NCBI RefSeq assembly: GCF_030013205.1
Contig: NZ_CP122648.1
Reading direction: 5' to 3' (one strand)
DNA from: Escherichia coli
Lineage (GTDB): Bacteria > Pseudomonadota > Gammaproteobacteria > Enterobacterales > Enterobacteriaceae
Length of the DNA stretch: 64,000 nt
The position numbers and the translations under genes are program-made. Shown here one piece after another: positions 1 through 64,000 of this stretch. How positions within the stretch are numbered: position 1 is the first letter of the stretch; each line of letters starts with the position of its first letter. The notes beneath the pieces were generated by a model. It was not told where the DNA came from and made no database searches. It was given only the letters and a program-made list of their open reading frames with translations.

Positions 1-110
1 AAGGTCAATATGCTATTCCGTTTAAAGCAAAATACCTGAAGCTTACAGATAATTCAGTGCAATCAGGTGATGTGTTATCTTCTCTGGTTATGCGTGTGGC
101 GCAGGATTAA
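1..110 (+). CDS. yehD: 3' end of fimbrial major subunit (partial, runs off window start)
   Basis: Frame open from the window edge to TAA at 108-110 (...GQYAIPFKAKYLKLTDNSVQSGDVLSSLVMRVAQD*). It lies directly upstream of chaperone and usher genes, as in the yehDCBA operon. Confidence 0.7.
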   Translation, partial: GQYAIPFKAKYLKLTDNSVQSGDVLSSLVMRVAQD

Positions 111-146
111 TAAATAAAATTTCAAGTTTCTCCAGGTAATAAACAT

Positions 147-173
147 GGCCGCTATCCCCATGGCGGCCTTTTA
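147..173 (+). terminator. Hairpin plus T-run between the subunit and chaperone genes (intra-operon attenuator/terminator)
   Basis: GGCCGC (147-152) pairs with GCGGCC (163-168), followed by TTTT. The position is typical of chaperone-usher operons after the major subunit gene. Confidence 0.5.
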
Positions 174-190
174 ATTTAAGAGGCATTAAG

Positions 191-865
191 ATGAAAGGAT
201 TATTTGCTTTACTCATTTCTTCTATGGTCCTTCCTGCACATGCCGGTATTGTTATCTACGGGACGCGTATTATTTACCCGGCAGAAAATAAAGAAGTGAT
301 GGTGCAGTTGATGAATCAGGGAAACCGTTCTTCGCTGCTGCAGGCGTGGATTGATGATGGCGATACGTCGTTACCACCAGAAAAAATTCAGGTTCCTTTC
401 ATGTTAACGCCACCAGTGGCAAAAATAGGGGCAAATTCCGGGCAGCAAGTAAAAATCAAAATTATGCCGAATAAACTGCCTACTAATAAAGAGAGCATTT
501 TTTATCTGAATGTTCTTGATATTCCACCAAATAGTCCAGAGCAAGAGGGCAAGAATGCACTGAAATTTGCAATGCAAAACAGAATCAAATTGTTTTACCG
601 GCCTGCGGGTATTGCGCCGGTAAATAAAGCGACATTTAAAAAGTTACTGGTAAATCGCAGTGGCAATGGATTGGTGATAAAAAATGACTCAGCAAATTGG
701 GTAACGATTTCGGATGTCAAAGCTAATAATGTCAAAGTCAATTATGAAACTATTATGATTGCCCCCTTAGAAAGTCAGAGTATTAATGTCAAAAGTAATA
801 ATGCGAATAACTGGCATCTGACCATTATCGATGACCATGGCAACTATATTAGTGACAAAATTTAA
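191..865 (+). CDS. yehC: Periplasmic fimbrial chaperone (PapD-like)
   Basis: 224-aa ORF with signal peptide MKGLFALLISSMVLPAHA, followed by PapD-family sequence (GIVIYGTRIIYP ... NRIKLFYRP). Confidence 0.9.
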   Translation: MKGLFALLISSMVLPAHAGIVIYGTRIIYPAENKEVMVQLMNQGNRSSLLQAWIDDGDTSLPPEKIQVPFMLTPPVAKIGANSGQQVKIKIMPNKLPTNKESIFYLNVLDIPPNSPEQEGKNALKFAMQNRIKLFYRPAGIAPVNKATFKKLLVNRSGNGLVIKNDSANWVTISDVKANNVKVNYETIMIAPLESQSINVKSNNANNWHLTIIDDHGNYISDKI

Positions 866-880
866 TTGCAGGAGCTGCCT

Positions 881-3361
881 ATGTTGAGAATGACCCCACT
901 TGCATCAGCAATCGTAGCGTTATTGCTCGGCATTGAAGCTTATGCAGCTGAAGAAACCTTTGATACCCATTTTATGATAGGTGGAATGAAAGACCAGCAG
1001 GTTGCAAATATTCGTCTTGATGATAATCAACCCTTGCCGGGGCAGTATGACATCGATATTTATGTCAATAAGCAATGGCGCGGGAAATATGAGATTATTG
1101 TTAAAGACAACCCGCAAGAAACATGTTTATCAAGGGAAATTATCAAGCGGTTAGGCGTTAATACCGATAACTTTGCCAGCGGTAAGCAATGTTTAACATT
1201 TGAGCAACTTGTTCAGGGTGGGAGCTATACCTGGGATATCGGAGTTTTTCGTCTCGATTTCAGTGTCCCGCAGGCGTGGGTGGAAGAACTGGAAAGTGGC
1301 TATGTTCCACCGGAAAACTGGGAACGGGGTATTAATGCGTTTTATACCTCTTATTATGTGAGTCAGTATTACAGCGACTATAAAGCGTCGGGTAATAGCA
1401 AGAGTACATATGTACGTTTTAACAGCGGGTTAAACTTACTGGGGTGGCAACTGCATTCTGATGCCAGTTTCAGTAAAACAAATAGCAATCCAGGGGTGTG
1501 GAAAAGCAATACCCTGTATCTGGAACGTGGATTTGCCCAACTTCTCGGCACGCTTCGCGTGGGTGATATGTACACATCAAGCGATATTTTTGATTCTGTT
1601 CGCTTCAGCGGTGTGCGGTTGTTTCGTGATATGCAGATGTTGCCTAACTCGAAACAAAATTTTACGCCACGGGTGCAGGGGATTGCTCAGAGTAACGCGC
1701 TGGTAACTATTGAACAGAATGGTTTTGTCGTTTATCAGAAAGAGGTTCCTCCTGGCCCGTTTGCGATTACAGATTTGCAGTTGGCCGGTGGTGGAGCAGA
1801 TCTTGATGTCAGCGTGAAAGAGGCGGACGGCTCGGTTACCACCTATCTGGTGCCTTATGCAGCAGTGCCGAATATGCTGCAACCCGGAGTGTCGAAATAT
1901 GATTTTGCGGCGGGTCGTAGCCATATTGAAGGGGCGAGCAAACAAAGTGATTTTGTCCAGGCGGGTTATCAGTATGGTTTTAATAACTTATTGACGCTGT
2001 ATGGCGGATCGATGGTCGCGAATAATTATTACGCGTTCACTTTGGGGACTAGCTGGAATACACGCATTGGTGCCATTTCCGTCGATGCCACGAAGTCGCA
2101 TAGTAAACAAGACAACGGCGATGTGTTTGACGGGCAAAGTTATCAAATTGCCTACAACAAATTTGTGAGCCAAACGTCGACGCGTTTTGGTCTGGCGGCC
2201 TGGCGTTATTCGTCGCGTGATTACCGGACATTTAACGATCACGTTTGGGCAAACAATAAAGATAATTATCGCCGTGATGAAAACGATATCTATGACATTG
2301 CCGATTATTACCAGAACGATTTTGGCCGTAAAAATAGCTTTTCTGCCAATATGAGCCAGTCATTGCCAGAAGGCTGGGGTTCTGTGTCCTTAAGTACGTT
2401 ATGGCGAGATTACTGGGGGCGTAGCGGCAGCAGTAAGGATTATCAGTTGAGTTATTCCAACAACCTGCGACGGATAAGCTATACCCTCGCGGCAAGCCAG
2501 GCTTATGACGAGAATCATCATGAAGAGAAACGTTTTAATATTTTTATATCGATTCCCTTTGATTGGGGTGATGACGTTACGACGCCTCGTCGGCAAATAT
2601 ATATGTCTAACTCAACGACGTTTGATGATCAGGGTTTTGCCTCAAATAATACGGGATTATCGGGAACCGTTGGAAACCGGGATCAATTTAACTATGGGGT
2701 CAACCTGAGTCATCAGCATCAGGGAAATGAAACAACAGCTGGAGCGAATTTAACCTGGAACGCGCCGGTGGCAACGGTGAATGGCAGTTATAGTCAGTCG
2801 AGTACTTATCGACAGGCTGGAGCCAGTGTTTCAGGGGGCATTGTCGCCTGGTCGGGTGGCGTTAATCTGGCGAACCGTCTTTCCGAAACGTTTGCAGTGA
2901 TGAATGCGCCAGGAATTAAAGATGCTTATGTCAATGGGCAAAAATATCGCACAACAAACCGTAATGGAGTGGTGGTATACGACGGAATGACACCTTATCG
3001 GGAAAATCACCTGATGCTGGATGTGTCGCAAAGCGATAGCGAAGCAGAATTGCGCGGTAACCGGAAAATTGCCGCACCTTATCGCGGCGCGGTTGTACTG
3101 GTTAATTTTGATACCGATCAGCGCAAGCCCTGGTTTATAAAAGCGTTAAGAACGGATGGGCAACCATTAACGTTTGGTTATGAAGTCAATGATATCCATG
3201 GTCATAATATTGGCGTTGTCGGCCAGGGAAGCCAGTTATTTATTCGCACCAATGAAGTTCCGCCATCGGTTAATGTAGCAATTGATAAGCAACAAGGACT
3301 TTCATGCACAATCACCTTCGGTAAAGAGATTGATGAAAGTAGAAATTATATTTGCCAGTAA
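881..3361 (+). CDS. yehB: Outer-membrane fimbrial usher (FimD/PapC family)
   Basis: ATG 881 is preceded by GGAG (871-874). The 826-aa product starts with signal peptide MLRMTPLASAIVALLLGIEAYA. The ORF-track start at 866 is an upstream TTG. Confidence 0.9.
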   Translation: MLRMTPLASAIVALLLGIEAYAAEETFDTHFMIGGMKDQQVANIRLDDNQPLPGQYDIDIYVNKQWRGKYEIIVKDNPQETCLSREIIKRLGVNTDNFASGKQCLTFEQLVQGGSYTWDIGVFRLDFSVPQAWVEELESGYVPPENWERGINAFYTSYYVSQYYSDYKASGNSKSTYVRFNSGLNLLGWQLHSDASFSKTNSNPGVWKSNTLYLERGFAQLLGTLRVGDMYTSSDIFDSVRFSGVRLFRDMQMLPNSKQNFTPRVQGIAQSNALVTIEQNGFVVYQKEVPPGPFAITDLQLAGGGADLDVSVKEADGSVTTYLVPYAAVPNMLQPGVSKYDFAAGRSHIEGASKQSDFVQAGYQYGFNNLLTLYGGSMVANNYYAFTLGTSWNTRIGAISVDATKSHSKQDNGDVFDGQSYQIAYNKFVSQTSTRFGLAAWRYSSRDYRTFNDHVWANNKDNYRRDENDIYDIADYYQNDFGRKNSFSANMSQSLPEGWGSVSLSTLWRDYWGRSGSSKDYQLSYSNNLRRISYTLAASQAYDENHHEEKRFNIFISIPFDWGDDVTTPRRQIYMSNSTTFDDQGFASNNTGLSGTVGNRDQFNYGVNLSHQHQGNETTAGANLTWNAPVATVNGSYSQSSTYRQAGASVSGGIVAWSGGVNLANRLSETFAVMNAPGIKDAYVNGQKYRTTNRNGVVVYDGMTPYRENHLMLDVSQSDSEAELRGNRKIAAPYRGAVVLVNFDTDQRKPWFIKALRTDGQPLTFGYEVNDIHGHNIGVVGQGSQLFIRTNEVPPSVNVAIDKQQGLSCTITFGKEIDESRNYICQ

Positions 3362-3376
3362 TAGTCAGGTGGTCCT

Positions 3377-4411
3377 ATGAAAATTCGCATAATGCTATTT
3401 ATATTAATGATGATGGTTATGCCTGTGAGCTATGCGGCATGTTATAGTGAGTTATCTGTTCAGCACAATTTGGTTGTTCAGGGGGATTTTGCACTTAGTC
3501 AAACACAAATAGCGACATATGAGCATAATTTTAATTATTCGTCATGCGTGAGTACAAATACTATCACCCCTATGAGCCCGTCGGATATTATTGTTGGACT
3601 TTATAACGATACCATTAAATTAAATTTACATTTTGAATGGACCAATAAAAACAACATCACGCTGTCAAATAATCAGACCAGTTTCACCAGTGGTTATTCG
3701 GTAACGGTGACACCTGCGGCCAGTAATGCAAAAGTGAATGTTTCTGCGGGGGGCGGCGGTTCAGTAATGATTAATGGTGTTGCAACATTATCCAGTGCTT
3801 CATCATCGACACGCGGGAGTGCCGCAGTACAATTTCTACTGTGTTTATTAGGTGGCAAGTCATGGGATGCATGTGTAAATAGCTACAGAAATGCATTGGC
3901 ACAAAATGCAGGTGTCTATTCCTTTAATCTGACCTTGTCATACAACCCGATAACCACAACCTGCAAACCGGACGATTTATTAATTACTTTAGAGAGTATT
4001 CCCGTTTCACAATTACCAGCCACAGGTAACAAAGCAACAATAAATAGTAAAAAAGGGGATGTTATTCTGCGTTGTAAAAATTTATTAGGTCAACAAAATC
4101 AAACATCACGAAAAATGCAGGTGTATTTATCAAGTTCTGACTTGTTAACCAACAGCAACACAATACTGAAAGGTGCGGAAGATAATGGCGTAGGATTTAT
4201 TCTTGAAAGTAATAGTTCGCCAGTCACACTTTTAAATATCACTAACAGCAGTAAAGGATACACAAATTTAAAAGAAATTGCGACAAAGTCAAAACTTACA
4301 GATACAACGGTTTCAATTCCGATAACTGCCAGTTACTACGTCTACGATACAAACAAAGTTAAATCTGGCGCACTGGAGGCAACCGCATTAATCAACGTGA
4401 AATACGACTAA
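3377..4411 (+). CDS. yehA: Fimbrial tip/adhesin-like protein
   Basis: 344-aa ORF with a signal peptide ending VSYA. It is Ser/Thr/Asn-rich and is the last gene of the chaperone-usher operon. Confidence 0.75.
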   Translation: MKIRIMLFILMMMVMPVSYAACYSELSVQHNLVVQGDFALSQTQIATYEHNFNYSSCVSTNTITPMSPSDIIVGLYNDTIKLNLHFEWTNKNNITLSNNQTSFTSGYSVTVTPAASNAKVNVSAGGGGSVMINGVATLSSASSSTRGSAAVQFLLCLLGGKSWDACVNSYRNALAQNAGVYSFNLTLSYNPITTTCKPDDLLITLESIPVSQLPATGNKATINSKKGDVILRCKNLLGQQNQTSRKMQVYLSSSDLLTNSNTILKGAEDNGVGFILESNSSPVTLLNITNSSKGYTNLKEIATKSKLTDTTVSIPITASYYVYDTNKVKSGALEATALINVKYD

Positions 4412-4467
4412 TAACAAGCAAGACGAGCAAGTGGCTAATAATAAAAAATAACAAGGTGTCTGCATTT

Positions 4468-4494
4468 CCCCCTCATGATGAGGGGGCTTTTTTT
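4468..4494. terminator. Hairpin between convergent yehA and rcnB (terminator)
   Basis: CCCCCTCAT (4468-4476) pairs with ATGAGGGGG (4478-4486), followed by CTTTTTTT. The rcnB stop codon overlaps the T-run. Confidence 0.6.
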
Positions 4495-4831
4495 AGCGAT
4501 GATAAAAAATCTCACCGTCGTAGGCTTTAATGATTTTACCGTCGGTGTCGCTGATCAACACGTACGCGCCACCCATATAGGTCCAGTGCGTCCCGGCATC
4601 AGGCGCGGGCAGGTTACGTAACTGCCACTGCTTAATGTTGTACTCATCGGTGCGGTACATCTCTGGGACGGTATCGCCTGGTTTGAAATGCTTAAAGTCA
4701 GCAATGAAACTGCTTAACTCATACTTAGAAATTCCCGAGGTATTGGTCGAACCCGCGGTGGCTGGTGCGGCCCAGGCGGCACTGGTAACCAGCAAAAGCG
4801 CACCCAGCAACATCTTATTTTTAATGGTCAT
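4493..4831 (-). CDS. rcnB: Periplasmic nickel/cobalt homeostasis protein
   Basis: 112 aa from ATG 4831 (MTIKNKMLLGALLLVTSAAWA signal peptide), downstream of rcnA. The 172-aa track ORF carries a non-native N-terminal extension. Confidence 0.85.
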   Translation of the reverse strand: MTIKNKMLLGALLLVTSAAWAAPATAGSTNTSGISKYELSSFIADFKHFKPGDTVPEMYRTDEYNIKQWQLRNLPAPDAGTHWTYMGGAYVLISDTDGKIIKAYDGEIFYHR

Positions 4832-5049
4832 AAACTCTCCACTTTGGGGATCTGTAATATCAGTCGCATATCTTTCCTGCCATACAATATAACTGACAAG
4901 CGATATTTTGTTAGTGATCCCATGATTTCGTAAAAAGTGTAAATGAAAGGATGCCCTAAAAGCATCCTTAGCGAGCAGAGAGTCAGCGGAAATAGCTGAT
5001 TTAAGAATCATCCTGGGCTGAAGATAACATGCAAGCCTAAAGGATGGAG

Positions 5050-5874
5050 TTATCGCATTATGCCCATGAAGCCATGTACGCCCATATACACACCAACTAA
5101 GCCAATCAACAGACTGGAAAAATAGGGGGCGCGTTTAGCGAGAGTGTTAAATCCGCTCCAGCGTTTTGCGACCTGCTGAACGCTGATTGCTGCGCCAACG
5201 CCTACGGTGACAAGCGTTAACGCCAGGCCAATGCTGAAACTGACGACCAGTGTTGCGCCCAGTGTCAGGGCTTTCAACTGAATGCATATCAACAGCACGG
5301 TAATTGCTGCCGGGCAGGGGATAAGGCCACCGGTTAAGCCAAATAGCAAAATTTGCCAGTTGGTGACCTCTCTACCATCAAAGCGTCGTTTAATGTCATT
5401 GGCATGGGCTCGTGCATGGGCATCCTGATACTCGCCATGTTCGTGATGGTGATGATGTCCATGGTCGTGGTGATCTTCGTGATCGTGGTGATGATGCTCA
5501 TGATCATGCTCGTGCATATTCTCCAGCCAGTTGCGTTCGCCGCGCCAGGTACGCCAGAACATCCAGAACGCGGTGCCAATAATGATCACTGCGGAAATCA
5601 ACTGGAGCCACGGTTCTGCTGATTGAGCAGTAAAGCGCTTGCTGATCACCATCCCGCCAAAGGCAATCAACCAGACCACTGCGGTATGCGAAATGGTTGC
5701 TGCCAGTCCGAGCATCACCGCCTGTTTAATGGTGCCTTTGATGGCGATGATAAACGCCGCCATCATCGTTTTTGAGTGCCCTGGTTCCAGGCCATGAAGC
5801 GCACCAAGTAAGATGGCGCTGGGGATGAAGAACCAGGCGTTTCCTTGCTGAAGAAGAGTGGTAAATTCGGTCAT
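5050..5874 (-). CDS. rcnA: Nickel/cobalt efflux membrane protein
   Basis: 274-aa polytopic protein with a His/Asp/Glu-rich loop (HEHDHEHHHHDHEDHHDHGHHHHHEH), characteristic of RcnA. Confidence 0.95.
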   Translation of the reverse strand: MTEFTTLLQQGNAWFFIPSAILLGALHGLEPGHSKTMMAAFIIAIKGTIKQAVMLGLAATISHTAVVWLIAFGGMVISKRFTAQSAEPWLQLISAVIIIGTAFWMFWRTWRGERNWLENMHEHDHEHHHHDHEDHHDHGHHHHHEHGEYQDAHARAHANDIKRRFDGREVTNWQILLFGLTGGLIPCPAAITVLLICIQLKALTLGATLVVSFSIGLALTLVTVGVGAAISVQQVAKRWSGFNTLAKRAPYFSSLLIGLVGVYMGVHGFMGIMR

Positions 5875-5911
5875 GATAATAATTCTTAGTATTAATTCGG
5901 CAATCTTATTC

Positions 5912-5946
5912 TACTCCCCCCCAGTACCTGATACTACCCCCCAGTA
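5912..5946. promoter_or_regulatory. Two RcnR operator sites in the rcnA-rcnR divergent region
   Basis: TACTCCCCCCCAGTA (5912-5926) and TACTACCCCCCAGTA (5932-5946). These fit the described RcnR operator type TACT-G6-N-AGTA, read on the other strand. Confidence 0.7.
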
Positions 5947-5994
5947 GATTAATAGTGCTATGATTTTTCATATTCTTGTTAACCAGGTGTTGCC

Positions 5995-6267
5995 ATGTCT
6001 CATACCATCCGTGATAAACAGAAACTGAAAGCGCGTGCCAGTAAGATTCAGGGCCAGGTCGTGGCGCTCAAGAAAATGCTCGACGAGCCGCACGAATGCG
6101 CTGCAGTTTTACAACAGATTGCTGCTATCCGTGGCGCGGTAAACGGTCTGATGCGGGAAGTGATTAAAGGTCATCTGACGGAACACATCGTTCACCAGGG
6201 GGATGAGCTAAAACGTGAAGAAGATCTGGATGTCGTTCTGAAGGTGCTGGATTCTTATATCAAATAA
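5995..6267 (+). CDS. rcnR: Ni/Co-responsive transcriptional repressor (CsoR/RcnR family)
   Basis: 90-aa ORF ([29 protein letters not shown]...) divergent from rcnA. Confidence 0.95.
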
Positions 6268-6304
6268 TTTATTAACGCGATTGTAAAACTGCGGTTTTTA
6301 CTCG

Positions 6305-6333
6305 TTTACAACGCGTGCGCTGGACATTACCAT
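6305..6333 (+). promoter_or_regulatory. Candidate sigma70 promoter, possibly the displaced native thiM promoter
   Basis: TTTACA (6305-6310), a 17-bp spacer, then TACCAT (6328-6333), about 30 bp upstream of the left TPP-aptamer copy. Confidence 0.35.
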
Positions 6334-6360
6334 CCTCCTCTGCGATTTATCATCGCAATC

Positions 6361-6437
6361 AAACGACTCGGGGTGCCCTTCTGCGTGAAGGCTGAGAAAT
6401 ACCCGTATCACCTGATCTGGATAATGCCAGCGTAGGG
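6361..6437 (+). repeat. Left copy of the 77-bp direct repeat: TPP riboswitch aptamer fragment (putative attL)
   Basis: Identical over 77 bp to 15251-15327. The sequence AAACGACTCGGGGTGCCCTTCTGCGTGAAGGCTGAGAAATACCCGTATCACCTGATCTGGATAATGCCAGCGTAGGG is the thiM THI-box aptamer. Confidence 0.9.
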
Positions 6438-6520
6438 GGCCAAAATAGTCTTGAAAATTATGTGGTTGTATCTCTTTTTGACCATAAATCATGCTGTTAA
6501 GGTACAAAAAGGGGTCGTTT

Positions 6521-7828
6521 ATGAGGTCAAGAACTCTCCCATACACATTTCAGCGAAACGGTAATTACTATCTACAAATCCGGCTTTCGGATGGTCGGAT
6601 ATACAAAAAATCACTTTTTACTGACAGTTATCGCGAAGCATCGGCGTTGATGATTGGCCTTACTCCGCACATTCCTTTCGTTAAATCACTCGCTACTCCG
6701 TTGCCGCAATTTAATAAGTTTGTTTCAAACTTGATCGCTTCGTCACGTAACGTAATGATTCCGTTGCCACTCCCTCAGCAATTGAACAATATTTCTAAAG
6801 AAGTTTTGCAGCTTCAACCACCAGCCAAACCGGAAAAGGTGCTAACACTTGCTGATGCGTGGGCTATGTACAAGGAGGAAAGAGGTCGAAATTGGACAAA
6901 ATCGATCTCAATGGCAAATGAGCGTTATATGGAGGTATTGCTTGTTGTCTTGGGAAAAGAAACAGACGTAACGGCAATCACCAAACAAGATATTAAGCGA
7001 GTAATGGAAACTGTCGAAAACTTACCAAAGCGTGTAGTGCAACCGTATAGGTCAATGACTATTCAGCAACTAATCGAATGTGATGATGTGCTGCCAGAGG
7101 ATTTAGTTGGTGCTGAGGCTGTACATAAGCACCTTAAAATCTACAAATCGTTATTCAAAACATTTCTGACTGAAAACAAAGATATTCTATCTAAGTCTCC
7201 GACTGATGGAATAGTAGCGGCACCATCCAAAGCTAGGTTTGGTGCATACAGTGCAGCAGAAATGAAAAAATTTGTAGGATGGGCACTAAAGCAGCCTGAT
7301 GGATGGCAGAAGTGGATCACTTTGTTGTTGGCGTACACAGGAGCCAGAAGAGGTGAGATTGCTAAACTGGAGAAGTCGCAGATCAAATTTGATGAAGATA
7401 GCCAGCGGCACTATCTTCTGATCGCGGAAAGAAGGCTGGGTAAAACTGAGAATGCTACAAGACAGGTAGTGATTCATCCCAAACTGATTGAGTGGGGGTT
7501 TCTGGATTTTGTTAACCGCCAATGGAAAGAGAAAATCTTTTCGGAAGTCTCAGGTCGAAATATGTCAAAGATAGGTAAAGTTCTTTCAGATGTTCGTGAT
7601 CAGCTTGATATTCCTTATCTTGATGATTATGGGCAGCGGCGCTTGGTGCATAGTTTCCGGCATACTATGATTTCTACTTGTTTAGCTGGTTGGGTGAGTA
7701 ATTTGGCGCATCTGCAACAGGTGGTAGGTCATGAGAAAAGCGGTTTAGGGATTACCAGACGCTATTTGCACTCTTTTCCTTTACGTTCAATTTGTTACGT
7801 GATTGATGGTTTGGACTGGTTAAATTGA
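6521..7828 (+). CDS. Tyrosine recombinase / phage-type integrase
   Basis: ATG 6521 with SD AAGGGG (6509-6514). C-terminal catalytic residues are visible: ARRGE (Arg), HSFRH (His-x-x-Arg), GHEK (His), RRYLH (Tyr). The track start at 6491 adds 10 aa. Confidence 0.9.
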   Translation: MRSRTLPYTFQRNGNYYLQIRLSDGRIYKKSLFTDSYREASALMIGLTPHIPFVKSLATPLPQFNKFVSNLIASSRNVMIPLPLPQQLNNISKEVLQLQPPAKPEKVLTLADAWAMYKEERGRNWTKSISMANERYMEVLLVVLGKETDVTAITKQDIKRVMETVENLPKRVVQPYRSMTIQQLIECDDVLPEDLVGAEAVHKHLKIYKSLFKTFLTENKDILSKSPTDGIVAAPSKARFGAYSAAEMKKFVGWALKQPDGWQKWITLLLAYTGARRGEIAKLEKSQIKFDEDSQRHYLLIAERRLGKTENATRQVVIHPKLIEWGFLDFVNRQWKEKIFSEVSGRNMSKIGKVLSDVRDQLDIPYLDDYGQRRLVHSFRHTMISTCLAGWVSNLAHLQQVVGHEKSGLGITRRYLHSFPLRSICYVIDGLDWLN

Positions 7829-7927
7829 TGTGAGCCTCGTGAGAAAGGGAATAAATAGAGAAAATCAAGTTGTTACCTCATTGGCAGGGGATATAATGAC
7901 CATATTGTCATCTTGAGGAACAAAAGT

Positions 7928-9499
7928 ATGGTTGCTCGTTCTAACCTTGTAAATTTAGATGCACTGATTAAGCGTGCTGATTTAGGTTTAAAGATCCAAG
8001 ATAACTCTTCATTTGAAACGCTAAACAGTATTCCTGCAAGAGAATTGAAATCAGGAAGTGGAATTGCTGCGCTTCTGAGAAAACCAGATTTCCAGCGTGA
8101 AACAAATCATTGGGGGCCTGAGCAGGTTGTATCGCTTCTCGAATGCTACATCAATGGTGATTTGATACCTTCCGTTATTCTTTGGCGGTCTTCAACCCAT
8201 CTTTTTGTGATCGATGGTGGTCATCGTTTAAGTGCGTTACGTGCTTGGGTTGAAGATGATTATGGCGACGGTCATATATCCCATCAACTTTTTGGGCATG
8301 ATATTCCTCGTGAACAACGCCGCGCTGCAGATAGAACGAGAAAGCTTGTGAAGGAGAGGGTCGGTAGCTGGGAATATTATCAGAAGTTGCTTGCCGATGA
8401 TGCTTCATTGACCGAGGAACAGCAGAGAAGAATCAGCGTATTAACATCTCGTGGAATCTCAGTCCAATGGGTAGTGGGTGATGTAGATAAGGCAGAAACT
8501 TCATTTTTTAACATCAATATGAAGGGAACTCCTCTTGATGCTATCGAAGAGATGCTTCTAAAAAATCGCAAGAAAAGTATTCCGATAGCAACCCGAGCAA
8601 TTATTCGTGCCGGTAGAGGTCATCGCTATTGGTCGGGGTTTGATCAGAGCATTGCCCAGCAACTTGAAGATAAATCTGCAAAGCTGCATCGTTTGCTGTT
8701 CGAACCTGAAGTTGATCGCCCTATTAAAACTCTTGATCTTCCATTAGGCGGTTCTAGGGGGGTCAGGACAGCGATCCAAGTTTTGAAAGATTTCTTACTG
8801 ATCACTGATTGCAACCAGAATGGTGTTTTGAAAAAAATCGAAGCCTACCCTGATGATGCGTCGGGTGCTGATACGTTAAGAATCCTTTCCAAAGCCACAT
8901 CATTAAGCAATAGAATTACAGGCAATGGCGATGGTAGCTTGGGGCTTCATCCAGCGATTTATTTTTATGGTCCGACTGGAATCCACTCAACGCCAATGTT
9001 TCTAGGAACTGTGCTACTGGTGGCAAAACAACTCTCTAACAATAATGGTCAATTCTTTAAAGACTTCACAACAATCAGATCTAGGCTTGAGAGAATAATG
9101 ATCGAATTTAAGGACTTGATCGCAATGATAGTACAAAAACCAGGTAGTAATGTCCGAGTGGCTCGCTACTGTGATTTTTTAAATGCGGTGATCAAATCAC
9201 TCAAGCAGGGAGAGAATATTGATGAGAGTAAGCTTATCGAGCTGGCCGAATTGGAGGGGAGAATACTCTCTGGAGATTTTAAGAGAACATCAGCAAAAAT
9301 CAGCGATGAACAAAAAAGTAAGGTGTTCATTGACGTGGCTCTGCGCAACGCTTTGAAATGTCCGATTTGCCAAGGTTACCTTGATACTGAAAAGTCAGTT
9401 TCTTATGATCATATCGTACGTGTCCGTGAGGGAGGAGATGGTAATTCTGACAATGTACAGTTGACACACCCTTACTGTAACCAGTCAGTGAAGTGTTAA
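7928..9499 (+). CDS. DUF262/ParB-like (DGQHR-type) N-terminal domain fused to a C-terminal zinc-ribbon HNH nuclease; candidate defence nuclease
   Basis: ATG 7928 with SD GAGGA. Motifs: KPDFQRE, VIDGGHRLSALRAW, FFNINMKGTPL. C-terminal sequence: CPICQGYLDTEKSVSYDHIVRVREGGDGNSDNVQLTHPYCN. The track start at 7913 is a TTG. Confidence 0.8.
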   Translation: MVARSNLVNLDALIKRADLGLKIQDNSSFETLNSIPARELKSGSGIAALLRKPDFQRETNHWGPEQVVSLLECYINGDLIPSVILWRSSTHLFVIDGGHRLSALRAWVEDDYGDGHISHQLFGHDIPREQRRAADRTRKLVKERVGSWEYYQKLLADDASLTEEQQRRISVLTSRGISVQWVVGDVDKAETSFFNINMKGTPLDAIEEMLLKNRKKSIPIATRAIIRAGRGHRYWSGFDQSIAQQLEDKSAKLHRLLFEPEVDRPIKTLDLPLGGSRGVRTAIQVLKDFLLITDCNQNGVLKKIEAYPDDASGADTLRILSKATSLSNRITGNGDGSLGLHPAIYFYGPTGIHSTPMFLGTVLLVAKQLSNNNGQFFKDFTTIRSRLERIMIEFKDLIAMIVQKPGSNVRVARYCDFLNAVIKSLKQGENIDESKLIELAELEGRILSGDFKRTSAKISDEQKSKVFIDVALRNALKCPICQGYLDTEKSVSYDHIVRVREGGDGNSDNVQLTHPYCNQSVKC

Positions 9500-9567
9500 A
9501 ATCACGTTTCACTTTTCGTTGTCATTTGTATCGAACGTTTTTGAGAAAGGGCAGGATTGCGAGCGAG

Positions 9568-9720
9568 TTACCAGCGTAAACAGATAAATACTGTTTTCGT
9601 AAGCCCACTGTCGCCGCTTTCCGCTCTGCAATTTTTGCTTGTCGGGGGGCTAATTGTGGCTTTGCTTGCCATAACATTAAAAGTCAGTAATATACTGAAA
9701 ATTAATACAATACTTTTCAT
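9568..9720 (-). CDS. Possible 50-aa exported peptide (below the ORF-track cutoff)
   Basis: Hand translation of the minus strand gives MKSIVLIFSILLTFNVMASKATISPPTSKNCRAESGDSGLTKTVFICLRW*. The N-terminus is signal-like and the SD is weak (GGGA). Confidence 0.35.
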   Translation of the reverse strand: MKSIVLIFSILLTFNVMASKATISPPTSKNCRAESGDSGLTKTVFICLRW

Positions 9721-9863
9721 ATATCCCATTGAATATTCAGTTCATTGCCAAATAGCAAGCGGAGCACTCTCTCTTTAACGTTGTAGTAACTTAGTTGAAC
9801 AATTTTATAATATAATTTGTCTAAGTTGGTTGATGTATCAAAGCCTTTTTCTGAAGAATGAAT

Positions 9864-9883
9864 TGGCGTGATTACTCACGCCA
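9864..9883 (-). terminator. Hairpin 5 nt after the stop of the 9888-10235 gene
   Basis: TGGCGTGA (9864-9871) pairs with TCACGCCA (9876-9883), loop TTAC. The downstream tract on the minus strand is only moderately U-rich. Confidence 0.4.
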
Positions 9884-9887
9884 GATT

Positions 9888-10235
9888 TTAAATTTCAGAA
9901 CATAGGCTAAGCGTATAGACAGCAGTTTGCCCATCATTGTTAGTCGGTCTCATAACGAAAACAGGCTGACTCCCATTATCAATGTATGTGACTGCAACCC
10001 CTCCATCAGGTGTGGCATACATTTTTGCGATGCTTTTTTGACCTATAAAATCAAGTCTCCAAGTCTTACCACCAAGATGTATTGTCATTTTTTTATCTTG
10101 TATATCAAAAGTTGAATCTACAGAAACTTTCTGACTTCCCGAGTCAATATGACCTTCCTGTATTGCTTTACAGGAAAAGGTTGTGGCGTGGCCCATCACT
10201 GGAATTAACAAAGCGGCAAATACTAGTTTTTTCAT
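9888..10235 (-). CDS. Small exported (periplasmic) protein of unknown function
   Basis: ATG 10235 preceded by GGGAGA. Sec signal peptide MKKLVFAALLIPVMGHA; the mature part looks beta-rich with one Cys near each end. The track ORF has a 19-aa upstream extension. Confidence 0.7.
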   Translation of the reverse strand: MKKLVFAALLIPVMGHATTFSCKAIQEGHIDSGSQKVSVDSTFDIQDKKMTIHLGGKTWRLDFIGQKSIAKMYATPDGGVAVTYIDNGSQPVFVMRPTNNDGQTAVYTLSLCSEI

Positions 10236-10345
10236 TTGTCTCCCTTGATGTGTCAAATGGATGGTGATGCTAATAATACATGATTGATTCAAAATGTCAC
10301 GATTAGTGCGTGGTTAATTGGTGCGTCAAATTGCATCTTTGTGCC

Positions 10346-10810
10346 ATGCGAAAGAATCTGAGATACCTTTTTGGACAACGAGTAAAAGAGTTCCGTATAG
10401 CTATTGGCTTAAGCCAAGAGGCCTTTGCAGATCGGTGTGGTTTTGCTCGTAGTTATATGAGTCGAATTGAGCGTGGTTGCTCTAATGCATCTCTTGATGC
10501 AATTGAGGTTCTGGCTGACGCTTTGCGTATTGAGCCTTGGCAGTTACTAGCTTCTGATTCAAGGAAAACTGATGATCAGGAGGTACTTGTTCCTTATGCT
10601 GCAGATGGGTCGTGTTTTCATCCAGGATTGGCAAGTACTCGCGATGGTTCGTTTAGAGTAGGGGAAAAATCAGCCCAGAAACGTTTCAGTTCGTTCAATG
10701 ACGCTCTCGAATACCTTCGTGGAATGGAAACCGCGAAGTGGCGTAGGCCTAATGCTAGTGGTAATTGGGGAATTGTATCTGCGGTTAAATGGGATCGACT
10801 GAATCAATAA
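10346..10810 (+). CDS. XRE/Cro-family HTH regulator with an uncharacterised C-terminal domain
   Basis: The sequence MRKNLRYLFGQRVKEFRIAIGLSQEAFADRCGFARSYMSRIERG is a classic XRE HTH. About 85 aa of C-terminal sequence are unassigned. Divergent from the 10235 gene. Confidence 0.8.
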   Translation: MRKNLRYLFGQRVKEFRIAIGLSQEAFADRCGFARSYMSRIERGCSNASLDAIEVLADALRIEPWQLLASDSRKTDDQEVLVPYAADGSCFHPGLASTRDGSFRVGEKSAQKRFSSFNDALEYLRGMETAKWRRPNASGNWGIVSAVKWDRLNQ

Positions 10811-10976
10811 GATATCAGTAATTTTCGGGCCACTCCACAAGGCAATAAGTGGCTTAGTGGTGATTATCGAAGGGGAATACAAGCGAGCACCTAGGCACCA
10901 TTGCAAGAACCGCTCAACGCTGAGATCAGCAAGCCCCGATTTCTGCCGACCGTCCCTGTCAAATATCAAGGAGGCA

Positions 10977-11516
10977 TTACGCCTCCTCTTCTTCCTTCTT
11001 AATTCGCTGTACCGTCGAAGGAGCAACATTAAAGATCTCGGCGGTTTTACGCACTGACACGCCATCAGAAAGGGCTTTCTTTATACCTTCTCGATCCACT
11101 GCCTTACCTTTACCACGCTTTCTAGGATTGACGGCTTGCGCTTCTCGTTTACGTTCTAACATCAGTTCACGTTCACACGTTGCCACTGCCGACAACATAG
11201 TAAGCATCATTTTTCCCATCGCGCTTGTAATGTCTGCAATGATCCCTTCTTTGTGAAAGCGAACAATTACACCACGATTATTAAGTTGTTCCACTAAGGC
11301 AAGAATGTCTAAGGTGTTACGCCCTAAACGATCAAGAGAGTGGACGTGTAAGGTGTCGCCTTCTCTCAGATAGGCTAAACACGCTTGTAAGCCTGGGCGG
11401 TTAGTGTCTTTACCAGACAGCTTATCTTCAAAGACTTTGTCGAGAGTTAGTCCTGCAAGCTGGCGATCAGTATTTTGATCTACAGTGCTCACACGCTTAT
11501 AGCCGATATTGCTCAT
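10977..11516 (-). CDS. Serine recombinase (resolvase/invertase family)
   Basis: MSNIGYKRVSTVDQNTDRQ carries the catalytic Ser motif, and there is a C-terminal HTH (VRKTAEIFNVAPSTVQRI). 179 aa from ATG 11516. Confidence 0.9.
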   Translation of the reverse strand: MSNIGYKRVSTVDQNTDRQLAGLTLDKVFEDKLSGKDTNRPGLQACLAYLREGDTLHVHSLDRLGRNTLDILALVEQLNNRGVIVRFHKEGIIADITSAMGKMMLTMLSAVATCERELMLERKREAQAVNPRKRGKGKAVDREGIKKALSDGVSVRKTAEIFNVAPSTVQRIKKEEEEA

Positions 11517-11529
11517 AAAATCCCCTTGA

Positions 11530-11654
11530 TGTATCGATTTGGCACCACTCCAATGCAAATGAGTGTGTTGTATTCATTTGGTCTGTTTCAAGCCTTATGG
11601 ATACGGAATATTACACGATTTAGCTGTATTCATTTGGTATGCCTAATGGATACG
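11530..11654. promoter_or_regulatory. Putative res site (2-3 imperfect inverted-repeat subsites) upstream of the resolvase gene
   Basis: TGTATTCAT (11569-11577) with ATGGATACG (11597-11605), and TGTATTCAT (11625-11633) with ATGGATACG (11646-11654), at different spacings. A weaker third half-site TGTATCGAT lies at 11530-11538. Confidence 0.45.
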
Positions 11655-12165
11655 CAGGGGGATAGATTAAATGGTGTTCTGTTTATACAGGTTTATTTGT
11701 TAGATCAACAAGTTGGCATTTCTAAACAGATGTTTGAACGTTGCCAAATGCCTTGACAACACAAGAAAATGGCTTGCTATGAACGCATTACACGAAATAA
11801 GGCTATAAAAACAAAATAAATTTTAAAATTTGCACAAAAACGAGAAAACTCGTTCGACAAATAATAGATTGGTTTTTAATCGACAATTTCTGACAATTTC
11901 TGATGGTGCTCTGTAAACCGCATTACACAAGGCTTTGCGAAAGTGATGTAAAAGTGAAGAAAGTTAACATTGCACTTTGAAGCCATTTTTCATTGGATTT
12001 TTTAGTAGGGAATTACACAGGGAATAGAGAGCATTATTCTATGATTTACACAGGGAATATAGGGGATTATGGCACACACATAGAAAGGCATTACACAGAG
12101 TGAGTGCTATGTGATGATTGGTAGTAACGGTAGGTCACTGTGAGCTACCCCCCACAGAATTCTGT

Positions 12166-12286
12166 TACCCCTATCAAGTCTAACAGGGGTTTATAAAGAA
12201 TAATAAACCGATGATACCCCTATCAATATTGATACCCCTATTAGCTTTGATATGACTACCCCTATCAAAACTGATACCCGATAAGA
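12166..12286 (+). repeat. Array of five direct repeats (TGA)TACCCCTATCAA followed by an AT-rich stretch (ori-like iterons plus DUE)
   Basis: TACCCCTATCAA at 12166, 12215 and 12257. Variants TACCCCTATTAG at 12233 and TACCCGATAAGA at 12275. An AT-rich run follows at about 12281-12340. Confidence 0.7.
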
Positions 12287-12440
12287 ATAAGTTAATAAGA
12301 ATAATTAAATAATATTCTTTATATCTATATATATGATCTTTTTGCCTTCCGGCGTTAGCTTCACTCTCTGGCAAGCAGCCTTACTCCGCTATCTTTGGGC
12401 TTCGTGGCTGGCCCGTTCCGCTCACACCGAAAGCAAAGCG

Positions 12441-12518
12441 TTACTCTTCTTCGTGTAACTATCGTTGGCGGTAACGCCACACGAAGAAATACTATTGCGC
12501 TGTGCGCAGTAAGAGTAA
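12441..12518. other. GC-richer segment with nested inverted repeats (three-way-junction-like fold; function unknown)
   Basis: TTACTCTT (12441-12448) pairs with AAGAGTAA (12511-12518). CTTCGTGT (12449-12456) pairs with ACACGAAG (12479-12486). TGCGC (12496-12500) pairs with GCGCA (12504-12508). Confidence 0.3.
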
Positions 12519-13364
12519 TCACCTAACCAATCACCTGATTGCTTACGTGTTAACTCTCTCTAACTCTTAATTACCCTCCTACATTTAATAACTCTATTAT
12601 TCTCTGTAGTTGTGTAATTACTCGAAGAGAGAGCGGCTAAAGCTCAATTACACTCTGCTTTCCTCGTGTAATTTCACTAAGCCTCAATACAATTTCACTT
12701 CCTACATTCTGTAGTCGTGTAATAGTTTTCGGTGGGGAAAAGCCAGAGGCGACACCGAAAGAAAATTCTGATCTTATTAATCTTATCTATCTTAGTTAAT
12801 CTTCTTACTTACTTTATCTACTTTATTATTAATAATAGCTTTATAAGCTCTCTGTGTAGCTCTCTGACGCAAGAAACAGCATTCAGGAAGGGAATCACCT
12901 TAGAAAAGTGTTCTTTGCGTCATAATGTGTTTTATGAAGGATTCAGAGGTGTTTCATAACACAAGGTATAGAGGATATTTTAGTTAATTAAAAATAAGGG
13001 GGCTAAATGCTTCTCTAACAGCATTAAGCAGGGTAGAGAATGGAAATGCATTGCCTACGTATATATAAACTCACTACAAGGCTTTACAGAGCGTTTTATA
13101 AAGTAACTAATCTAAGAACTCTCTGTTTTATATCTATCATCATCTTTCCATCATCTAACAAATACAAAATAAGCCCCTTAAATAAGCCTCTGGCGAGCTA
13201 AACAGCCATTACATAAGGGAATGTATTTCTTTTATCAAAACTTCGTTAGAACGCGTTTTAGAGCGTTTTATACAATAAGGAAGAATAGGACCGTCCGCAA
13301 GAGCACGAATTGCTAAGAAAGAATGTAAACGCATGAAAAATATCAGATTTTTTATGAAAATATA

Positions 13365-13393
13365 TTGACAAATGTTTCTTTATATGTAATAAT
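13365..13393 (+). promoter_or_regulatory. Near-consensus sigma70 promoter of the Rep-like module
   Basis: TTGACA (13365-13370), a 17-bp spacer ending in TGT (extended -10 type), then AATAAT (13388-13393). Confidence 0.6.
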
Positions 13394-13444
13394 AGGTATT
13401 AGAGAGACAGAAAAACATTCTTCTCTAAATAATCAAAATCAATG

Positions 13445-13483
13445 CACTTTGAAGCCGTCAGGCTTGCAAGGTGTTTTTCTTTT
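13445..13483 (+). terminator. Intrinsic-terminator-like hairpin in the leader between the promoter and the first ORF (attenuator or short sRNA 3' end)
   Basis: CACTTTGAAGCC (13445-13456) pairs with GGCTTGCAAGGTG (13461-13473) with two mismatches, followed by TTTTTCTTTT. SD AAGGAG and ATG 13504 follow. Confidence 0.5.
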
Positions 13484-13503
13484 AACTGAATAAGGAGTTT
13501 TTT

Positions 13504-13692
13504 ATGAAATGGTTTACACCGGAACACGTCGTAGAGGCATTTAAAAAAGGTGAGCTAACACGACATCAAGTAGTAATGAATCGTAATATGGCAAGGAGTC
13601 GAGGTTATCCAGAGCGTGAAAAATGTTTCGATGCAGCACTAAAAATTATTGATAAATTAAGAAAAAATGAAAAAGGATCTGAAACAGAGTAA
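13504..13692 (+). CDS. Small basic protein of unknown function (62 aa)
   Basis: Strong SD AAGGAG 7 nt upstream of the ATG. First ORF after the promoter and leader. Confidence 0.6.
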   Translation: MKWFTPEHVVEAFKKGELTRHQVVMNRNMARSRGYPEREKCFDAALKIIDKLRKNEKGSETE

Positions 13693-13711
13693 AGAAGAGA
13701 AGGAGAAAACT

Positions 13712-13882
13712 ATGAGCGAAACTACAGAAAAGAAAAGACAACCACGCACTTGCTTTCATATTCCTGATGAAGTATTTCAGGTGTTGTTTAAAGAAGCCAG
13801 AAGTAAACGTATCACTGTTACAGATTACATTCTTGATATGTTGAAAAGAGAGGCTGAAACACTCTCAAATAAAAGCAAGTGA
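13712..13882 (+). CDS. Ribbon-helix-helix (CopG/Arc-like) DNA-binding protein (56 aa)
   Basis: ATG 13712 with SD GAAGGAG. RTCFHIPDEVFQVLFKEARSKRITVTDYILDMLKR fits the RHH strand-helix-helix pattern. The track start at 13667 overlaps the previous ORF. Confidence 0.6.
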   Translation: MSETTEKKRQPRTCFHIPDEVFQVLFKEARSKRITVTDYILDMLKREAETLSNKSK

Positions 13883-13936
13883 TTTTTATCACCATAGTAG
13901 CGCCGTAGAGCGTGATTACATCAAGGAGCTTTTTTA

Positions 13937-14599
13937 ATGATTAAACATACAAAACCTTTCTTAGGAATAGATTATGACTTACTAGCAATCACTTCCCTAG
14001 TGATTAACGGCAAAACAAAAGAAGTAAAACTACATCATAAGATCATTTATTCTTATTTGTTAAGTTTATCTGGCACATATCAAAAGGTAACACCATCTTT
14101 GAAAGGTATTGGTGAGCGGTTAGGAGTAGGTACAGATCAGACGGTACGCCGTCATATCAAAGATCTTGTTTCTTTTGGATGGTTGAAGATTGAGGAAAGG
14201 GCAGGTAGCACAAATGCTTATATTGTCCTTCCTTATGAACAAGAAGCCCAGACACAACAAGAAGCTACCGTTAAAGCTGTTCAGGAACAGCTTCCCCCTA
14301 CGGAAGATAATAAAGAGTTTTCTTTTGATGTTCTTGATGATTGGGATGCGCCTTTACCTTGGGAAATGGAAGAAACGCCATCTGATGAAAAGGTAGCTAA
14401 TGATAATGAGGAGGATGTGTTAGAGAATTTTGCCTCTCTTATCATCCAGGAGAAACACACAAGAACAGGAGGGGCATCATTTATAGAATTTGCAACATCG
14501 TTAGCCTGTAAGCACAGGATAAAGCTACCAAATGGTATTGAGGCATATTTTGCTAAGAAACATCCCAAAGTATATGAAGACTTTGATATTCCATTTTAA
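13937..14599 (+). CDS. Winged-HTH protein with an acidic C-terminal region; putative replication initiator / DNA-binding protein
   Basis: SD AAGGAG precedes the ATG. wHTH-like segment LKGIGERLGVGTDQTVRRHIKDLVSFGWLKIEERAGSTNAYIV, then an acidic tail (DDWDAPLPWEMEETPSDEKVANDNEEDV). It lies next to the iteron region. The CDS call is solid; the function is inferred. Confidence 0.6.
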   Translation: MIKHTKPFLGIDYDLLAITSLVINGKTKEVKLHHKIIYSYLLSLSGTYQKVTPSLKGIGERLGVGTDQTVRRHIKDLVSFGWLKIEERAGSTNAYIVLPYEQEAQTQQEATVKAVQEQLPPTEDNKEFSFDVLDDWDAPLPWEMEETPSDEKVANDNEEDVLENFASLIIQEKHTRTGGASFIEFATSLACKHRIKLPNGIEAYFAKKHPKVYEDFDIPF

Positions 14600-14794
14600 T
14601 AAGGAGGGTTATGATTCAATATTTAGTAAAAAATAAAGTAGAATTCATCTATTCCACTCTCTAAAAATCTATCTGTGTAATATAAAATGAAAACATTATG
14701 GTATTAGCTATGTATTGGTTATTGTTCTTTCTGGCCTTAGAAACATATGCAAGTAAGTCTGGAAAACGAAAGTAATATATTGATGATTTGTTTG

Positions 14795-15052
14795 TTATAA
14801 CTTCGTGGTGTCAAGTCCAGCAGTTTTGAGTCGCTCGGTAAGATTTCTCATTTTGCTGAACTCTGTACCAAAGCTGGCTTTAAGTCCTACACCTTCGCAA
14901 AACTCTTTTGCCGTGACGTTTTTCAGATGGTCAACATATTTGGTCATCTGGAGGTGCATTTCCATCGTTTGGCTATTTCGTGATGCGCTGCTAATGGCTT
15001 GCTTAATGTTCTCGTAGATCTGGGTTCTGTCATTGTTTATCCCACCTATCAA
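14795..15052 (-). CDS. Small hypothetical protein (85 aa from a TTG start; may start internally)
   Basis: Open frame at the right end of the island. The only full-length start is TTG; the first in-frame ATG gives 56 aa (MEMHLQMTKYVDHLKNVTAKEFCEGVGL...). Confidence 0.45.
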   Translation of the reverse strand: MIGGINNDRTQIYENIKQAISSASRNSQTMEMHLQMTKYVDHLKNVTAKEFCEGVGLKASFGTEFSKMRNLTERLKTAGLDTTKL

Positions 15053-15146
15053 ATTTAGAAAAATAATATTAATTAGCTAATTAATATAATCAATGGTTTT
15101 CACCATCTGAATGATAGCCGTTAATTGTTTCTTTTTCATTCCTTCT

Positions 15147-15168
15147 ATGGGGTACAAAATGGGGTACA
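15147..15168 (+). repeat. Tandem ATGGGGTACA repeat near the right island end (candidate integrase arm-type sites)
   Basis: ATGGGGTACA at 15147-15156 and 15159-15168. A related GGTACAAAA occurs at 6501-6509 near the left end. Confidence 0.4.
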
Positions 15169-15250
15169 CAGAGAAGAAGCAATTAATGGAGGCGAGCTTG
15201 CATCTGCAAGCCACTTCCCCTAAGCTGGCACAAAATATAGAGATTCAACC

Positions 15251-15379
15251 AAACGACTCGGGGTGCCCTTCTGCGTGAAGGCTGAGAAATACCCGTATCA
15301 CCTGATCTGGATAATGCCAGCGTAGGGAAGTCACGGACCACCAGGTCATTGCTTCTTCACGTTATGGCAGGAGCAAACT
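15251..15379 (+). promoter_or_regulatory. thiM TPP (THI-box) riboswitch: aptamer plus expression platform (right repeat copy, putative attR)
   Basis: The aptamer sequence matches the well-studied E. coli thiM riboswitch. It continues into AAGTCACGGACCACCAGGTCATTGCTTCTTCACGTTATGGCAGGAGCAAACT and the thiM ATG at 15380. Confidence 0.9.
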
Positions 15380-16168
15380 ATGCAAGTCGACCTGCTGAGT
15401 TCCGCGCAATCTGCGCACGCGTTACACCTTTTTCACCAACATTCCCCTCTTGTGCATTGCATGACCAATGATGTGGTGCAAACTTTTACTGCCAATACCT
15501 TACTGGCGCTCGGTGCATCGCCAGCGATGGTTATCGAAACCGAAGAAGCCAGTCAGTTTGCGGCTATCGCCAGTGCGTTGCTGATTAACGTTGGCACACT
15601 GACGCAGCCACGCGCACAGGCGATGCGTGCCGCCGTTGAACAGGCAAAACGCTCTCAAACACCCTGGACGCTTGATCCAGTAGCGGTTGGTGCACTCGAC
15701 TATCGCCGCCGTTTTTGTCTGGAACTTCTGTCTCATAAGCCAACCGCCATACGTGGTAATGCTTCGGAAATCATGGCATTAGCTGGCATTGCTAATGGCG
15801 GACGGGGAGTGGATACCACTGACGCCGCAGCTAATGCGATACCCGCTGCACAAACACTGGCACGGGAAACTGGCGCAATCGTCGTGGTCACAGGCGAGGT
15901 GGATTATGTTACCGATGGCCATTGCACCGTTGGCATTCACGGTGGCGATCCGCTAATGACCAAAGTGGTAGGAACTGGCTGTGCATTATCGGCGGTTGTC
16001 GCTGCCTGTTGTGCGCTACCAGGCGATATGCTGGAAAATGTCGCATCTGCCTGTCACTGGATGAAACAAGCCGGAGAACGCGCAGTCGCCAGTAGCGAGG
16101 GGCCAGGCAGTTTTGTTCCACATTTCCTTGATGCGCTCTGGCAATTGACGCAGGAGGTGCAAGCGTGA
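15380..16168 (+). CDS. thiM: Hydroxyethylthiazole kinase
   Basis: 262-aa ORF ([33 protein letters not shown]...) directly after the TPP riboswitch. Confidence 0.95.
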
Positions 16169-16965
16169 AACGAATTAACGCTCTGACGATTGCCGGTACT
16201 GATCCGAGTGGTGGTGCGGGGATTCAGGCCGATCTTAAAACCTTCTCGGCACTTGGCGCTTATGGTTGCTCAGTTATTACTGCACTGGTGGCGCAAAATA
16301 CCCGTGGTGTACAGTCGGTGTATCGCATTGAGCCTGATTTTGTCGCCGCCCAGCTCGATTCGGTGTTCAGCGATGTGCGAATCGACACCACTAAAATCGG
16401 TATGTTGGCGGAAACCGATATTGTTGAAGCGGTGGCAGAACGGTTGCAACGTTATCAGATCCAAAACGTGGTACTCGACACCGTTATGCTGGCAAAAAGC
16501 GGCGACCCGCTGCTTTCACCTTCGGCGGTTGCTACGCTGCGCAGTCGATTATTGCCACAGGTTTCATTAATAACGCCAAACTTGCCCGAAGCTGCTGCCT
16601 TGCTCGACGCGCCACACGCGCGCACCGAACAGGAAATGCTGGAACAAGGGCGATCGCTGTTGGCGATGGGCTGTGGCGCAGTGCTAATGAAAGGTGGTCA
16701 TCTGGATGATGAGCAAAGCCCTGACTGGCTGTTTACTCGTGAGGGGGAACAACGATTTACTGCACCGCGCATTATGACCCAAAACACCCACGGCACTGGT
16801 TGTACGCTCTCTGCGGCGTTGGCTGCACTACGCCCGCGCCATACAAACTGGGCTGACACCGTACAGGAGGCAAAAAGCTGGCTTTCATCGGCGTTAGCCC
16901 AGGCCGACACGCTGGAAGTTGGTCACGGTATTGGTCCGGTTCACCACTTCCACGCCTGGTGGTGA
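16165..16965 (+). CDS. thiD: Hydroxymethylpyrimidine / phosphomethylpyrimidine kinase
   Basis: 266-aa ORF overlapping the thiM stop by 4 nt ([27 protein letters not shown]...). Confidence 0.95.
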
Positions 16966-17020
16966 GCACCGTACTATAGCTGCTTTGGTTATTGTCAGCC
17001 TTTGGCACTGACATTCAGGG

Positions 17021-17848
17021 ATGAAACCAATGCAGCTAAGAATCACCAGTCGAAAAAAACTCACCGCTTTATTATGCGCTCTTGGGCTAATTTCCATCGT
17101 TGCGATTTATCCGCGTCAGACGGTGAATTTTTTCTATTCGACAGCAATTCAGATTAAAGACTACATCCACTTCTACGGTTATCGCCCGGTTAAATCTTTC
17201 GCTATTCGCATTCCTGCCAATTACACCATTCATGGTATTGATGTTTCACGCTGGCAGGAGCGAATCGACTGGCAGCGGGTGGCAAAAATGCGCGATAACG
17301 GTATTCGCTTGCAATTTGCCTTTATCAAGGCTACGGAAGGCGAAAAGCTGGTGGACCCCTATTTTTCGCGTAACTGGCAACTAAGCCGCGAAAATGGCCT
17401 GCTGCGCGGGGCGTATCATTATTTCTCCCCGTCGGTATCCGCTTCAGTTCAGGCGCGATTATTTCTGCAAACGGTGGATTTTGCCCACGGCGATCTCCCT
17501 GCCGTGCTGGACGTAGAAGAACGGGGAAAATTATCGGCAAAAGAATTACGCAAGCGGGTAAGTCAGTGGCTAAAAATGGTCGAAAAAAGTACGGGGAAAA
17601 AGCCGATTATTTACTCAGGAGCCGTTTTTTATCACACGAATCTGGCGGGCTATTTCAATGAATATCCGTGGTGGGTGGCTCACTATTATCAACGTCGTCC
17701 GGACAATGACGGCATGGCCTGGCGCTTCTGGCAGCATTCCGACCGTGGACAGGTAGATGGCATTAATGGTCCGGTGGATTTTAATGTGTTTAATGGCACG
17801 GTGGAGGAGTTGCAGGTATTCGTTGATGGGATTAAAGAAACGCCTTAA
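17021..17848 (+). CDS. yegX: Glycoside hydrolase family 25 (lysozyme-like) protein
   Basis: 275-aa ORF with an N-terminal membrane anchor. GH25-type sequence (IHGIDVSRWQERIDW ... GAYHYF ... DFNVFNG). Confidence 0.85.
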   Translation: MKPMQLRITSRKKLTALLCALGLISIVAIYPRQTVNFFYSTAIQIKDYIHFYGYRPVKSFAIRIPANYTIHGIDVSRWQERIDWQRVAKMRDNGIRLQFAFIKATEGEKLVDPYFSRNWQLSRENGLLRGAYHYFSPSVSASVQARLFLQTVDFAHGDLPAVLDVEERGKLSAKELRKRVSQWLKMVEKSTGKKPIIYSGAVFYHTNLAGYFNEYPWWVAHYYQRRPDNDGMAWRFWQHSDRGQVDGINGPVDFNVFNGTVEELQVFVDGIKETP

Positions 17849-17899
17849 ATAAGAAGCAGTGATATACTCCCACCAGACTCCCTGGCAGGAAAAAGACAA

Positions 17900-18646
17900 A
17901 TGGAACAAGCGCATACCCAGCTGATTGCCCAACTGAACGAACGTATTTTAGCGGCGGATAACACGCCGCTTTATATTAAGTTTGCCGAAACGGTAAAAAA
18001 TGCCGTGCGCAGCGGGGTGCTGGAGCATGGCAATATTTTGCCCGGTGAGCGTGATTTAAGTCAGTTAACCGGCGTTTCGCGCATTACGGTGCGCAAGGCG
18101 ATGCAGGCGCTGGAAGAAGAGGGCGTGGTGACGCGTTCGCGTGGTTACGGTACGCAGATCAACAACATCTTCGAATACTCGTTGAAAGAAGCGCGAGGTT
18201 TTTCTCAGCAGGTGGTATTGCGCGGGAAAAAGCCCGATACGCTATGGGTTAACAAGCGTGTCGTGAAATGTCCCGAAGAAGTCGCGCAGCAGCTGGCGGT
18301 CGAAGCGGGAAGTGATGTCTTTTTGCTTAAGCGTATTCGCTATGTCGATGAAGAAGCGGTATCGATTGAGGAATCGTGGGTTCCGGCGCATTTAATTCAT
18401 GATGTTGATGCCATCGGGATTTCTCTTTATGACTATTTCCGCAGCCAGCACATTTACCCACAACGTACGCGTTCCCGCGTTAGCGCCCGGATGCCGGATG
18501 CCGAGTTTCAGTCACATATTCAGTTAGATAGCAAAATACCGGTGCTGGTGATCAAGCAAGTGGCGCTTGACCAACAGCAACGGCCTATTGAGTACAGCAT
18601 CAGCCACTGTCGCAGCGATCTATACGTTTTTGTGTGCGAGGAGTAG
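17900..18646 (+). CDS. yegW: GntR/HutC-family transcriptional regulator
   Basis: 248 aa with an N-terminal GntR HTH (LPGERDLSQLTGVSRITVRKAMQALEEEGVV) and a UTRA-type C-terminal domain. Confidence 0.9.
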   Translation: MEQAHTQLIAQLNERILAADNTPLYIKFAETVKNAVRSGVLEHGNILPGERDLSQLTGVSRITVRKAMQALEEEGVVTRSRGYGTQINNIFEYSLKEARGFSQQVVLRGKKPDTLWVNKRVVKCPEEVAQQLAVEAGSDVFLLKRIRYVDEEAVSIEESWVPAHLIHDVDAIGISLYDYFRSQHIYPQRTRSRVSARMPDAEFQSHIQLDSKIPVLVIKQVALDQQQRPIEYSISHCRSDLYVFVCEE

Positions 18647-19585
18647 TTCCTCGCGCGTTGGCGCACAATCACCGCCCCGATGCCCGACAACCCACGACGC
18701 CACTGCATTGCCCAGTAATACAGCATCCGCCAGTGGCAGACCAGAGGCCAGCCCGGCAAGTACGCCACCTGCATGACTGTCGCCCGCCCCAATGGTGTCT
18801 ACAACTTGCGTTGGATATGCCGGAATGCAGCCAGAAGCGTCGTTGCTGAAATACCATGCGCCTTCTTTATCGAGACGAACGATCAACGGCGCGGCAAATT
18901 TCTCCTGCCATTGCTTGCCAAGTGTTGTTATCTCTGCGGATAAAGCAAAACGTTCGGCGGCAATCTCAGCCTCCTGACGATTGAGTGACACTAAAGGTCG
19001 ACAGGCCATGATCCGCGCCAGTAATGCGTCCGGGATATCGCCAATACGTGGGCCAAAATCGATAAACGGCGTCACGTCTTGCAGCTCTTCCAGCCATTCC
19101 ACTAACAATTCGCCGCAGGGCGAGGCCAGTTGATAACCGGAAAAATAGAGCAGGCTGCCAGGCGCAACGGTTAATCGCGCCAGCCACTGGCGATTCCATT
19201 GATTTTCCACACCGCTGAATGACATAAAAGTGCGTTCGCCATCCGGCTCAACCAGCGCCAGACACCAGCCGTTATCGCCTTCGGCGTTATCGATCAGGCT
19301 GATTAACCCCTCTTTCGCCATCCGGTTGCGAATAATCTCCGCCCACACGCCCTGACCGAGCGGCAAGGCATTACCCGCTTCGATGCCGAGGCGCTTTAAC
19401 GCCACGGCAATATTCAGTGCGCAGCCGCCAACGTTAACGCTCTGCTGTTTCAGTTCGATATCGCACCCGCGCCAGGGGAGGGCATAAGCGTCGGCGATCA
19501 CATCAATGACCGCCGCGCCGACGACCATCACCGGCTGACGCGTGGCTAATTCAGGCAGCAGCGTGTGTAATCGAGCGCCGCTCAT
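18620..19585 (-). CDS. yegV: PfkB-family sugar/nucleoside kinase
   Basis: 321 aa with a C-terminal PfkB signature (DTIGAGDSHAGG). Confidence 0.9.
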   Translation of the reverse strand: MSGARLHTLLPELATRQPVMVVGAAVIDVIADAYALPWRGCDIELKQQSVNVGGCALNIAVALKRLGIEAGNALPLGQGVWAEIIRNRMAKEGLISLIDNAEGDNGWCLALVEPDGERTFMSFSGVENQWNRQWLARLTVAPGSLLYFSGYQLASPCGELLVEWLEELQDVTPFIDFGPRIGDIPDALLARIMACRPLVSLNRQEAEIAAERFALSAEITTLGKQWQEKFAAPLIVRLDKEGAWYFSNDASGCIPAYPTQVVDTIGAGDSHAGGVLAGLASGLPLADAVLLGNAVASWVVGHRGGDCAPTREELLLAHKNV

Positions 19586-20586
19586 ATCGCCTCCCGTTGT
19601 TGGCGATACTTCGCCAGCGCCGTGGCATAGCGGTTGAAATCAAGCTGATTTACCGCATCCAGTTCCGCCTTTAACGCAGGATCGATAGCGTTAATGCCAT
19701 GCAACGCGCCGCAGATTGCCGTCGCCATAGCACCGATGGTGTCTGTATCGCCGCCAAGGTTAGCGCAGAGGACGGCGCAACGGTTCGGATCGGTTTGTGC
19801 CAGTTCAACCAGCGCAATGGCGCACGGAACGGACTCAATAGTGCTGGTACCTGCGCCAACGACCTGGTAAAGCTGTTCGCTGGCGGATTCGATGCCGTCG
19901 GCATTGCGCACAATTTTCAGCGCAATCTCCAGACGTGCTGCCAGTGAGGCGCTGAAGGTAGTGATGCGTTTTTGTTGAGCATGTCGCGCAATTGAAGGCA
20001 GTGGATCAACAATTGCTGACCAGCTTTCTCCGTCAATGGCACGAGAAATCGCCCATGCGATGACTACCGCCCCCGCAACCGCCAGATCGGATTTATGTGT
20101 CGGGCTGGAGGCCAGCGCCACATCATCAATAAAGGAATCAACATCACGCGCCGGAAGCAAACAACCTAATGGCGAGACGCGCATCGCTGCGCCGTTGGTC
20201 ACGCCGTTATTTTCCAGTTCAGCAACGGGTTTACCGTCGCGAATGGCGTTAAGCGCAATCTTCGAGGTCGGACCTAGTACGTTTTTGTTAAAGGCGTCGA
20301 AACGCAGCGCCCAGTCGAGAATATTACGCCCAATCAGATCCGGATCGATCTTGCCTTCACGTTCCAGTAACGCATCCGCCAGACACAGCGCCATCGAGGT
20401 ATCGTCGGTGAATTCGGCGCGGTTAAAATAACAGGCTGCGTTATTCTCCTTTGGCCCAGGCAGAAAACGGTCAATCCAGCCAAAGTGCGCTTTGACGCGA
20501 CTGCGCGGCCAAAGCTCGGAGGGCATCCCCATCGCATCCCCTAACGCCTGCCCATAAAGAGCACCGAGAATACGTTCTGTTTTCAT
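19582..20586 (-). CDS. yegU: ADP-ribosylglycohydrolase-family protein
   Basis: 334 aa (GALYGQALGDAMGMP ... GGDTDTIGAM motifs). Its ends overlap yegV and yegT by 4 nt. Confidence 0.9.
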   Translation of the reverse strand: MKTERILGALYGQALGDAMGMPSELWPRSRVKAHFGWIDRFLPGPKENNAACYFNRAEFTDDTSMALCLADALLEREGKIDPDLIGRNILDWALRFDAFNKNVLGPTSKIALNAIRDGKPVAELENNGVTNGAAMRVSPLGCLLPARDVDSFIDDVALASSPTHKSDLAVAGAVVIAWAISRAIDGESWSAIVDPLPSIARHAQQKRITTFSASLAARLEIALKIVRNADGIESASEQLYQVVGAGTSTIESVPCAIALVELAQTDPNRCAVLCANLGGDTDTIGAMATAICGALHGINAIDPALKAELDAVNQLDFNRYATALAKYRQQREAI

Positions 20587-21860
20587 TTAACTTCCCCTTG
20601 TGTCAACGCAATATCGCGATCATCGACCTTGATAGCCGTAATTTCGTTGTCGGATTCGCGGAAAAAAATCATGAACAGCACGGCGATAATGGCAATCATC
20701 ACCGCGCCGAAAGTCCACATCCCGGACCAGTTGAAAGTCAGTCCGTTTACCGGTTCCTGATAAGCGAACATCTTTTCCATCATCACACCGCCAAGACGAT
20801 AGCCGAGCAAACTGCCGAAGCCCTGGCAGCAGAGCGTGATCAGCCCCTGCGCGGCGGTACGCATATGCACGGGGGCTTTTTTATCGACATAGATGTAAGC
20901 GGTAACGTAGTAAAAATCGTAACTTACGCCGTGCAGCAAAATGCCGAGGAACAGTAACGCGTAGGTGAAATATTCATCCGCACTACCGTAAATAAAGAAG
21001 CCATAGCGGATCGCAGCGGTGACCAGACCAAGTAATAATACCTTTTTGATACCAAAGCGTTTGGTGAAAAACGGCAATGCCAGCATAAAGACGATTTCAG
21101 AGAACTGGCCGAGCGTCATCCAGCCAGTGGCGTTTTTCATACCGACTTCGGTCAGATAACCGTTGGCAAAGATGTAATAGAACGCCAGTGGCATCGCAAA
21201 CAGGAATGAACAGAAGAAAAAGACGAGGAAGTTTTTATCGCGCAGCAGGATCAGCGCATCCAGGCCGAGCATGACTTTAATGTCCATTTTGCCGGTGCTT
21301 TTTGGCGGCGTGTCGGGCAGGAAAAACGCAAACACACCGAGCAGAGCAGAACTTCCGGCGGTAATCAGCAGCGGGATGTTAGTCGGAGAAATATCGGCAT
21401 AACCCAGCATTTGCGGCAAAAATCCACATGCCAGACCGGAGGCAATCCAGCCGATAGTGCCCATCACACGAATGCGTGGGAAATCACGCTCCACATCCGG
21501 CACGTTGGCAAAAGCGATACTGTTAGTCAGCGCAATGGTCGGCATATAGGTTAGCGAGTAGGCCAGCAGTAACGGGAAGAACCCGGCAAAAGTGGTCTGT
21601 TGCGCAGCGAAATACATCAGCGCCGCACCAGCGAACATCAATACCGCCAGCACTTTCTGCGCCGAGAAAAAGCGGTCAGTGATGGAGCCAACCAGAATTG
21701 GCGACAGGATCGCCGCAATGGCGGTACAGGCATACGACCAGCCAATTTCTCCGGCACTAAAACCGCTTTTACTTAACCACAACCACAATGGCACAAACCA
21801 CGCGCCCCAGATAAACCATTCAACAAACATCATGAACGACAGCTTTGCTGTTGTTTTCAT
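20583..21860 (-). CDS. yegT: MFS nucleoside:H+ symporter family transporter
   Basis: 425-aa polytopic membrane protein, first gene of the yegTUV unit. Confidence 0.9.
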   Translation of the reverse strand: MKTTAKLSFMMFVEWFIWGAWFVPLWLWLSKSGFSAGEIGWSYACTAIAAILSPILVGSITDRFFSAQKVLAVLMFAGAALMYFAAQQTTFAGFFPLLLAYSLTYMPTIALTNSIAFANVPDVERDFPRIRVMGTIGWIASGLACGFLPQMLGYADISPTNIPLLITAGSSALLGVFAFFLPDTPPKSTGKMDIKVMLGLDALILLRDKNFLVFFFCSFLFAMPLAFYYIFANGYLTEVGMKNATGWMTLGQFSEIVFMLALPFFTKRFGIKKVLLLGLVTAAIRYGFFIYGSADEYFTYALLFLGILLHGVSYDFYYVTAYIYVDKKAPVHMRTAAQGLITLCCQGFGSLLGYRLGGVMMEKMFAYQEPVNGLTFNWSGMWTFGAVMIAIIAVLFMIFFRESDNEITAIKVDDRDIALTQGEVK

Positions 21861-22116
21861 CTTTTAATTCCTTCATGACAGGTAATGTAAGGTACGCGAT
21901 GACAATACCATTTAATAATACCTTTTAAATACCTTTGCGGTGAAAACTTGACCGCGGTAACATTTTTTCTGATGAATCGAGCCAACAGAAAACGCTGAAA
22001 AAACATCCAAAAGATGGAAAAACTCGCCTGTAACGACCAGGATTATGATTGCCCGCAAAAGGCGGGCCAGGACAATCCATAGCCGATATCCAATCGGAAT
22101 TTACGGGAGCATAGTA

Positions 22117-23169
22117 ATGACAGATATTGCGCAGTTGCTTGGCAAAGACGCCGACAACCTTTTACAGCACCGTTGTATGACTATTCCTTCTGACCAGCTT
22201 TATCTCCCCGGACATGACTACGTAGACCGCGTGATGATTGACAATAATCGCCCGCCAGCGGTGTTACGTAATATGCAGACGTTGTACAACACTGGGCGTC
22301 TGGCTGGCACAGGATATCTTTCTATTCTGCCCGTTGACCAGGGCGTTGAGCACTCTGCCGGAGCTTCATTTGCCGCTAACCCGCTCTACTTTGACCCGAA
22401 AAACATTGTTGAACTGGCGATCGAAGCGGGCTGTAACTGTGTGGCGTCAACTTACGGCGTGCTGGCGTCGGTATCGCGGCGTTACGCGCATCGCATTCCA
22501 TTCCTCGTCAAACTTAATCACAACGAGACGCTAAGTTACCCGAATACCTACGATCAAACGCTGTATGCCAGCGTGGAGCAGGCGTTCAACATGGGCGCGG
22601 TGGCGGTTGGTGCGACTATCTATTTTGGCTCGGAAGAGTCACGTCGCCAGATTGAAGAAATTTCTGCGGCTTTTGAACGTGCGCACGAGCTGGGCATGGT
22701 GACAGTGCTGTGGGCCTATTTGCGTAACTCCGCCTTTAAGAAAGATGGCGTTGATTACCATGTTTCCGCCGACCTGACTGGTCAGGCGAACCATCTGGCG
22801 GCAACCATAGGTGCAGATATCGTCAAACAAAAAATGGCTGAAAATAACGGCGGCTATAAAGCGATTAATTACGGTTATACCGACGATCGCGTGTACAGCA
22901 AGTTGACCAGCGAAAACCCGATTGATCTGGTGCGTTATCAGTTAGCTAACTGCTATATGGGCCGCGCAGGGTTGATAAACTCCGGCGGTGCTGCAGGCGG
23001 TGAAACTGACCTCAGCGATGCAGTGCGTACTGCGATTATCAACAAACGCGCTGGCGGAATGGGGCTGATTCTTGGACGTAAGGCGTTCAAGAAATCGATG
23101 GCTGACGGCGTGAAACTGATTAACGCCGTGCAGGACGTTTATCTCGATAGCAAAATTACTATCGCCTGA
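22117..23169 (+). CDS. fbaB: Fructose-bisphosphate aldolase class I
   Basis: 350 aa from ATG 22117 ([32 protein letters not shown]...). The track ORF has a 24-aa upstream extension. Confidence 0.9.
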
Positions 23170-23204
23170 TACGCCTTATACGAACAGCACTACCCCGTAT
23201 GACG

Positions 23205-23232
23205 GAAAAGGCGTTTACGTCGCATCCGGCAT
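23205..23232. repeat. REP (repetitive extragenic palindrome)-like element
   Basis: GGCGTTTACGTCGCATCCGGCA resembles the canonical E. coli REP consensus. Confidence 0.5.
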
Positions 23233-23253
23233 AAAAACACGCGCACTTTGCTA

Positions 23254-23282
23254 CGGCTTCCCTATCGGGAGGCCGTTTTTTT
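23254..23282 (+). terminator. Rho-independent terminator after fbaB
   Basis: CGGCTTCCC (23254-23262) pairs with GGGAGGCCG (23267-23275), followed by TTTTTTT. Confidence 0.75.
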
Positions 23283-23342
23283 GCCTGTCATTCTGATTAA
23301 TTTTCGAATTGTCGTTTTTGTGATCGTTATCTCGACATTTAA

Positions 23343-25542
<2,200 letters not shown>

Positions 25543-25551
25543 GGACGGTAT

Positions 25552-26004
25552 ATGACTAACCTGTTTGTTCGTAGCGGAATTTCTTTTGTCGATCGTAGCG
25601 AAGTTTTAACCCATATCGGTAATGAGATGCTCGCGAAAGGTGTGGTTCATGATACATGGCCACAGGCATTAATTGCCAGAGAAGCAGAATTCCCTACCGG
25701 GATAATGCTTGAGCAGCACGCCATTGCAATACCGCATTGTGAGGCGATTCATGCTAAGTCGTCAGCCATTTATCTGTTAAGGCCAACAAATAAAGTTCAT
25801 TTTCAGCAAGCGGATGATGATAACGACGTGGCGGTATCGTTGGTTATTGCGTTAATTGTGGAAAATCCGCAGCAGCAATTGAAACTTTTACGCTGTTTAT
25901 TTGGCAAGTTACAACAGCCCGAGATCGTCGAGACACTAATCACTCTTCCTGAAACCCAGTTAAAGGAATACTTCACAAAGTATGTTTTAGATTCAGACGA
26001 ATAA
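25552..26004 (+). CDS. gatA: Galactitol PTS EIIA
   Basis: 150-aa ORF in the gat operon. Confidence 0.9.
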   Translation: MTNLFVRSGISFVDRSEVLTHIGNEMLAKGVVHDTWPQALIAREAEFPTGIMLEQHAIAIPHCEAIHAKSSAIYLLRPTNKVHFQQADDDNDVAVSLVIALIVENPQQQLKLLRCLFGKLQQPEIVETLITLPETQLKEYFTKYVLDSDE

Positions 26005-26034
26005 ATCCCTCTGTAACAATAAAAAGGACTATTT

Positions 26035-26319
26035 ATGAAACGCAAGATTATTGTCGCTTGCGGAGGCGCGGTTGCGACCTCTACGATGGCGGCGGAAGAA
26101 ATTAAAGAGTTGTGTCAGAGTCATAATATTCCTGTTGAATTAATCCAGTGTCGGGTTAATGAAATAGAAACCTATATGGATGGCGTGCATTTGATATGCA
26201 CCACTGCCAGGGTGGATCGAAGTTTTGGCGATATTCCGTTAGTTCACGGCATGCCTTTTGTTTCTGGTGTCGGTATCGAAGCATTACAAAATAAAATTCT
26301 GACTATCTTACAGGGGTGA
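26035..26319 (+). CDS. gatB: Galactitol PTS EIIB
   Basis: 94-aa ORF ([27 protein letters not shown]...). Confidence 0.9.
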
Positions 26320-26322
26320 CCT

Positions 26323-27336
26323 ATGTTTTCAGAAGTCATGCGTTATATTCTCGACCTCGGCCCTACGGTGATGCTGCCAATTGTCATCATTATTTTTTCT
26401 AAAATATTAGGCATGAAGGCAGGCGATTGCTTTAAAGCGGGTCTGCATATCGGGATTGGCTTTGTTGGCATTGGCCTTGTGATTGGCTTAATGCTGGATT
26501 CCATTGGCCCGGCGGCGAAAGCGATGGCGGAAAATTTCGACCTGAATCTGCATGTGGTCGATGTCGGTTGGCCGGGCTCTTCACCAATGACCTGGGCGTC
26601 GCAAATTGCGCTGGTGGCGATTCCGATTGCGATTCTGGTTAACGTGGCGATGCTACTGACCCGTATGACGCGGGTGGTAAATGTTGATATCTGGAATATC
26701 TGGCATATGACCTTCACCGGCGCATTGCTGCATCTGGCAACCGGTTCATGGATGATAGGGATGGCGGGTGTGGTAATTCACGCGGCGTTTGTTTATAAGC
26801 TCGGCGACTGGTTTGCCCGCGATACCCGAAATTTCTTTGAGCTGGAAGGCATTGCTATTCCGCACGGTACGTCGGCGTATCTGGGGCATACGGCGGTGGT
26901 ATCGGCAAGCCTGATTTTTATCCCGCTCACCATTTTAATTGCTGTTTGTGTGCCGGGTAATCAGGTGCTGCCGTTTGGCGATCTTGCAACTATCGGCTTC
27001 TTTGTGGCGATGGCAGTTGCCGTGCATCGTGGAAATCTGTTCCGCACCTTAATCTCGGGTGTCATCATTATGAGCATCACCCTGTGGATCGCGACGCAAA
27101 CTATTGGTTTGCACACCCAACTGGCGGCTAATGCTGGGGCGTTAAAAGCCGGGGGTATGGTGGCTTCAATGGATCAGGGCGGTTCTCCCATTACCTGGTT
27201 ACTGATTCAGGTTTTCTCCCCGCAAAATATTCCCGGTTTCATTATTATCGGCGCAATTTATCTGACCGGTATTTTCATGACCTGGCGTAGAGCGCGTGGT
27301 TTTATTAAACAAGAGAAAGCCGTTCTCGCAGAATAA
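26323..27336 (+). CDS. gatC: Galactitol PTS EIIC, apparently carrying a large in-frame internal deletion (337 aa; I recall about 451 aa for GatC)
   Basis: The N-terminus (MFSEVMRYILDLGPTVMLPIV...) and C-terminus (...RARGFIKQEKAVLAE) look native, but the protein is about 114 aa short. The suspected junction is near GTSAYLG/HTAVVSASL (about 26885). Confidence 0.7.
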   Translation: MFSEVMRYILDLGPTVMLPIVIIIFSKILGMKAGDCFKAGLHIGIGFVGIGLVIGLMLDSIGPAAKAMAENFDLNLHVVDVGWPGSSPMTWASQIALVAIPIAILVNVAMLLTRMTRVVNVDIWNIWHMTFTGALLHLATGSWMIGMAGVVIHAAFVYKLGDWFARDTRNFFELEGIAIPHGTSAYLGHTAVVSASLIFIPLTILIAVCVPGNQVLPFGDLATIGFFVAMAVAVHRGNLFRTLISGVIIMSITLWIATQTIGLHTQLAANAGALKAGGMVASMDQGGSPITWLLIQVFSPQNIPGFIIIGAIYLTGIFMTWRRARGFIKQEKAVLAE

Positions 27337-27383
27337 TTTTTACCTGAGGGGGAGGTAATCCCCCTTAACAATCAGGAGTTTTT

Positions 27384-28424
27384 ATGAAATCAGTGGTGAA
27401 TGATACTGATGGTATCGTGCGCATTGCAGAAAGCGTCATTCCTGAAATTAAACATCAGGATGAGGTACGGGTAAAAATTGCCAGCTCGGGCTTATGTGGT
27501 TCCGATTTACCCAGGATATTTAAAAATGGTGCACATTATTATCCAATAACGTTAGGCCATGAATTTAGCGGCTATATTGATGCGGTGGGATCCGGTGTTG
27601 ATGATTTACACCCTGGCGATGCGGTTGCCTGTGTGCCGTTATTACCCTGTTTTACTTGTCCAGAGTGTTTGAAAGGGTTTTATTCCCAGTGCGCAAAATA
27701 TGATTTTATTGGCTCGCGGCGTGATGGTGGATTTGCTGAATATATTGTCGTTAAGCGAAAAAATGTCTTTGCTCTACCCACGGATATGTCTATTGAGGAT
27801 GGGGCTTTTATTGAGCCGATTACCGTTGGCCTGCATGCTTTTCATTTAGCGCAAGGTTGTGAGAATAAAAACGTTATTATTATTGGTGCCGGAACCATTG
27901 GCCTGCTGGCTATTCAGTGCGCTGTCGCGCTGGGAGCAAAGAGTGTGACGGCTATCGACATTAGCTCAGAAAAACTGGCACTGGCAAAATCTTTCGGTGC
28001 GATGCAAACATTTAACAGCCTTGAAATGAGCGCGCCGCAAATGCAGGGCGTTTTACGCGAGCTGCGCTTTAATCAGCTTATCCTCGAGACGGCTGGCGTC
28101 CCGCAAACCGTCGAACTGGCGGTAGAGATTGCCGGGCCTCATGCCCAGCTGGCGCTGGTGGGCACGTTGCATCAGGATCTGCATTTAACATCGACAACGT
28201 TTGGCAAAATATTACGTAAAGAGCTGACGGTTATCGGCAGCTGGATGAACTACTCCAGCCCTTGGCCGGGGCAGGAGTGGGAAACGGCGAGCCGGTTGCT
28301 GACAGAACGTAAGTTAAGCCTGGAGCCATTAATCGCTCACCGTGGAAGCTTTGAAAGCTTCACCCAGGCGGTGCGTGACATCGCTCGTAATGCTATGCCG
28401 GGCAAAGTGTTGCTCATTCCTTGA
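27384..28424 (+). CDS. gatD: Galactitol-1-phosphate 5-dehydrogenase (Zn-dependent MDR family)
   Basis: 346-aa ORF with GHEFSG and GAGTIGLL motifs. Confidence 0.9.
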   Translation: MKSVVNDTDGIVRIAESVIPEIKHQDEVRVKIASSGLCGSDLPRIFKNGAHYYPITLGHEFSGYIDAVGSGVDDLHPGDAVACVPLLPCFTCPECLKGFYSQCAKYDFIGSRRDGGFAEYIVVKRKNVFALPTDMSIEDGAFIEPITVGLHAFHLAQGCENKNVIIIGAGTIGLLAIQCAVALGAKSVTAIDISSEKLALAKSFGAMQTFNSLEMSAPQMQGVLRELRFNQLILETAGVPQTVELAVEIAGPHAQLALVGTLHQDLHLTSTTFGKILRKELTVIGSWMNYSSPWPGQEWETASRLLTERKLSLEPLIAHRGSFESFTQAVRDIARNAMPGKVLLIP

Positions 28425-28523
28425 AACCGCGGGCCAGCGTGATGCTGGCCCGGTATTGTGCAAAACAGATCATTCACCAATGGTCCCCCTTCGTTTACAC
28501 TAACCACAATTGAATATGGGTAA

Positions 28524-29303
28524 ATGACGATGAATTCATTCGAGCGAAGGAATAAGATCATCCAATTAGTGAATGAACAGGGAACCGTGCTTGTTCAGGA
28601 TCTGGCGGGAGTATTTGCTGCATCGGAAGCGACAATCCGTGCCGATTTGCGCTTTCTCGAACAAAAAGGCGTGGTTACGCGCTTTCATGGCGGTGCGGCG
28701 AAAATAATGTCCGGTAATAGTGAAACCGAGACCCAGGAAGTCGGGTTTAAAGCGCGATTTCAGCTCGCCAGCGCGCCAAAAAACAGAATAGCGCAGGCGG
28801 CAGTCAAAATGATCCACGAAGGGATGACCGTTATTCTCGACAGCGGAAGTACGACAATGCTTATCGCCGAAGGATTAATGACCGCCAAAAATATCACGGT
28901 GATTACCAACAGTCTCCCGGCAGCGTTTGCCCTTTCCGAAAATAAAGACATTACTCTGGTTGTCTGTGGTGGCACGGTCCGCCATAAAACGCGCTCGATG
29001 CATGGTTCCATTGCCGAGCGTTCATTACAGGATATTAATGCCGATTTAATGTTTGTCGGTGCTGATGGTATTGATGCGGTTAATGGTATTACGACCTTTA
29101 ATGAAGGTTATTCGATTAGCGGGGCGATGGTCACAGCCGCAAATAAAGTGATTGCCGTTCTCGATTCATCGAAATTTAATCGTCGCGGTTTTAATCAGGT
29201 ACTGCCAATCGAAAAAATTGACATTATTATTACCGACGATGCCGTGTCAGAGGTGGATAAACTGGCATTGCAGAAGACACGGGTAAAATTAATTACGGTG
29301 TAG
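28524..29303 (+). CDS. gatR: DeoR-family repressor of the gat operon (intact here)
   Basis: 259-aa uninterrupted ORF with a DeoR HTH (ERRNKIIQLVNEQGTVLVQDLAGVFAASEATIRADL). Confidence 0.85.
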   Translation: MTMNSFERRNKIIQLVNEQGTVLVQDLAGVFAASEATIRADLRFLEQKGVVTRFHGGAAKIMSGNSETETQEVGFKARFQLASAPKNRIAQAAVKMIHEGMTVILDSGSTTMLIAEGLMTAKNITVITNSLPAAFALSENKDITLVVCGGTVRHKTRSMHGSIAERSLQDINADLMFVGADGIDAVNGITTFNEGYSISGAMVTAANKVIAVLDSSKFNRRGFNQVLPIEKIDIIITDDAVSEVDKLALQKTRVKLITV

Positions 29304-29324
29304 TATTGTTCTGTATGCCGGATA

Positions 29325-29348
29325 AGGTGTTTACACCGCATCCGGCAT
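29325..29348. repeat. REP-like palindrome
   Basis: ATGCCGGATAAGGTGTTTACACCGCATCCGGCAT. Confidence 0.5.
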
Positions 29349-29384
29349 TACGGATTCTCCCTGGTTCAAGAGAGAATAGTTTGA

Positions 29385-30284
29385 TTAACGCAATAATGGA
29401 CAATCTGGTGGTAATCGACAACGTAACGCCGCCGGAAGTATTTCAATATGGAAGTTTTGCCCACTCAACGGTTCGCCATCAAGATTAAAAGTGATTTCGT
29501 GTGGGGCTTGTATATCAAACCACGACGAAGCGCCTTCGATAATATTCGGGTTATCTTCGTCAGATTTTAAGGTTGATACGAGAGCTGGAAGAATTTCATC
29601 GCCGGTAAAAATGCGCAGTTGCAGCAGGCCATCGTTAATTAACGCGTTCGGGCACAATTGCTGACCGCCACCGGCCTGACGCCCGTTACCAATACCAATG
29701 ACCAGGGCGTCACCTTGCCAGTGAAAGTTTTCACCGCGGATCTCACAACGGTCCGGTTGCAGAGTATCCATGCGCATTAAGCCATGAATGATGTAAGAGA
29801 CGCCACCCAGCGCGGCTTTTAATTTTTCCGGCGTTTCTGTGGTAATACGCGTCCCAAACCCGCCTGTCGCCATATTAATAAAACAGGTTTGTTTGTTGAC
29901 CTGCGCCATATCTATCGCAATGGCGTTACCGGCAATTGCCAGTTTCAGCGCCTTATCCAGAGCCTCAGGAATCCCTACACTAGTGGCAAAATCATTGGCG
30001 GTTCCTAATGGTAAAATTCCCAGCGCGGGTATGTCATCCCCCTCACACTGAATCAACGCCGTAGAAACTTCATTAATGGTGCCATCGCCACCACCGGCAA
30101 TCACCGTTGCGACGCCCAACTTCCGTGCCTCCTCTACATATCGTGCGGCATCGCCTTTCTCCCAGGTGACCCGCACATGGATCGTCATTCCTTCCTCACG
30201 CAACAGCATAATTGCTTCGCGCAAGGGTAGATTGTCAGTACTTTTGCCATTAAGAATCAGTAAGCTGGCGGGAAATTCTGCCAT
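29385..30284 (-). CDS. yegS: Lipid kinase (DAG-kinase-like fold)
   Basis: 299-aa ORF ([32 protein letters not shown] ... GGDGTINE). Confidence 0.9.
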
Positions 30285-30698
30285 GATCGTATGTGCCTTT
30301 ATGATTGGTCTGTAGATAGTGTAGAGCAGAAAAGAAAAGGTGGAGTCAGAACAGGATGAAAGTCTGAGGATAAAAAGTCAGTTCAAGTATGGAGGATTCA
30401 GTGGTTACCACCAGGAGCTTGCAATGGGGACAGTGAATGTTAACGGTAGCCATAGGTAAATTTCAAAAAAGAGCATATACCTAATATTCAACTAAACAGT
30501 GGCATCTTCAATATACTATTCAAAATATATTTAAGCCACCCATAGGGTTACCCGGAAGGGCCTCCGTGTCTGTAATTCCTACTTATGTAGGAAATGTTGT
30601 ACAAAACATTTATTATAATCCTATTCAAATATAATAATCAGCCATTATTATATTTGAACACTAGAGAGTGTCGTTGGTATTTAATGGGGGAAGGTGAG

Positions 30699-31016
30699 AT
30701 GAAAAAGATAGCTGCTATATCATTAATTAGTATTTTTCTTATGTCTGGGTGTGCTGTGCATAATGATGAGACAAGTATCGGTAAATTTGGCCTTGCATAT
30801 AAAAGTAATATTCAGCGTAAACTCGATAACCAATACTACACCGAAGCCGAAGCTTCTTTAGCCAGGGGCAGAATTTCTGGTGCAGAAAATATAGTAAAAA
30901 ATGATGCAGCTCATTTCTGTGTTACTCAGGGCAAAAAAATGCAGATAGTTGACCTGAAGACAGAAGGTGCAGGATTACATGGCGTCGCTCGTCTGACATT
31001 CAAATGTGGAGAGTGA
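30699..31016 (+). CDS. yegR: Small lipoprotein-like protein
   Basis: ATG 30699 with a GGGGAAGGTGAG SD region. MKKIAAISLISIFLMSGC contains a lipobox. 105 aa. The track ORF start at 30594 is rejected. Confidence 0.8.
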   Translation: MKKIAAISLISIFLMSGCAVHNDETSIGKFGLAYKSNIQRKLDNQYYTEAEASLARGRISGAENIVKNDAAHFCVTQGKKMQIVDLKTEGAGLHGVARLTFKCGE

Positions 31017-31174
31017 GAATATTTTTTGGTAAGCGTCAAACATGCGCGTTCTGGTTGTGCGTAGCCGGAACCTGTGCGAGCACGATGCCGTTACGTGAAA
31101 GGCATCGTGCTATGAAGGGGGATTCTATCGATTTGGTCAATGGAAGACGGGGACCAGGGATAGGGCTTATGCAT

Positions 31175-31261
31175 AAAAAATAAGCCCGTGTAAGGGAGAT
31201 TACACAGGCTAAGGAGGTGGTTCCTGGTACAGCTAGCATTTTATGGGTTATGTTTTTCAGC
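31175..31261 (-). ncRNA. cyaR: CyaR (RyeE) Hfq-dependent sRNA
   Basis: The minus strand reads GCTGAAAAACATAACCCATAAAATGCTAGCTGTACCAGGAACCACCTCCTTAGCCTGTGTAATCTCCCTTACACGGGCTTATTTTTT. This matches the CyaR sequence as I recall it, including the terminator hairpin. It is adjacent to yegQ. Confidence 0.85.
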
Positions 31262-31345
31262 GAAACGGATGATAACCTTAATAAATGCAGCTGTATGTGA
31301 TCGGTTTCTAAGAATTTTCCATCCGGGAAAAATAATCGAAATTAA

Positions 31346-32707
31346 TCACTTACCGTGGGGGTTACGCGTGGTTTCCCCGGAGAAATTACGCATCAGCAGC
31401 GCGTAATTTAGCTCAAGATCCTGCGGGACCGGGATCCACACAGTATAACCATCGCCCGGTGCGACCGGCATTGCTTCGCCTTTGGCGTTTTCCATATGCT
31501 CAAGGGTAAAGTTAATGTTCCCTTGCGGCGTCATCAGCTCAAGGCTGTCGCCAACGGAGAATTTATTTTTCACCGCTACCGCCGCGAGGTCGCCCTTGCG
31601 CTCACCGGTAAACTCACCAACAAACTGCTGGCGGTCAGAAACTGAATAACCGTATTCGTAGTTCTGATAATCGTCGTGAGTATGACGACGCAGGAAACCT
31701 TCGGTATAGCCACGATGCGCCAGACCTTCCAGAGTTTCCAGCAGGCTGGTATCGAACGGTTTGCCCGCAGCGGCGTCATCGATAGCTTTACGATAAACCT
31801 GTGCGGTGCGTGCGCAATAGTAGAAAGATTTGGTACGGCCTTCGATTTTCAGCGAATGCACGCCCATTTTGGTCAGGCGTTCTACATGGGCGATGGCGCG
31901 CAGATCTTTCGAGTTCATGATGTAAGTGCCGTGCTCATCTTCAAACGCGGTCATATACTCGCCCGGACGCTGGGCTTCTTCGATCATAAACACTTTGTCA
32001 GTTGGTGCGCCGATACCCAGCGTCGGCTCAACATTTTGCACCGGAATCGGCTCGTACTTGTGTACGATGTTGCCAACGTCATCTTCTTTCCCTTCCTGGA
32101 CGTTGTACTCCCAGCGGCAGGCGTTGGTGCAGGTGCCCTGGTTCGGGTCGCGCTTGTTGATATAGCCAGAGAGCAGGCAGCGACCGGAGTAGGCCATGCA
32201 CAGCGCGCCGTGAACGAAGATCTCGATCTCCATATCCGGCACCTGATTACGGATCTCTTCAATCTCTTCCAGCGACAGCTCGCGAGAGAGGATCACGCGG
32301 GTCAGTCCCATTTGCTGCCAGAATTTCACCGTCGCCCAGTTCACGGCGTTAGCCTGCACCGAGAGGTGGATCGGCATTTCAGGGAAGTGCTCGCGCACCA
32401 GCATAATCAGCCCTGGATCGGACATAATCAGCGCATCCGGCCCCATTTCCACCAGCGGTTTCAGGTCACGGATAAAGGTTTTCAGCTTGGCGTTGTGCGG
32501 TGCAATGTTGACCACGACATAAAACTTTTTCCCCAGCGCATGGGCTTCATTAATGCCGAGCTGAAGATTTTCGTGGTTGAATTCGTTGTTGCGCACACGC
32601 AGGGAGTAACGTGGCTGGCCCGCATAAACAGCATCTGCGCCATAAGCGAAAGCGTAACGCATATTTTTCAGCGTTCCCGCCGGGGAAAGGAGTTCCGGTT
32701 TAAACAT
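31346..32707 (-). CDS. yegQ: Peptidase U32-family protein (tRNA hydroxylation factor TrhP)
   Basis: 453-aa ORF (MFKPELLSPAGTLKNMRYAFAYGADAVYAG...). Confidence 0.9.
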   Translation of the reverse strand: MFKPELLSPAGTLKNMRYAFAYGADAVYAGQPRYSLRVRNNEFNHENLQLGINEAHALGKKFYVVVNIAPHNAKLKTFIRDLKPLVEMGPDALIMSDPGLIMLVREHFPEMPIHLSVQANAVNWATVKFWQQMGLTRVILSRELSLEEIEEIRNQVPDMEIEIFVHGALCMAYSGRCLLSGYINKRDPNQGTCTNACRWEYNVQEGKEDDVGNIVHKYEPIPVQNVEPTLGIGAPTDKVFMIEEAQRPGEYMTAFEDEHGTYIMNSKDLRAIAHVERLTKMGVHSLKIEGRTKSFYYCARTAQVYRKAIDDAAAGKPFDTSLLETLEGLAHRGYTEGFLRRHTHDDYQNYEYGYSVSDRQQFVGEFTGERKGDLAAVAVKNKFSVGDSLELMTPQGNINFTLEHMENAKGEAMPVAPGDGYTVWIPVPQDLELNYALLMRNFSGETTRNPHGK

Positions 32708-32853
32708 AATTCTCTCGTTCTGATGACAGGTCAGATCCGCTTCACCTGATGAAGCGGCCAGGGGAGTGCCCCCACTTTAAGGGCGGGCATTGTAGCGCTG
32801 TAGGGGGGGCTGGTAAAGCGCCAGACGCCAACAACACGCGCCCGGCATCGTAA

Positions 32854-33186
32854 TTACGTATTGTCTTTCACCGTCTGGCTTGTGCCATTGGCTTTAACGG
32901 AGGCAATTCCGGTTTCACGAGATTGCGCGGTGGCGTACATCTGGCTGGAGCCGATAATTTGATGATTGGCGGCTTTCAGATTGAAATAGAATTTGCCGTT
33001 GCTTGCCGTTTTTTTCTCATAGCGTTCTTCTTGCGGGCTGTTGCTACGCACCGACGCGATACCCTTTTCCGCAGAGGCTTTTGAGGTATATAGCTCGCTG
33101 GTGAGGATAGTCTCACCATTGCCCGCTTTTAGCACAAACCGGAACTGATTATCACTGCTCTTACTGAGTTCAAACCAACCAGCCAT
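32854..33186 (-). CDS. yegP: UPF0339/DUF1508 tandem-repeat protein
   Basis: 110 aa from ATG 33186 (MAGWFELSKSSDNQFRFVLKAGNGE...), with an internal duplication (FYFNLKAANHQIIGSSQMY). The track ORF has a 13-aa extension. Confidence 0.85.
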   Translation of the reverse strand: MAGWFELSKSSDNQFRFVLKAGNGETILTSELYTSKASAEKGIASVRSNSPQEERYEKKTASNGKFYFNLKAANHQIIGSSQMYATAQSRETGIASVKANGTSQTVKDNT

Positions 33187-33324
33187 AATGACTCCTTGAT
33201 TGAAATTGCGTATCGAAAACAGCATCTAAAAGGACTGTTTACCGATTAAAGTATGAGCGATTTTCAGGCGGTTGCCAGGGCGAAGAGATAATGTCAGATA
33301 GCCGACAATGCATGGGATAATGTT

Positions 33325-33354
33325 GCCGGATGCGGCGTGAATGCCTTCTCCGGC
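33325..33354. repeat. REP-like palindrome
   Basis: GCCGGATGCGGCGTGAATGCCTTCTCCGGC. Confidence 0.5.
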
Positions 33355-33365
33355 AGGTAAAAATG

Positions 33366-34088
33366 TTAAACGATGCGGCAGGCGTCGGCTTCCCAGCGGT
33401 AACCGACGCCGTAAACGGCACGGATAAAGGACTGTTCGGCGTCGAGAGATTCCAGCTTGCGGCGCAGGTTTTTAATGTGGCTATCGATGGTGCGGTCGGT
33501 TACTACGCGGTAGTCGTCATAAAGATGATTGAGCAATTGCTCGCGGGAGAACACTTTTCCTGGTTCATGAGAGAGCGTTTTCAGCAGACGAAATTCCGCA
33601 GGCGTCAGGTCAAGCATTTTTCCGCGCCATGAAGCCTGAAAACGACCTTCGTCGATAATCAACGGGCTTTCAGCATCCTGTTGCTGCAACTCACGCTGCG
33701 GTTTGCAACGGCGCAAAATGGTTTTGACGCGCGCTACCACTTCCCGTGGGCTGTACGGCTTGCAGATATAATCATCTGCGCCAATTTCCAGCCCCAGCAG
33801 GCGGTCGATCTCTTCGATTTTTGCTGTCACCATCACGATCGGAATGTCAGAAAAACGACGAATTTCCCGACACAGCGTCAGGCCATCGGTGCCAGGGAGC
33901 ATCAGATCCAGCAGGATCAGATCCGGTGGTGTCTGGCGCACATACGGCAGTACCTGATCGCCGTGGCTAATCAACGTTGGCGCATAGCTCGCAGCACGCA
34001 GATAATCAATGAGTAACTGCCCCAGCTTCGGTTCATCTTCCACGATCAAAATACGCGGTGTGTTTTCGTCGATTGGTAACTCGGTCAT
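33366..34088 (-). CDS. baeR: OmpR-family response regulator
   Basis: 240-aa ORF with a receiver domain ([10 protein letters not shown]...DLMLPG) and a winged-helix output domain. Confidence 0.95.
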
Positions 34089-35488
34089 ACTTCTCTCTGT
34101 AAATCCCGTTCCAGCGGTAACTCTACTGTAATGCTTACCCCGCCAAAAGGCGAATGGGCAGCAATAATGCGGCCATTATGTGCTTCAACAATGTTCAGGC
34201 AAATCGCCAGCCCCAGCCCGGAACCGCCGCTGGCACGGTTGCGGGAGCCTTCGGTGCGATAAAAACGTTCAAACAATTTTTGTAGTTGATCGTCACTGAC
34301 ACCCGGCGCACTGTCGGCAAAGGTCAGGCGCACCGTTTTGTCGTGCTGCCCGGCAGAGATTTTCAGGCTGCCGCCGCTGTCAGTGTAGCGCAGGCTGTTT
34401 TCAAGTAAGTTATTGAATAACTGCATTAAACGGTCGCGATCGCCAAATACAGTAATACTGTCTGGCAGGGAAAATTGCAGTTTCAGGCCACGGCTGGCGA
34501 ATCGTTCGCGAAATGCGCCGCCCGCCACTTCCAGCAGTGGGATCAAATCTACCGGTGCTTTTTGATAGGCGAGAGCGCCTTCATCAGACATCGACAACTG
34601 ATGAAGATCGTCAACCAGTTTGGTCAGTGTACCGACCTCCGCCTGTAAAGACGCCACCGTCTCCGGCGTGAATTTACGCACGCCATCCTGAATGGCTTCC
34701 AGTTCACCGCGCAGCACCGCTAATGGCGTACGCAGTTCGTGAGAAATATCGGCCATAAAATCGCGCCGCATTTGCTGGTTTTTCTCCAGCGTGCTGGCAA
34801 GCTGGTTGAAGTCTTGCGCCAGTTTGCCCAGTTCATCTTCACTGGTGGGCGTTACGCGGGTAGTGAAATCGCCCGCCGCCAGTTTGTGCGTGCCGTCCAC
34901 CAGCCGTTTTACCGGTGCCAGCAAACCACGCGCCAGCAGAAAGGTAGCGAGTGCCGCGAGTAACGTTGCCAGAGCGACAATCAGCCAGCTGGTTTGCCGC
35001 TGTTGTTTATCGAAATTGATATCAGTATTGCGGGTCAGTCGCTCAACAGGGGAGGCAATCACCGCGCCCACTTCCGCACCGTTGACCAGAATGGGGCGCC
35101 GTGTACCGTCAGGTGGAATCGGCGCTCGCGGACCAACCAGCACTTTGTTGTTTTGATCAACCACCCAGAACTGGGTACGCCAGCCGTGCGGTGGCATACC
35201 CGGGCCGGGTTTATCTTCCGAATTATCGTGTTCAAATGAACGCAGGATCTGAAAGACAAAGCGATCATTGTTGCGCAGGAAGCGCCAGTTGCCATGCTGC
35301 GCATACTGCTCGCCAAGCGCATCACTTAACAGTTGTAATCGCTGTTCATTACCATGCTTGATGTAATCAATAAAGCCACGCTCAAAACTGATACGCACCG
35401 CCCAGTGCATACTGATCAGCAAGACAATGCAGGTGGCGAAAATCGCCAGAAACAGTTTGCCGGTAATACCGGGTCGCCAGAACTTCAT
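34085..35488 (-). CDS. baeS: Envelope-stress sensor histidine kinase
   Basis: 467 aa with two TM segments, HAMP, an H-box ([11 protein letters not shown]) and an HATPase domain. Overlaps baeR by 4 nt. Confidence 0.95.
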
Positions 35489-36900
35489 TGCGCGCTCCTT
35501 TTTCGCCGCGAAATAGCTACATTTTGATGCGTATCGTTCGGCACTCTGGCAAAGATGAACGCCGTAAGGGCAATGATAAACGCCATGCTAAGCCAGGTGT
35601 ACATAAAGACGGTTTGTGTGGTGCCGCTGTCGACGCTGACATGCTGCGAACCAAAAAGTCCCAGCAACAGCCCGGCGATGGTGACGCCGATACTCATCGA
35701 CAATTGCATAATCATCGACAGCAGGCTGTTTCCGCTGCTCGCCAGATTGTCCGGGAGATCTTTCAGCGTCAGGGTGTTCATGGAGGAGAAACGCGTCGAG
35801 TTGACCATCCCTTGTAAAAACAGGACGAACGGCAAAACGTAGTACCAGCCCAGCAGGGCGGTAGTCATAAACAACAGGGTGACCAGCGACAGACCCAGCG
35901 TGGTCGCCACCAGTACCCGACGATAACCAAAGCGATTCACCACCTGTACCACAATTCGCTTCATCCCCATGCTGCCAAGCACCATCGGGATCATCATCAG
36001 TCCGGCATGAAACGGCGAGAAGCCAAGGCCAATTTGCAGGAAAACCGGCGTCATAAAGGGCAACATGCCGCTACCGATACGTCCGGCAAAACTCCCCGCC
36101 AGGCCCAGCGAAAAGGTACGAGTACGGAACAGTTTCAGACTGAACAGGGCGCGGTTGTTATTTCTGGCGTGCAGCAAATAAAGCACCAGTGCTACCACGC
36201 CAACTGCGACCAGGCCAGCAATCGCCAGCGGCGATAAACCTGTACCTTTACTGCCGTCCAGCGCCAGGGTTAATACCGCCATACCAACCGCCAGCAATAA
36301 AAAGCCGGAGAGATCGAAGCGCCGCGTCTGCATGGTGTAGTTCGGCATTAACATCAGCGTGGCGATCGCGCCAATAATCCCCACCGGAATGTTGATTAAA
36401 AAGATCCAATGCCAGGAGGCGTACTCCACCAGCAGGCCGCCGAGCGCCGGACCGAGCAGCGGACCGACCTGACCGGGTAACGTGACAAAGGTCATCGCCG
36501 CCATATATTGCTCGCGCGGTACGATTTTCATCACCGTCAACCTGCCGACCGGCACCATCATCGCACCGCCAACGCCCTGTAACGCGCGTGCCAGCAACAG
36601 TTCGTTCAGCGTGCCGGAAAGCGCGCAAAACAGTGAACCGAGAGTAAACAGCACGATGGCGGTAAAGAAAATATTGCGCACGCCGACTTTGTCCGCCAGC
36701 CAGCCGCTGGCAGGCAACATCACCGCCACGGTCAGCACATAAGAGACAATGACCATGTGCATATGCAACGGACTTTCCCCGAGGCTTTGCGCCATTGAGG
36801 GAAGGGCGGTGTTAACGATGGTGGTGTCCAGCGACTGCATAAAGAAGCCGAAAGCCACAATCCACAATTGCCAGCGGGTGCTGTCGGGAAGATCTGTCAT
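35485..36900 (-). CDS. mdtD: MFS (DHA2-type) transporter
   Basis: 471-aa, 14-TM-type ORF within the mdtABCD-baeSR operon. Confidence 0.9.
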
Positions 36901-39900
36901 TTACTCGGTTACCGTTTGTTTAGGTTTACGCGAAAAACGCAGCCGCAGACGGTCGAAAAAGAGATACACCACCGGCGTGGTATACAGCGTCAGAAGCTGG
37001 CTCATTACCAGACCGCCGACAATGGTGATCCCCAGGGGTTGGCGCAGCTCCGAGCCGTCACCGCCCGACAACACCAGCGGCAGCGCACCAAACAGCGCCG
37101 CCAGGGTAGTCATCATAATCGGGCGAAAACGCAGCAGACAGGCCTGGAAAATAGCTTCCTGCGGCGTCAGGTTACCGTGCCGTTGGGCTTCAAGCGCAAA
37201 ATCGACCATCATAATGGCGTTTTTCTTCACGATGCCGATTAATAGCATGATCCCTATCAGGGCGATTAGGCTGAACGGGGCATTGAACAGCTCCAGCGCC
37301 AGCAGCGCTCCAACGCCCGCCGAGGGCAGGGTGGAGAGAATCGTCAGCGGATGTACGTAACTCTCGTAAAGGATACCCAGCACGATATACACCGTGGCGA
37401 TGGCGGCGATAATCAGAATCACCTGCGAGTTCATCGTCTCCTGGAACACCTGCGCCGTGCCGGCAAAACTACCGCGTACCGTCGAAGGCACACCAAGCTG
37501 GGTCATTGCGCGATCGATCGCCGCACTGGCGTCCGAGAGCGATTTCCCGGTCGGCAGGTTAAACGAAATGGTCGAGGCTGCCGATAATCCCTGATGATTC
37601 ACCGACAGCGGAGCATTCGCCGGTTGCCATTTAGCGAAATACGACAGCGGGATCGCTTTTCCTTCGTTATTGATAACGAACATTTTTTCCAGCGCACTGA
37701 TGTCCTGGGTATAGCGCGGATCCACTTCCATCACCACTTTATACTGGTTCATCGGCTGGTAAATGGTCGAGATCTGCCGCTGACCGAAGGCGTTATTTAA
37801 CAGGCTGTTGGCGGCCTGTACATCGATTCCCAGCCGTGCCATGGTGTCGCGGTCGTAAACCAGATTCATCTCCGCGCCGTTATCCTGCTGATCGGAGTTC
37901 ACGTCCGCCAGTTCCGGCAACGTCGCCAGTTTTTTGCGGATTTTCGGCTCCCATTCGCGCAGTGCCGCCAGGTCGTCGGATAACAACGTGTACTGGTAGC
38001 TGGCGTTCGACTGACGCCCACCAACGCGAATATCCTGTACCGCCATCAGGAACAGATTCGCCCCCGGTTCTTTCGCCAGTTTTACGCGCAGACGGTCGAT
38101 AATTTGCTGCGCCGTTTCGCTGCGTTCGTCGCGTGGCTTGAGGGTGATAAACATCATCCCACTGTTCACCCGCGAACCGCCGGTAAAGCCGGTGACATTA
38201 TCCACCGCCGGATCGTCACGGATAATTTTCATAAAATCCTGCAACTTACCGCGCATCGCCTGAAACGAAATACTCTGATCCGCCTGTATCCCGCCCATCA
38301 ACACGCCGGTGTCCTGCTCCGGGAAGAAGGTTTTCGGGATCGAGATATACAGCCAGATATTCAGCGCAATGGTGCCAAGCAGCACCACGCCCACCAGACG
38401 GGTATGATTGAGCACCCATTTCAGCGACTTGCCATAGCCTTGTTGCAGGGCTACCAACATTCGACCAAAACCACGCAGTCGCTTTTGCTCGCGCGGCTTG
38501 CTGGCTTTCAGCATCCAGCCACACATCATTGGCGTTAGCGTCAGGGAAACCAGCAACGAAATACCAATGGCGACAGAAAGCGTCACGGCAAACTCGCGTA
38601 ACAGTCGGCCCGGCAATCCGCCCATCAACAGCAGCGGCAGGAACACCGCCACCAGTGACAGACTCATCGACAGCACCGTAAAACCGACTTCGCGAGTACC
38701 TTGCAGTGCGGCCTGTAGTGGTTTCATCCCCGCTTCCAGGTGACGGGCAATGTTTTCCAGCACCACGATGGCGTCATCCACCACGAAACCAGTAGCGATG
38801 GTGAGTGCCATTAACGACAGGTTATTGAGACTGAATCCGCACAGGTACATCGCCGCAAACGTACCAATCAGCGAAACCGGCACCGCAACGGCGGGAATAA
38901 TAGTGGCGCGACCCGAGCGCAGGAATAAAAACACCACCAGAATCACCAGCGCCACCGAGATAATCAGCGTTTGCTCGACTTCTTCCAGCGAGGCGCGAAT
39001 GGTGGGGGAGCGATCCTGGGCAATTTGCAGATCAATCGCCGCCGGAATGGTCTCCTGCAACTCCGGTAATTTTGCCCGGATGCTGTCAACCGTCTGGATA
39101 ATATTGGCTTCCGGCAGCTTGCGGATCATCAGCAAAATAGCCGGTTTGGCATTGGTCATCCCGGCGTTGCGCACATCCTGCACTGAGTCGGTCACCGTCG
39201 CTACATCGCCCAGACGAACCGCGCCGCCGTTGTTGTAATGAATAATCAGCGGCTGATATTCAGCGGCGGTTTTCAGTTCATCGTTAGTCTGGATCTGCCA
39301 GCGGTGAGTGCCATCTTCCAGCGCCCCTTGCGGTTTACGCACGTTGGCATTGCTGATGGCAGTGCGTACGTCGTCCAGTGACACGCCCTGATTAAACAGC
39401 GCCTGCGGGTTCAGCCCGACGCGCACCGCAGGTAGCGAGCTGCCGCCAACATCGACATCACCGACACCGTCGATTTGCGAAATCGTCGGAGCCAGCTGCG
39501 TCGAGGCAAAATCGTACAGTTCACCTTGCGAATAAGTATCGGATGTTAGCGTCAGGATCATAATTGGCGCATCCGACGGGTTTGCTTTGCGATAGGTCGG
39601 ACGGCTGGGCATCCCGCTGGGCAGCAAACTTTGTGCGGCGTTGATGGCCGCCTGCACATCACGCGCCGCGCCGTTGATATCCCGGTTAAAATCAAACTGC
39701 AAAATAATGCGCGTGCTGCCGAGCGAACTGCTGGAGGTCATTTCACTGACTCCGGCAATGCGCCCAAGTGAGCGCTCCAGCGGCGTGGCAACGGAAGACG
39801 CCATTGTTTCTGGTGACGCACCGGGCAGCGAGGCACTGACCATAATCACCGGAAAATCGACCTGCGGCAGCGGGGCGACCGGCAGCATACGGAAACCCAG

Positions 39901-39978
39901 TATGCCGCACAGGGTAATGGCGACCGACAGTAAAATCGTCGCCACCGGGCGGTAAATGAAGAGGGCAAAAAACTTCAC
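36901..39978 (-). CDS. mdtC: RND multidrug efflux pump subunit
   Basis: 1025-aa RND permease. Confidence 0.95.
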
Positions 39979-42900
39979 TTACGCCTCCTCTTCATGGCGA
40001 GCAAAGCGACTTTTGGTCCACAATGCCAGGCGGTCGAATAGCAGATAAATCACCGGCGTGGTGAACAGCGTCAGCACCTGGCTGACAATCAGACCGCCGA
40101 CCATGCCGATACCTAACGGACGACGCAGTTCCGCGCCGACCCCGGTACTCAACATCAGCGGCAGCGCGCCAAGCAGAGCCGCCAGGGTGGTCATCAGGAT
40201 CGGACGAAAACGCAACAGACAAGCCTGGTAGATTGCATCGCGTGGCGACATGCCTTGCTCGCGCTCAGCAGCCAGCGCGAAGTCGATCATCATGATGGCG
40301 TTCTTCTTCACGATACCGATCAGCAAAATAATGCCGATAATTGCAATCACATCCAGTTCGCTACCGGCAATCATTAACGCCAGCAGTGCGCCAACACCTG
40401 CCGTGGGTAGCGTCGAGAGAATGGTGATCGGGTGAATAAAGCTCTCGTACAGAATGCCGAGCACGATATACATCGCCACCACCGCCGCGACAATCAGCCA
40501 GACAGTGCTGCCCAGCGCCGACTGGAAAGCGAGGGTGCTGCCCTGGAACTGCGTGGTGATATCCACCGGCAGATTCAGCGTCTTTTCGGTGTCCATAATC
40601 GCCTGCACCGCATCGCCCAGCGAATAGTTATCCGGCACGTTAAAGGAGATGGTCGTTACCGGGAACTGATCCAGATGGTTGATGGAAAGCGGCGCAAAAC
40701 GCTGCTCAATTTTGGCAATTGAGCTTAACGGCACCACTCCACCGTCGCTGCTGGTCAGGCGAATGGTATCCAGCGCCGCGAGGCCTGGGGTATTTTCGGT
40801 GTTGTGTTCCAGCACCACGCGATACTGGTTAGCCTGAGTATAAATAGTGGAAATCAGCCGCTGACCAAACGCGTTGTACAGGGCGTTATCGACATCCGCC
40901 ATGCTGATCCCCAGACGGCTGGCGCTGTCGCGATCAACATTGACATACGCCACCAGCCCTTTGTCCTGCCAGTCGCTGGAGACATCAGAAAGCTGTGGCA
41001 GTTGCTGGAGTTTTTCCATCAACTGTGGCACCCAGGTACTGAGCGCATCCAGTGACGTGGCCTGCAAGGTAAACTGGTACTGGGTGCGGCTGACCTGAGT
41101 ATCGATGGTCAGGTCCTGCGTTGGTTGCAAGAAGAGATCGACGCCCGGCACTTTATCCACCGCCGTTTGCAGACGGGCGATGACTTTTTGCACCCGATCA
41201 TCACGTTCATCCAACGGTTTGAGGTTGATCTGCAAACGCGCACTGTTCAGCGACGGGTTAGTGCCATCAACGCCAACAAACGAGGTCAGGCTTTGCACTG
41301 CCGGATCCTGCAAAATCACATCCGCGACCTGGCGTTGCCGCTGGGCCATATTGGCAAAGGAGCTGGATTGCGGTGCCTGCAAAGTGCCCTGAATAATGCC
41401 GTTGTCCTGTACCGGGAAGAAACCTTTCGGAATGAATACCCACAAGAGAACACTAAGCAGCAGCGTGCTGAGTGCCACGCTTAAGGTCAGCCACGGATGA
41501 TTCAGCACTTTCGCCAGTCCACGACCATAGGCGGCGATTATCCTGTCGAACATTTTCTCCGAGGCTCGGGAGAAGCGATTCTGTTTACGCAGCGACTCCT
41601 GGCTGAGCATCCGCGCGCACATCATCGGCGTCAGAGTCAGCGACACCACGGCTGAGATCAAAATCGCGACTGCCAGAGTAATAGCAAATTCGCGGAACAG
41701 TCGCCCGACGATATCGCCCATAAATAGCAGTGGGATCAACACTGCAATCAGTGAGAAGGTCAGCGAGATAATGGTAAAGCCGATTTCACCCGCGCCTTTG
41801 AGCGCCGCCGCCAACGGTTTTTCGCCTTTTTCGATATAGCGGGAAATGTTTTCGATCACCACGATGGCGTCATCGACCACAAATCCGGTGGCGATAGTTA
41901 ACGCCATCAGCGTCAGGTTATTGATTGAAAAATCGAGAAACACCATGACCGCGAAGGTGCCGATTAACGACAGCGGCACTGCGACGCCGGGAATGATGGT
42001 CGCCGGAATATTACGCAAAAACAGGTAGATAATCATGACTACCAGCGCGATAGCCATCATCAATTCAAACTGAGTATCATCGACGGATGCGCGAATATTG
42101 GTGGTACGGTCAGAAAGTACCGTCACTTTTACCGATTTCGGCAAACTCTCGGTGAGTTGTGGCAGCATCTGCCGGATGCTGTCGGCGGTGGAGATAATGT
42201 TAGCACCGGGCTGGCGCTGAACATTCATCACAATGGCCTGTTCTTTGTTCGCCCACGCGCCGAGCCAGCTGTTTTCTGCTCCTTGCTCTACGGTTGCGAC
42301 ATCGCCCAGACGAATCGGCGCGCCGTTCTGGTAGGCGATGATCAGCTGGCGATACTCTTCGGCGGATTGCATCTGGTCGTTCGCGGAAAGTGTGACCGCA
42401 CGGGAAGGGCCGTCGAGGCTACCTTTTGCCGAGTTAACGTTAGCGCCGGTAATAGCGGTGCGCACGGTTTCGCTGGTCAGGCCGAGGGCGGCAATCGCCT
42501 GGGCGTTAAGTTTGACACGAACAGCCGGACGCTGGCCGCCGGAAAGCGTCACCAGGCCGACACCGGAAATCTGCGAGATTTTCTGCGCGACGCGGGTTTC
42601 CACCATATCTTCCACTTGCGTCATTGGCATGGCGGTTGAGGTGACGGCGAGCGTCATGATTGGTGGATCTGCCGGGTTCACTTTGCTGTAAACCGGCGGG
42701 TTAGGCAGATCGCTCGGCAACAAGTTGGTCGCAGCGTTAATCGCGGCCTGCACTTCCTGCTCGGCGACATCGAGCGGTAATGTTAGCTGGAACTGTAAGG
42801 TGATAACTGACGCACCGCCGGAACTTTGCGACGACATCTGTTTCAGGCCAGACATCTGCCCAAACTGGCGTTCAAGCGGCGCGGTAACGGCAGAGGTCAT

Positions 42901-43101
42901 GACATCCGGGCTCGCACCTGGGTAGAGCGTGACTACCTGAATGGTTGGATAGTCCACTTCCGGCAGCGCCGAAACGGGCAGGGCGCGATAACCGATAATC
43001 CCGGCGAGTAAGATCGCCACCATCAGCAGCGTGGTGGCGACAGGACGCATAATAAACAGGCGCGACGGGCCGCCTGTGCTGCTCGAGGGTAACACCTGCA
43101 T
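39979..43101 (-). CDS. mdtB: RND multidrug efflux pump subunit
   Basis: 1040-aa RND permease. Its start overlaps the mdtA stop (ATGA). Confidence 0.95.
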
Positions 43102-44348
43102 CAGGAGCGTGCTCCTTTTTTCGCGTATTCGCGGCTGGTGGCTTTCTCTTCCGAAGTGGTGGCGCTTTGAGCTTCAACCACTTCCACTTTCGCCCCTTCG
43201 GTCAGGCGATCAATTCCGTCCGTCACTACGCGGTCGCCCGCAGAAATACCTGCGCGGATCACCACTTTCTGACTGTCCTGAATGCCTGGCGTCACCAGAT
43301 GTTTGCTGACCTTGTTTTCGCTATTCAGCACCCAGACAAAATGGCCTTCATTGCCCATTTGCAGGGCGGCTGTTGGGATCACTACGGCGTTTTGTTCGGT
43401 GTCGACTAACATGCGCGCGTTAACAAACTGATTGGGAAACAGCGCATCATCCTGATTATTAAAGCGTGCTTTCACTTTAATCGTACCGGTTGTGGCATCG
43501 ATTTGGTTATCGAGGCTTAACAGCGTGCCTTCACTTAATTTCTTCGAGTTGGTGCGATCCCAGGCTTCTACCACCAGCGGTTTTCCGGCTTTTTGCGCCT
43601 GCACTACGGTAGCGATATCGCTTTCCGGCAGGGTAAAGAGCAAATCGATAGGATGCGTCTGGGTGATCACCACGATCCCGGTGGTATCACCACTGGAGAT
43701 TTGGTTACCAACATCAACCTGCTTGAGACCAACGCGACCATCGACTGGTGCGGTAATACGGCTCCAGTCGAGTTGCAGCTGTGCGCTGGCGACGCTTGCT
43801 TCATCTGCCTTAATGGTGCCTTCGGTTTCACTGACCAGCGCTTGTTGGGCATCCAGTTCCTGACGAGATACGAGATTGGTTTTTGCCAGTTGCTGATAAC
43901 GCGCCAGGTCACGGCGGGCGTTGGCAAGCGTGGCTTTATCTTTTGCCAGTTGGCCCTGGGCTTGTGCTAATGCAACTTTGAACTGGCTGGGGTCAATTTC
44001 TGCCAGTAAATCGCCTGCTTTGACCTGCTGGCCTTCCTGGAAATGTAACGCCATCAGTTGACCGTCCACGCGGCTGCGCACCGTAACGGTATTAGCGGCG
44101 GTAATGGTGCCAAGCCCGGTGAGATAACGTGGCACAGCTTGTTCTACGGCAGTCGCCGCCTGAACCGGGGCTAATGGGCCGGAACGCATACCACGGCGAC
44201 CACCCGCTGGCGATTGCTGCGCTTGTTTCGTCGCCCCTGGGGCTGCACTCCGGGAGTCATTGCGGCCTTGCCAGAACCAGAATGCGGCGATGGCGGCGAT
44301 AACCACCACGATTACGATTACCCAACGGGATTTATAACTGCCTTTCAT
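43101..44348 (-). CDS. mdtA: RND membrane-fusion (periplasmic adaptor) protein
   Basis: 415 aa from ATG 44348 ([24 protein letters not shown]...). The 464-aa track ORF has a 49-aa upstream extension that runs over the promoter region. Confidence 0.9.
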
Positions 44349-44401
44349 CGTTAAGAGTTTCTCTTCCTGAAACGTTTCGCGGAATGATACTAGTGTAGCC
44401 A

Positions 44402-44419
44402 GCCAATAAGGGAGAAAAA
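44402..44419 (-). promoter_or_regulatory. BaeR-binding box upstream of mdtA
   Basis: The minus strand reads TTTTTCTCCCTTATTGGC, close to the published BaeR consensus TTTTTCTCCATDATTGGC as I recall it. It lies 54-71 bp upstream of the mdtA ATG. Confidence 0.6.
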
Positions 44420-44577
44420 TGGAGGAATTATGAAACACTATCGGGAATCGTCTGAATGGCGGGCACATTTGCGAGCACGCATCCAGTAATAACACATGAA
44501 ACTATTTTATCTACGCGTTAGCGATAGACTACGTGCATGGCGAAAGGAGGTAAGCCGATGATTTCAGCGGGACGCTG

Positions 44578-44721
44578 AAACGGGAAAGCCCCTCCCGAGG
44601 AAGGGGCCATAAATAAGGAAAGGGTCATGATGAAGCTACTCATCATCGTGGTGCTCTTAGTCATTAGCTGGCCAGCTTACTAAGACTACCAGGGCGGGGG
44701 AAACCCCGCTCTACCCTCACT
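44578..44721 (-). ncRNA. sibB: Sib antisense sRNA (antitoxin), copy 1; ends approximate (+/- 10 nt)
   Basis: A minus-strand -10 box CATACT (44728-44733) gives a start near 44721. The transcript fully overlaps ibs and ends at the hairpin GCCCCT/AGGGGC (44588-44607) plus UUUCCCGUUUC. Confidence 0.6.
44627..44683 (+). CDS. ibsB: Ibs type I toxin, 18 aa (MMKLLIIVVLLVISWPAY)
   Basis: Hand translation. The SD AAGGAAAGGG is upstream. The peptide is identical to IbsB as I recall it. Confidence 0.8.
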   Translation: MMKLLIIVVLLVISWPAY

Positions 44722-44905
44722 CCTGAAAGTATGCCTTCACGATAAGATTGTCAATCTGCAGGCTTTGCAGTCTGCGATCCTGCCAGCAAATATTCTTTGC
44801 GAGACGTTACGCAATAATCACACTGGAAACTATTTTATCCGCAAGTCAGCGATAGACTGCATTCAGGGCGAAAGGAGGTAAGCCGACGATTTCAGCGGGA
44901 CGCTG

Positions 44906-45049
44906 AAACGGGAAAGCCCCTCCCGAGGAAGGGGCCTTAAATAAGGAAAGGGTCATGATGAAGATACTCATCATCGTGGTGCTCTTAGTGATTAGCTACC
45001 CAGCATACTAAGACTACCAGGGCGGGGGAAACCCCGCTCTACCCTCACT
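44906..45049 (-). ncRNA. Sib antisense sRNA, copy 2; ends approximate
   Basis: Minus-strand -10 box CATAAT (45056-45061). Same hairpin/terminator arrangement as copy 1. Confidence 0.55.
44955..45011 (+). CDS. Ibs type I toxin variant, 18 aa (MMKILIIVVLLVISYPAY)
   Basis: Hand translation of the middle repeat unit, with the same SD context. Confidence 0.7.
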   Translation: MMKILIIVVLLVISYPAY

Positions 45050-45235
45050 CCTGAAATTATGCCTTCACGATAAGATTGTCAATCTGCAGGCTTTGCAGTC
45101 TGCGATCCCGCCAGCAAATATTCTTTGCGAGTCGTTACGCAATAATCACAGAGGAAACTATTTTGTTCACGCGTTAGCGATAGACTGCATTCAGGGCGAA
45201 AGGAGGTAAGCCGACGATTTCAGCGGGACGCTGAA

Positions 45236-45384
45236 ACGGGAAACCCTCTCCCGGAGAAGAGGGCTTTTAATAAGGAAAGGGTTATGATGAAGCACGTCAT
45301 CATACTGGTGATACTCTTAGTGATTAGCTTCCAGGCTTACTAAGAACACCAGGGGGAGGGGGAAACCTCTCCCTAACCCTCACT
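45236..45384 (-). ncRNA. sibA: Sib antisense sRNA, copy 3; ends approximate
   Basis: Minus-strand -10 box CATAAT (45391-45396). Terminator hairpin CCCTCT/AGAGGG followed by UUUCCCGUUUC. Confidence 0.6.
45284..45343 (+). CDS. ibsA: Ibs type I toxin, 19 aa (MMKHVIILVILLVISFQAY)
   Basis: Hand translation. Identical to IbsA as I recall it. Confidence 0.8.
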   Translation: MMKHVIILVILLVISFQAY

Positions 45385-45563
45385 CCTGAAATTATGTCAC
45401 TCCGCCCTTAGTGTCAATCGACGGCTCTTCGTTCTTGCGAGGCGAATAGCAAAATTTTCTGCGCCGCCGGGCCTAATTCTGAAAGTTTCTTCGTTTGCTC
45501 TTATTTCATTATTGCAATCGGTATGATACCGGACCTCAATAATTCTCTAAGAAAGGATTTCTT

Positions 45564-46223
45564 ATGAGCGAACAAATCACGTTTGCCACCAGCGATTTTG
45601 CCAGTAACCCGGAACCACGTTGCCCCTGCATTTTGTTGCTGGATGTTTCTGGCTCGATGAGCGGAAGACCTATTAATGAACTTAATGCCGGATTGGTTAC
45701 CTTTCGCGATGAGCTGCTTGCCGACCCGCTGGCCTTAAAAAGAGTGGAACTCGGCATTGTGACGTTCGGCCCGGTGCATGTGGAACAACCCTTTACCAGC
45801 GCCGCTAATTTTTTCCCGCCCATCCTGTTTGCCCAAGGCGATACACCAATGGGCGCTGCCATTACCAAAGCCCTGGATATGGTAGAGGAGCGCAAACGTG
45901 AGTATCGTGCAAATGGTATTTCGTATTATCGCCCGTGGATTTTCCTGATCACCGATGGCGCTCCAACCGATGAGTGGCAGGCTGCCGCCAACAAAGTGTT
46001 TCAGGGGGAAGAAGATAAGAAGTTTGCCTTCTTTTCCATCGGTGTTCAGGGGGCGGATATGAATACTTTGGCACAAATCAGCGTTCGTCAGCCTTTGCCA
46101 CTGCAGGGATTACAATTCCGTGAACTGTTTAGCTGGTTATCCAGTTCGCTGCGTTCGGTTTCCCGCTCCACGCCGGGAACGGAAGTTGTGCTGGAAGCGC
46201 CAAAAGGCTGGACGTCAGTGTGA
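45564..46223 (+). CDS. yegL: von Willebrand factor A (vWA, TerY-like) protein
   Basis: 219 aa with the MIDAS motif [11 protein letters not shown]. Confidence 0.9.
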
Positions 46224-46981
46224 GCTGGCGTCTGGTCTATGCATCAACCGTTGGAACGTCGCACATCAGCGCGGACTTGCCTTGCCAGGATGCCTGCCAG
46301 ATGCAGGTTGCCTGGTTAAATGACCAGCAGCCATTATTGTCGGTATTTGTCGCTGATGGCGCAGGCAGTGTCTCGCAGGGTGGCGAAGGCGCGATGCTCG
46401 CCGTCAATGAAGCGATGGCTTATATGTCGCAAAAAGTGCAGGGCGGGGAATTGGGGCTTAATGATGTCCTCGCCACGGATATTGTGCTGACCATTCGTCA
46501 GCGACTTTTTGCCGAGGCGGAAGCCAAAGAATTAGCGGTTCGCGATTTTGCCTGCACATTTCTGGGACTGATTTCATCGCCTGACGGCACCTTGATTATG
46601 CAGATTGGCGATGGCGGCGTGGTGGTAGATTTGGGGCACGGTCTGCAACTGCCGCTCACGCCGATGGTGGGTGAATATGCCAATATGACGCATTTCATTA
46701 GCGATAAAGATGCTGTTTCCAGACTGGAAACTTTCACCAGCACTGAGCGTGCGCATAAAGTTGCAGCATTTACGGATGGTATTCAGCGACTGGCGTTAAA
46801 TATGCTGGATAATTCTCCGCATGTGCCTTTCTTTACCCCGTTTTTCAATGGACTGGCGGCAGCAACGCAGGAACAACTCGATTTATTACCTGAATTGTTA
46901 AAGCAGTTTTTGTCCAGCCCGGCGGTAAACGAGCGTACCGATGATGATAAAACGTTGGCACTGGCGCTGTGGTTACCATGA
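46220..46981 (+). CDS. yegK: PP2C-like Ser/Thr phosphatase
   Basis: 253 aa from a GTG start overlapping the yegL stop (GTGA). Motifs [21 protein letters not shown]. Confidence 0.9.
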
Positions 46982-48918
46982 AACCCACTTTATATACTGC
47001 TACTGGTGAGTGCGTTACGCCAGGCCGTGAACTGGGCAAAGGTGGCGAAGGCGCGGTTTATGATATCGAGGAGTTTGCCGATAGCGTCGCCAAGATTTAT
47101 CACACGCCGCCACCCGCCTTAAAACAGGACAAACTTGCCTTTATGGCTGCGACAGCTGACGCACAGTTGCTGAATTATGTCGCCTGGCCGCAGGCAACGC
47201 TTCACGGTGGACGAGGCGGAAAAGTTATTGGTTTTATGATGCCAAAAGTTTCTGGTAAAGAACCGATTCATATGATCTATAGCCCGGCACATCGTCGTCA
47301 ACGTTACCCTCATTGTGCGTGGGATTTTCTACTCTATGTTGCGCGCAATATTGCTTCATCTTTTGCTACGGTTCACGAGCACGGGCATGTCGTGGGTGAC
47401 GTAAACCAGAACAGCTTTATGGTAGGCCGTGACAGCAAAGTGGTGTTGATTGATAGCGACTCCTTTCAGATTAACGCCAATGGCACGCTGCATTTATGCG
47501 AAGTCGGCGTGTCGCATTTTACGCCGCCAGAGCTGCAAACATTGCCATCATTTGTCGGTTTTGAACGTACCGCGAATCACGATAATTTTGGCCTTGCGTT
47601 GCTGATTTTTCACGTCTTGTTTGGTGGGCGGCATCCTTATTCCGGTGTACCGCTTATCTCTGATGCGGGTAATGCGCTGGAGACGGATATTGCCCATTTC
47701 CGTTATGCCTACGCGTCAGATAATCAGCGACGTGGTTTAAAACCGCCGCCACGATCGATTCCGCTGTCGATGTTACCGGGCGATGTTGAAGCCATGTTTC
47801 AGCAGGCATTCACGGAAAGTGGCGTGGCAACCGGGCGTCCGACGGCAAAAGCGTGGGTAGCGGCACTTGATTTACTACGCCAACAGTTAAAGAAATGTAC
47901 CGTTTCGGCAATGCATGTTTACCCCGCTCATTTGACTGACTGCCCGTGGTGTGCGCTGGATAATCAAGGCGTTATCTATTTTATTGATCTCGGCGAAGAG
48001 GTCATTACCACCGGCGGGAATTTTGTGCTGGCGAAAGTCTGGGCGATGGTGATGGCGTCAGTAGCACCGCCAGCATTGCAATTGCCATTACCCGATCATT
48101 TCCAGGCTGCTGGCAGGCCGCTTCCTTTAGGCCTGTTACGGCGCGAATACATCATTCTGATTGAGATCGCACTGTCAGCGTTATCGCTGTTGCTTTGCGG
48201 CCTTCAGGCAGAACCGCGTTATATCATTTTGGTTCCCATGCTGGCGGCTATCTGGATTATTGGCAGCCTGACAAGCAAAGCGTACAAAGCAGAAATCCAG
48301 CAACGCCGTGAGGCATTTAATCGCGCGAAAATGGACTATGACCATTTAGTCAGCCAGATCCAACAGTTGGGCGGGCTGGAAGGTTTTATCGCCAAACGGA
48401 CGATGCTCGAAAAAATGAAGGACGAAATTCTTGGGTTACCGGAAGAAGAAAAACGTGCTCTGGCAGCACTTCAGGACACCGCAAGGGAACGGCAGAAGCA
48501 GAAGTTTCTGGAGGGATTTTTTATTGATGTTGCCTCTATTCCCGGCGTTGGCCCTGCGCGTAAAGCTGCGTTACGGTCCTTTGGTATTGAAACGGCGGCA
48601 GACGTTACCCGACGGAGCGTTAAGCAAGTGAAAGGTTTTGGTGATCATCTGACCCAGGCGGTTATCGACTGGAAAGCGAGTTGCGAACGCCGTTTTGTTT
48701 TCAGGCCGAACGAAGCGGTAACGCCTGCAGACAGACAAGCGGTAATGGCAAAAATGGCCGCCAAACGACATCGGCTGGAATCGGCGCTGACTGTCGGTGC
48801 GACAGAGTTGCAGCGATTCCGCCTTCATGCTCCAGCACGGACCATGCCGTTGATGGAACCGTTACGTCAGGCGGCAGAAAAACTGGCTCAGGCGCAGGCT
48901 GATTTAAGCCGCTGCTGA
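46978..48918 (+). CDS. yegI: Membrane-anchored atypical Ser/Thr kinase with C-terminal helix-hairpin-helix repeats
   Basis: ATG 46978 overlaps the yegK stop (ATGA); an alternative GTG is at 46969. Gly-loop GKGGEGAVY, then VAKIYH, GDVNQNSF, LIDSDSF. Two hydrophobic TM-like segments. HhH-like IPGVGPARKAALRSFGIETAADV and VKGFGDHLTQAVIDW. Confidence 0.85.
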   Translation: MKPTLYTATGECVTPGRELGKGGEGAVYDIEEFADSVAKIYHTPPPALKQDKLAFMAATADAQLLNYVAWPQATLHGGRGGKVIGFMMPKVSGKEPIHMIYSPAHRRQRYPHCAWDFLLYVARNIASSFATVHEHGHVVGDVNQNSFMVGRDSKVVLIDSDSFQINANGTLHLCEVGVSHFTPPELQTLPSFVGFERTANHDNFGLALLIFHVLFGGRHPYSGVPLISDAGNALETDIAHFRYAYASDNQRRGLKPPPRSIPLSMLPGDVEAMFQQAFTESGVATGRPTAKAWVAALDLLRQQLKKCTVSAMHVYPAHLTDCPWCALDNQGVIYFIDLGEEVITTGGNFVLAKVWAMVMASVAPPALQLPLPDHFQAAGRPLPLGLLRREYIILIEIALSALSLLLCGLQAEPRYIILVPMLAAIWIIGSLTSKAYKAEIQQRREAFNRAKMDYDHLVSQIQQLGGLEGFIAKRTMLEKMKDEILGLPEEEKRALAALQDTARERQKQKFLEGFFIDVASIPGVGPARKAALRSFGIETAADVTRRSVKQVKGFGDHLTQAVIDWKASCERRFVFRPNEAVTPADRQAVMAKMAAKRHRLESALTVGATELQRFRLHAPARTMPLMEPLRQAAEKLAQAQADLSRC

Positions 48919-48930
48919 GCCATTTTTCAA

Positions 48931-50283
48931 TTAACGAAACACCACTTCCGCCCAGCGTGCCAGCCCGGCGGTGACGGAGCCAAAGTCATCGCCGCCTGCA
49001 ATCGGAATGCCCGGCAACTGTTCTGCCAGCGCTTTTTTAATCAGCGGCGAACGGGCGCTACCGCCGGTCAGGTAGATGACATCCGGTTTTTCCTGGGCGT
49101 TATCCAGGGCCAGTTGCACCTGTTCCAGAATCCGCATCAGTGGCTGGTTGAGGGCGCTTTCCAGCCCTTGCTGGCTAATCAGCGTAGCCAGTTCATCGCT
49201 GATAAACGGCAGTGAGGCGCGGGTTTCCGCTACGCTTGAAAGCGCAATTTTGCTCTCTTCTGCGCTACGTACCAGGCGATAGCTTAAACGCTGACGCCAG
49301 ACTTTCTGTAACAGGGCCACTTTTTCCGGTTCGCGGGCATCGCGTACCAGATCGTTAAGCAGACGACCGTTGGCACTACTGTAGAAATCACTTTGCGCAG
49401 GTACGTCGTTGATGGCAACCGCATTCCACCACGGCAGAATCGGCAGGGCGATGCCTTTTTCGGTTTCGCCCCCCATGCCCAGTAACGGCATCAGGTTTTT
49501 AAACGCCAGTGCGATATCCAGATCGTTACCGCCAATACGGCAACCACTGTGACCCAGCAGGCTGGCTTCACGATCGAGACGCGAACGCCACTGCGGCCCC
49601 ATCAGCAGCAATGAACAGTCAGTCGTACCACCGCCGATATCCACCACCAGCACCCGTTTTTCTTCCTGCAAAGTCGCTTCGTAATCCAGCCCTGCCGCTA
49701 CCGGCTCGTACTGGAATACCACATCCTTAAACCCGGCACGCTTCGCCGCGCGTTCCAGAATCCCCTGCGCCTGGGTGTTTGCTTCATCGCCGCCAAGCCC
49801 CTGGAAGTTGATCGGGCGACCAATCACTGCCTGAGTAATTGCCTCCGGCAGTTGAGCCTGCGCCTGCTGGCGAATGTGCAACATCATTGCGCAGACCAGA
49901 TCCTCAAACAGCGCTACCTGCTGCGGTTTTAAGCCGCTGGCACCGAGGAACGATTTTGGTGATTTCACAAACCACACTTCTTCTGGATCATCAATGTACT
50001 GTGCCAGTGAGGAAAGACCGAACTGCACGCTTTTCGCCGTAACATCGATATCTTCTTCGCGGTTATAACGAATCGCCCGACGCAACAGCGCCTGCGTTTC
50101 ATCGTCGTCTGCCGGAACATCATGATGGCGGTACAGCCATTCGCTTACCGCTTCACGCGTTGGCGCGCAAAGCATTGAAGGCAGCAGCGTGCTGTCGTTT
50201 TCCATTTTCAGTAATTGCGGCTTACCGTCGCGCATGACCGCCACTGAACAGTTTGCTGTACCGTAATCAAAACCAATAAACAC
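48931..50283 (-). CDS. yegD: Hsp70/actin-fold ATPase (DnaK-like, lacks a substrate-binding domain)
   Basis: 450 aa from GTG 50283 (VFIGFDYGTANCSVAVMRDGK...). The track ORF has a 22-aa extension. Confidence 0.85.
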   Translation of the reverse strand: MFIGFDYGTANCSVAVMRDGKPQLLKMENDSTLLPSMLCAPTREAVSEWLYRHHDVPADDDETQALLRRAIRYNREEDIDVTAKSVQFGLSSLAQYIDDPEEVWFVKSPKSFLGASGLKPQQVALFEDLVCAMMLHIRQQAQAQLPEAITQAVIGRPINFQGLGGDEANTQAQGILERAAKRAGFKDVVFQYEPVAAGLDYEATLQEEKRVLVVDIGGGTTDCSLLLMGPQWRSRLDREASLLGHSGCRIGGNDLDIALAFKNLMPLLGMGGETEKGIALPILPWWNAVAINDVPAQSDFYSSANGRLLNDLVRDAREPEKVALLQKVWRQRLSYRLVRSAEESKIALSSVAETRASLPFISDELATLISQQGLESALNQPLMRILEQVQLALDNAQEKPDVIYLTGGSARSPLIKKALAEQLPGIPIAGGDDFGSVTAGLARWAEVVFR

Positions 50284-50356
50284 GAAATAATCCCCATGCC
50301 GGTGAAGAAGGGGCGTGACTTTAGCGAAATGTTGCCGTCGCGACAACCGGAATATG

Positions 50357-50369
50357 AAAGCAAAGCGTA
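50357..50369 (+). promoter_or_regulatory. Ada-box-like sequence in the alkA promoter
   Basis: GAAAGCAAAGCGTA lies about 50 bp upstream of the alkA ATG and resembles the Ada-binding AAAGCGCA-type box with one mismatch, from memory. Confidence 0.4.
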
Positions 50370-50416
50370 GCGTCTGAATAACGTTTATGCTGAAAGCGGA
50401 TTAACAAGGAGATGCG

Positions 50417-51274
50417 ATGTATACCTTGAACTGGCAGCCGCCGTATGACTGGTCGTGGATGTTGGGATTTCTCGCCGCCCGTGCGGTGAACGGTGTGGAA
50501 ACGGTCGCTGACGATTATTATGCCCGTAGTCTGGCGGTGGGCGAATATCGTGGCGTGGTGACTGCTATTCCGGATATAGCCAGCCATACTCTGCACATAA
50601 ATTTAAGAGCAGGTTTAGAACCCGTTGCCGCTGAGTGTCTGGCGAAAATGAGCCGCCTGTTTGATCTGCAATGTAACCCGCAGATTGTTAACGGTGCGTT
50701 GGGCAAGTTAGGCGCGGCACGGCCCGGATTGCGTTTACCCGGTTGTGTTGATGCTTTTGAGCAGGGCGTGCGGGCGATTTTAGGCCAGCTGGTGAGCGTG
50801 GCGATGGCGGCAAAATTGACCGCCAGAGTGGCACAGCTTTATGGCGAACGGCTGGATGATTTTCCGGATTATGTCTGCTTCCCCACGCCTCAGCGGCTAG
50901 CTGCAGCCGACCCGCAGGCATTAAAAGCGTTAGGTATGCCGTTGAAACGGGCAGAGGCACTGATTCATCTGGCAAATGCGGCGCTGGAGGGCACCTTACC
51001 AATGACAATACCGAGCGATGTGGAGCAGGCGATGAAAACGCTGCAAACTTTTCCGGGTATCGGGCGCTGGACGGCGAATTATTTCGCCTTACGTGGCTGG
51101 CAGGCGAAAGATGTTTTCCTGCCGGATGATTATCTGATTAAACAGCGATTTCCGGGAATGACACCGGCACAAATCCGCCGTTATGCCGAACGCTGGAAGC
51201 CCTGGCGTTCTTATGCGCTGTTGCATATCTGGTATACGGAAGGCTGGCAACCAGACGGAACGGACGAATTGTAG
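50417..51274 (+). CDS. alkA: 3-methyladenine DNA glycosylase II
   Basis: 285-aa ORF (MYTLNWQPPYDWSWMLGFLAARAV...) containing an HhH-GPD motif (FPGIGRWTANYFALRG). Confidence 0.95.
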   Translation: MYTLNWQPPYDWSWMLGFLAARAVNGVETVADDYYARSLAVGEYRGVVTAIPDIASHTLHINLRAGLEPVAAECLAKMSRLFDLQCNPQIVNGALGKLGAARPGLRLPGCVDAFEQGVRAILGQLVSVAMAAKLTARVAQLYGERLDDFPDYVCFPTPQRLAAADPQALKALGMPLKRAEALIHLANAALEGTLPMTIPSDVEQAMKTLQTFPGIGRWTANYFALRGWQAKDVFLPDDYLIKQRFPGMTPAQIRRYAERWKPWRSYALLHIWYTEGWQPDGTDEL

Positions 51275-51295
51275 GCCTGATACGCCGCATCAGGC
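51271..51295. repeat. REP-like palindrome between convergent alkA and yegE
   Basis: GTAGGCCTGATACGCCGCATCAGGC. Confidence 0.5.
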
Positions 51296-51311
51296 GATGG
51301 GGAAGCACGCC

Positions 51312-54300
51312 TTAGTTAATCGCGAAATAACTGCTATTCACCAGCAAATCCAGCGGTTGGGCATCGGCAATCACATCGCCATAAATCAGATCGACGCCGA
51401 TGCCAGAAAGCGTATCCATCACCAGGGGTAAAACTACTGGCCCGGCGATGGTCTTCATCCCGAGCCGCTGAGCGTGCCCCTGAATGATCGTAATCAGCAT
51501 CTCATCCATCAAATTTCCCTGCACGTTGGCGCATAACTCACCATCAAGTAGCAGGTAATCTGCCATATTCGCTTTCAGCGAGTTGAAGATTTGCAGATCG
51601 CGGCCCACCTGACTGAATACGATCCGACATCCCGCCAGCCGCAGTTTTTGCACGCTTTCTGCGTGATCTAAAATCGCGTCTGCCGGAATAATCAGATGTA
51701 ATAACCGTGGTGGTAGAGGGCTATTTTCCAGCTGCTCAATTAGTTCATTCACCAGCGTGGCGCTACTCAAACCGGCAACGGAAAGGGGGAGGGCGATACT
51801 TAAGCCTTTACTGGCAATCGCTTTTGCGGCCTGCTGGAAAAAATCGTGGAATACCCGTCGGTCAAGAGCATGGCTAAGTGCCGGATCGCTGAAACTACGA
51901 CGAAATGTTTGTTCATCAATAATCTCGCCTTCGCAACTCCAGAGCTTAAGTGAAATCAGCCACAAATTACGCGCTTCCGGGATCCGCGGCGAAGCGACAC
52001 CGTGGGCGATCATCATCAACTGATTCTCTTTAATCATCCGCCACTGTTCATCAAGCGATATCGCCGCCCGTTCGCTATGTGCGGCAGCTTGCTGCGGTTC
52101 GTAAACCGTCACCCGGCCCCGTCCACCATTTTTGGAGGCATAACAGGCGATATCAGCCTGTGACATCACTTCAGCCGCCTGATGATTGTTGTCATCAATT
52201 AAGGTAATCCCGGCACTGGCACCTACCCGATGTACACGTCCTTCCCAGATAAAGTGATAGTCATTCACGGCGCTGATAATGCGTGTAGCGATAAAACGCG
52301 CACTTTCGACATTACAATCTGGCAGCAGCAGACCAAATTCATCGCCACCGAGTCGCGCCAGCACGTCGCTGGAGCGCAGCATACTCAGCATCAACGACGC
52401 CAGTTCGCGCAGCAAAGCGTCGCCAGCGGCGTGCCCGGCGCTGTCATTCACCGCTTTAAAGCGATCAAGATCGATAAACACCAGTGCATGTCGCTGATGT
52501 GTACTGTTTACCGTTTGCAGCAGGATGCGTAGTTGCTTCTCAAAACTGGCGCGATTGGCGAGATGCGTCAGTGCATCATGGGAGGCGCTGTAGCTCAGCT
52601 GGCGCAGCATTTTGCGTGATTCGGTGACGTCCTGAATCACCAGAACCGAGCCTATATTGCTGCCGTCCAGAGTACTTAACGGCGTAATACTGTAATGCAC
52701 GTCGTAGCTGCCGCCGCTCCGACAGTGCAACACCACATCTTGTTCAATCGCGGAACGTGAGGTGTCGGCACTGTAAATGTTCTCCATTAATGGTCCGTTG
52801 TCGCCAAAAGTAATATGCAACACCGTCAGGAGCGGAACACCTAATGCTTCTTCCTGCGTCCAGCCGCTCATCTTCTCCGCCACCGGATTCATAAAGGTAA
52901 TTTTCATCGCCATATCAATACAGACCACGGCTTCGCCGATGGAATCCAGCGTAATGTGCAGGCGCTCTTTTTCCTGAAACAATGCCTCGTTAAGCTGTTT
53001 CACTTCGGTCATATCCATATTAATGCCGAGCAGGCGTTCGACTTCGCCTTCTTTATTCAGTACCCGGTTAGCGAGGGCGCGGATATGGCGAATGCCGTGT
53101 TTCACGGTAATGCGAAATTCCAGTTTAAAGGGAGAGCGTGATTGCAATGAATCGCGAATCACTTTTTCGGCGTGCTGGCGATCTTCCGGCAGCACGCACT
53201 CGTACCACACCTGCCAGTTCGGTTTGATATGCGGAGGAATTTCATACAGCTCGAACATCCGCTTATCCCAGCTAAAAATATTCGGCTTTAGCTCCCACTC
53301 CCAGATGCCAATCCCGCCCGCTTCGTTAGCCAGCGTGATGCGCTCCATCAGTTGCTGGTTCACCTGTTCGGTGCGTTTTAGCTCGTTAATGTCTTCAATC
53401 TGAGCGATAAAATAGAGCGGCGTACCATCGGTGTGGCGCACCAGTGAGACGGCAAGCAACGCCCAGACAACATCGCCATTGCGGTTGTAGTAGCGTTTTT
53501 CCATTGAATAGGTGTTTATTTCACCGCTGATCAGCTTTTCAACCTGTTGCAGATCTTTATTGAGATCCTCCGGCCAGGTCAGTTGCTGAAAGGTGAGTCC
53601 GCGCAGTTCTTCCTGACTGTAACCGAGAAACTGGCAGAGTGCTTTGTTGGATTGCAGCCATTGTCCCTCGGTGCCCACTAATGCCATGCCGATGGCGGAA
53701 TATTCCATGGCATTACGAAAACGGGTTTCGCTTTCGGAAATGTGTTTGCGTTCCGCACGAAAGGCATACATCACCATGGTCATGATGTTGGCGGGCAGCA
53801 GGATCAGCAAAAACGGTAGCCACGGCATATGGCTCATCAGATATGTACGCGGCGTAGCAAGCAGGGAGGGATCTGCGGCCATCATCAGCGACACCATCAT
53901 CACCGTGGTAAGGAAGATCAAAAAGGCTTCCATTCGTGGCAGGCGCACGGCGCTCCACATCAACAGCACAATAATGAAAGTAAAAGGCCACGGCAGATAC
54001 AGCATCGAAAGCCAGCTTAACGTCAGTGTGATGGCTAACGTGAGCAGCGACTCAAAAAGCAACCGTGGGTTGCGATGGCGCAGCAGATAGTGTGGTTTAA
54101 ATAACAATCCCAGCGGCACTAGTGCCAGTGCGCCGATGGATTCTGAAAGTACCCATATCAAAAATGCCCTGAGAGGATCGTCTCCGGGCGTCAGCAGGAC
54201 AACCAGAACACCCCCCAACAGAGGCGGAACAATGGCGCTGCCGAGTGCCAGACGCAGCCAGTCAGCCAGATTTTGCAATGGGTTATACCACGGCAGCAAT

Positions 54301-54629
54301 TTACGCAGTAGCACTGCCCCGACCACGGCTTCAACAATATTGATGGTCGTCCAGGTCATGTTCAGCGAGCTGGTGGAAAAAAGCAGGATGGATGCGGCGA
54401 TATTTCCCAGCGAGCAGCTCAGCGCAATTCCCGGCCACATGCGCCCGGCATGGCGATAAAACGCCACCATCATGATGGACGTCGGGAACCACAATGGGGC
54501 GAGTTGGGTGCCAAACTGCGAAAGCTCAAGCGAGAAAAGGGTAAAGATAAACGAGACTAAACCTAAACTGACCAGGTGAAGCAGCGGGTGGGGCAGGGCA
54601 ATTAATACATGCTGTGATTGTTTGCTCAT
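51312..54629 (-). CDS. yegE: MASE1-PAS-GGDEF-EAL(-like) diguanylate cyclase
   Basis: 1105 aa with an N-terminal polytopic membrane domain, PAS repeats, a GGDEF motif (RLGGDEFGLLL) and a C-terminal EAL-like domain. Renamed dgcE. Confidence 0.9.
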   Translation of the reverse strand: MSKQSQHVLIALPHPLLHLVSLGLVSFIFTLFSLELSQFGTQLAPLWFPTSIMMVAFYRHAGRMWPGIALSCSLGNIAASILLFSTSSLNMTWTTINIVEAVVGAVLLRKLLPWYNPLQNLADWLRLALGSAIVPPLLGGVLVVLLTPGDDPLRAFLIWVLSESIGALALVPLGLLFKPHYLLRHRNPRLLFESLLTLAITLTLSWLSMLYLPWPFTFIIVLLMWSAVRLPRMEAFLIFLTTVMMVSLMMAADPSLLATPRTYLMSHMPWLPFLLILLPANIMTMVMYAFRAERKHISESETRFRNAMEYSAIGMALVGTEGQWLQSNKALCQFLGYSQEELRGLTFQQLTWPEDLNKDLQQVEKLISGEINTYSMEKRYYNRNGDVVWALLAVSLVRHTDGTPLYFIAQIEDINELKRTEQVNQQLMERITLANEAGGIGIWEWELKPNIFSWDKRMFELYEIPPHIKPNWQVWYECVLPEDRQHAEKVIRDSLQSRSPFKLEFRITVKHGIRHIRALANRVLNKEGEVERLLGINMDMTEVKQLNEALFQEKERLHITLDSIGEAVVCIDMAMKITFMNPVAEKMSGWTQEEALGVPLLTVLHITFGDNGPLMENIYSADTSRSAIEQDVVLHCRSGGSYDVHYSITPLSTLDGSNIGSVLVIQDVTESRKMLRQLSYSASHDALTHLANRASFEKQLRILLQTVNSTHQRHALVFIDLDRFKAVNDSAGHAAGDALLRELASLMLSMLRSSDVLARLGGDEFGLLLPDCNVESARFIATRIISAVNDYHFIWEGRVHRVGASAGITLIDDNNHQAAEVMSQADIACYASKNGGRGRVTVYEPQQAAAHSERAAISLDEQWRMIKENQLMMIAHGVASPRIPEARNLWLISLKLWSCEGEIIDEQTFRRSFSDPALSHALDRRVFHDFFQQAAKAIASKGLSIALPLSVAGLSSATLVNELIEQLENSPLPPRLLHLIIPADAILDHAESVQKLRLAGCRIVFSQVGRDLQIFNSLKANMADYLLLDGELCANVQGNLMDEMLITIIQGHAQRLGMKTIAGPVVLPLVMDTLSGIGVDLIYGDVIADAQPLDLLVNSSYFAIN

Positions 54630-54946
54630 TACCGCTTTATCCGCAAGACCAGGTCGCCAGTATTCGTTTCTGTGTTTATGCTAGTACAAAAGTTTTACAT
54701 TTTATATGCGAATTGCTCATAAAGTGACGTAAAGGCGGATAATTTGCGCAACTTCGTATAACAATTTTTACCTTGCATTAAAACTGAACAACGTAATTTG
54801 CCACCGGGAATTATTCGTCAACAATTACTCTGAGCGCGCGGCAACGCTATTCGACTGGTATCAGGCGGATGAAATCCCTATAATTGCCGCGTTTGGCGCT
54901 TCGTCGCCCCCTTCCTAACATCCAGGTTAATCAGGTCGCTAAATAT

Positions 54947-55588
54947 ATGACTGATCAGTCTCATCAGTGCGTCATTATCGGTATCGCTGGCGCATCGGCT
55001 TCCGGCAAGAGTCTTATTGCCAGTACCCTTTATCGTGAATTACGTGAGCAAGTCGGTGATGAACACATCGGCGTAATTCCCGAAGACTGCTATTACAAAG
55101 ATCAAAGCCATCTGTCGATGGAAGAACGCGTTAAGACCAACTACGACCATCCTAGCGCGATGGATCACAGCCTGCTGCTTGAGCATTTACAAGCATTGAA
55201 ACGCGGCTCGGCCATTGACCTGCCGGTTTACAGCTATGTTGAACATACGCGTATGAAAGAAACGGTGACGGTTGAGCCGAAGAAAGTCATCATTCTCGAA
55301 GGCATTTTGCTGCTGACGGATGCGCGTTTGCGTGATGAACTTAACTTCTCAATTTTCGTTGATACCCCGCTGGATATCTGCCTGATGCGCCGCATCAAGC
55401 GTGACGTTAACGAGCGTGGGCGTTCAATGGATTCAGTGATGGCGCAATATCAAAAAACCGTGCGTCCGATGTTCCTGCAATTCATTGAGCCTTCTAAACA
55501 ATATGCGGACATTATCGTGCCGCGCGGCGGGAAAAACCGCATCGCCATCGATATATTGAAAGCGAAAATAAGTCAGTTCTTTGAATAA
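54947..55588 (+). CDS. udk: Uridine/cytidine kinase
   Basis: 213 aa from ATG 54947 ([23 protein letters not shown]-loop). The track ORF has a 21-aa extension. Confidence 0.95.
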
Positions 55589-55679
55589 GCTTGATAAATT
55601 GTGTACCGTTCAGTGATAACCTGGTATGCCCTTGACGTAATTGGCGTTAAGGGAGTGATGCGCGAAAGGAGAAAATGCC

Positions 55680-56261
55680 ATGCGTCTGTGTGACCGAGAT
55701 ATTGAAGCCTGGCTTGATGAAGGCCGTTTGTCGATCAACCCACGTCCGCCAGTGGAGCGTATTAACGGCGCGACGGTGGATGTACGCCTGGGCAATAAAT
55801 TTCGTACCTTCCGTGGTCACACGGCAGCGTTTATCGATCTGAGCGGTCCCAAAGATGAAGTGAGCGCCGCGCTTGACCGCGTGATGAGCGATGAGATCGT
55901 TCTCGATGAAAGCGAGGCGTTCTATCTTCACCCAGGAGAGCTGGCGCTGGCGGTGACGCTGGAGTCGGTGACGCTGCCAGCCGATCTGGTGGGCTGGCTG
56001 GACGGGCGTTCCTCATTGGCGCGTCTGGGGCTGATGGTGCACGTCACCGCGCACCGCATCGATCCGGGCTGGTCTGGCTGCATTGTGCTGGAGTTCTACA
56101 ACTCCGGTAAGCTGCCGCTGGCGCTGCGTCCGGGCATGTTAATTGGTGCGCTGAGCTTTGAGCCGCTTTCCGGCCCGGCGGCGCGACCATACAACCGCCG
56201 CGAAGATGCGAAATATCGCAACCAGCAGGGCGCGGTAGCCAGCCGAATCGATAAAGACTAA
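55680..56261 (+). CDS. dcd: dCTP deaminase
   Basis: 193-aa ORF ([23 protein letters not shown]...). Confidence 0.95.
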
Positions 56262-56282
56262 TTCAGGCCCATTGAGGATACC

Positions 56283-58136
56283 ATGAGACGATTTCTGACG
56301 ACGCTGATGATACTCCTGGTCGTGCTGGTGGCCGGGTTATCTGCGTTAGTGTTGCTGGTGAATCCGAATGATTTCCGCGACTATATGGTCAAGCAAGTTG
56401 CTGCACGTAGCGGTTATCAATTGCAGCTCGACGGGCCACTGCGTTGGCACGTCTGGCCGCAGCTTAGTATCCTCTCCGGGCGAATGTCTCTCACCGCCCA
56501 GGGCGCGAGCCAGCCACTGGTTCGCGCCGACAACATGCGTCTGGACGTGGCGCTTTTACCACTACTGAGTCATCAACTGAGCGTTAAGCAGGTGATGCTA
56601 AAAGGGGCAGTGATCCAACTGACGCCGCAGACGGAAGCGGTGCGCAGTGAAGACGCTCCGGTTGCACCGCGCGACAATACCTTGCCGGATCTGTCAGACG
56701 ATCGCGGATGGTCGTTTGATATATCCAGTCTTAAGGTGGCGGACAGCGTGCTGGTGTTCCAGCATGAAGATGACGAGCAGGTGACAATCCGCAATATCCG
56801 TCTGCAAATGGAACAAGATCCCCAACATCGTGGCTCATTTGAGTTCTCCGGGCGGGTTAATCGCGATCAGCGCGATCTCACGATATCCCTTAACGGTACG
56901 GTAGATGCTTCTGATTATCCGCATGATTTAACGGCGGCTATTGAACAAATTAACTGGCAGTTGCAGGGTGCAGATTTACCAAAACAAGGTATTCAGGGGC
57001 AGGGGAGTTTCCAGGCCCAGTGGCAGGAGTCACATAAACGCCTTTCATTTAACCAAATCAGCTTGACCGCCAATGACAGTACGCTGAGCGGGCAAGCACA
57101 GGTCACACTGACAGAGAAACCGGAATGGCAGCTGAGGCTGCAATTCCCGCAACTGAATCTTGACAACCTCATCCCCCTTAATGAAACAGCGAACGGTGAG
57201 AACGGTGCCGCGCAGCAAGGGCAGAGCCAATCAACGTTGCCGCGCCCGGTCATTTCTTCGCGTATTGATGAACCGGCCTATCAGGGACTGCAAGGCTTTA
57301 CGGCTGATATTTTGTTGCAGGCCAGTAACGTGCGCTGGCGCGGAATGAATTTTACAGATGTTGCCACGCAAATGACCAACAAGTCGGGTTTACTGGAAAT
57401 TACTCAACTGCAGGGCAAACTTAACGGTGGACAGGTTTCGCTGCCGGGCACGCTGGACGCGACATCAATAAATCCGCGGATAAACTTCCAGCCACGGCTG
57501 GAAAACGTTGAGATTGGTACCATTCTGAAGGCGTTTAACTATCCGATTTCGTTGACCGGAAAAATGTCACTGGCTGGTGATTTCTCCGGTGCTGACATAG
57601 ATGCCGACGCATTCCGCCACAACTGGCAAGGACAGGCACATGTCGAAATGACCGACACGCGCATGGAAGGGATGAACTTCCAGCAGATGATTCAGCAAGC
57701 GGTAGAACGTAATGGTGGTGATGTGAAGGCCGCTGAAAACTTCGATAACGTAACGCGTCTTGACCGCTTTACCACCGATTTGACGTTGAAGGATGGCGTC
57801 GTGACGTTAAACGACATGCAAGGTCAATCGCCTGTGCTGGCGCTTACAGGGGAAGGTATGTTGAATCTGGCAGATCAAACCTGCGACACCCAGTTTGATA
57901 TTCGGGTCGTGGGTGGCTGGAACGGGGAAAGCAAACTGATTGATTTCCTCAAAGAAACGCCAGTACCGCTGCGGGTTTATGGCAACTGGCAGCAACTCAA
58001 TTACAGTCTGCAAGTGGATCAGTTACTGCGCAAACATCTACAGGACGAAGCGAAACGTCGCCTGAATGACTGGGCCGAGCGGAATAAAGATTCCCGCAAT
58101 GGCAAAGATGTGAAGAAGTTGCTGGAGAAGATGTAG
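56283..58136 (+). CDS. asmA: AsmA-family outer-membrane biogenesis / lipid-transport protein
   Basis: 617-aa ORF with an N-terminal anchor (MRRFLTTLMILLVVLVAGLSALVLLV). Confidence 0.95.
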   Translation: MRRFLTTLMILLVVLVAGLSALVLLVNPNDFRDYMVKQVAARSGYQLQLDGPLRWHVWPQLSILSGRMSLTAQGASQPLVRADNMRLDVALLPLLSHQLSVKQVMLKGAVIQLTPQTEAVRSEDAPVAPRDNTLPDLSDDRGWSFDISSLKVADSVLVFQHEDDEQVTIRNIRLQMEQDPQHRGSFEFSGRVNRDQRDLTISLNGTVDASDYPHDLTAAIEQINWQLQGADLPKQGIQGQGSFQAQWQESHKRLSFNQISLTANDSTLSGQAQVTLTEKPEWQLRLQFPQLNLDNLIPLNETANGENGAAQQGQSQSTLPRPVISSRIDEPAYQGLQGFTADILLQASNVRWRGMNFTDVATQMTNKSGLLEITQLQGKLNGGQVSLPGTLDATSINPRINFQPRLENVEIGTILKAFNYPISLTGKMSLAGDFSGADIDADAFRHNWQGQAHVEMTDTRMEGMNFQQMIQQAVERNGGDVKAAENFDNVTRLDRFTTDLTLKDGVVTLNDMQGQSPVLALTGEGMLNLADQTCDTQFDIRVVGGWNGESKLIDFLKETPVPLRVYGNWQQLNYSLQVDQLLRKHLQDEAKRRLNDWAERNKDSRNGKDVKKLLEKM

Positions 58137-58156
58137 GTTACCAGGTGACCTGTCCT

Positions 58157-58193
58157 GTAGGCCTGATAAGACGCGTAAAGCGTCGCATCAGGC
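58157..58193. repeat. REP-like palindrome after asmA
   Basis: GTAGGCCTGATAAGACGCGTAAAGCGTCGCATCAGGC. Confidence 0.55.
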
Positions 58194-58428
58194 GTTCGTG
58201 GCGGCACCATTATATTCTGAATATGTAAGATCGAAGGCTGTTCCGTTCACTTGATGTTCCTCGCTACTATGGAACGCTCAAGCCGGTGAACGTGCCAGGG
58301 TGGCTCAATCTCCACCACCCTGGCAACCCGGACCCACACCCCCGCTGTGATGTCCATGTACCACAGACAACGCTTCATTGCTGAAGTTATAAGGCGTTAC
58401 GCAGCATTGGGTAAAATGGCCGATACCA

Positions 58429-60012
58429 TCACACCTCGTACTCCATCTCGCCATCCTTACGCAGCGGTATAATCTGCACCTTCTGCACGCGATGGCTTTC
58501 CACCTGCAACGTTTTAAGCAAATAATCCCCCACCTGAACTTCTTCGCCAGGTTTTGGAATACGCTGCAAATATTCCATCAGCAGCCCGGCAATGGTGTGA
58601 TATTCGCGTTTCTCATCCAGCGGTAGCGGCACATATTGCACCAGATCTTCCAGTGGCATATGACCATTCGCCGTCCAGGAACCGTCGGCGTTTTTCTGAA
58701 TATCATGGCGGGCGTCGATCTCTTCCACTTCGTTCGGCAAGTTACCGGCAATAGTTTCCGTGACGTCACTTAATGTCACAATCCCTTCCACCGAGCCAAA
58801 CTCATCCACTACAAAAGCAAAGTGCGTGCGGGCATTACGGAACTGCTCCAGGGCAGGTAACAACGGCAAGGTTTCCGGGAACACCAGCGGCTGGCGAATC
58901 AACACCCGCAGGTTGAGCGGTTCGCCGCGCAGAGACTGTTGTAGCAGGTCGATAACGTGAACAACACCGAGCAAATCTTCTGCGTCATCACCGTCGGTAA
59001 CCACCAGCCGCGTATGCTGATTTCGCTCCAGCAACTGGCGGATTTCTTCTTCCGGCGCGTTGAGATCGATATGCTCAATATCGTGGCGCGACGTCATAAT
59101 GCTGCTGACGGTACGCTGGTTAAGATTAAGTACCCGCTCAATCATCCGCCGTTCCTGCGGATTAAAGATTTGCTGGTTACCATGATCCACCAGCATGGAC
59201 GCGGTTTCGGCGTCCAGTTCCGCATCTTCTTTTTGCCCGCTAAGCAGGCGCATTACCGCTTCGGTAGTCCGCTGGCGCAGCGTCTGGTTAGCGGAAAGAA
59301 AACGTCGCCGGTTAAAGATAGCCAACTGATTGAGCGCCTCGATCATCACCGAGAAACCAATAGCAGCGTACAGGTAGCCTTTCGGAATGACGAAGCCGAA
59401 ACCTTCTGCCACCAGGCTAAAGCCAATCATCAACAGGAAGCTTAAGCAGAGAATAACGATCGTCGGGTGACTGTTAACAAATTGCGTTAACGGCTTGCTG
59501 GCCATCAACATCAGGCTAATAGCGATAACGACGGCGGCCATCATGACCAGTAAATGGTCGACCATCCCGACGGCGGTAATCACCGAGTCGAGTGAGAAGA
59601 TGGCGTCCAGTACCACAATTTGTGTCACCACCCCCCAGAACTTCGCACCTTTGCGTTGCGTGGGGTTATTGCTGTCTTTCCCTTCCAGCCGTTCGTTCAG
59701 CTCCATCGTGGCTTTGAACAGCAGGAAGAAACCACCAAACAGCATGATTAAGTCGCGGGCGCTAAAGGTAAACGAGCGGAAGCTGAATAGCGGTTGTGTC
59801 AGGGTGACCAGCCAGGAGATTGACGCCAGCAGTAACAGGCGCATTAACATCGCCAGCAGCAGCCCGGTAACCCGTGCGCGGTCGCGCTGCTTCGGCGGTA
59901 GTTTTTCGGCGAGGATGGCAATAAAGACCAGGTTATCAATGCCGAGGACCAGTTCGATCACAATCAGCGTGATTAACCCGGCCCAGATAGACGGATCGGC
60001 AATCCATTCCAT
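58429..60012 (-). CDS. yegH: TerC-family membrane protein with CBS pair and CorC/HlyC C-terminal domain
   Basis: 527 aa from ATG 60012 ([33 protein letters not shown]...). The track ORF has a 22-aa extension. Confidence 0.9.
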
Positions 60013-60173
60013 AGTAAGTACAAAACCTATTCGTTGTATGACAAATGTCACAATTCGATCATGGATAAATCGGGGCAAAAATGCAATGTTGCAGCACTAT
60101 TTATCTCATATTATTTGAGGTTTATAACCTCACATTATCCCTTAATTAAAAGTGGTAATAATAAAACATTATT

Positions 60174-60187
60174 TAAGAAATATCGCA
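60174..60187 (+). promoter_or_regulatory. Possible RcsAB box upstream of the colanic-acid operon
   Basis: TAAGAAATATCGCA resembles the RcsAB-box consensus TaAGaatatTCctA, from memory. The position upstream of wza is appropriate. Confidence 0.3.
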
Positions 60188-60453
60188 TGTGGAGACACTA
60201 TATTAAATATTGTCAATCTAAAGAAACTCCTAAAAACCATATTGAATGACACTTAATATAATTCTTAAAAATAGCCAATTGCCGAATTGTTACCTTGCCT
60301 GCTATTCCGTTAGCTGTAACACTTCCTCCTGCATTATTGGAGAGCCAATATTCAATTACCATAATGTCACCTTATATTCGGAAGTTAATTTTCGCAATAA
60401 CCCTTTCTCATCAACGACTGTATGTTGAGAGGGTTTTAAAAATTAAGCTAAAT

Positions 60454-60492
60454 CAGTGTATTGGTAGCTAAAAAGCCAGGGGCGGTAGCGTG
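60454..60492 (+). promoter_or_regulatory. JUMPStart element containing the ops (RfaH recruitment) site
   Basis: CAGTGTATTGGTAGCTAAAAAGCCAGGGGCGGTAGCGTG. The ops core GGCGGTAGCGTG is at 60481-60492, in the wza leader. Confidence 0.8.
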
Positions 60493-60670
60493 TCTGGATG
60501 CCTGAAAGACCAGTCTGAATTATTCTGTCAATAGCCTGCGGATGAAATCAATTTTTTTAGGACTGATGCCAGTTAAATTTTTATTCAATTAACTGCAAGG
60601 TAAATGTGCATGGCGACATTGCTATTAATAGTGCACAGGATAATTACTCTGCCAAAGTGATAAATAAACA

Positions 60671-61810
60671 ATGATGAAATCCAAAATGAAATTGATGCCA
60701 TTATTGGTGTCAGTAACCTTGATAAGCGGTTGCACAGTACTTCCGGGCAGCAATATGTCGACGATGGGCAAAGACGTCATCAAACAGCAGGACGCTGATT
60801 TCGATCTCGACAAAATGGTGAATGTTTATCCGTTGACCCCGCGCCTGATTGACCAATTACGTCCACGACCCAACGTAGCGCGCCCCAATATGACGCTGGA
60901 AAGTGAGATCGCGAATTACCAGTATCGCGTCGGGCCGGGGGACGTTCTTAATGTCACCGTCTGGGATCACCCGGAACTCACCACGCCAGCCGGTCAGTAC
61001 CGTAGCTCCAGCGACACCGGCAACTGGGTACAGCCTGACGGCACCATGTTCTACCCGTATATCGGCAAAGTTCACGTGGTGGGGAAAACGCTCGCTGAAA
61101 TCCGCAGTGATATTACCGGGCGCTTAGCGACGTACATCGCTGACCCGCAGGTGGACGTTAATATCGCCGCCTTCCGCTCGCAAAAAGCGTATATCTCAGG
61201 TCAGGTGAATAAATCCGGTCAACAGGCCATCACCAACGTACCACTGACCATTCTCGATGCCATCAACGCCGCAGGTGGCCTGACCGACACCGCTGACTGG
61301 CGCAACGTGGTGCTAACACACAATGGTCGTGAAGAACGCATTTCTTTGCAGGCGCTGATGCAAAACGGCGACCTCAATCAGAACCGACTGCTTTATCCCG
61401 GCGATATTCTCTACGTGCCGCGTAATGATGATCTGAAAGTATTTGTGATGGGTGAAGTGAAAAAACAGAGCACCCTGAAAATGGACTTTAGCGGCATGAC
61501 CCTGACTGAAGCCCTGGGCAATGCTGAAGGCATCGACATGACCACCTCCAACGCCAGCGGCATCTTTGTCATTCGTCCGCTGAAAGGCGAGGGCGGGCGT
61601 AACGGCAAGATTGCCAATATCTATCAGCTGGATATGTCCGATGCCACGTCGCTGGTGATGGCGACAGAATTCCGCCTGCAACCTTATGACGTGGTGTATG
61701 TCACCACCGCACCGGTTTCCCGCTGGAACCGTCTGATCAATCAGTTGCTGCCAACTATTAGCGGTGTCCGTTACATGACGGATACAGCCAGCGACATTCA
61801 TAACTGGTAA
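60671..61810 (+). CDS. wza: Outer-membrane polysaccharide export lipoprotein
   Basis: 379-aa ORF with a lipobox (LISGC). Confidence 0.95.
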
Positions 61811-61815
61811 TCGTC

Positions 61816-62259
61816 ATGTTTAACAACATCTTAGTTGTCTGCGTCGGCAATATTTGCCGTTCCCCGACGGCGGAACGCTTACTGCAACGTTATCACCCGG
61901 AGCTAAAAGTGGAGTCCGCTGGACTCGGCGCGCTGGTCGGTAAGGGCGCTGACCCTACCGCTATCAGCATCGCCGCAGAACATCAACTGTCTCTGGAAGG
62001 TCACTGTGCCCGTCAAATCAGCCGCAGCCTGTGTCGCAACTACGACCTGATTTTGACCATGGAAAAGCGCCATATCGAACGCTTATGCGAGATGGCACCT
62101 GAGATGCGCGGCAAAGTGATGCTGTTTGGTCACTGGGATAACGAATGTGAAATCCCCGATCCATATCGCAAAAGCCGGGAAACGTTTGCAGCGGTGTACA
62201 CATTACTTGAACGGTCTGCCCGCCAGTGGGCGCAGGCATTGAACGCAGAGCAGGTATAA
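61816..62259 (+). CDS. wzb: Low-molecular-weight protein-tyrosine phosphatase
   Basis: 147 aa with the active-site CVGNICRS. Confidence 0.95.
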   Translation: MFNNILVVCVGNICRSPTAERLLQRYHPELKVESAGLGALVGKGADPTAISIAAEHQLSLEGHCARQISRSLCRNYDLILTMEKRHIERLCEMAPEMRGKVMLFGHWDNECEIPDPYRKSRETFAAVYTLLERSARQWAQALNAEQV

Positions 62260-62261
62260 GA

Positions 62262-64000
62262 ATGACAGAAAAAGTAAAACAACATGCCGCTCCGGTAACG
62301 GGCAGTGATGAAATCGATATTGGTCGCCTGGTCGGCACCGTCATTGAAGCGCGCTGGTGGGTGATTGGCATCACCGCCGTATTTGCCCTCTGTGCCGTGG
62401 TTTACACCTTCTTCGCCACGCCGATTTATAGTGCCGACGCACTGGTACAAATCGAGCAAAACAGCGGCAATTCGTTAGTGCAGGACATTGGTTCGGCATT
62501 AGCCAACAAACCGCCAGCATCGGACGCCGAGATCCAGTTGATTCGTTCGCGTCTGGTGCTTGGTAAAACGGTGGACGATCTCGACCTCGATATTGCGGTG
62601 AGCAAAAACACGTTCCCGATTTTCGGTGCGGGCTGGGATCGCCTGATGGGACGCCAGAACGAGACGGTAAAAGTGACCACCTTTAACCGCCCGAAAGAGA
62701 TGGCGGAACAGGTGTTTACGCTTAATGTGCTGGACGATAAAAACTACACTCTGAGCAGCGATGGCGGCTTTAGCGCCCGTGGGCAAGCGGGCCAGATGCT
62801 GAAAAAAGAAGGCGTCACGCTGATGGTTGAAGCCATTCACGCCCGCCCGGGTAGTGAGTTTACCGTCACCAAATACTCCACGCTGGGGATGATCAATCAA
62901 CTACAAAACAGCCTGACGGTAACGGAGAACGGCAAAGACGCAGGCGTACTGAGCCTGACTTATACCGGTGAAGATCGCGAACAGATCCGCGACATTCTTA
63001 ACAGCATCGCTCGTAACTATCAGGAACAAAATATTGAGCGCAAATCGGCGGAAGCGTCGAAAAGCCTCGCTTTCCTCGCGCAACAGTTACCGGAAGTACG
63101 TAGCCGCCTTGATGTTGCCGAAAACAAACTGAATGCCTTCCGTCAGGATAAAGATTCTGTTGATCTGCCGCTGGAAGCGAAAGCGGTGCTCGATTCGATG
63201 GTGAACATCGACGCGCAGTTGAACGAACTGACCTTTAAAGAAGCGGAAATCTCCAAGCTATACACCAAAGTTCACCCGGCGTATCGCACGCTGCTGGAGA
63301 AACGGCAGGCGCTGGAAGAAGAGAAAGCCAAACTTAACGGTCGCGTAACGGCGATGCCGAGAACTCAGCAGGAAATTGTCCGTCTGACCCGCGATGTCGA
63401 GTCTGGGCAGCAGGTCTATATGCAGCTGCTGAATAAAGAGCAGGAGCTGAAAATCACCGAAGCCAGCACCGTCGGCGATGTGCGCATTGTTGACCCGGCA
63501 ATCACCCAGCCAGGTGTGCTGAAACCGAAGAAAGGGCTGATTATCCTCGGTGCGATTATCCTTGGCCTGATGCTCTCTATCGTGGGTGTACTGCTGCGCT
63601 CGTTGTTTAATCGCGGCATCGAAAGCCCGCAAGTGCTGGAAGAACACGGTATCAGCGTATATGCCAGCATCCCGCTGTCGGAGTGGCAAAAAGCGCGCGA
63701 TAGCGTCAAAACCATCAAAGGGGTTAAACGCTATAAACAGAGCCAGCTACTGGCGGTGGGGAATCCAACCGATCTGGCGATTGAAGCCATCCGCAGTCTG
63801 CGTACCAGTCTGCACTTCGCGATGATGCAGGCGCAGAACAATGTGTTGATGATGACCGGGGTTAGCCCGTCAATCGGTAAAACCTTTGTCTGCGCCAACC
63901 TGGCGGCGGTGATCAGCCAGACCAATAAACGGGTGTTGTTGATCGACTGCGATATGCGCAAAGGCTACACCCACGAGCTGTTGGGCACTAATAACGTTAA
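62262..64000 (+). CDS. wzc: Tyrosine autokinase / polysaccharide co-polymerase (partial, runs off window end)
   Basis: Not in the ORF track because the frame is still open at the window end. Hand translation from ATG 62262 gives MTEKVKQHAAPVTGSDEIDIGRLVGTVIEARWWVIG.... The Walker A motif GVSPSIGKT lies near 63860. Confidence 0.9.
   Translation, partial: MTEKVKQHAAPVTGSDEIDIGRLVGTVIEARWWVIGITAVFALCAVVYTFFATPIYSADALVQIEQNSGNSLVQDIGSALANKPPASDAEIQLIRSRLVLGKTVDDLDLDIAVSKNTFPIFGAGWDRLMGRQNETVKVTTFNRPKEMAEQVFTLNVLDDKNYTLSSDGGFSARGQAGQMLKKEGVTLMVEAIHARPGSEFTVTKYSTLGMINQLQNSLTVTENGKDAGVLSLTYTGEDREQIRDILNSIARNYQEQNIERKSAEASKSLAFLAQQLPEVRSRLDVAENKLNAFRQDKDSVDLPLEAKAVLDSMVNIDAQLNELTFKEAEISKLYTKVHPAYRTLLEKRQALEEEKAKLNGRVTAMPRTQQEIVRLTRDVESGQQVYMQLLNKEQELKITEASTVGDVRIVDPAITQPGVLKPKKGLIILGAIILGLMLSIVGVLLRSLFNRGIESPQVLEEHGISVYASIPLSEWQKARDSVKTIKGVKRYKQSQLLAVGNPTDLAIEAIRSLRTSLHFAMMQAQNNVLMMTGVSPSIGKTFVCANLAAVISQTNKRVLLIDCDMRKGYTHELLGTNNV

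Follow-up and report, generated by a model that had tools for sequence, protein, structure and literature searches.

The stretch analysed here (the window) comprises 64,000 nucleotides of Escherichia coli DNA, and between positions 11517 and 13503 it contains a segment of about 2 kb in which a sequence-only reading had found many short repeats and no credible gene. What is the role of a segment that seems to encode nothing and is crowded with repeats? The density of repeats had been considered unusual for E. coli chromosomal DNA, and rightly so, because the segment is mobile-element DNA. According to the present analysis, it is, with a probability of about 75%, the non-coding control region (NCR) of a satellite-like island, a mosaic of cis-acting modules that includes a res-like site, an origin, a hairpin block, the promoter and leader of the Rep operon, and the heptamers that had first drawn attention.

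The integrative island occupies positions 6359–15345 (8.9 kb) and is flanked by two copies of the thiM TPP riboswitch, its insertion point. A Rfam 15 scan of 6000–15600 (E ≤ 1) detected no family other than this riboswitch, in its two copies at either end of the island; no covariance model matched the region itself, and five relatives gave tRNAs only. The island is a truncated member of a family of ~11-kb elements distributed across Enterobacterales. Of 5426 complete E. coli genomes, 686 (about one in eight) contain the region, and the island is present at 98.8% identity in the widely used laboratory strain ATCC 8739. Full-length elements at thrW are among the relatives, as are elements of Enterobacter, Citrobacter, Klebsiella, Cronobacter, Dryocola, and Serratia; a common layout unites them: a small recombinase, a gene-free stretch of 1.5–2.9 kb, small ORFs, and Rep.

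Capsid, tape-measure, and Dit genes related to those of Stephanstirmvirinae phages are present in full-length members of the family, which therefore look like satellites, while the window island, which is devoid of capsid and tail genes, may be a defective derivative. The Dit protein is 59.5% identical to gp018 of phage muut and the tape-measure protein (TMP) is 32–53% identical to gp017. Pfam and PHROG scans of ten proteins of the full-length relative L003 gave HTH_36/Rep, gpE-type capsid, TMP, and Dit-like matches only. The same scans of these proteins detected no terminase, portal, sheath, tube, or primase genes, and none of the hallmarks of P4 (psu/delta/sid and alpha primase), PICI (alpA with pri-rep), or cfPICI (HK97-type capsid with portal, protease, and TerS). 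Neither a satellite of Stephanstirmvirinae-type phages nor a capsid-bearing island at thrW was found described in the literature. A search of a phage DNA collection with positions 12330–13360 gave no match, and a search of a plasmid DNA collection with the whole region gave two partial matches only, covering 19–34% of the query. One of the two matched plasmid-collection entries is a 4.9-Mb record.

The previously reported absence of a credible gene was borne out: the longest ORFs in 11517–13503 encode 93 and 75 aa, neither is conserved in relatives, and RefSeq/PGAP annotates nothing here in the 686 E. coli genomes carrying the region. At its left end, the NCR contains the following features:

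10977–11516, minus strand: serine recombinase (resolvase) gene bordering the NCR (Pfam Resolvase, 3.5e-34, and HTH_7; RefSeq "recombinase family protein")
11569–11654, unstranded: res-like site with two imperfect palindromic subsites (11569–11605 and 11625–11654), half-site TGTATYCATWWGG, repeat families D6 and D15
11704–11750, unstranded: 46-bp cross-genus element adjoining the recombinase gene, 82–90% identical to Enterobacter, Cronobacter, and metagenome elements

The position and symmetry of 11569–11654 point to a putative res site, which would serve multimer resolution together with the neighbouring serine recombinase. The block is present only in relatives with a serine recombinase and is missing in L002 and L003. 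As in the res sites of Tn3-family and plasmid resolvases, imperfect palindromic subsites lie within ~150 bp upstream of the resolvase gene; however, only two subsites were recognised in the island, and relatives from other genera have a small tyrosine recombinase at the same place. A leftward promoter or a control site for the recombinase is a possible role of the 46-bp element, whose flanks do not align in the Enterobacter, Cronobacter, and metagenome elements.

The central part of the NCR has the appearance of a replication origin that the sequence-only reading had overlooked, namely, four copies of the iteron core TACCCCTATCAA followed by an AT-rich stretch:

12163–12279, plus strand: iteron array, four TGATACCCCTATCAA copies at 12163, 12212, 12230, and 12254 (repeats D2 and D3)
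12280–12335, unstranded: AT-rich stretch beside the iterons with ATAAGA-type tandem repeats, arranged in the same way in L004 and L038

In the shuffled controls, 0.05 copies of TACCCCTA are expected versus four observed. The iterons are proposed to be the Rep-binding sites of the origin, and 12280–12335 is proposed to act as the DNA-unwinding element. The features of an iteron-type (theta) origin occur here together: at least three direct repeats of ~12–22 bp, an adjacent AT-rich region, and a covarying initiator. No DnaA box (TTWTNCACA) was found in 11517–13503, all five matches of the 64-kb window lying elsewhere; such boxes are common at iteron-type origins but not universal. Rep matches PHROG replication initiators and O-like/DnaD-like families (4e-12 to 2e-8) as well as Pfam HTH_36; its assignment is based on this remote similarity.

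Natural domain swaps connect Rep with the iterons. Hypervariability is restricted to the iteron cassette in an NCR whose remainder is ~90% identical, other iteron families being present in relatives, and each cluster of Rep N-terminal domains has its own iteron (TACCCCTATC in 8 of 8 elements with the window-type Rep and in 3 of 3 with its Enterobacter homologue). The Rep proteins of L007 and L002 share 54 of 60 C-terminal residues with that of the window; their N-terminal identity to it is about 25–30% (18–19 identical residues over 59–71 aligned positions) and their iterons are different. Conversely, the L038 Rep agrees with the window Rep at 70 of 100 N-terminal residues but is unrelated to it at the C-terminus, and the iterons that accompany it are the same. 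Across these swaps, iteron type follows the N-terminal domain. It is likely that the winged-helix domain in the N-terminal part of the O-like Rep binds the four iterons, that the duplex opens at the AT-rich stretch, and that the replisome is recruited via the Rep C-terminal domain. The earlier suggestion of an origin is thus upheld through the iterons and not through ATTACAC. In the ori of phage lambda, which lies inside the O gene, the O protein acts on four iterons next to an AT-rich region and an adjacent palindrome. The island resembles it in having an O-like initiator and four direct repeats, with an AT-rich stretch immediately beside them and then inverted repeats; it differs in that the iteron sequences are unrelated and the origin lies 1.7 kb upstream of rep.

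The right part of the NCR precedes the Rep operon and includes:

12760–13130, unstranded: spacer specific to Escherichia type-A elements, with CTTA-rich short tandem repeats (12771–12823) and a hairpin with 14-nt arms (12865–12922; I14)
13088–13271, plus strand: one GCGTTTTA repeat at 13091 and a tandem pair (13253/13263) around the palindrome AACGCGTT (D4, I24)
13365–13393, plus strand: sigma-70 promoter (TTGACA, 17 bp, TG-n-AATAAT; 11 of 12 matches, extended -10)
13447–13483, plus strand: leader terminator/attenuator, stem CTTTGAAGCC / GGCTTGCAAGG and then a T-run, with about 20 nt left up to the Shine-Dalgarno sequence of the first gene
13504–13692, plus strand: 62-aa basic three-helix protein, first gene of the operon 13504–14599
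13712–13882, plus strand: 56-aa small protein, same operon
13937–14599, plus strand: Rep, same operon

The spacer does not align to type-B elements or to other genera; 13131–13492 is 78% identical to type B. Six relatives show no change in the promoter, and it is also conserved in Enterobacter L038, where the leader hairpin is retained by a pair of compensatory changes (GAAGCC/GGCTT to GAAACC/GGTTT and CTTTG/CAAGG to CTTCG/CGAGG). A consensus terminator scan did not call the hairpin at 13447–13483 because its stem is bulged. This promoter and the leader terminator upstream of the Rep operon agree with the earlier description of the region as regulatory, and the promoter would drive the operon encoding the 62-aa protein, the 56-aa protein, and Rep. 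The GCGTTTTA repeats upstream of it are a candidate operator. The 62-aa protein has no Pfam or PHROG match, and fold comparison of its model (a three-helix bundle, pLDDT 86) was uninformative; the 56-aa protein resembles a ribbon-helix-helix protein by eye and has no Pfam match.

The longer repeats reported previously are real, some of them shifted by one base: TTACACAGGGAATA at 12013 and 12046, TCTGTAGTYGTGTAAT at 12603 and 12708, TGCACTTTGAAGCC at 11971 and 13443, and AGAGCGTTTTATA at 13088 and 13259. The left-arm TGCACTTTGAAGCC copy matches the 5' arm of the leader terminator at 15 of 16 positions in the window. Pairing in trans of an RNA from this copy with the leader terminator was considered and set aside; the match has 3–5 mismatches in other elements and is absent in other genera.

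Between the origin and the spacer lies a block of ~450 nt that is kept in different genera:

12301–12750, unstranded: structured block with invariant CCGCTCACA at 12418, a hairpin at 12447–12488, and invariant GCGCTGTGCGC at 12497
within 12495–12644, unstranded: hairpins HP-S and HP-L of the block
12646–12673, unstranded: hairpin AATTACAC/GTGTAATT of the block
12635 and 12740, unstranded: landmarks GGCTAAAGC and AAGCCAGAGG of the block, respectively

A profile search in the nhmmer program detected the block at 108 loci from several genera, in all of which it keeps to one side of the origin. Fold z-scores are -3.1 for the plus strand and -4.1 for the minus strand. Covariance-model alignments were used in the covariation analysis, since the variable hairpins misalign in MAFFT alignments of the complete block, which were therefore unsuitable for global RNAalifold. 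With alignments fitted to the tested structures and with related sequences, 23 double-change pairs were counted versus 12.1 in shuffles (0 of 500 reached this number), and the covariation score was 0.199 versus 0.098 in shuffled and 0.025–0.048 in slid controls; a second sub-block scored 0.116 versus 0.061. The invariant GCGCTGTGCGC was considered as a XerCD/dif-like site and dismissed, the XerD arm being absent by eye.

The hairpin block, kept beside the AT-rich stretch in every genus, probably has a role in replication priming or control, either in cis or as a transcript. Hairpin-forming DNA or long folded RNA directly beside the site of origin opening is known from RSF1010 oriV, which contains iterons, an AT-rich region, and the ssiA/ssiB hairpins, and from ColE1, where RNAII is a pre-primer. 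The ssi signals are about 40–100 nt long, and RNAII plasmids have neither Rep nor iterons.

The heptamers themselves are enriched beyond chance. All the previously listed exact copies were found, ATTACAC at 11787, 11922, 12012, 12090, and 12647 of the plus strand and GTGTAAT at 12612, 12666, and 12717, together with an overlooked plus-strand ATTACAC at 11610; the near-copies are TTTACAC at 12045 and ATTACAT at 13208 (13209 in the earlier count). Nine of the 14 ATTACAC/GTGTAAT occurrences of the 64-kb window lie in 11517–13503, which makes up 3% of it. In 2000 dinucleotide-preserving shuffles of the region itself, 0.34 copies were expected, the maximum was 3, and none of the shuffles reached 9; when a correction was made for choosing the best 7-mer, some 7-mer reached 9 copies in 8 of 500 shuffles. 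Among related elements only about 10% diverged, 1 of 70 motif columns is variable versus 218 of 1532 other columns (Fisher p = 5.5e-4). Neither of the two grounds for refutation named in the sequence-only reading applies, as the enrichment persists when local composition is modelled and related elements retain the motif; the ATTACAC repeats are genuine and conserved signals. The sites of the left arm are as follows:

11610–12096, plus strand: left arm with ATTACAC at 11610, 11787, 11922, 12012, and 12090, TTTACAC at 12045, and TTGCAC at 11829 and 11970

These left-arm sites are conserved in type-A relatives, and 11843–12151 is 77% identical to type-B elements. The right-hand heptamers (12453, 12612, 12647, 12666, and 12717) all lie inside the structured block, in the arms of conserved hairpins. 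To the left of the origin, 8 of 8 sites are on the plus strand, and to the right, 4 of 5 are on the minus strand (hypergeometric p of about 0.007). ATTACAC is enriched in Escherichia type-A elements only; in type-B elements, ATTGCAC occurs at homologous positions and at further ones. ATTACAC-rich NCRs (5–11 copies) accompany the Rep C-terminal type "NGIEAYF" in 31 of 31 elements.

These observations are consistent with a lineage-specific recognition signal, pointing rightward to the left of the origin and, for the most part, leftward on the other side, whose reader would be a factor inherited together with the type-A module of the Rep C-terminus; plain lineage linkage could also account for the association of heptamers with the Rep C-terminus. 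The heptamers are plausible candidates for "protein-binding-type" repeats; the right-hand copies are located within hairpin arms, and the NCR has no consensus DnaA box. Other candidates for the heptamer were rejected. A helper-phage promoter or another phage motif is disfavoured, since neither ATTACAC nor ATTGCAC is enriched in 105 kb of phage muut. TTACAC as the -35 element of sigma-70 promoters has consistent spacing but poor -10 hexamers. The 62-aa protein differs between types A and B in its basic region, but its gene type fails to predict heptamer enrichment in three discordant, recombinant elements. The 56-aa protein is identical in type-A and type-B elements and therefore cannot set the A/G specificity. 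A short repeat present many times in two separated clusters of a satellite replication region is also known from P4, where the type I octamers TGTTCACC of ori and crr, two separated loci, are bound by the alpha protein and are the only site of the initiator. The island differs in having classical iterons as well and a heptamer that is not tied to the DNA-binding domain of Rep.

As for the molecular nature of the structured block, two explanations were weighed. Somewhat short of an even chance is given to a structured non-coding RNA, most likely transcribed leftward toward the origin, which would be a pre-primer or regulator like ColE1 RNAII or a trans-acting satellite RNA like SviR of PLE; the right-hand GTGTAAT/ATTACAC copies would then be mere helix arms. 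Covariation of the hairpins indicates that the non-coding RNAs mentioned in the sequence-only reading could be represented by this element. The minus strand folds better (mean z of -2.6 versus -1.15 in the a2–a3 part, MFE lower by 17–35 kcal/mol), and 65 G-U cells versus 29 A-C cells were counted on it, a count biased toward G-U because the model was built on the minus strand; 29 A-C cells are also many for an RNA. In L038 and L046, the arm pairs TTACAC/GTGCAA give G-U when read on the minus strand but A-C when read on the plus strand, and conserved single-stranded motifs alternate with variable-length hairpin inserts, as might be expected of an RNA. However, a scan of the block revealed no convincing promoter or intrinsic terminator on either strand, and no Rfam family matches it. 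Less likely, and rather doubtful, is that the block acts as DNA, its hairpins being extruded from the unwound strand as priming or helicase-loading signals similar to the ssi signals of RSF1010 oriV and primosome assembly sites, or serving as a pac signal for the helper terminase. In every element, the block adjoins the origin on its AT-rich side; this position, the good folding of both strands, and the tolerance of both G-T and A-C mismatches agree with such a role, as do the invariant CCGCTCACA and GCGCTGTGCGC, which are common to lineages with different hairpins, as expected for a site of a shared host or helper enzyme. Nevertheless, 450 nt far exceeds the known ssi/pas signals, and no primase or terminase gene was identified among the scanned proteins of the element. 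Mimicry of pac or cos is disfavoured by nhmmer and blastn-short comparisons of the NCR with 105 kb of muut, the candidate helper phage, which gave chance-level matches only; the packaging region proposed earlier receives no support from them.

Two further explanations concern the repeats as such. The heptamers might have no reader of their own and be remnants of duplicated hairpin modules or local duplications in Escherichia, kept through recent divergence. Their enrichment in Escherichia type-A elements only, the location of several copies within longer repeats (D1, D5, and D10), and the low divergence of the relatives compared fit this explanation, which is nonetheless improbable: the motif columns vary ten times less than the remaining NCR, polarity flips at the origin, ATTGCAC takes homologous and additional positions in type B, and the enrichment co-segregates with a protein module. 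Far less credible still is decayed coding sequence or unannotated small genes, with the repeats as compositional chance. Small ORFs of 31–93 aa do exist on both strands, but they are lost in relatives (for example, 13209–13334 is stopped in L005 and L004), 1-nt indels are frequent among close relatives in the best-conserved part of the region, the enrichment persists against local shuffles, and the gene-free stretch of 1.5–2.9 kb is a family-wide trait in seven genera. The preferred reading of a mosaic control region assigns functions to about half of the NCR, the remainder being the left arm and 12760–13350.

In phage muut, the N-terminal domain of gp094 is 99% identical to the DNA-binding domain of the L003 Rep and about 88% identical to that of the window Rep; it is fused to a domain matching MUG113 (1.8e-4, just above the Pfam cut-off) and T5orf172 (0.03). 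Odn of phage ICP1, which has the same architecture, cuts the PLE origin at the RepA iterons, and PLE itself has a large non-coding region with the ori and a modular Rep/ori pair (PMC8263062). By this comparison, the closest analogue of the NCR is the non-coding region of the Vibrio cholerae PLE. Both are large ORF-free regions that hold an origin (a predicted one here) in an integrative element with a modular Rep/ori pair. In both, iterons and the DNA-binding N-terminus of Rep covary and the other Rep module is exchanged independently (PMC8263062), and a virulent phage encodes a chimera of the satellite Rep DNA-binding domain and a T5orf172-type domain, whose nuclease role is predicted in the case of muut. 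In addition, PLE makes an abundant sRNA, SviR, from its ORF-free intergenic region (bioRxiv 10.1101/2022.04.08.487710), a precedent for an RNA from the structured block. The systems differ in that there is no sequence similarity between them, the island Rep is O-like/HTH_36, and the island iterons are direct repeats of 12–15 bp, whereas those of PLE are ~30-bp semi-palindromes. The island family also encodes its own capsid, tape-measure, and Dit homologues, and its ~450-nt covarying block and oriented heptamers have no described PLE counterpart. Dependence on a helper is a property of PLE and, for the island family, a prediction.

Taken together, the region points to a PLE-comparable system in E. 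coli and its relatives, with a candidate phage counter-nuclease. To our knowledge, Vibrio PLE and ICP1 are the only case in which a satellite of a virulent phage, and the arms race with its helper over the origin, has been described in detail. As a tentative proposal, possible and not yet probable in our estimation, the family may represent undescribed Enterobacterales satellites of large virulent Stephanstirmvirinae phages of the phi92/phAPEC8/muut type, with a new structured RNA of ~450 nt at the origin, a heptamer code (ATTACAC or ATTGCAC) read by an exchangeable Rep C-terminal module, and an Odn-like nuclease of muut that copies the iteron-binding domain of Rep. For annotation, roughly 2 kb per element, now blank, could carry ori, res, promoter, and structured-element labels. 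The natural domain swaps tie Rep domains to DNA sites, and the conserved folded element beside the replication origin would constitute a new family if it is an RNA. If the proposal is true, the island family and its phages would be the E. coli counterpart of the PLE–ICP1 arms race.

The gene-free stretch at 11517-13503 (hereafter the NCR) belongs to an 8.9-kb island located between rcnR and thiM and flanked by two TPP riboswitch copies (6359-6454 and 15249-15345, aptamer scores of 61.9 and 71.2 bits). The island is inserted into the thiM TPP riboswitch, which is thereby duplicated: a full aptamer is located upstream of the integrase gene and another upstream of thiM. Its gene order is tyrosine integrase, GmrSD-type nuclease, hypothetical protein, XRE regulator and serine recombinase (10977-11516, minus strand), after which come the NCR, two small genes, the gene of a 220-aa HTH_36 protein and an HTH_73 gene.

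The sequence-only reading had noted a region saturated with ATTACAC and longer repeats, lacking a plausible ORF. Direct reading of 11000-14200 showed that all its positions for ATTACAC and the complement GTGTAAT were correct, and an additional copy was detected at 11610. The longer dispersed repeats are present as well, some of them shifted by one base from the noted coordinates. Listing of all ORFs gave a longest one of 93 aa, and the NCR carries no RefSeq annotation in any of the genomes listed. The 1987-bp NCR contains 9 of the 14 heptamer copies of the 64-kb window. This enrichment persists when local composition is modelled (9 against a mean of 0.34; 0 of 2000 dinucleotide-preserving shuffles of the NCR reach 9), and when selection of the best 7-mer is allowed for, some 7-mer reaches at least 9 copies in 8 of 500 shuffles. 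The broad proposal of a regulatory, origin or packaging region, or non-coding RNAs, was right in part: comparative analysis predicts that the NCR serves the replication and control of a satellite-like island.

The modules of the NCR were delimited by aligning the window with five relatives (~90% identity) and by comparison with type B, a lineage 75% identical to the window NCR; type A denotes the ATTACAC-rich, window-like Escherichia elements.

Modules of the NCR
11569-11654: putative res-like site, two imperfect palindromes with the common half-site TGTATYCATWWGG
11660-12117: left arm, conserved, every TT[A/G]CAC site directed rightward
12118-12335: iteron cassette of four TGATACCCCTATCAA repeats, then an AT-rich stretch
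12301-12750: conserved block, GC-richer
12760-13130: type-A-specific spacer, CTTA-rich tandem repeats and a long hairpin
13131-13503: promoter-side module, 78% identity to type B, with GCGTTTTA repeats
13447-13483: bulged hairpin followed by a T-run, ~20 nt ahead of the Shine-Dalgarno sequence of the first gene

The palindromes at 11569-11654 occur only in elements possessing the serine recombinase, and a 46-bp piece of the left arm (11704-11750) is conserved even in other genera. The promoter-side module contains a predicted promoter, TTGACA-17-TGTAATAAT, matching at 11 of 12 positions. The hairpin at 13447-13483, which we read as a leader terminator, is kept in the Enterobacter element L038 via two compensatory changes. 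At the level of sequence, both the putative promoter and the leader are well supported.

The 220-aa protein, here named Rep, has hits (4e-12 to 2e-8) to O-like and DnaD-like PHROGs of replication initiators. The sole hypervariable part of the NCR is 12118-12335, where relatives carry other repeat families (GGTAGGTCACTGTGAGCTAGGGG, CTAGGAAATGAGTTCC, ACAGAATTCTGTTA, GTAACGATATGTTAC), again followed by an AT-rich stretch. Among 76 distinct elements, a separate repeat goes with every cluster of Rep N-termini: TACCCCTATC accompanies 8/8 window-type Reps and 3/3 Enterobacter homologues, and other clusters have different 10-mers. Natural domain swaps were also found. Elements L007 and L002 have 54 of 60 C-terminal residues in common with the window Rep, with unrelated N-termini and different iterons; L038 has 70 of 100 N-terminal residues in common with it, with an unrelated C-terminus and the same iterons. 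The swaps thus indicate that the iteron type goes with the N-terminal winged-helix domain of Rep. No consensus DnaA box was found in the NCR. That the NCR contains the predicted origin of the island is well supported by these comparisons.

The closest known system is the non-coding region of PLE, a Vibrio cholerae satellite, which shares its logic with the NCR but not its sequence. The same modular Rep/iteron logic was demonstrated experimentally for PLE (PMC8263062), whereas here it emerges from comparison. Some elements have composite origins with three different iteron families, which suggests cassette shuffling; in L002 (NZ_CP027442.1, 8450-8960), GTAACGATATGTTAC, CTAGGAAATGAGTTCC and GGTAGGTCACTGTGAGCTAGGGG lie side by side.

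Besides the origin, the NCR has two further features, a conserved element that is predicted to fold and a set of oriented heptamers. With a profile derived from nine elements, the block at 12301-12750 was detected in 108 loci, always adjoining the AT-rich stretch and on a constant strand relative to Rep. Its identity among 23 representatives is 37-92%, the short invariant motifs CCGCTCACA, GCGCTGTGCGC, GGCTAARGC and AGTGCCAGAGG being interspersed with hairpins that vary in sequence and length by lineage. Two of these invariant motifs, CCGCTCACA (12418-12426) and GCGCTGTGCGC (12497-12507), are mutually complementary at 8 of 9 positions; their pairing could enclose the variable hairpins in one domain and is beyond the reach of covariation because neither motif ever varies. 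Single block sequences fold better than shuffled ones (z-scores of the window block: plus strand -3.1, minus strand -4.1).

Since global alignments misplace the variable hairpins, two covariance models were built and used to realign the sequences. In the model of 12495-12644, which has 45 pairs and covers 38 distinct sequences, 82.8% of cells were paired against 76.2% in shuffled controls (0/500), 23 pairs were changed on both sides against 12.1 (0/500), and the covariation score was 0.199 against 0.098, with 0.025-0.048 for slid partners. For 12415-12511, the score was 0.116 against 0.061 in the control (slid partners ≤0.043), and the number of doubly changed pairs (9 against 7.0) was not significant. 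The sequences are related, and their alignments favour the structure under test; these values give good support, not proof, for conserved hairpins in the block. The minus strand folds better than the plus strand, and G-U exceed A-C cells on it (65 vs 29) in a model itself built for the minus strand. The block has no match in Rfam, and no promoter or terminator for it was found; candidates for its nature are an RNA and a DNA signal beside the opening site.

ATTACAC is the most frequent 7-mer in type-A elements (8-11 copies), ATTGCAC and TGTGCAA are the most frequent in type B, and none of these is enriched in the elements of other genera. In the window, 8/8 sites left of the origin are in plus orientation and 4/5 right of it in minus orientation. 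All right-hand heptamers are inside the conserved block: that at 12453 lies in the stem of the hairpin preceding GCGCTGTGCGC, that at 12612 in the 3' arm of the long hairpin, and those at 12647 and 12666 form two arms of one hairpin, with CTTACAC and GTGCAAG as counterparts in L038 and L046. The left-hand heptamers do not fall within recognisable helices. A comparison of six type-A elements gave 1 variable column of 70 in the motif against 218 of 1532 elsewhere (p = 5.5e-4).

ATTACAC-rich NCRs co-occur with the "NGIEAYF" Rep C-terminus in 31/31 elements. As a best guess, the reader of the heptamers is the type-A Rep C-terminal module, or something travelling with it; the same association could also arise from mere lineage linkage. 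The 56-aa protein is identical between type-A and type-B elements. The type of the 62-aa gene was considered as a predictor of heptamer enrichment and is contradicted by three recombinants. The 62-aa basic protein, encoded by the first gene of the operon (13504-13692), is predicted to be a three-helix bundle (pLDDT 86) and has no match in Pfam, PHROG or PDB folds; homologues were detected solely in these islands (Escherichia).

Of 5426 complete E. coli genomes, 686 contain the NCR, in the main at 80-95% identity, and most of these have it within an element of ~11 kb at the thrW tRNA (for example, L003 6353-17820, NZ_CP143395.1). This element additionally encodes a major capsid protein of gpE type, tape-measure-like and Dit-like proteins, and a tyrosine integrase. 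Other full-length relatives are L038-L046. No terminase, portal, sheath or tube was found among 10 proteins scanned of a full-length relative. Capsid homologues (37-64% identity) occur in Citrobacter, Enterobacter, Klebsiella, Cronobacter, Dryocola, Sodalis and Serratia, and full-length elements are known from at least seven genera of Enterobacterales. Every context examined has a common order: small minus-strand recombinase, 1.5-2.1 kb gene-free, small ORFs, Rep, capsid, tape measure, usually Dit, integrase. The recombinase slot is filled by a serine enzyme in Escherichia and by a tyrosine enzyme in other genera (183-204 aa; L038 4166-4726, L040 4021-4599, L042 3138-3689).

Several proteins link the family to muut, a Justusliebigvirus phage of 146 kb (Stephanstirmvirinae) and candidate helper. 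Identity is 59.5% between the Dit-like protein and muut gp018, 32-53% between the tape measure and gp017, and 22% between the capsid protein and a muut product. In gp094 (NC_052657.1 81258-82256; 4001-4999 of the muut piece L032), the first ~140 residues match the window Rep at 88% identity and the first 123 match the L003 Rep at 99%, with 94.7% identity in the DNA; further on come another HTH_36 and a MUG113/T5orf172 (GIY-YIG-like) domain. The small gene immediately upstream of gp094 has 46% identity to the island's 56-aa protein. In phage ICP1, Odn has T5orf172 as its GIY-YIG-type domain; Odn mimics the specificity with which PLE RepA binds DNA and cleaves the PLE origin at the iterons (PMC8263062). 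By sequence, gp094 would have the same design, a satellite Rep iteron-binding domain fused to a T5orf172-type domain.

These links indicate that the island family is probably a group of phage satellites, and it looks like one not yet described, because the literature search gave no account of satellites of these phages. The window's own island, a truncated one that has no structural genes, may persist as a defence carrier because its cargo gene (7913-9499) encodes a GmrSD/DUF262-HNH type IV restriction-like nuclease. The suggested shuffling of iteron cassettes is possibly driven by pressure from origin-targeting phage nucleases.

Follow-up and report, generated by a model that had tools for sequence, protein, structure and literature searches.

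What is the function of a small array of direct repeats that lies beside an AT-rich tract in a gene-free part of an Escherichia coli genomic island? The array was located in a DNA stretch of 64,000 nucleotides, referred to here as the window. An earlier interpretation of the same DNA, made from the letters without database searches (the sequence-only reading), had offered an origin-like site as one option and a partition or operator site as the other. The comparative analysis reported below favours the first option. With a probability of about 0.8, the island's replicon module has a RepA_N-type origin in which the array provides the iterons to which the initiator binds.

Genomic island and its gene content

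In the window, the TPP riboswitch ahead of thiM is the insertion site of an 8.9-kb island. It was annotated using the RefSeq record of a 100% identical E. coli genome (K_EC180), Pfam, and Rfam. The island is bounded by two perfectly matching copies of a 78-bp direct repeat on the plus strand. The attL core (6360-6437), in the duplicated riboswitch aptamer, forms the left boundary, and the attR core (15250-15327), in the TPP riboswitch before thiM, forms the right one. Both an integrase and flanking attachment repeats are present in the island. The genes are arranged in the following order: a tyrosine integrase (6491-7828; Pfam), a GmrSD-HNH nuclease, a hypothetical gene, an HTH_3 regulator, a serine recombinase (minus strand), an unannotated stretch of 2 kb, a promoter-like site, 62-aa and 56-aa ORFs, a 220-aa HTH_36 protein, and an HTH_73 gene. 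According to the RefSeq annotation, the ~2-kb stretch at 11558-13504 is gene-free, and the array occupies its mid-position.

The small serine recombinase (resolvase/invertase; 10977-11558, minus strand) marks the left edge of the module shared with other elements and matches Pfam Resolvase (4e-34) and PHROG 125, DNA invertase. Two direct repeats, TGTATTCATTTGGTMTG and GCCTWATGGATACG, lie immediately before the start of this gene (11569-11654, plus strand) and are a possible res site. On the other side of the gap, a promoter-like site (13365-13393, plus strand) with TTGACA, a 17-nt spacer, AATAAT, and a TG agrees with the consensus at 11/12 positions. It precedes a three-gene operon on the plus strand, which is composed of the 62-aa ORF (13504-13692), kept across the family; the 56-aa ORF (13712-13882), 98-100% identical in 15 loci; and, directly after the latter, rep (13937-14599). 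A distance of 1.65 kb separates the array from the downstream rep gene; this is farther than in many replicons and counts against reading the array as an origin.

One assembly contig of 8868 nt (L023) carries the island and ends at the att repeats. It is not informative about an excised circle, since an assembly break at a repeat also explains the contig ends.

Structure of the repeat array and adjacent regions

The array, designated type A, extends over 12163-12286 of the plus strand and consists of four copies of TGATACCCCTATCAA plus one half-site. The units are located at 12163-12177, 12212-12226, 12230-12244 (degenerate), and 12254-12268, and are followed by the half-site at 12272-12286. 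Three of them are exact 12-mers, with TACCCCTATCAA starting at 12166, 12215, and 12257, and the copy at 12233, TACCCCTATTAG, has two mismatches to this sequence. The previous count of five same-strand copies holds for these four; the fifth, at 12275, is only the half-site TGATACCCgataaga, of which the left half alone is retained. Direct reading of the DNA, including the left flank, gives a full type-A unit of 16 bp, the semi-palindrome TTGATA-CCCC-TATCAA. The start-to-start spacings are 49, 18, 24, and 18 bp, and the last three correspond to the 18 to 24 bp given earlier for the tight cluster. An inverted partial copy, AACAGGGGT, was also read where it had been reported, between units 1 and 2 (12182-12190, minus strand), and is kept in L011, L024, L025, and L026.

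When up to two mismatches were allowed, TACCCCTATCAA had 10 matches on both strands of the 64-kb window, compared to 2.9 expected. Four of the 10 cluster within 100 bp on a single strand. By our own arithmetic, the exact 12-mer is expected ~0.008 times per window and was observed three times.

The array abuts an AT-rich tract (12281-12335), a putative DNA-unwinding element. With 89% A+T, this tract has the highest A+T content of any 55-mer in the window, in agreement with the A/T run that the sequence-only reading had placed directly after the repeats. The next segment is a conserved hairpin-rich, G+C-rich block (12336-12545). Folding of this block as single-stranded DNA yielded z = -3.3 for the plus strand and -3.9 for the minus strand; a second sequence variant of the block, present in other loci, yielded z = -5.3. 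The block variant tracks the Rep C-terminal type. The GC block is possibly a priming or replisome-loading site.

The motif ATTACAC is clustered in the same region (11610-12723; 9 of its 14 matches in the window), with five forward copies left of the array and three reverse copies plus one forward copy right of the GC block. Its abundance tracks backbone variant 1. Consequently, the idea that these motifs are binding sites of the 56-aa protein was rejected, as their abundance follows the backbone variant and not the variant of that protein.

No conserved ORF was found over the repeats. The 64-aa minus-strand ORF (12180-12374) contains stop codons in L011 and a frameshift in L003, the two closest relatives; it is therefore spurious, as had been supposed. 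An Rfam scan of 6000-15600 (E<=1) detected two TPP riboswitch copies and nothing else, and a known non-coding RNA as the content of the 2-kb gap was accordingly rejected. The DnaA box TTATCCACA, searched for with up to one mismatch, was absent from 11560-13500. Its absence fits a DnaA-independent origin, yet one classical hallmark is gone.

The Rep-like protein

The 220-aa product of rep (13937-14599) was classified as a putative Rep-like initiator using Pfam, PHROG, AlphaFold, and Foldseek. It comprises a winged-helix N-domain of type A (~aa 10-100), a disordered linker (103-156), and a helical C-domain ending in EDFDIPF. HTH_36 was its only Pfam match, and the RepA_N model had no match at E<=0.01. 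The protein also matches the PHROG replication-initiation families 270, 428, 391 ('O-like'), and 186 ('DnaD-like loader'), with E values of 1e-10 to 1e-7 overall and of 1e-10 to 1e-9 for 270, 428, and 391. Winged-helix domains are common in transcription factors too, a point that counts against the origin reading.

The AlphaFold model of Rep, built on 18 homologues from a database search, has a mean pLDDT of 68, and of ~80 in the N-domain. The Foldseek search of the N-domain model against PDB gave 4ro3 as the best match (E 4e-4; target-normalised TM 0.68; rmsd 2.2 Å over 100 columns), followed by 4pql, 4pt7, and 5kbj, which are staphylococcal RepA_N initiators. Structure 4RO3 is the N-terminal domain of PLE RepA from Vibrio cholerae (Barth et al. 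2020, PMC7145576). According to the same paper, the origin sites bound by RepA_N initiators are direct repeats of semi-palindromic sequence (PMC7145576). Judging from the model, the N-domain of Rep appears to have the RepA_N initiator fold. The repeat-binding protein is likely the 13937 product rather than the 13712 product, both of which had been put forward as candidates.

The window Rep ends in EDFDIPF; in other loci the ending is IYDSIPF or IYDSLPF. The C-terminus of E. coli SSB is DFDDDIPF. Both C-terminal types of Rep thus have an SSB-like tip, the residues of which are at least 90% conserved among the 18 Rep homologues.

Co-variation of repeat type and Rep N-domain

The array and rep were compared in 19 loci: the window, 8 loci from complete genomes or plasmids, 1 from another Escherichia species, and 9 from IMG/VR. 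The Rep family is modular and displays five unrelated types of the N-terminal domain and two types of the C-terminal one. Where the window has its array, every locus carries semi-palindromic units in tandem, of one of five kinds: TTGATAccccTATCAA (type A); GGTAGGTCACwGTGAGCTAGGG (type B); GTAACGAnnnGTTAC (type C); ACAGAAwwnCTGTTA (type D); and CCCAGGAAATGAGTTCC (type E). The array abutting the final AT tract was of the same type as the resident Rep N-domain in 19/19 loci. The 60 nt after the last array were 73-88% A+T, also in 19/19 loci. L003 and L011, whose Rep N-domain is the same as that of the window, have type-A arrays of 5-6 copies; the window array has one unit fewer.

The comparison of the window (type A) with L004 and L018 (both type B) shows how this pairing is distributed along the DNA. 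Array and rep are separated by a 1.6-kb backbone that aligns along its entire length at 92-94% identity, and the identity in the C-terminal half of Rep amounts to 86-89%. In the N-terminal coding half of rep, however, no similarity between the window and these two loci was detectable. The array region of the window has no similarity to that of L004, and only a short match, over a shared remnant, to that of L018. Since both segments diverged around a 92-94% identical backbone, the array and the DNA-binding domain were swapped together, and the intervening DNA was not. The joint replacement of two separated segments, as seen in these alignments, is best explained by a specific protein-DNA partnership.

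Plain co-variation of the presence or absence of the type-A array and type-A Rep was rejected. Among complete E. coli genomes, 102 cover the type-A array region to at least 80%, but only 63 have the type-A domain. About 40 E. coli genomes contain a near-complete type-A array together with a different Rep, so that the presence of an array alone is no proof of its use. Three further loci (L024, L025, and L026) were chosen among these discordant genomes in order to challenge the pairing rule. All three have a nearly complete type-A cassette, i.e. array plus AT tract, followed by a second cassette that adjoins the conserved GC block. The second cassette is of type B in L024 and L026 and of type E in L025, and in each case this is the type of the resident Rep. 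The pairing rule is thus positional: the cassette beside the GC block is cognate even where the type-A cassette persists. With the challenge loci added, array and Rep N-domain were paired in 22/22 loci.

Single units of other types were also identified in the window. A type-B unit, TAGGTCACTGTGAGCTA (12131-12147, plus strand), is non-cognate and was read as a remnant of an earlier array. This unit occurs 2-7 times in tandem in L004, L006, and L018-L020, all of which have Rep with a type-B N-domain. A non-cognate type-D unit, CCCCCCACAGAATTCTGTTA (12148-12167, plus strand), extends into the left arm of the first type-A unit and is present in 4-5 copies in 8/8 loci with type-D Rep. In the lineage of the window, the cassettes follow the order C-B-D-A, and in L004 the order is C-B-D-A-E-B.

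Of the two options that the sequence-only reading had left open, the origin-like one is supported by the co-variation of repeats and Rep N-domain in 22/22 loci, the RepA_N initiator fold predicted for this domain, and the AT tract that always directly follows the array.

Element family and its distribution

The survey of 20,395 E. coli records revealed matches to the whole or part of the 2-kb stretch in 800 of them. In 336 of these matching records, at least 80% of the stretch is covered, mostly at ~90% identity. The matches are located at several chromosomal sites and in one F-type plasmid, and are unannotated there. The plasmid with this module (L002) carries a type-C array; the type-A repeat was not found on plasmids. 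A scan with the 56-aa protein, using one genome per species, revealed one extra locus, in an Escherichia species. At the similarity level searched, the family looks confined to Escherichia.

Full elements are ~12 kb in size and are located beside tRNA-Thr, tRNA-Ser, or tRNA-Gly. In gene order, they start with a recombinase (usually present), the gap, small ORFs, the HTH_36 protein, and several small genes, and continue with a lambda-E-type major capsid protein, a tape-measure-like protein, a Dit-like baseplate protein, and a tyrosine integrase. The capsid, tape-measure-like, baseplate-like, and integrase genes are carried by the tRNA-linked full elements L003-L009. The region 10960-14748 of the window is the sole part common to the island and the full elements, and the island is therefore a chimera. 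As far as can be read from these alignments, it is a replicon module fused to another integrase and defence-type cargo. Matches to structural families (Pfam, PHROG) were not found among the island ORFs; capsid, tape-measure, and baseplate genes are absent.

Elements of 12 kb from E. coli were predicted to be satellites of Stephanstirmvirinae phages (n=224) with modular RepA_N domains (Barth, Dunham & Seed 2023, PMC10448857). By sequence comparison, the module of the window is the replicon module of this satellite family, and its Rep N-domain is of the Muut type. The gene set described for the family (PMC10448857) is matched by the full elements L003-L009. The island in the window differs from those satellites in having a different integrase, a GmrSD nuclease, and HTH genes, in the lack of structural genes, and in its insertion in the thiM TPP riboswitch instead of the tRNA and lysR sites (PMC10448857). 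Neither iterons nor a mapped origin are given for the E. coli elements in the text or supplements of PMC10448857, and no later papers on these elements were found in the literature searched.

Phage nuclease counterpart

Phage matches to the module are confined to the N-terminal part of rep. Gp154 (332 aa) of the Stephanstirmvirinae phage Muut shares 88% identity with the window Rep over 139 residues and is identical to it through Rep residue 115; at the DNA level, the identity is 94.7%. The first winged-helix domain of gp154 is of type A, and the second matches the type-E Rep of L009 at 75% identity. Two other phage proteins likewise have two such domains. In QNJ49226 of Mt1B1_P17, the first domain is of type D (99% identical to L007), and in gp184 of Inny it is of type C (87% identical to L008); the second domain of each is 75% identical to L009. 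These three coliphage RepA_N-nuclease proteins have already been noticed by Barth, Dunham & Seed (2023, PMC10448857), who reported their second RepA_N domain as having no satellite match; the Rep of L009 now provides one. The C-terminal nuclease domain of gp154 is of the GIY-YIG type and matches Pfam MUG113 (22.5 bits, just over the cut-off) and PHROG 681 endonuclease (2e-18). In phage records, a search with the type-A array region gave no meaningful match (E<=10).

A nuclease of this organization is known from phage ICP1. The Odn of this phage copies the N-domain of PLE RepA and cleaves the PLE origin in a manner that depends on the PLE iterons (Barth, Nguyen & Seed 2021, PMC8263062). PLEs escape from Odn by having the origin and the RepA N-domain swapped together (PMC8263062). 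As Muut gp154 carries the same DNA-binding domain as Rep, the type-A array is probably the target of gp154, which by analogy is predicted to be an Odn-like origin-directed nuclease.

Comparison with known replication systems

The PLE system shares several features with the E. coli family. The initiator has a RepA_N-like N-terminal DNA-binding domain, which is predicted for the E. coli Rep with 4RO3 as the best structural match; the origin, a putative one in E. coli, is composed of semi-palindromic direct repeats in non-coding DNA; origin and RepA N-domain are swapped as a pair between elements; and the N-domain of a phage nuclease, in ICP1 as in the coliphages, copies that of the satellite RepA. 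The two systems have no detectable sequence similarity, and the identity in the structural alignment is 20%. They also differ in the size of repeat units (16-22 bp in the E. coli family versus ~30 bp in PLE) and in the number of specificity types (five versus two). In contrast to PLE, the E. coli family keeps older arrays stacked upstream of the active one and has a Rep ending in the SSB-like DFDIPF tip, and the coliphage nucleases carry two winged-helix domains, unlike Odn.

The staphylococcal RepA_N plasmids (pSK41, pTZ2162; 4pql, 4pt7, 5kbj) have an N-domain fold similar to that modelled for the window Rep. Their origin, however, is within or beside repA, their host and C-terminal domain are different, and Pfam RepA_N does not match the window Rep. 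The lambda ori consists of several dyad-symmetric repeats followed by an AT-rich tract. The window resembles it in this layout and in the weak matches of Rep to the 'O-like' PHROG families; unlike the window array, the lambda ori lies inside the O gene, and a P-like helicase loader gene is absent from the window island. Classical iteron plasmids with Rep_3 or TrfA initiators (pSC101, R6K, F, RK2) share with the window the direct repeats beside an AT tract and an initiator gene in cis, but differ from it with regard to the DnaA box, absent here, and the dyad symmetry of the window repeats. The Pfam scan of the island ORFs revealed no Rep_3 or TrfA match. Plasmid and satellite origins of the iteron-controlled kind had both been considered previously; the proposed window origin is that of a satellite replicon of the PLE/RepA_N kind and not a classical Rep_3 iteron plasmid origin.

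Alternative explanations

If the repeats were operator sites, the 13937 protein would be the transcription factor of a nearby promoter, for example that of an untranslated RNA from the 2-kb gap, and would have no role in replication. This protein is a winged-helix protein named 'transcriptional regulator' or HTH protein in public databases. The PDB search with the Rep alignment profile gave weak matches to generic winged-helix regulators only, and a weak promoter-like site (12226-12197, minus strand; 9/12 positions) lies over the array. Nevertheless, the sole strong promoter, that of the operon at 13365-13393, is 1.1 kb off and has no repeat copy near it, which speaks for an origin over the operator once proposed. 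The two TPP riboswitch copies are the only representatives of Rfam RNA families in the island, the best structural matches of the Rep N-domain are initiators and not regulators, and an origin is in keeping both with the AT tract that invariably follows the array and with the phage nuclease counterpart. We therefore regard operator function as quite improbable. Even less can be said for a site bound for segregation, multimer resolution, or encapsidation, be it a partition site resembling a centromere, a recombination site, or a packaging site. Direct-repeat arrays are a typical feature of plasmid centromeres, the serine recombinase gene is located 600 bp left of the array, and satellites require a packaging signal somewhere. 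However, 0/9 scanned island ORFs have a Pfam partition or terminase match, and genes of the ParA/ParB or ParM/ParR type are likewise missing among these nine; on this ground, the partition site also considered by the sequence-only reading yields to an origin. The recombinase has no tblastn match (E<=1e-5) in 7/19 loci searched and is thus not tied to the arrays. It is 93-95% identical between the window (type A) and L018 (type B), so it does not co-vary with the array, which co-varies with the Rep N-domain instead. This group of functions appears very unlikely.

The window island may be a decaying remnant with a disused origin. The array could then be an inactive relic in a degraded chimera, with repeats that have not yet eroded for lack of time. 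Such a reading is possible because the island has no structural genes and only 10960-14748 is common with the full elements; it also agrees with the missing unit of the window array, relative to L003 and L011, and with the persistence of non-cognate arrays in other loci. On the other hand, the operon is intact from its promoter through the two small ORFs to rep, the island is conserved at 99-100% over the full 3.8-kb query in 59 complete genomes, and the window array is of the cognate type and is positioned beside the AT tract. An inactive relic is, in our judgement, very unlikely.

Proposed model and its implications

According to the preferred reading, that of a RepA_N-type origin, Rep dimers would bind the TTGATA-CCCC-TATCAA units via the N-terminal RepA_N-like winged-helix domain. 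Several bound dimers would then melt the adjoining 55-bp AT tract (12281-12335), and the C-terminal domain of Rep would recruit replication proteins of the host or of the infecting helper phage. The similarity of the Rep tip, DFDIPF, to the C-terminal tip of E. coli SSB may be a clue to this recruitment step, and the hairpin-rich GC block after the AT tract could serve in priming or loading. By analogy with PLE, replication of the island may need an infecting phage.

Two further readings, taken jointly, are offered as tentative and rather doubtful. One is that the locus is a cassette stack. New cassettes of array plus AT tract would be added beside the GC block and old ones left upstream, so that the locus would record successive escapes from origin-directed nucleases of phages and one element could be replicable by several Rep types. 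The other is that Rep recruits the replisome by mimicry of the SSB tip. In this case, DFDIPF or YDSIPF would imitate the DFDDDIPF of SSB, and bound dimers would show SSB tips on double-stranded DNA, attracting proteins that bind SSB, such as PriA, primase, or the chi subunit of the clamp loader. A full-text literature search found no paper describing SSB-tip recruitment by an origin-binding initiator. The five origin/initiator pairs, the stacked old cassettes, and the SSB-like initiator tip appear to be undescribed.

The general principle of a RepA_N-type satellite origin is already known from Vibrio. If the interpretation as such an origin is true, the E. coli locus makes this principle testable, and the origin of a widespread E. 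coli satellite-like family is placed. Five specificity pairs of initiator and iteron would become available for direct testing, along with compact origin/initiator pairs that are orthogonal to one another. An explanation would also be gained for a conserved region of 2 kb that is blank in RefSeq. Finally, predicted DNA targets are named for the Odn-like nucleases of Muut (type A), Mt1B1_P17 (type D), and Inny (type C), and this assignment would bring an arms race of the PLE-ICP1 type into the most tractable bacterial host.

Rep and phage proteins

The Rep-like protein of the island, a predicted initiator of 220 amino acids (window 13937-14599), terminates in a sequence resembling that of single-stranded DNA-binding proteins (SSB; window 14579-14599). 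Such an ending was also present in the related loci L002-L009 and L011-L020, with L012 as the sole exception. Two variants of the Rep C-terminus were distinguished, one with the final motif EDFDIPF and the other with IYDSIPF or IYDSLPF, and E. coli SSB has a C-terminal tip similar to both endings. This occurrence in both variants suggests that Rep may recruit SSB-binding replication proteins via its tip. A full-text literature search revealed no description of an SSB-like tip on an origin-binding initiator.

The second domain of coliphage nuclease proteins was earlier reported to have no satellite match (Barth, Dunham & Seed, 2023; PMC10448857). By contrast, a match is now present: the second winged-helix domain of all three phage nucleases (muut gp154, L010 6058-7056; L021 2542-3528; and L022 2084-3187) shares 75% identity with the N-domain of the type-E Rep from strain EC100 (L009).

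Putative origin region

Origin cassettes were found to be stacked: upstream of the array that matches the resident Rep N-domain (the cognate array) are further arrays of different specificity types, either complete or partial and in some cases accompanied by an AT tract. Such stacks are seen in the related loci L004 (9470-9950; cassette order C-B-D-A-E-B), L024 (3356-3800), L025 (3346-3800), and L026 (3483-3830). A near-full type-A array is retained alongside a type-B or type-E Rep in approximately 40 complete E. coli genomes.

In the window, the AT tract is directly followed by a G+C-rich block with strong hairpins (12336-12545), which contains TTCTTCGTGT...ACACGAAGAA flanking an enclosed GGCGGTAACGCC. 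The block is conserved as two sequence variants, with CGCTCACA and TTGCGCTGTGCGCAG common to both, and could represent a single-strand initiation or priming site. Clusters of the ATTACAC motif occur on either side of the origin core (11610-12096 and 12612-12723), mainly in forward orientation on the left and mainly reversed on the right; together, they hold 9 of the 14 copies in the window. The abundance of this motif tracks the backbone variant carrying GC-block variant 1 and the DFDIPF Rep C-terminus. Also, two direct repeats with spacings of 56 and 49 bp (11569-11654), located immediately upstream of the serine recombinase gene, might serve as a res site at which multimers of an excised circle would be resolved.

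Island ends, cargo, and spread

Insertion of the island inside the thiM riboswitch is marked by a duplicated TPP aptamer (window 6359-6454 and 15249-15345), both copies of which contain a 78-bp perfect repeat. Downstream of the left copy now lies the integrase gene of the island (6491), which might therefore be under thiamine control. The thiM gene lies downstream of the right copy, and its expression may depend on a promoter within the island. The gene adjoining that of the integrase (7913-9499) encodes a GmrSD_N + HNH nuclease and is likely anti-phage cargo. At the right end, the HTH_73 gene region (14788-15102) is ~81% identical to a segment located beside tyrosine recombinase genes in many large E. 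coli plasmids.

One element copy, comprising the recombinase, a type-C array, rep, and downstream genes, resides on plasmid NZ_CP126938.1 (L002; 7223-19003), where it is interrupted by IS3 and adjoins sopAB. Since this is a conjugative IncF plasmid, the replicon module can also spread by conjugation.

Follow-up and report, generated by a model that had tools for sequence, protein, structure and literature searches.

Three co-oriented genes at positions 13504–14599 of the window, by which we mean the whole 64,000-nucleotide stretch of Escherichia coli DNA that was analysed, probably form the operon for the control and replication of an integrative island, a satellite of virulent myophages of the phi92/phAPEC8-like kind (subfamily Stephanstirmvirinae). 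The assignment draws on sequence comparisons and on predicted structures. The first-pass annotation had described a basic protein of 62 aa, a ribbon-helix-helix (RHH) protein of 56 aa and a winged-HTH protein of 220 aa with an acidic tail, each behind a strong Shine-Dalgarno sequence, and had read the surrounding island as a possible minimalist helper-dependent element. The three open reading frames are indeed present, with a GGAG or AGGAG motif before each start codon, and the satellite reading is supported by the fold of the putative initiator, its cognate repeats, relatives that carry capsid genes and a phage nuclease with an identical domain. Of 5426 complete E. coli genomes, about 600 carry the three-gene module at 90–100% identity, so it is not a chance cluster of open reading frames.

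A near-consensus sigma-70 promoter with an extended -10 element was located at 13365–13393 (+), with TTGACA, a 17-nt spacer, TG and AATAAT (11 of 12 consensus positions plus the TG). Its position gives the operon a leader of about 110 nt. The first gene (13504–13692, +) encodes the 62-aa protein, which is conserved at 60–66 aa in all relatives, is basic as described (14 K+R against 10 D+E), and has no match in Pfam, PHROGs, NCBIfam or PADLOC. The second gene (13712–13882, +) encodes the 56-aa protein, a putative transcriptional (auto)regulator; the list of open reading frames also offers a 71-aa form starting at 13667, and the RefSeq annotation uses the 56-aa form. The RHH assignment of this protein held up in part. 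The AlphaFold model (pLDDT 84) has the expected topology, with an extended N-terminus and helices at residues 19–31 and 36–55, and almost all of its PDB matches are RHH proteins (Arc, VapB12, CopG, AmrZ, ORF56 and ParG; TM 0.6–0.8), but the E-values are weak (0.08–0.9) and the sequence gave neither a Pfam RHH match nor a significant PDB sequence match. The protein is 44% identical to the phage proteins muut_153 and inny_185. A fourth operon gene (14611–14664, +) is reduced to a 17-codon stub, the N-terminus of which matches an 81-aa protein of the related locus L027. The intact gene encodes 92 aa in the capsid-encoding relatives and 81 aa in L027, and was cut here by a deletion of about 220 bp, across which homology jumps from 13353 to 13572 of the relative L002.

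The third gene (13937–14599, +) encodes a RepA_N-like putative replication initiator. The model of this 220-aa protein consists of a winged helix at about residues 9–100 (pLDDT 80–90 for the N-terminal domain), a disordered acidic linker at 103–156 (17 D+E against 3 K+R) and a helical C-terminal domain at 157–214, which agrees with the earlier winged-HTH call and places the acidic part in the linker. Only HTH_36 passes the Pfam cut-off (E 1e-7), RepA_N (PF06970) not being listed at E up to 1, and the PHROG matches all belong to replication-initiation families (E 1e-10 to 1e-7). A remote-homology and structure search of the protein, proposed in the first pass, returned initiators as the best folds. 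Foldseek against the PDB ranked 4RO3, the N-terminal domain of PLE RepA (PMC7145576), as the best match of the N-terminal domain (E 1.6e-3, TM 0.68–0.70 on the target, rmsd 2.1–2.4 over 102 columns), followed by the staphylococcal RepA_N initiators 4PQL, 4PT7 and 5KBJ, with TM 0.44–0.70 on the target for the whole set and modest E-values. A sequence profile search of the PDB also reached 4RO3 across the whole domain (E 0.014); MarR regulators score better (E 3e-4). Generic winged-helix regulators (MarR, LexA) occur among both the fold and the profile matches, and RefSeq labels relatives of the protein "transcriptional regulator" or "LexA family". Computation on the predicted model shows the N-terminal domain to be a RepA_N-like winged helix.

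The C-terminal domain is lineage-specific. Six proteins were found when 1.84 billion representatives were searched exhaustively with phmmer, and membership in a wider family was rejected on this yield. The protein ends in YEDFDIPF, and all 16 diverse relatives compared keep the FD-[IL]PF end, including those with a different C-terminal domain: F216, D217, P219 and F220 do not vary, and position 218 holds I or L. The tail of SSB is DDDIPF (PMC5872125, PMC3632105), and from this six-residue resemblance we infer that the DFDIPF tip may be an SSB-tail mimic. A copy of a helper-phage protein was considered as the source of the tail and rejected, since none of the open reading frames of at least 40 codons in the virulent phage muut ends in D-[ILV]-P-F.

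A candidate origin was found upstream of the operon. Iteron-like repeats at 12160–12282 (+) consist of the semi-palindrome TTGATA-CCCC-TATCAA in five copies, four of them good and one degenerate. The TACCCC cores of the good copies start at 12166, 12215, 12233 and 12257, and the 9-mer TACCCCTAT occurs four times in the array and nowhere else in the window. Directly 3' of the repeats lies a stretch of 89% A+T (12283–12335, +), a putative DNA-unwinding element, and the order of repeat array and AT-rich stretch is the same in every relative inspected. A conserved GC-rich segment with two strong hairpins follows at 12336–12545 (+); it is near-identical in six relatives, and one of the hairpins is unchanged even at L009, a diverged locus. 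The candidates for this segment are a packaging signal, a primosome site or an RNA. A structured RNA was tried and rejected, as the alignment varies too little and the covariation term is unfavourable (+1.98). No DnaA boxes were found in 11500–13500. The initiator layout with nearby iterons and a resolvase that had been suggested for this region thus stood with regard to the repeats and the serine recombinase (see below), but the iterons are not adjacent to the 220-aa gene, lying about 1.65 kb upstream of it.

Repeat type was compared with the type of the initiator N-terminal domain across 20 loci. At least four A-type repeats were present at 4/4 loci with a type A domain and at 1/14 with other types; type C domains always come with 4–5 C-type repeats and no A-type repeats, and types E and B have repeat arrays of their own. 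A strict one-to-one covariation of repeat and domain was rejected, since only types A and C show it cleanly. Composite arrays at L029 (A and X repeats), L002 (G repeats) and L003 lead to the weaker claim that the cognate array is always there and that a non-cognate one is sometimes retained. The computational comparison shows the N-terminal domain of the putative initiator to be one of several interchangeable specificity types, each with its own repeat array at the same upstream spot.

Residues 1–115 of the 220-aa protein are identical to the N-terminus of muut_154, a protein of phage muut; the nucleotide identity is 98.6%, with five changes, all of them synonymous. Beyond the shared N-terminus, muut_154 has another HTH_36 domain and, in addition, a MUG113/T5orf172 domain (GIY-YIG-type nuclease). 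The same nuclease in Mt1B1_P17 has a type C N-terminus that is 99% identical to a satellite initiator, and the second DNA-binding domain of these phage nucleases is 91% identical to another satellite initiator type. A type A nuclease is absent from inny, phi92 and Mt1B1_P17. The muut genome itself has no iteron array and no exact TACCCCTAT; a single 18/19 match to the repeat junction was mapped to position 37724 of that genome, in an rmlC-like gene (chance expectation about 1e-4). By analogy with the Odn nuclease of the Vibrio phage ICP1, the muut nuclease would apparently serve to cut the origin of this island.

The island is about 8.8 kb long, and its description as chromosomal and integrase-bounded was borne out. 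The borders are formed by a 78-bp perfect direct repeat. The left copy (6360–6437, +) is 100% identical to the right one (15250–15327, +) and duplicates the aptamer of the thiM TPP riboswitch (Rfam TPP match 6359–6454, 61.9 bits), and the right copy lies within the functional thiM TPP riboswitch (Rfam TPP match 15249–15345, 71.2 bits). Beyond these two copies, an Rfam E-value scan of 6000–15500 found no further families, and the idea that the gene-free gap of 2 kb encodes a large non-coding RNA was rejected on that result. The tyrosine integrase of thiM-site islands (6491–7828, +; Pfam Phage_integrase, PHROG integrase) has no homology to the integrase end of the capsid-encoding relatives L002 or L003. 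A cargo gene at 7913–9499 (+) encodes a type IV restriction-like protein with a GmrSD-like N-terminal domain and an HNH domain (Pfam GmrSD_N, E 3e-12; HNH); the slot varies between islands, being occupied by an HNH "mREase_IV" in L027 and by an unrelated 316-aa protein in L028. The product of the gene at 10310–10810 (+), an XRE-type HTH protein (Pfam HTH_31 and HTH_3), resembles restriction-modification control (C) proteins (PADLOC control protein, E 6e-17). A small serine recombinase of the resolvase/invertase type (10977–11558, −; Pfam Resolvase, E 4e-34) is the left edge of the segment in common with the capsid-encoding satellites, homology to L002 and L008 starting at 10960. The right-end gene of the thiM-site islands (14795–15052, −) encodes an HTH_73-domain protein (Pfam E 7e-27); it is common to L027 and L028, is absent from the capsid-encoding satellites and stands alone beside thiM in O157:H7 and BL21. 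Pfam and PHROG scans of the island proteins gave no capsid, relaxase or primase genes, as the first-pass annotation had noted, and no major capsid, decoration, tape-measure or baseplate-hub gene was found in 6438–15249 by these scans or in the list of open reading frames. No helicase, primase or polymerase is encoded by the island.

All but one of the 684 E. coli matches of the module are chromosomal, the remaining one being on a plasmid. Matching E. coli genomes number about 1170 in total, and K_EC180, KSC1031 and ETEC1748 are among the strains that carry the island. The same module heads elements of 11–12 kb with a capsid gene and two tail genes, one tape-measure-like and 32–53% identical to muut_231, the other Dit-like and 61% identical to muut_230; major capsid, decoration, tape-measure and baseplate-hub genes are present in L002, L003, L008, L009 and L029. 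Homology of this island to the capsid-encoding satellites is confined to 10960–14748. The thiM-site architecture recurs with other cargo, and with a type E initiator, another C-terminal domain and another RHH protein. In L028, an IS3 element has destroyed the corresponding region. Between strains the island is 99.7% identical and the flanks are 97.2–98.8% identical, making the island 5–9 times less diverged in the three strains compared; judged from these alignments, such an excess of identity over the flanks is a mark of recent mobility. Logan and ENA contigs of 8.9–9.1 kb were considered as free circular islands, and hence as evidence of excision, and were rejected: they start and end within the 78-bp repeat and are thus repeat-bounded assemblies, which are no evidence of circles. 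IMG/VR contigs were also rejected as evidence of packaging, the 12 matches being mostly prophage-style calls from isolate genomes.

This satellite family (224 satellites) was predicted, together with Odn-like phage nucleases, by Barth, Dunham and Seed in 2023 (PMC10448857), and a novel family was rejected on this ground. By its gene content the island is an uncatalogued variant of that family, none of five carrier accessions checked appearing in the accessible part of the supplements of Barth et al. 2023 (PMC10448857). The RM9131 element, listed in the table of these authors, has an initiator with the first 100 residues 100% identical to those encoded here, and 92% nucleotide identity over the shared region. 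In common with the satellites of Barth et al., the island has an N-terminal domain matching the muut nuclease, the 62-aa gene, the RHH gene, the origin region and the serine recombinase, as well as flanking att repeats and an integrase (here the 78-bp repeat and a tyrosine integrase). Unlike them, it is without the major capsid, decoration, tape-measure and baseplate-hub genes. Its tyrosine integrase is a different one and its att site is the thiM TPP riboswitch, whereas theirs is a tRNA or lysR gene, and it has the type IV restriction cargo slot, the XRE protein and the HTH_73 gene.

The island resembles PLE of Vibrio cholerae as a predicted satellite of virulent phages with a RepA_N-type initiator, no helicase or primase, and non-coding semi-palindromic iterons; the PLE and ICP1 pair likewise has initiator/origin modules that can be swapped, and a phage T5orf172 nuclease in which the DNA-binding domain of the initiator is copied (PMC7145576, PMC8263062). 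However, the N-terminal identity to PLE RepA is only about 20%, and the C-terminal domain, the rest of the element and the helper are unrelated. Phage and satellite domains are 99–100% identical here against 42% for ICP1 Odn and PLE RepA, and the coliphage nucleases, unlike Odn, have two tandem DNA-binding domains. With the RepA_N plasmid initiators of Firmicutes (RepA of pSK41 and pTZ2162; 4PQL, 4PT7 and 5KBJ), the 220-aa protein shares the N-terminal winged helix, the semi-palindromic iterons and a C-terminal domain limited to a narrow lineage, but it has no Pfam RepA_N match and no homologues that a tblastn search found on plasmids, and is encoded by a chromosomal integrative element of a Gram-negative host. 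The PICMI of Vibrionaceae, to the extent covered by the accessible part of their description (bioRxiv 10.1101/2023.07.18.549517), are similar in concept as small integrase-bounded, capsid-less islands proposed to be wholly dependent on virulent helpers, but no common genes were detected in this comparison, which is one of concept only. Capsid-forming PICIs (cfPICIs), classic PICIs and P4-like satellites are likewise integrative and helper-dependent, with hotspots of defence cargo. The view that the island fits neither the P4-like nor the classic PICI gene sets was upheld, as AlpA, Pri-Rep, the terminase small subunit (TerS), portal, protease, Psu, Sid, Delta and alpha primase are all absent from the island proteins in the Pfam and PHROG scans. 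The helpers of the PICI, cfPICI and P4-like families are temperate phages.

During helper infection, the 220-aa protein would bind the repeats at 12160–12282 as a dimer and open the adjoining AT-rich DNA. The C-terminal domain and the SSB-like tip may then recruit primosome or replisome proteins, such as the SSB-tail binders PriA, DnaG and Pol III chi, or phage equivalents of these. To our knowledge, an SSB-tail mimic acting at an origin as replisome loader has not been described for any known initiator. Like CopG and Arc, the RHH protein would repress the strong promoter of the operon or tune its activity, and the muut nuclease would be the counter-measure of the phage, cleaving this origin just as ICP1 Odn does that of PLE. 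In terms of gene complement the island is a stripped-down lineage, in which the recombinase, the origin and the putative initiator were kept, the integrase and the att site are different ones, and the type IV restriction cargo is swappable. Lacking genes for capsid and tail, it would rely entirely on the helper for particles.

The loss of the fourth operon gene and of all morphogenesis genes means, on the other hand, that the island may be inert. The left arm of a satellite would then have recombined into an unrelated thiM-site defence island that no longer replicates or moves, and the genes would persist only through recency. This is the most serious of the competing explanations, although we regard it as rather improbable. 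It fits the confinement of satellite homology to 10960–14748, the 17-codon stub, the IS3 damage to the same region in L028 and the absence of capsid genes, tail genes and the usual integrase of the family. Against it, the recurrence of the architecture at thiM with varied cargo, initiator, C-terminal domain and RHH protein points to an evolving lineage and not to a one-off accident; the promoter, the three open reading frames, the repeats and the AT-rich stretch are all intact, and the island is less diverged than its flanks. It is unlikely, too, that the 220-aa protein is an ordinary transcription factor, with the repeats as operators and the phage nucleases targeting a conserved regulatory site. 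The RefSeq names of its relatives, the MarR and LexA matches and the lack of an encoded helicase or primase would suit such a role, but PLE RepA also has no helicase or primase activity, yet drives replication (PMC7145576). Moreover, the best fold matches are initiators and the PHROG matches are all to replication-initiation families, directly repeated semi-palindromes abutting DNA of 89% A+T form an origin layout, and it is not obvious what a repressor would do with an invariant SSB-like tail.

The first-pass annotation had offered an integrated small plasmid as an alternative to the satellite, and this we consider the least credible explanation of all. An RHH gene before an initiator, iterons and a resolvase do resemble small plasmid replicons, and plasmid RepA_N proteins come directly after PLE RepA among the closest solved folds. 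However, a tblastn search of 72,556 plasmids (PLSDB) gave three weak partial matches and no full-length homologue, the E. coli matches are chromosomal with the single exception given above, the island has no partition, relaxase or oriT function, and its relatives have phage capsid and tail genes. Hardly more probable is borrowing in the reverse direction, in which the island took the DNA-binding domain of a phage homing endonuclease to bind helper DNA and manipulate helper gene expression. PLE CapR, a satellite protein that reportedly manipulates helper-phage gene expression through DNA binding, would be a precedent, and the 18/19 match in muut could be a target, but it is in the islands that the cognate repeats form arrays and vary with the domain type, while muut has neither an array nor the exact 9-mer.

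The satellite reading can be extended to the thiM-riboswitch islands as a group, although the joint version is possible rather than probable. These islands would be a distinct, still-active minimalist branch that shed its capsid and tail genes and is amplified and spread by phi92/phAPEC8-like phages; the initiator would load the replisome via an SSB-tail mimic at the origin, and the phage nucleases would be bispecific, with two domains copied from different satellite initiator types.

For satellites of virulent phages, detailed knowledge is limited to Vibrio (PLE and ICP1). The family would bring the same arms race to phages that infect E. coli K-12, where genetics is easy, with swappable initiator/origin modules on the satellite side and, on the other, phage nucleases that copy their DNA-binding domains at 99–100% identity. 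The island also illustrates integration at a riboswitch aptamer and, for an element of this kind, a cargo slot with type IV restriction. It is the system in its smallest form, with both origin and initiator preserved and all morphogenesis genes missing, and would be a natural minimal replicon, one that bears on replication without an encoded helicase, primase or polymerase, on an SSB-like tail as a recruiter, and on the cutting of an origin by the muut nuclease.

The window is a stretch of the E. coli chromosome (yehA-D, rcnA, rcnR, thiM, thiD, yegX and onward), with an island of ~8.8 kb (6438-15249) between rcnR and thiM. The island is bounded by a perfect 78-bp direct repeat (6360-6437 and 15250-15327), and because it consists of the aptamer of the thiM TPP riboswitch, the riboswitch was found twice by Rfam. 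The aptamer is the attachment site, 78 bp being duplicated on integration, and the second full aptamer (6360-6437, 61.9 bits in Rfam) now lies immediately upstream of the integrase gene. The tyrosine integrase is followed by a GmrSD_N+HNH protein (7913-9499), a small minus-strand hypothetical gene, an XRE-type HTH protein and a serine recombinase, also on the minus strand. After a gene-free region of ~2 kb come three plus-strand genes encoding proteins of 62 aa (13504-13692), 56 aa (13712-13882) and 220 aa (13937-14599), and the last island gene is an HTH_73 gene (14795-15052, minus strand). In O157:H7 strains and BL21, the HTH_73 gene (84-88% identity) and the riboswitch are found alone beside thiM, the rest of the island being absent; such a pair may be a scar left here by earlier islands.

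The three ORFs were confirmed where the first-pass annotation had placed them, each with a GGAG or AGGAG motif ahead of it, and a promoter-like site with an extended -10 precedes them (13365-13393, 11/12 consensus positions). The 56-aa protein has no family match. Its AlphaFold model (pLDDT 84) consists of an extended N-terminus and two helices, as in a ribbon-helix-helix (RHH) monomer, and retrieved Arc, VapB12, CopG, AmrZ, ORF56 and ParG from the PDB with good TM-scores and weak E-values, as expected at 56 residues; judged by this model, it is a probable RHH protein. The fourth gene of the operon, full length in the capsid-encoding relatives (92 aa) and in L027, a relative at the thiM site (81 aa), was taken out in the window by a deletion of ~220 bp, leaving a stub of 17 codons (14611-14664) with a strong ribosome-binding site (MIQYLVKNKVEFIYSTL). 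In addition, a 17-nt repeat is present upstream of the origin repeats (11968-11984) and in the leader of the operon (13440-13456), the copies being CATTGCACTTTGAAGCC and CAATGCACTTTGAAGCC.

The 220-aa protein matches Pfam HTH_36 and, at E 1e-10 to 1e-7, five PHROG families annotated for replication initiation or as O-like or DnaD-like loaders. Its model comprises a confident winged-helix domain (residues 9-100), a linker (103-156) that is disordered and has 17 acidic versus 3 basic residues, and a C-terminal domain of four helices (157-214). In the structure search proposed by the first-pass annotation, the top Foldseek match in the PDB was 4RO3, with a TM-score of 0.68-0.70 on the target and an rmsd of 2.1-2.4 over 102 columns. 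This structure shows the N-terminal part of RepA from the Vibrio cholerae satellite PLE; next in rank were 4PQL, 4PT7 and 5KBJ, staphylococcal RepA_N plasmid initiators, one of them iteron-bound (PMC7145576). A sequence profile also covers the whole domain to 4RO3 but at only E 0.014, with better scores for generic MarR proteins, and Pfam RepA_N is not matched; it is therefore the fold, not the sequence, that supports RepA_N membership.

The linker and C-terminal domain are common to initiators with differing N-termini. This C-terminal domain is an orphan domain, found in six cluster representatives out of 1.84 billion proteins, and that of variant L027/P0055 is unrelated to those of the other initiators. 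Every initiator variant, including L027/P0055, ends in FD-[IL]-PF (YEDFDIPF in the window protein). E. coli SSB ends in DDDIPF, a tip on which DnaG, Pol III chi, PriA and others dock (PMC5872125, PMC3632105). No helicase, primase or polymerase is encoded by the island, and we infer from the likeness of the two endings that the SSB-like tail would bring SSB-partner proteins to the origin. No ORF of at least 40 codons in the virulent coliphage muut has such an end.

Candidate origin repeats of the form TTGATA-CCCC-TATCAA (12160-12282, four good copies and one degenerate) lie ~1.65 kb upstream of the initiator gene. Copies of TACCCCTAT in the window are confined to these repeats, and the muut genome has none. 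Directly downstream of the array is a 53-bp stretch that is 89% A+T, and beyond it lies a conserved GC-rich segment that contains strong hairpins. At this spot in the relatives, the flanks are conserved while the repeat cassette varies. The initiator N-terminus was typed and the repeats counted in 20 loci. Loci of type A (the window, L002, L023 and L024) always have at least four A-type repeats, those of type B (L003, L018-L022 and L025) 2-6 copies of GGTAGGTCA..TGA, those of type C (L008, L009, L015 and L016) 4-5 copies around ACAGAAWWCTGT and no A-type repeats, and those of type E (L027, L029 and L017) TAGGAA..TTCC repeats. Arrays of at least four A-type repeats were present in 4/4 type A loci versus 1/14 others (Fisher p ~0.002, our calculation). 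Non-cognate arrays are sometimes retained (A and X arrays both in L029, G repeats in L002), so the rule is that the cognate array is always there, not that the match is one-to-one. All four repeat types are semi-palindromic, as reported for RepA_N iterons (PMC7145576).

The GC-rich segment (12336-12545) contains a long hairpin, CTTCGTGT...ACACGAAG, and another, TTGCGCTGTGCGCAG, which even the diverged L009 has unchanged. The segment has no Rfam match, and variation among relatives is too low for a covariation test; it may act in packaging or primosome assembly, or be an RNA. Moreover, the motif ATTACAC (TTACAC core, often GCATTACAC or AATTACACAG) occurs in nine exact copies at 11610-12720, six direct (11610-12647) and three inverted (12612-12717), which are kept in most relatives. 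Candidate binders are the recombinase, the RHH protein or the 62-aa protein.

When 50,697 phage records were searched by tblastn, one phage was matched, Escherichia phage muut (two database records), a virulent Justusliebigvirus of 146 kb. Residues 1-115 of the 220-aa protein are identical to the N-terminus of the nuclease muut_154, the DNA differing at five sites, all synonymous. The shared part is followed in muut_154 by a second HTH_36 domain and a MUG113/T5orf172 (GIY-YIG-type) domain, and the preceding gene, muut_153, encodes a homologue of the 56-aa protein (44% identical). Phage Mt1B1_P17 has the same nuclease with another N-terminus, 99% identical over 105 residues to the L009 island initiator, and the nuclease of phage inny has a third kind. 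Nucleases with two tandem winged-helix domains were mapped to the phage loci L004 (6001-6999, muut_154), L011 (1414-2400) and L010 (1057-2160). Their second domain is 91% identical to the N-terminus of another satellite initiator type (P0078, L027, L029); a satellite cognate for it was reported as undetected in 2023 (PMC10448857). The architecture of muut_154 is that of Odn from ICP1, the helper phage of PLE; Odn has a copy of the PLE RepA DNA-binding domain and cleaves the PLE origin at its iterons (PMC8263062). A single 18/19 match to a two-iteron junction (ACCCCAATCAATATTGATA) was also found in muut (record position 37724, minus strand, L005), inside the rmlC-like muut_57, with a chance expectation that we estimate at ~1e-4.

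The module was found in ~600 of 5426 complete E. coli genomes, where most copies head integrative elements of 11-12 kb. Their layout starts with a recombinase or small ORF and 2-3 kb of non-coding DNA. The 60-66-aa, RHH and initiator genes come next, and after five small genes there is a major capsid gene of the lambda-E type. It is followed by a 67-aa gene, by genes for a tape-measure-like protein (~610 aa) and a baseplate protein resembling Dit, and lastly by an integrase gene. Identity to muut_230 is 61% for the Dit-like protein, and identity to muut_231 is 32-53% for the 610-aa protein, resemblances that tie Stephanstirmvirinae phages to the family as helpers. Strain PEC403 has two different members in tandem near yagU (L009, 1-7100 and 7700-20300), and in one of them the tape-measure-like/Dit-like pair is replaced by a 715-aa coiled-coil protein and a GNAT gene.

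Homology of the island to these capsid-encoding elements is limited to 10960-14748, whereas its integrase, cargo, XRE gene and HTH_73 gene have none. The same backbone was found again at the thiM site with other content (L027 and L028), L027 having a type E N-terminus, a different C-terminal domain, another RHH protein and an intact fourth gene. The content of the slot behind the integrase varies: GmrSD_N+HNH in the window (7913-9499), an HNH type IV methyl-directed restriction enzyme in L027 (4520-5245) and an unrelated 316-aa protein in L028 (4787-5737), a behaviour like that of a hotspot for defence cargo. Between the window strain and strains SI-NP020 and A10, the island has 99.7% identity and the flanks only 97.2-98.8%. 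This makes the island younger than the DNA around it and speaks for recent spread by horizontal transfer. From these comparisons we conclude that the island probably represents a capsid-less lineage of the family, not a one-off wreck. The first-pass annotation had left a phage satellite and an integrated small plasmid as alternatives. The initiator-like fold, the identity to muut_154, the cognate repeats and the capsid-encoding relatives support the satellite. The integrated plasmid is rejected: a tblastn search of 72,556 plasmids gave three weak partial matches, and 683 of 684 matches in E. coli are chromosomal.

Barth, Dunham and Seed (2023; PMC10448857, section 24, Fig. 8) reported 224 putative satellites in E. 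coli. These encode RepA, capsid and decoration proteins, a tape measure, a baseplate hub and an integrase, and they are integrated at tRNA or lysR sites; a subset has a serine recombinase. The authors also described the mirrored modularity of RepA N-termini and the T5orf172/RepA_N nucleases encoded by Inny, Muut and Mt1B1_P17, so the Odn parallel for E. coli satellites is already published. Their table lists RM9131 (L002); the thiM-site carriers CP019560, CP062203, CP028764, CP066806 and CP122719 are absent from it, as are the words thiM, riboswitch, GmrSD and iteron from the supplements. We found no experimental follow-up of these satellites in the literature. The repeat types and their association with domain types, the satellite cognate for the second nuclease domain, the SSB-like tail and the sequence homology between the tail genes and muut appear to be new. 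The island is a variant of a kind of satellite already predicted (PMC10448857), and its capsid-less thiM-riboswitch lineage, carrying defence cargo, appears to be new as well.
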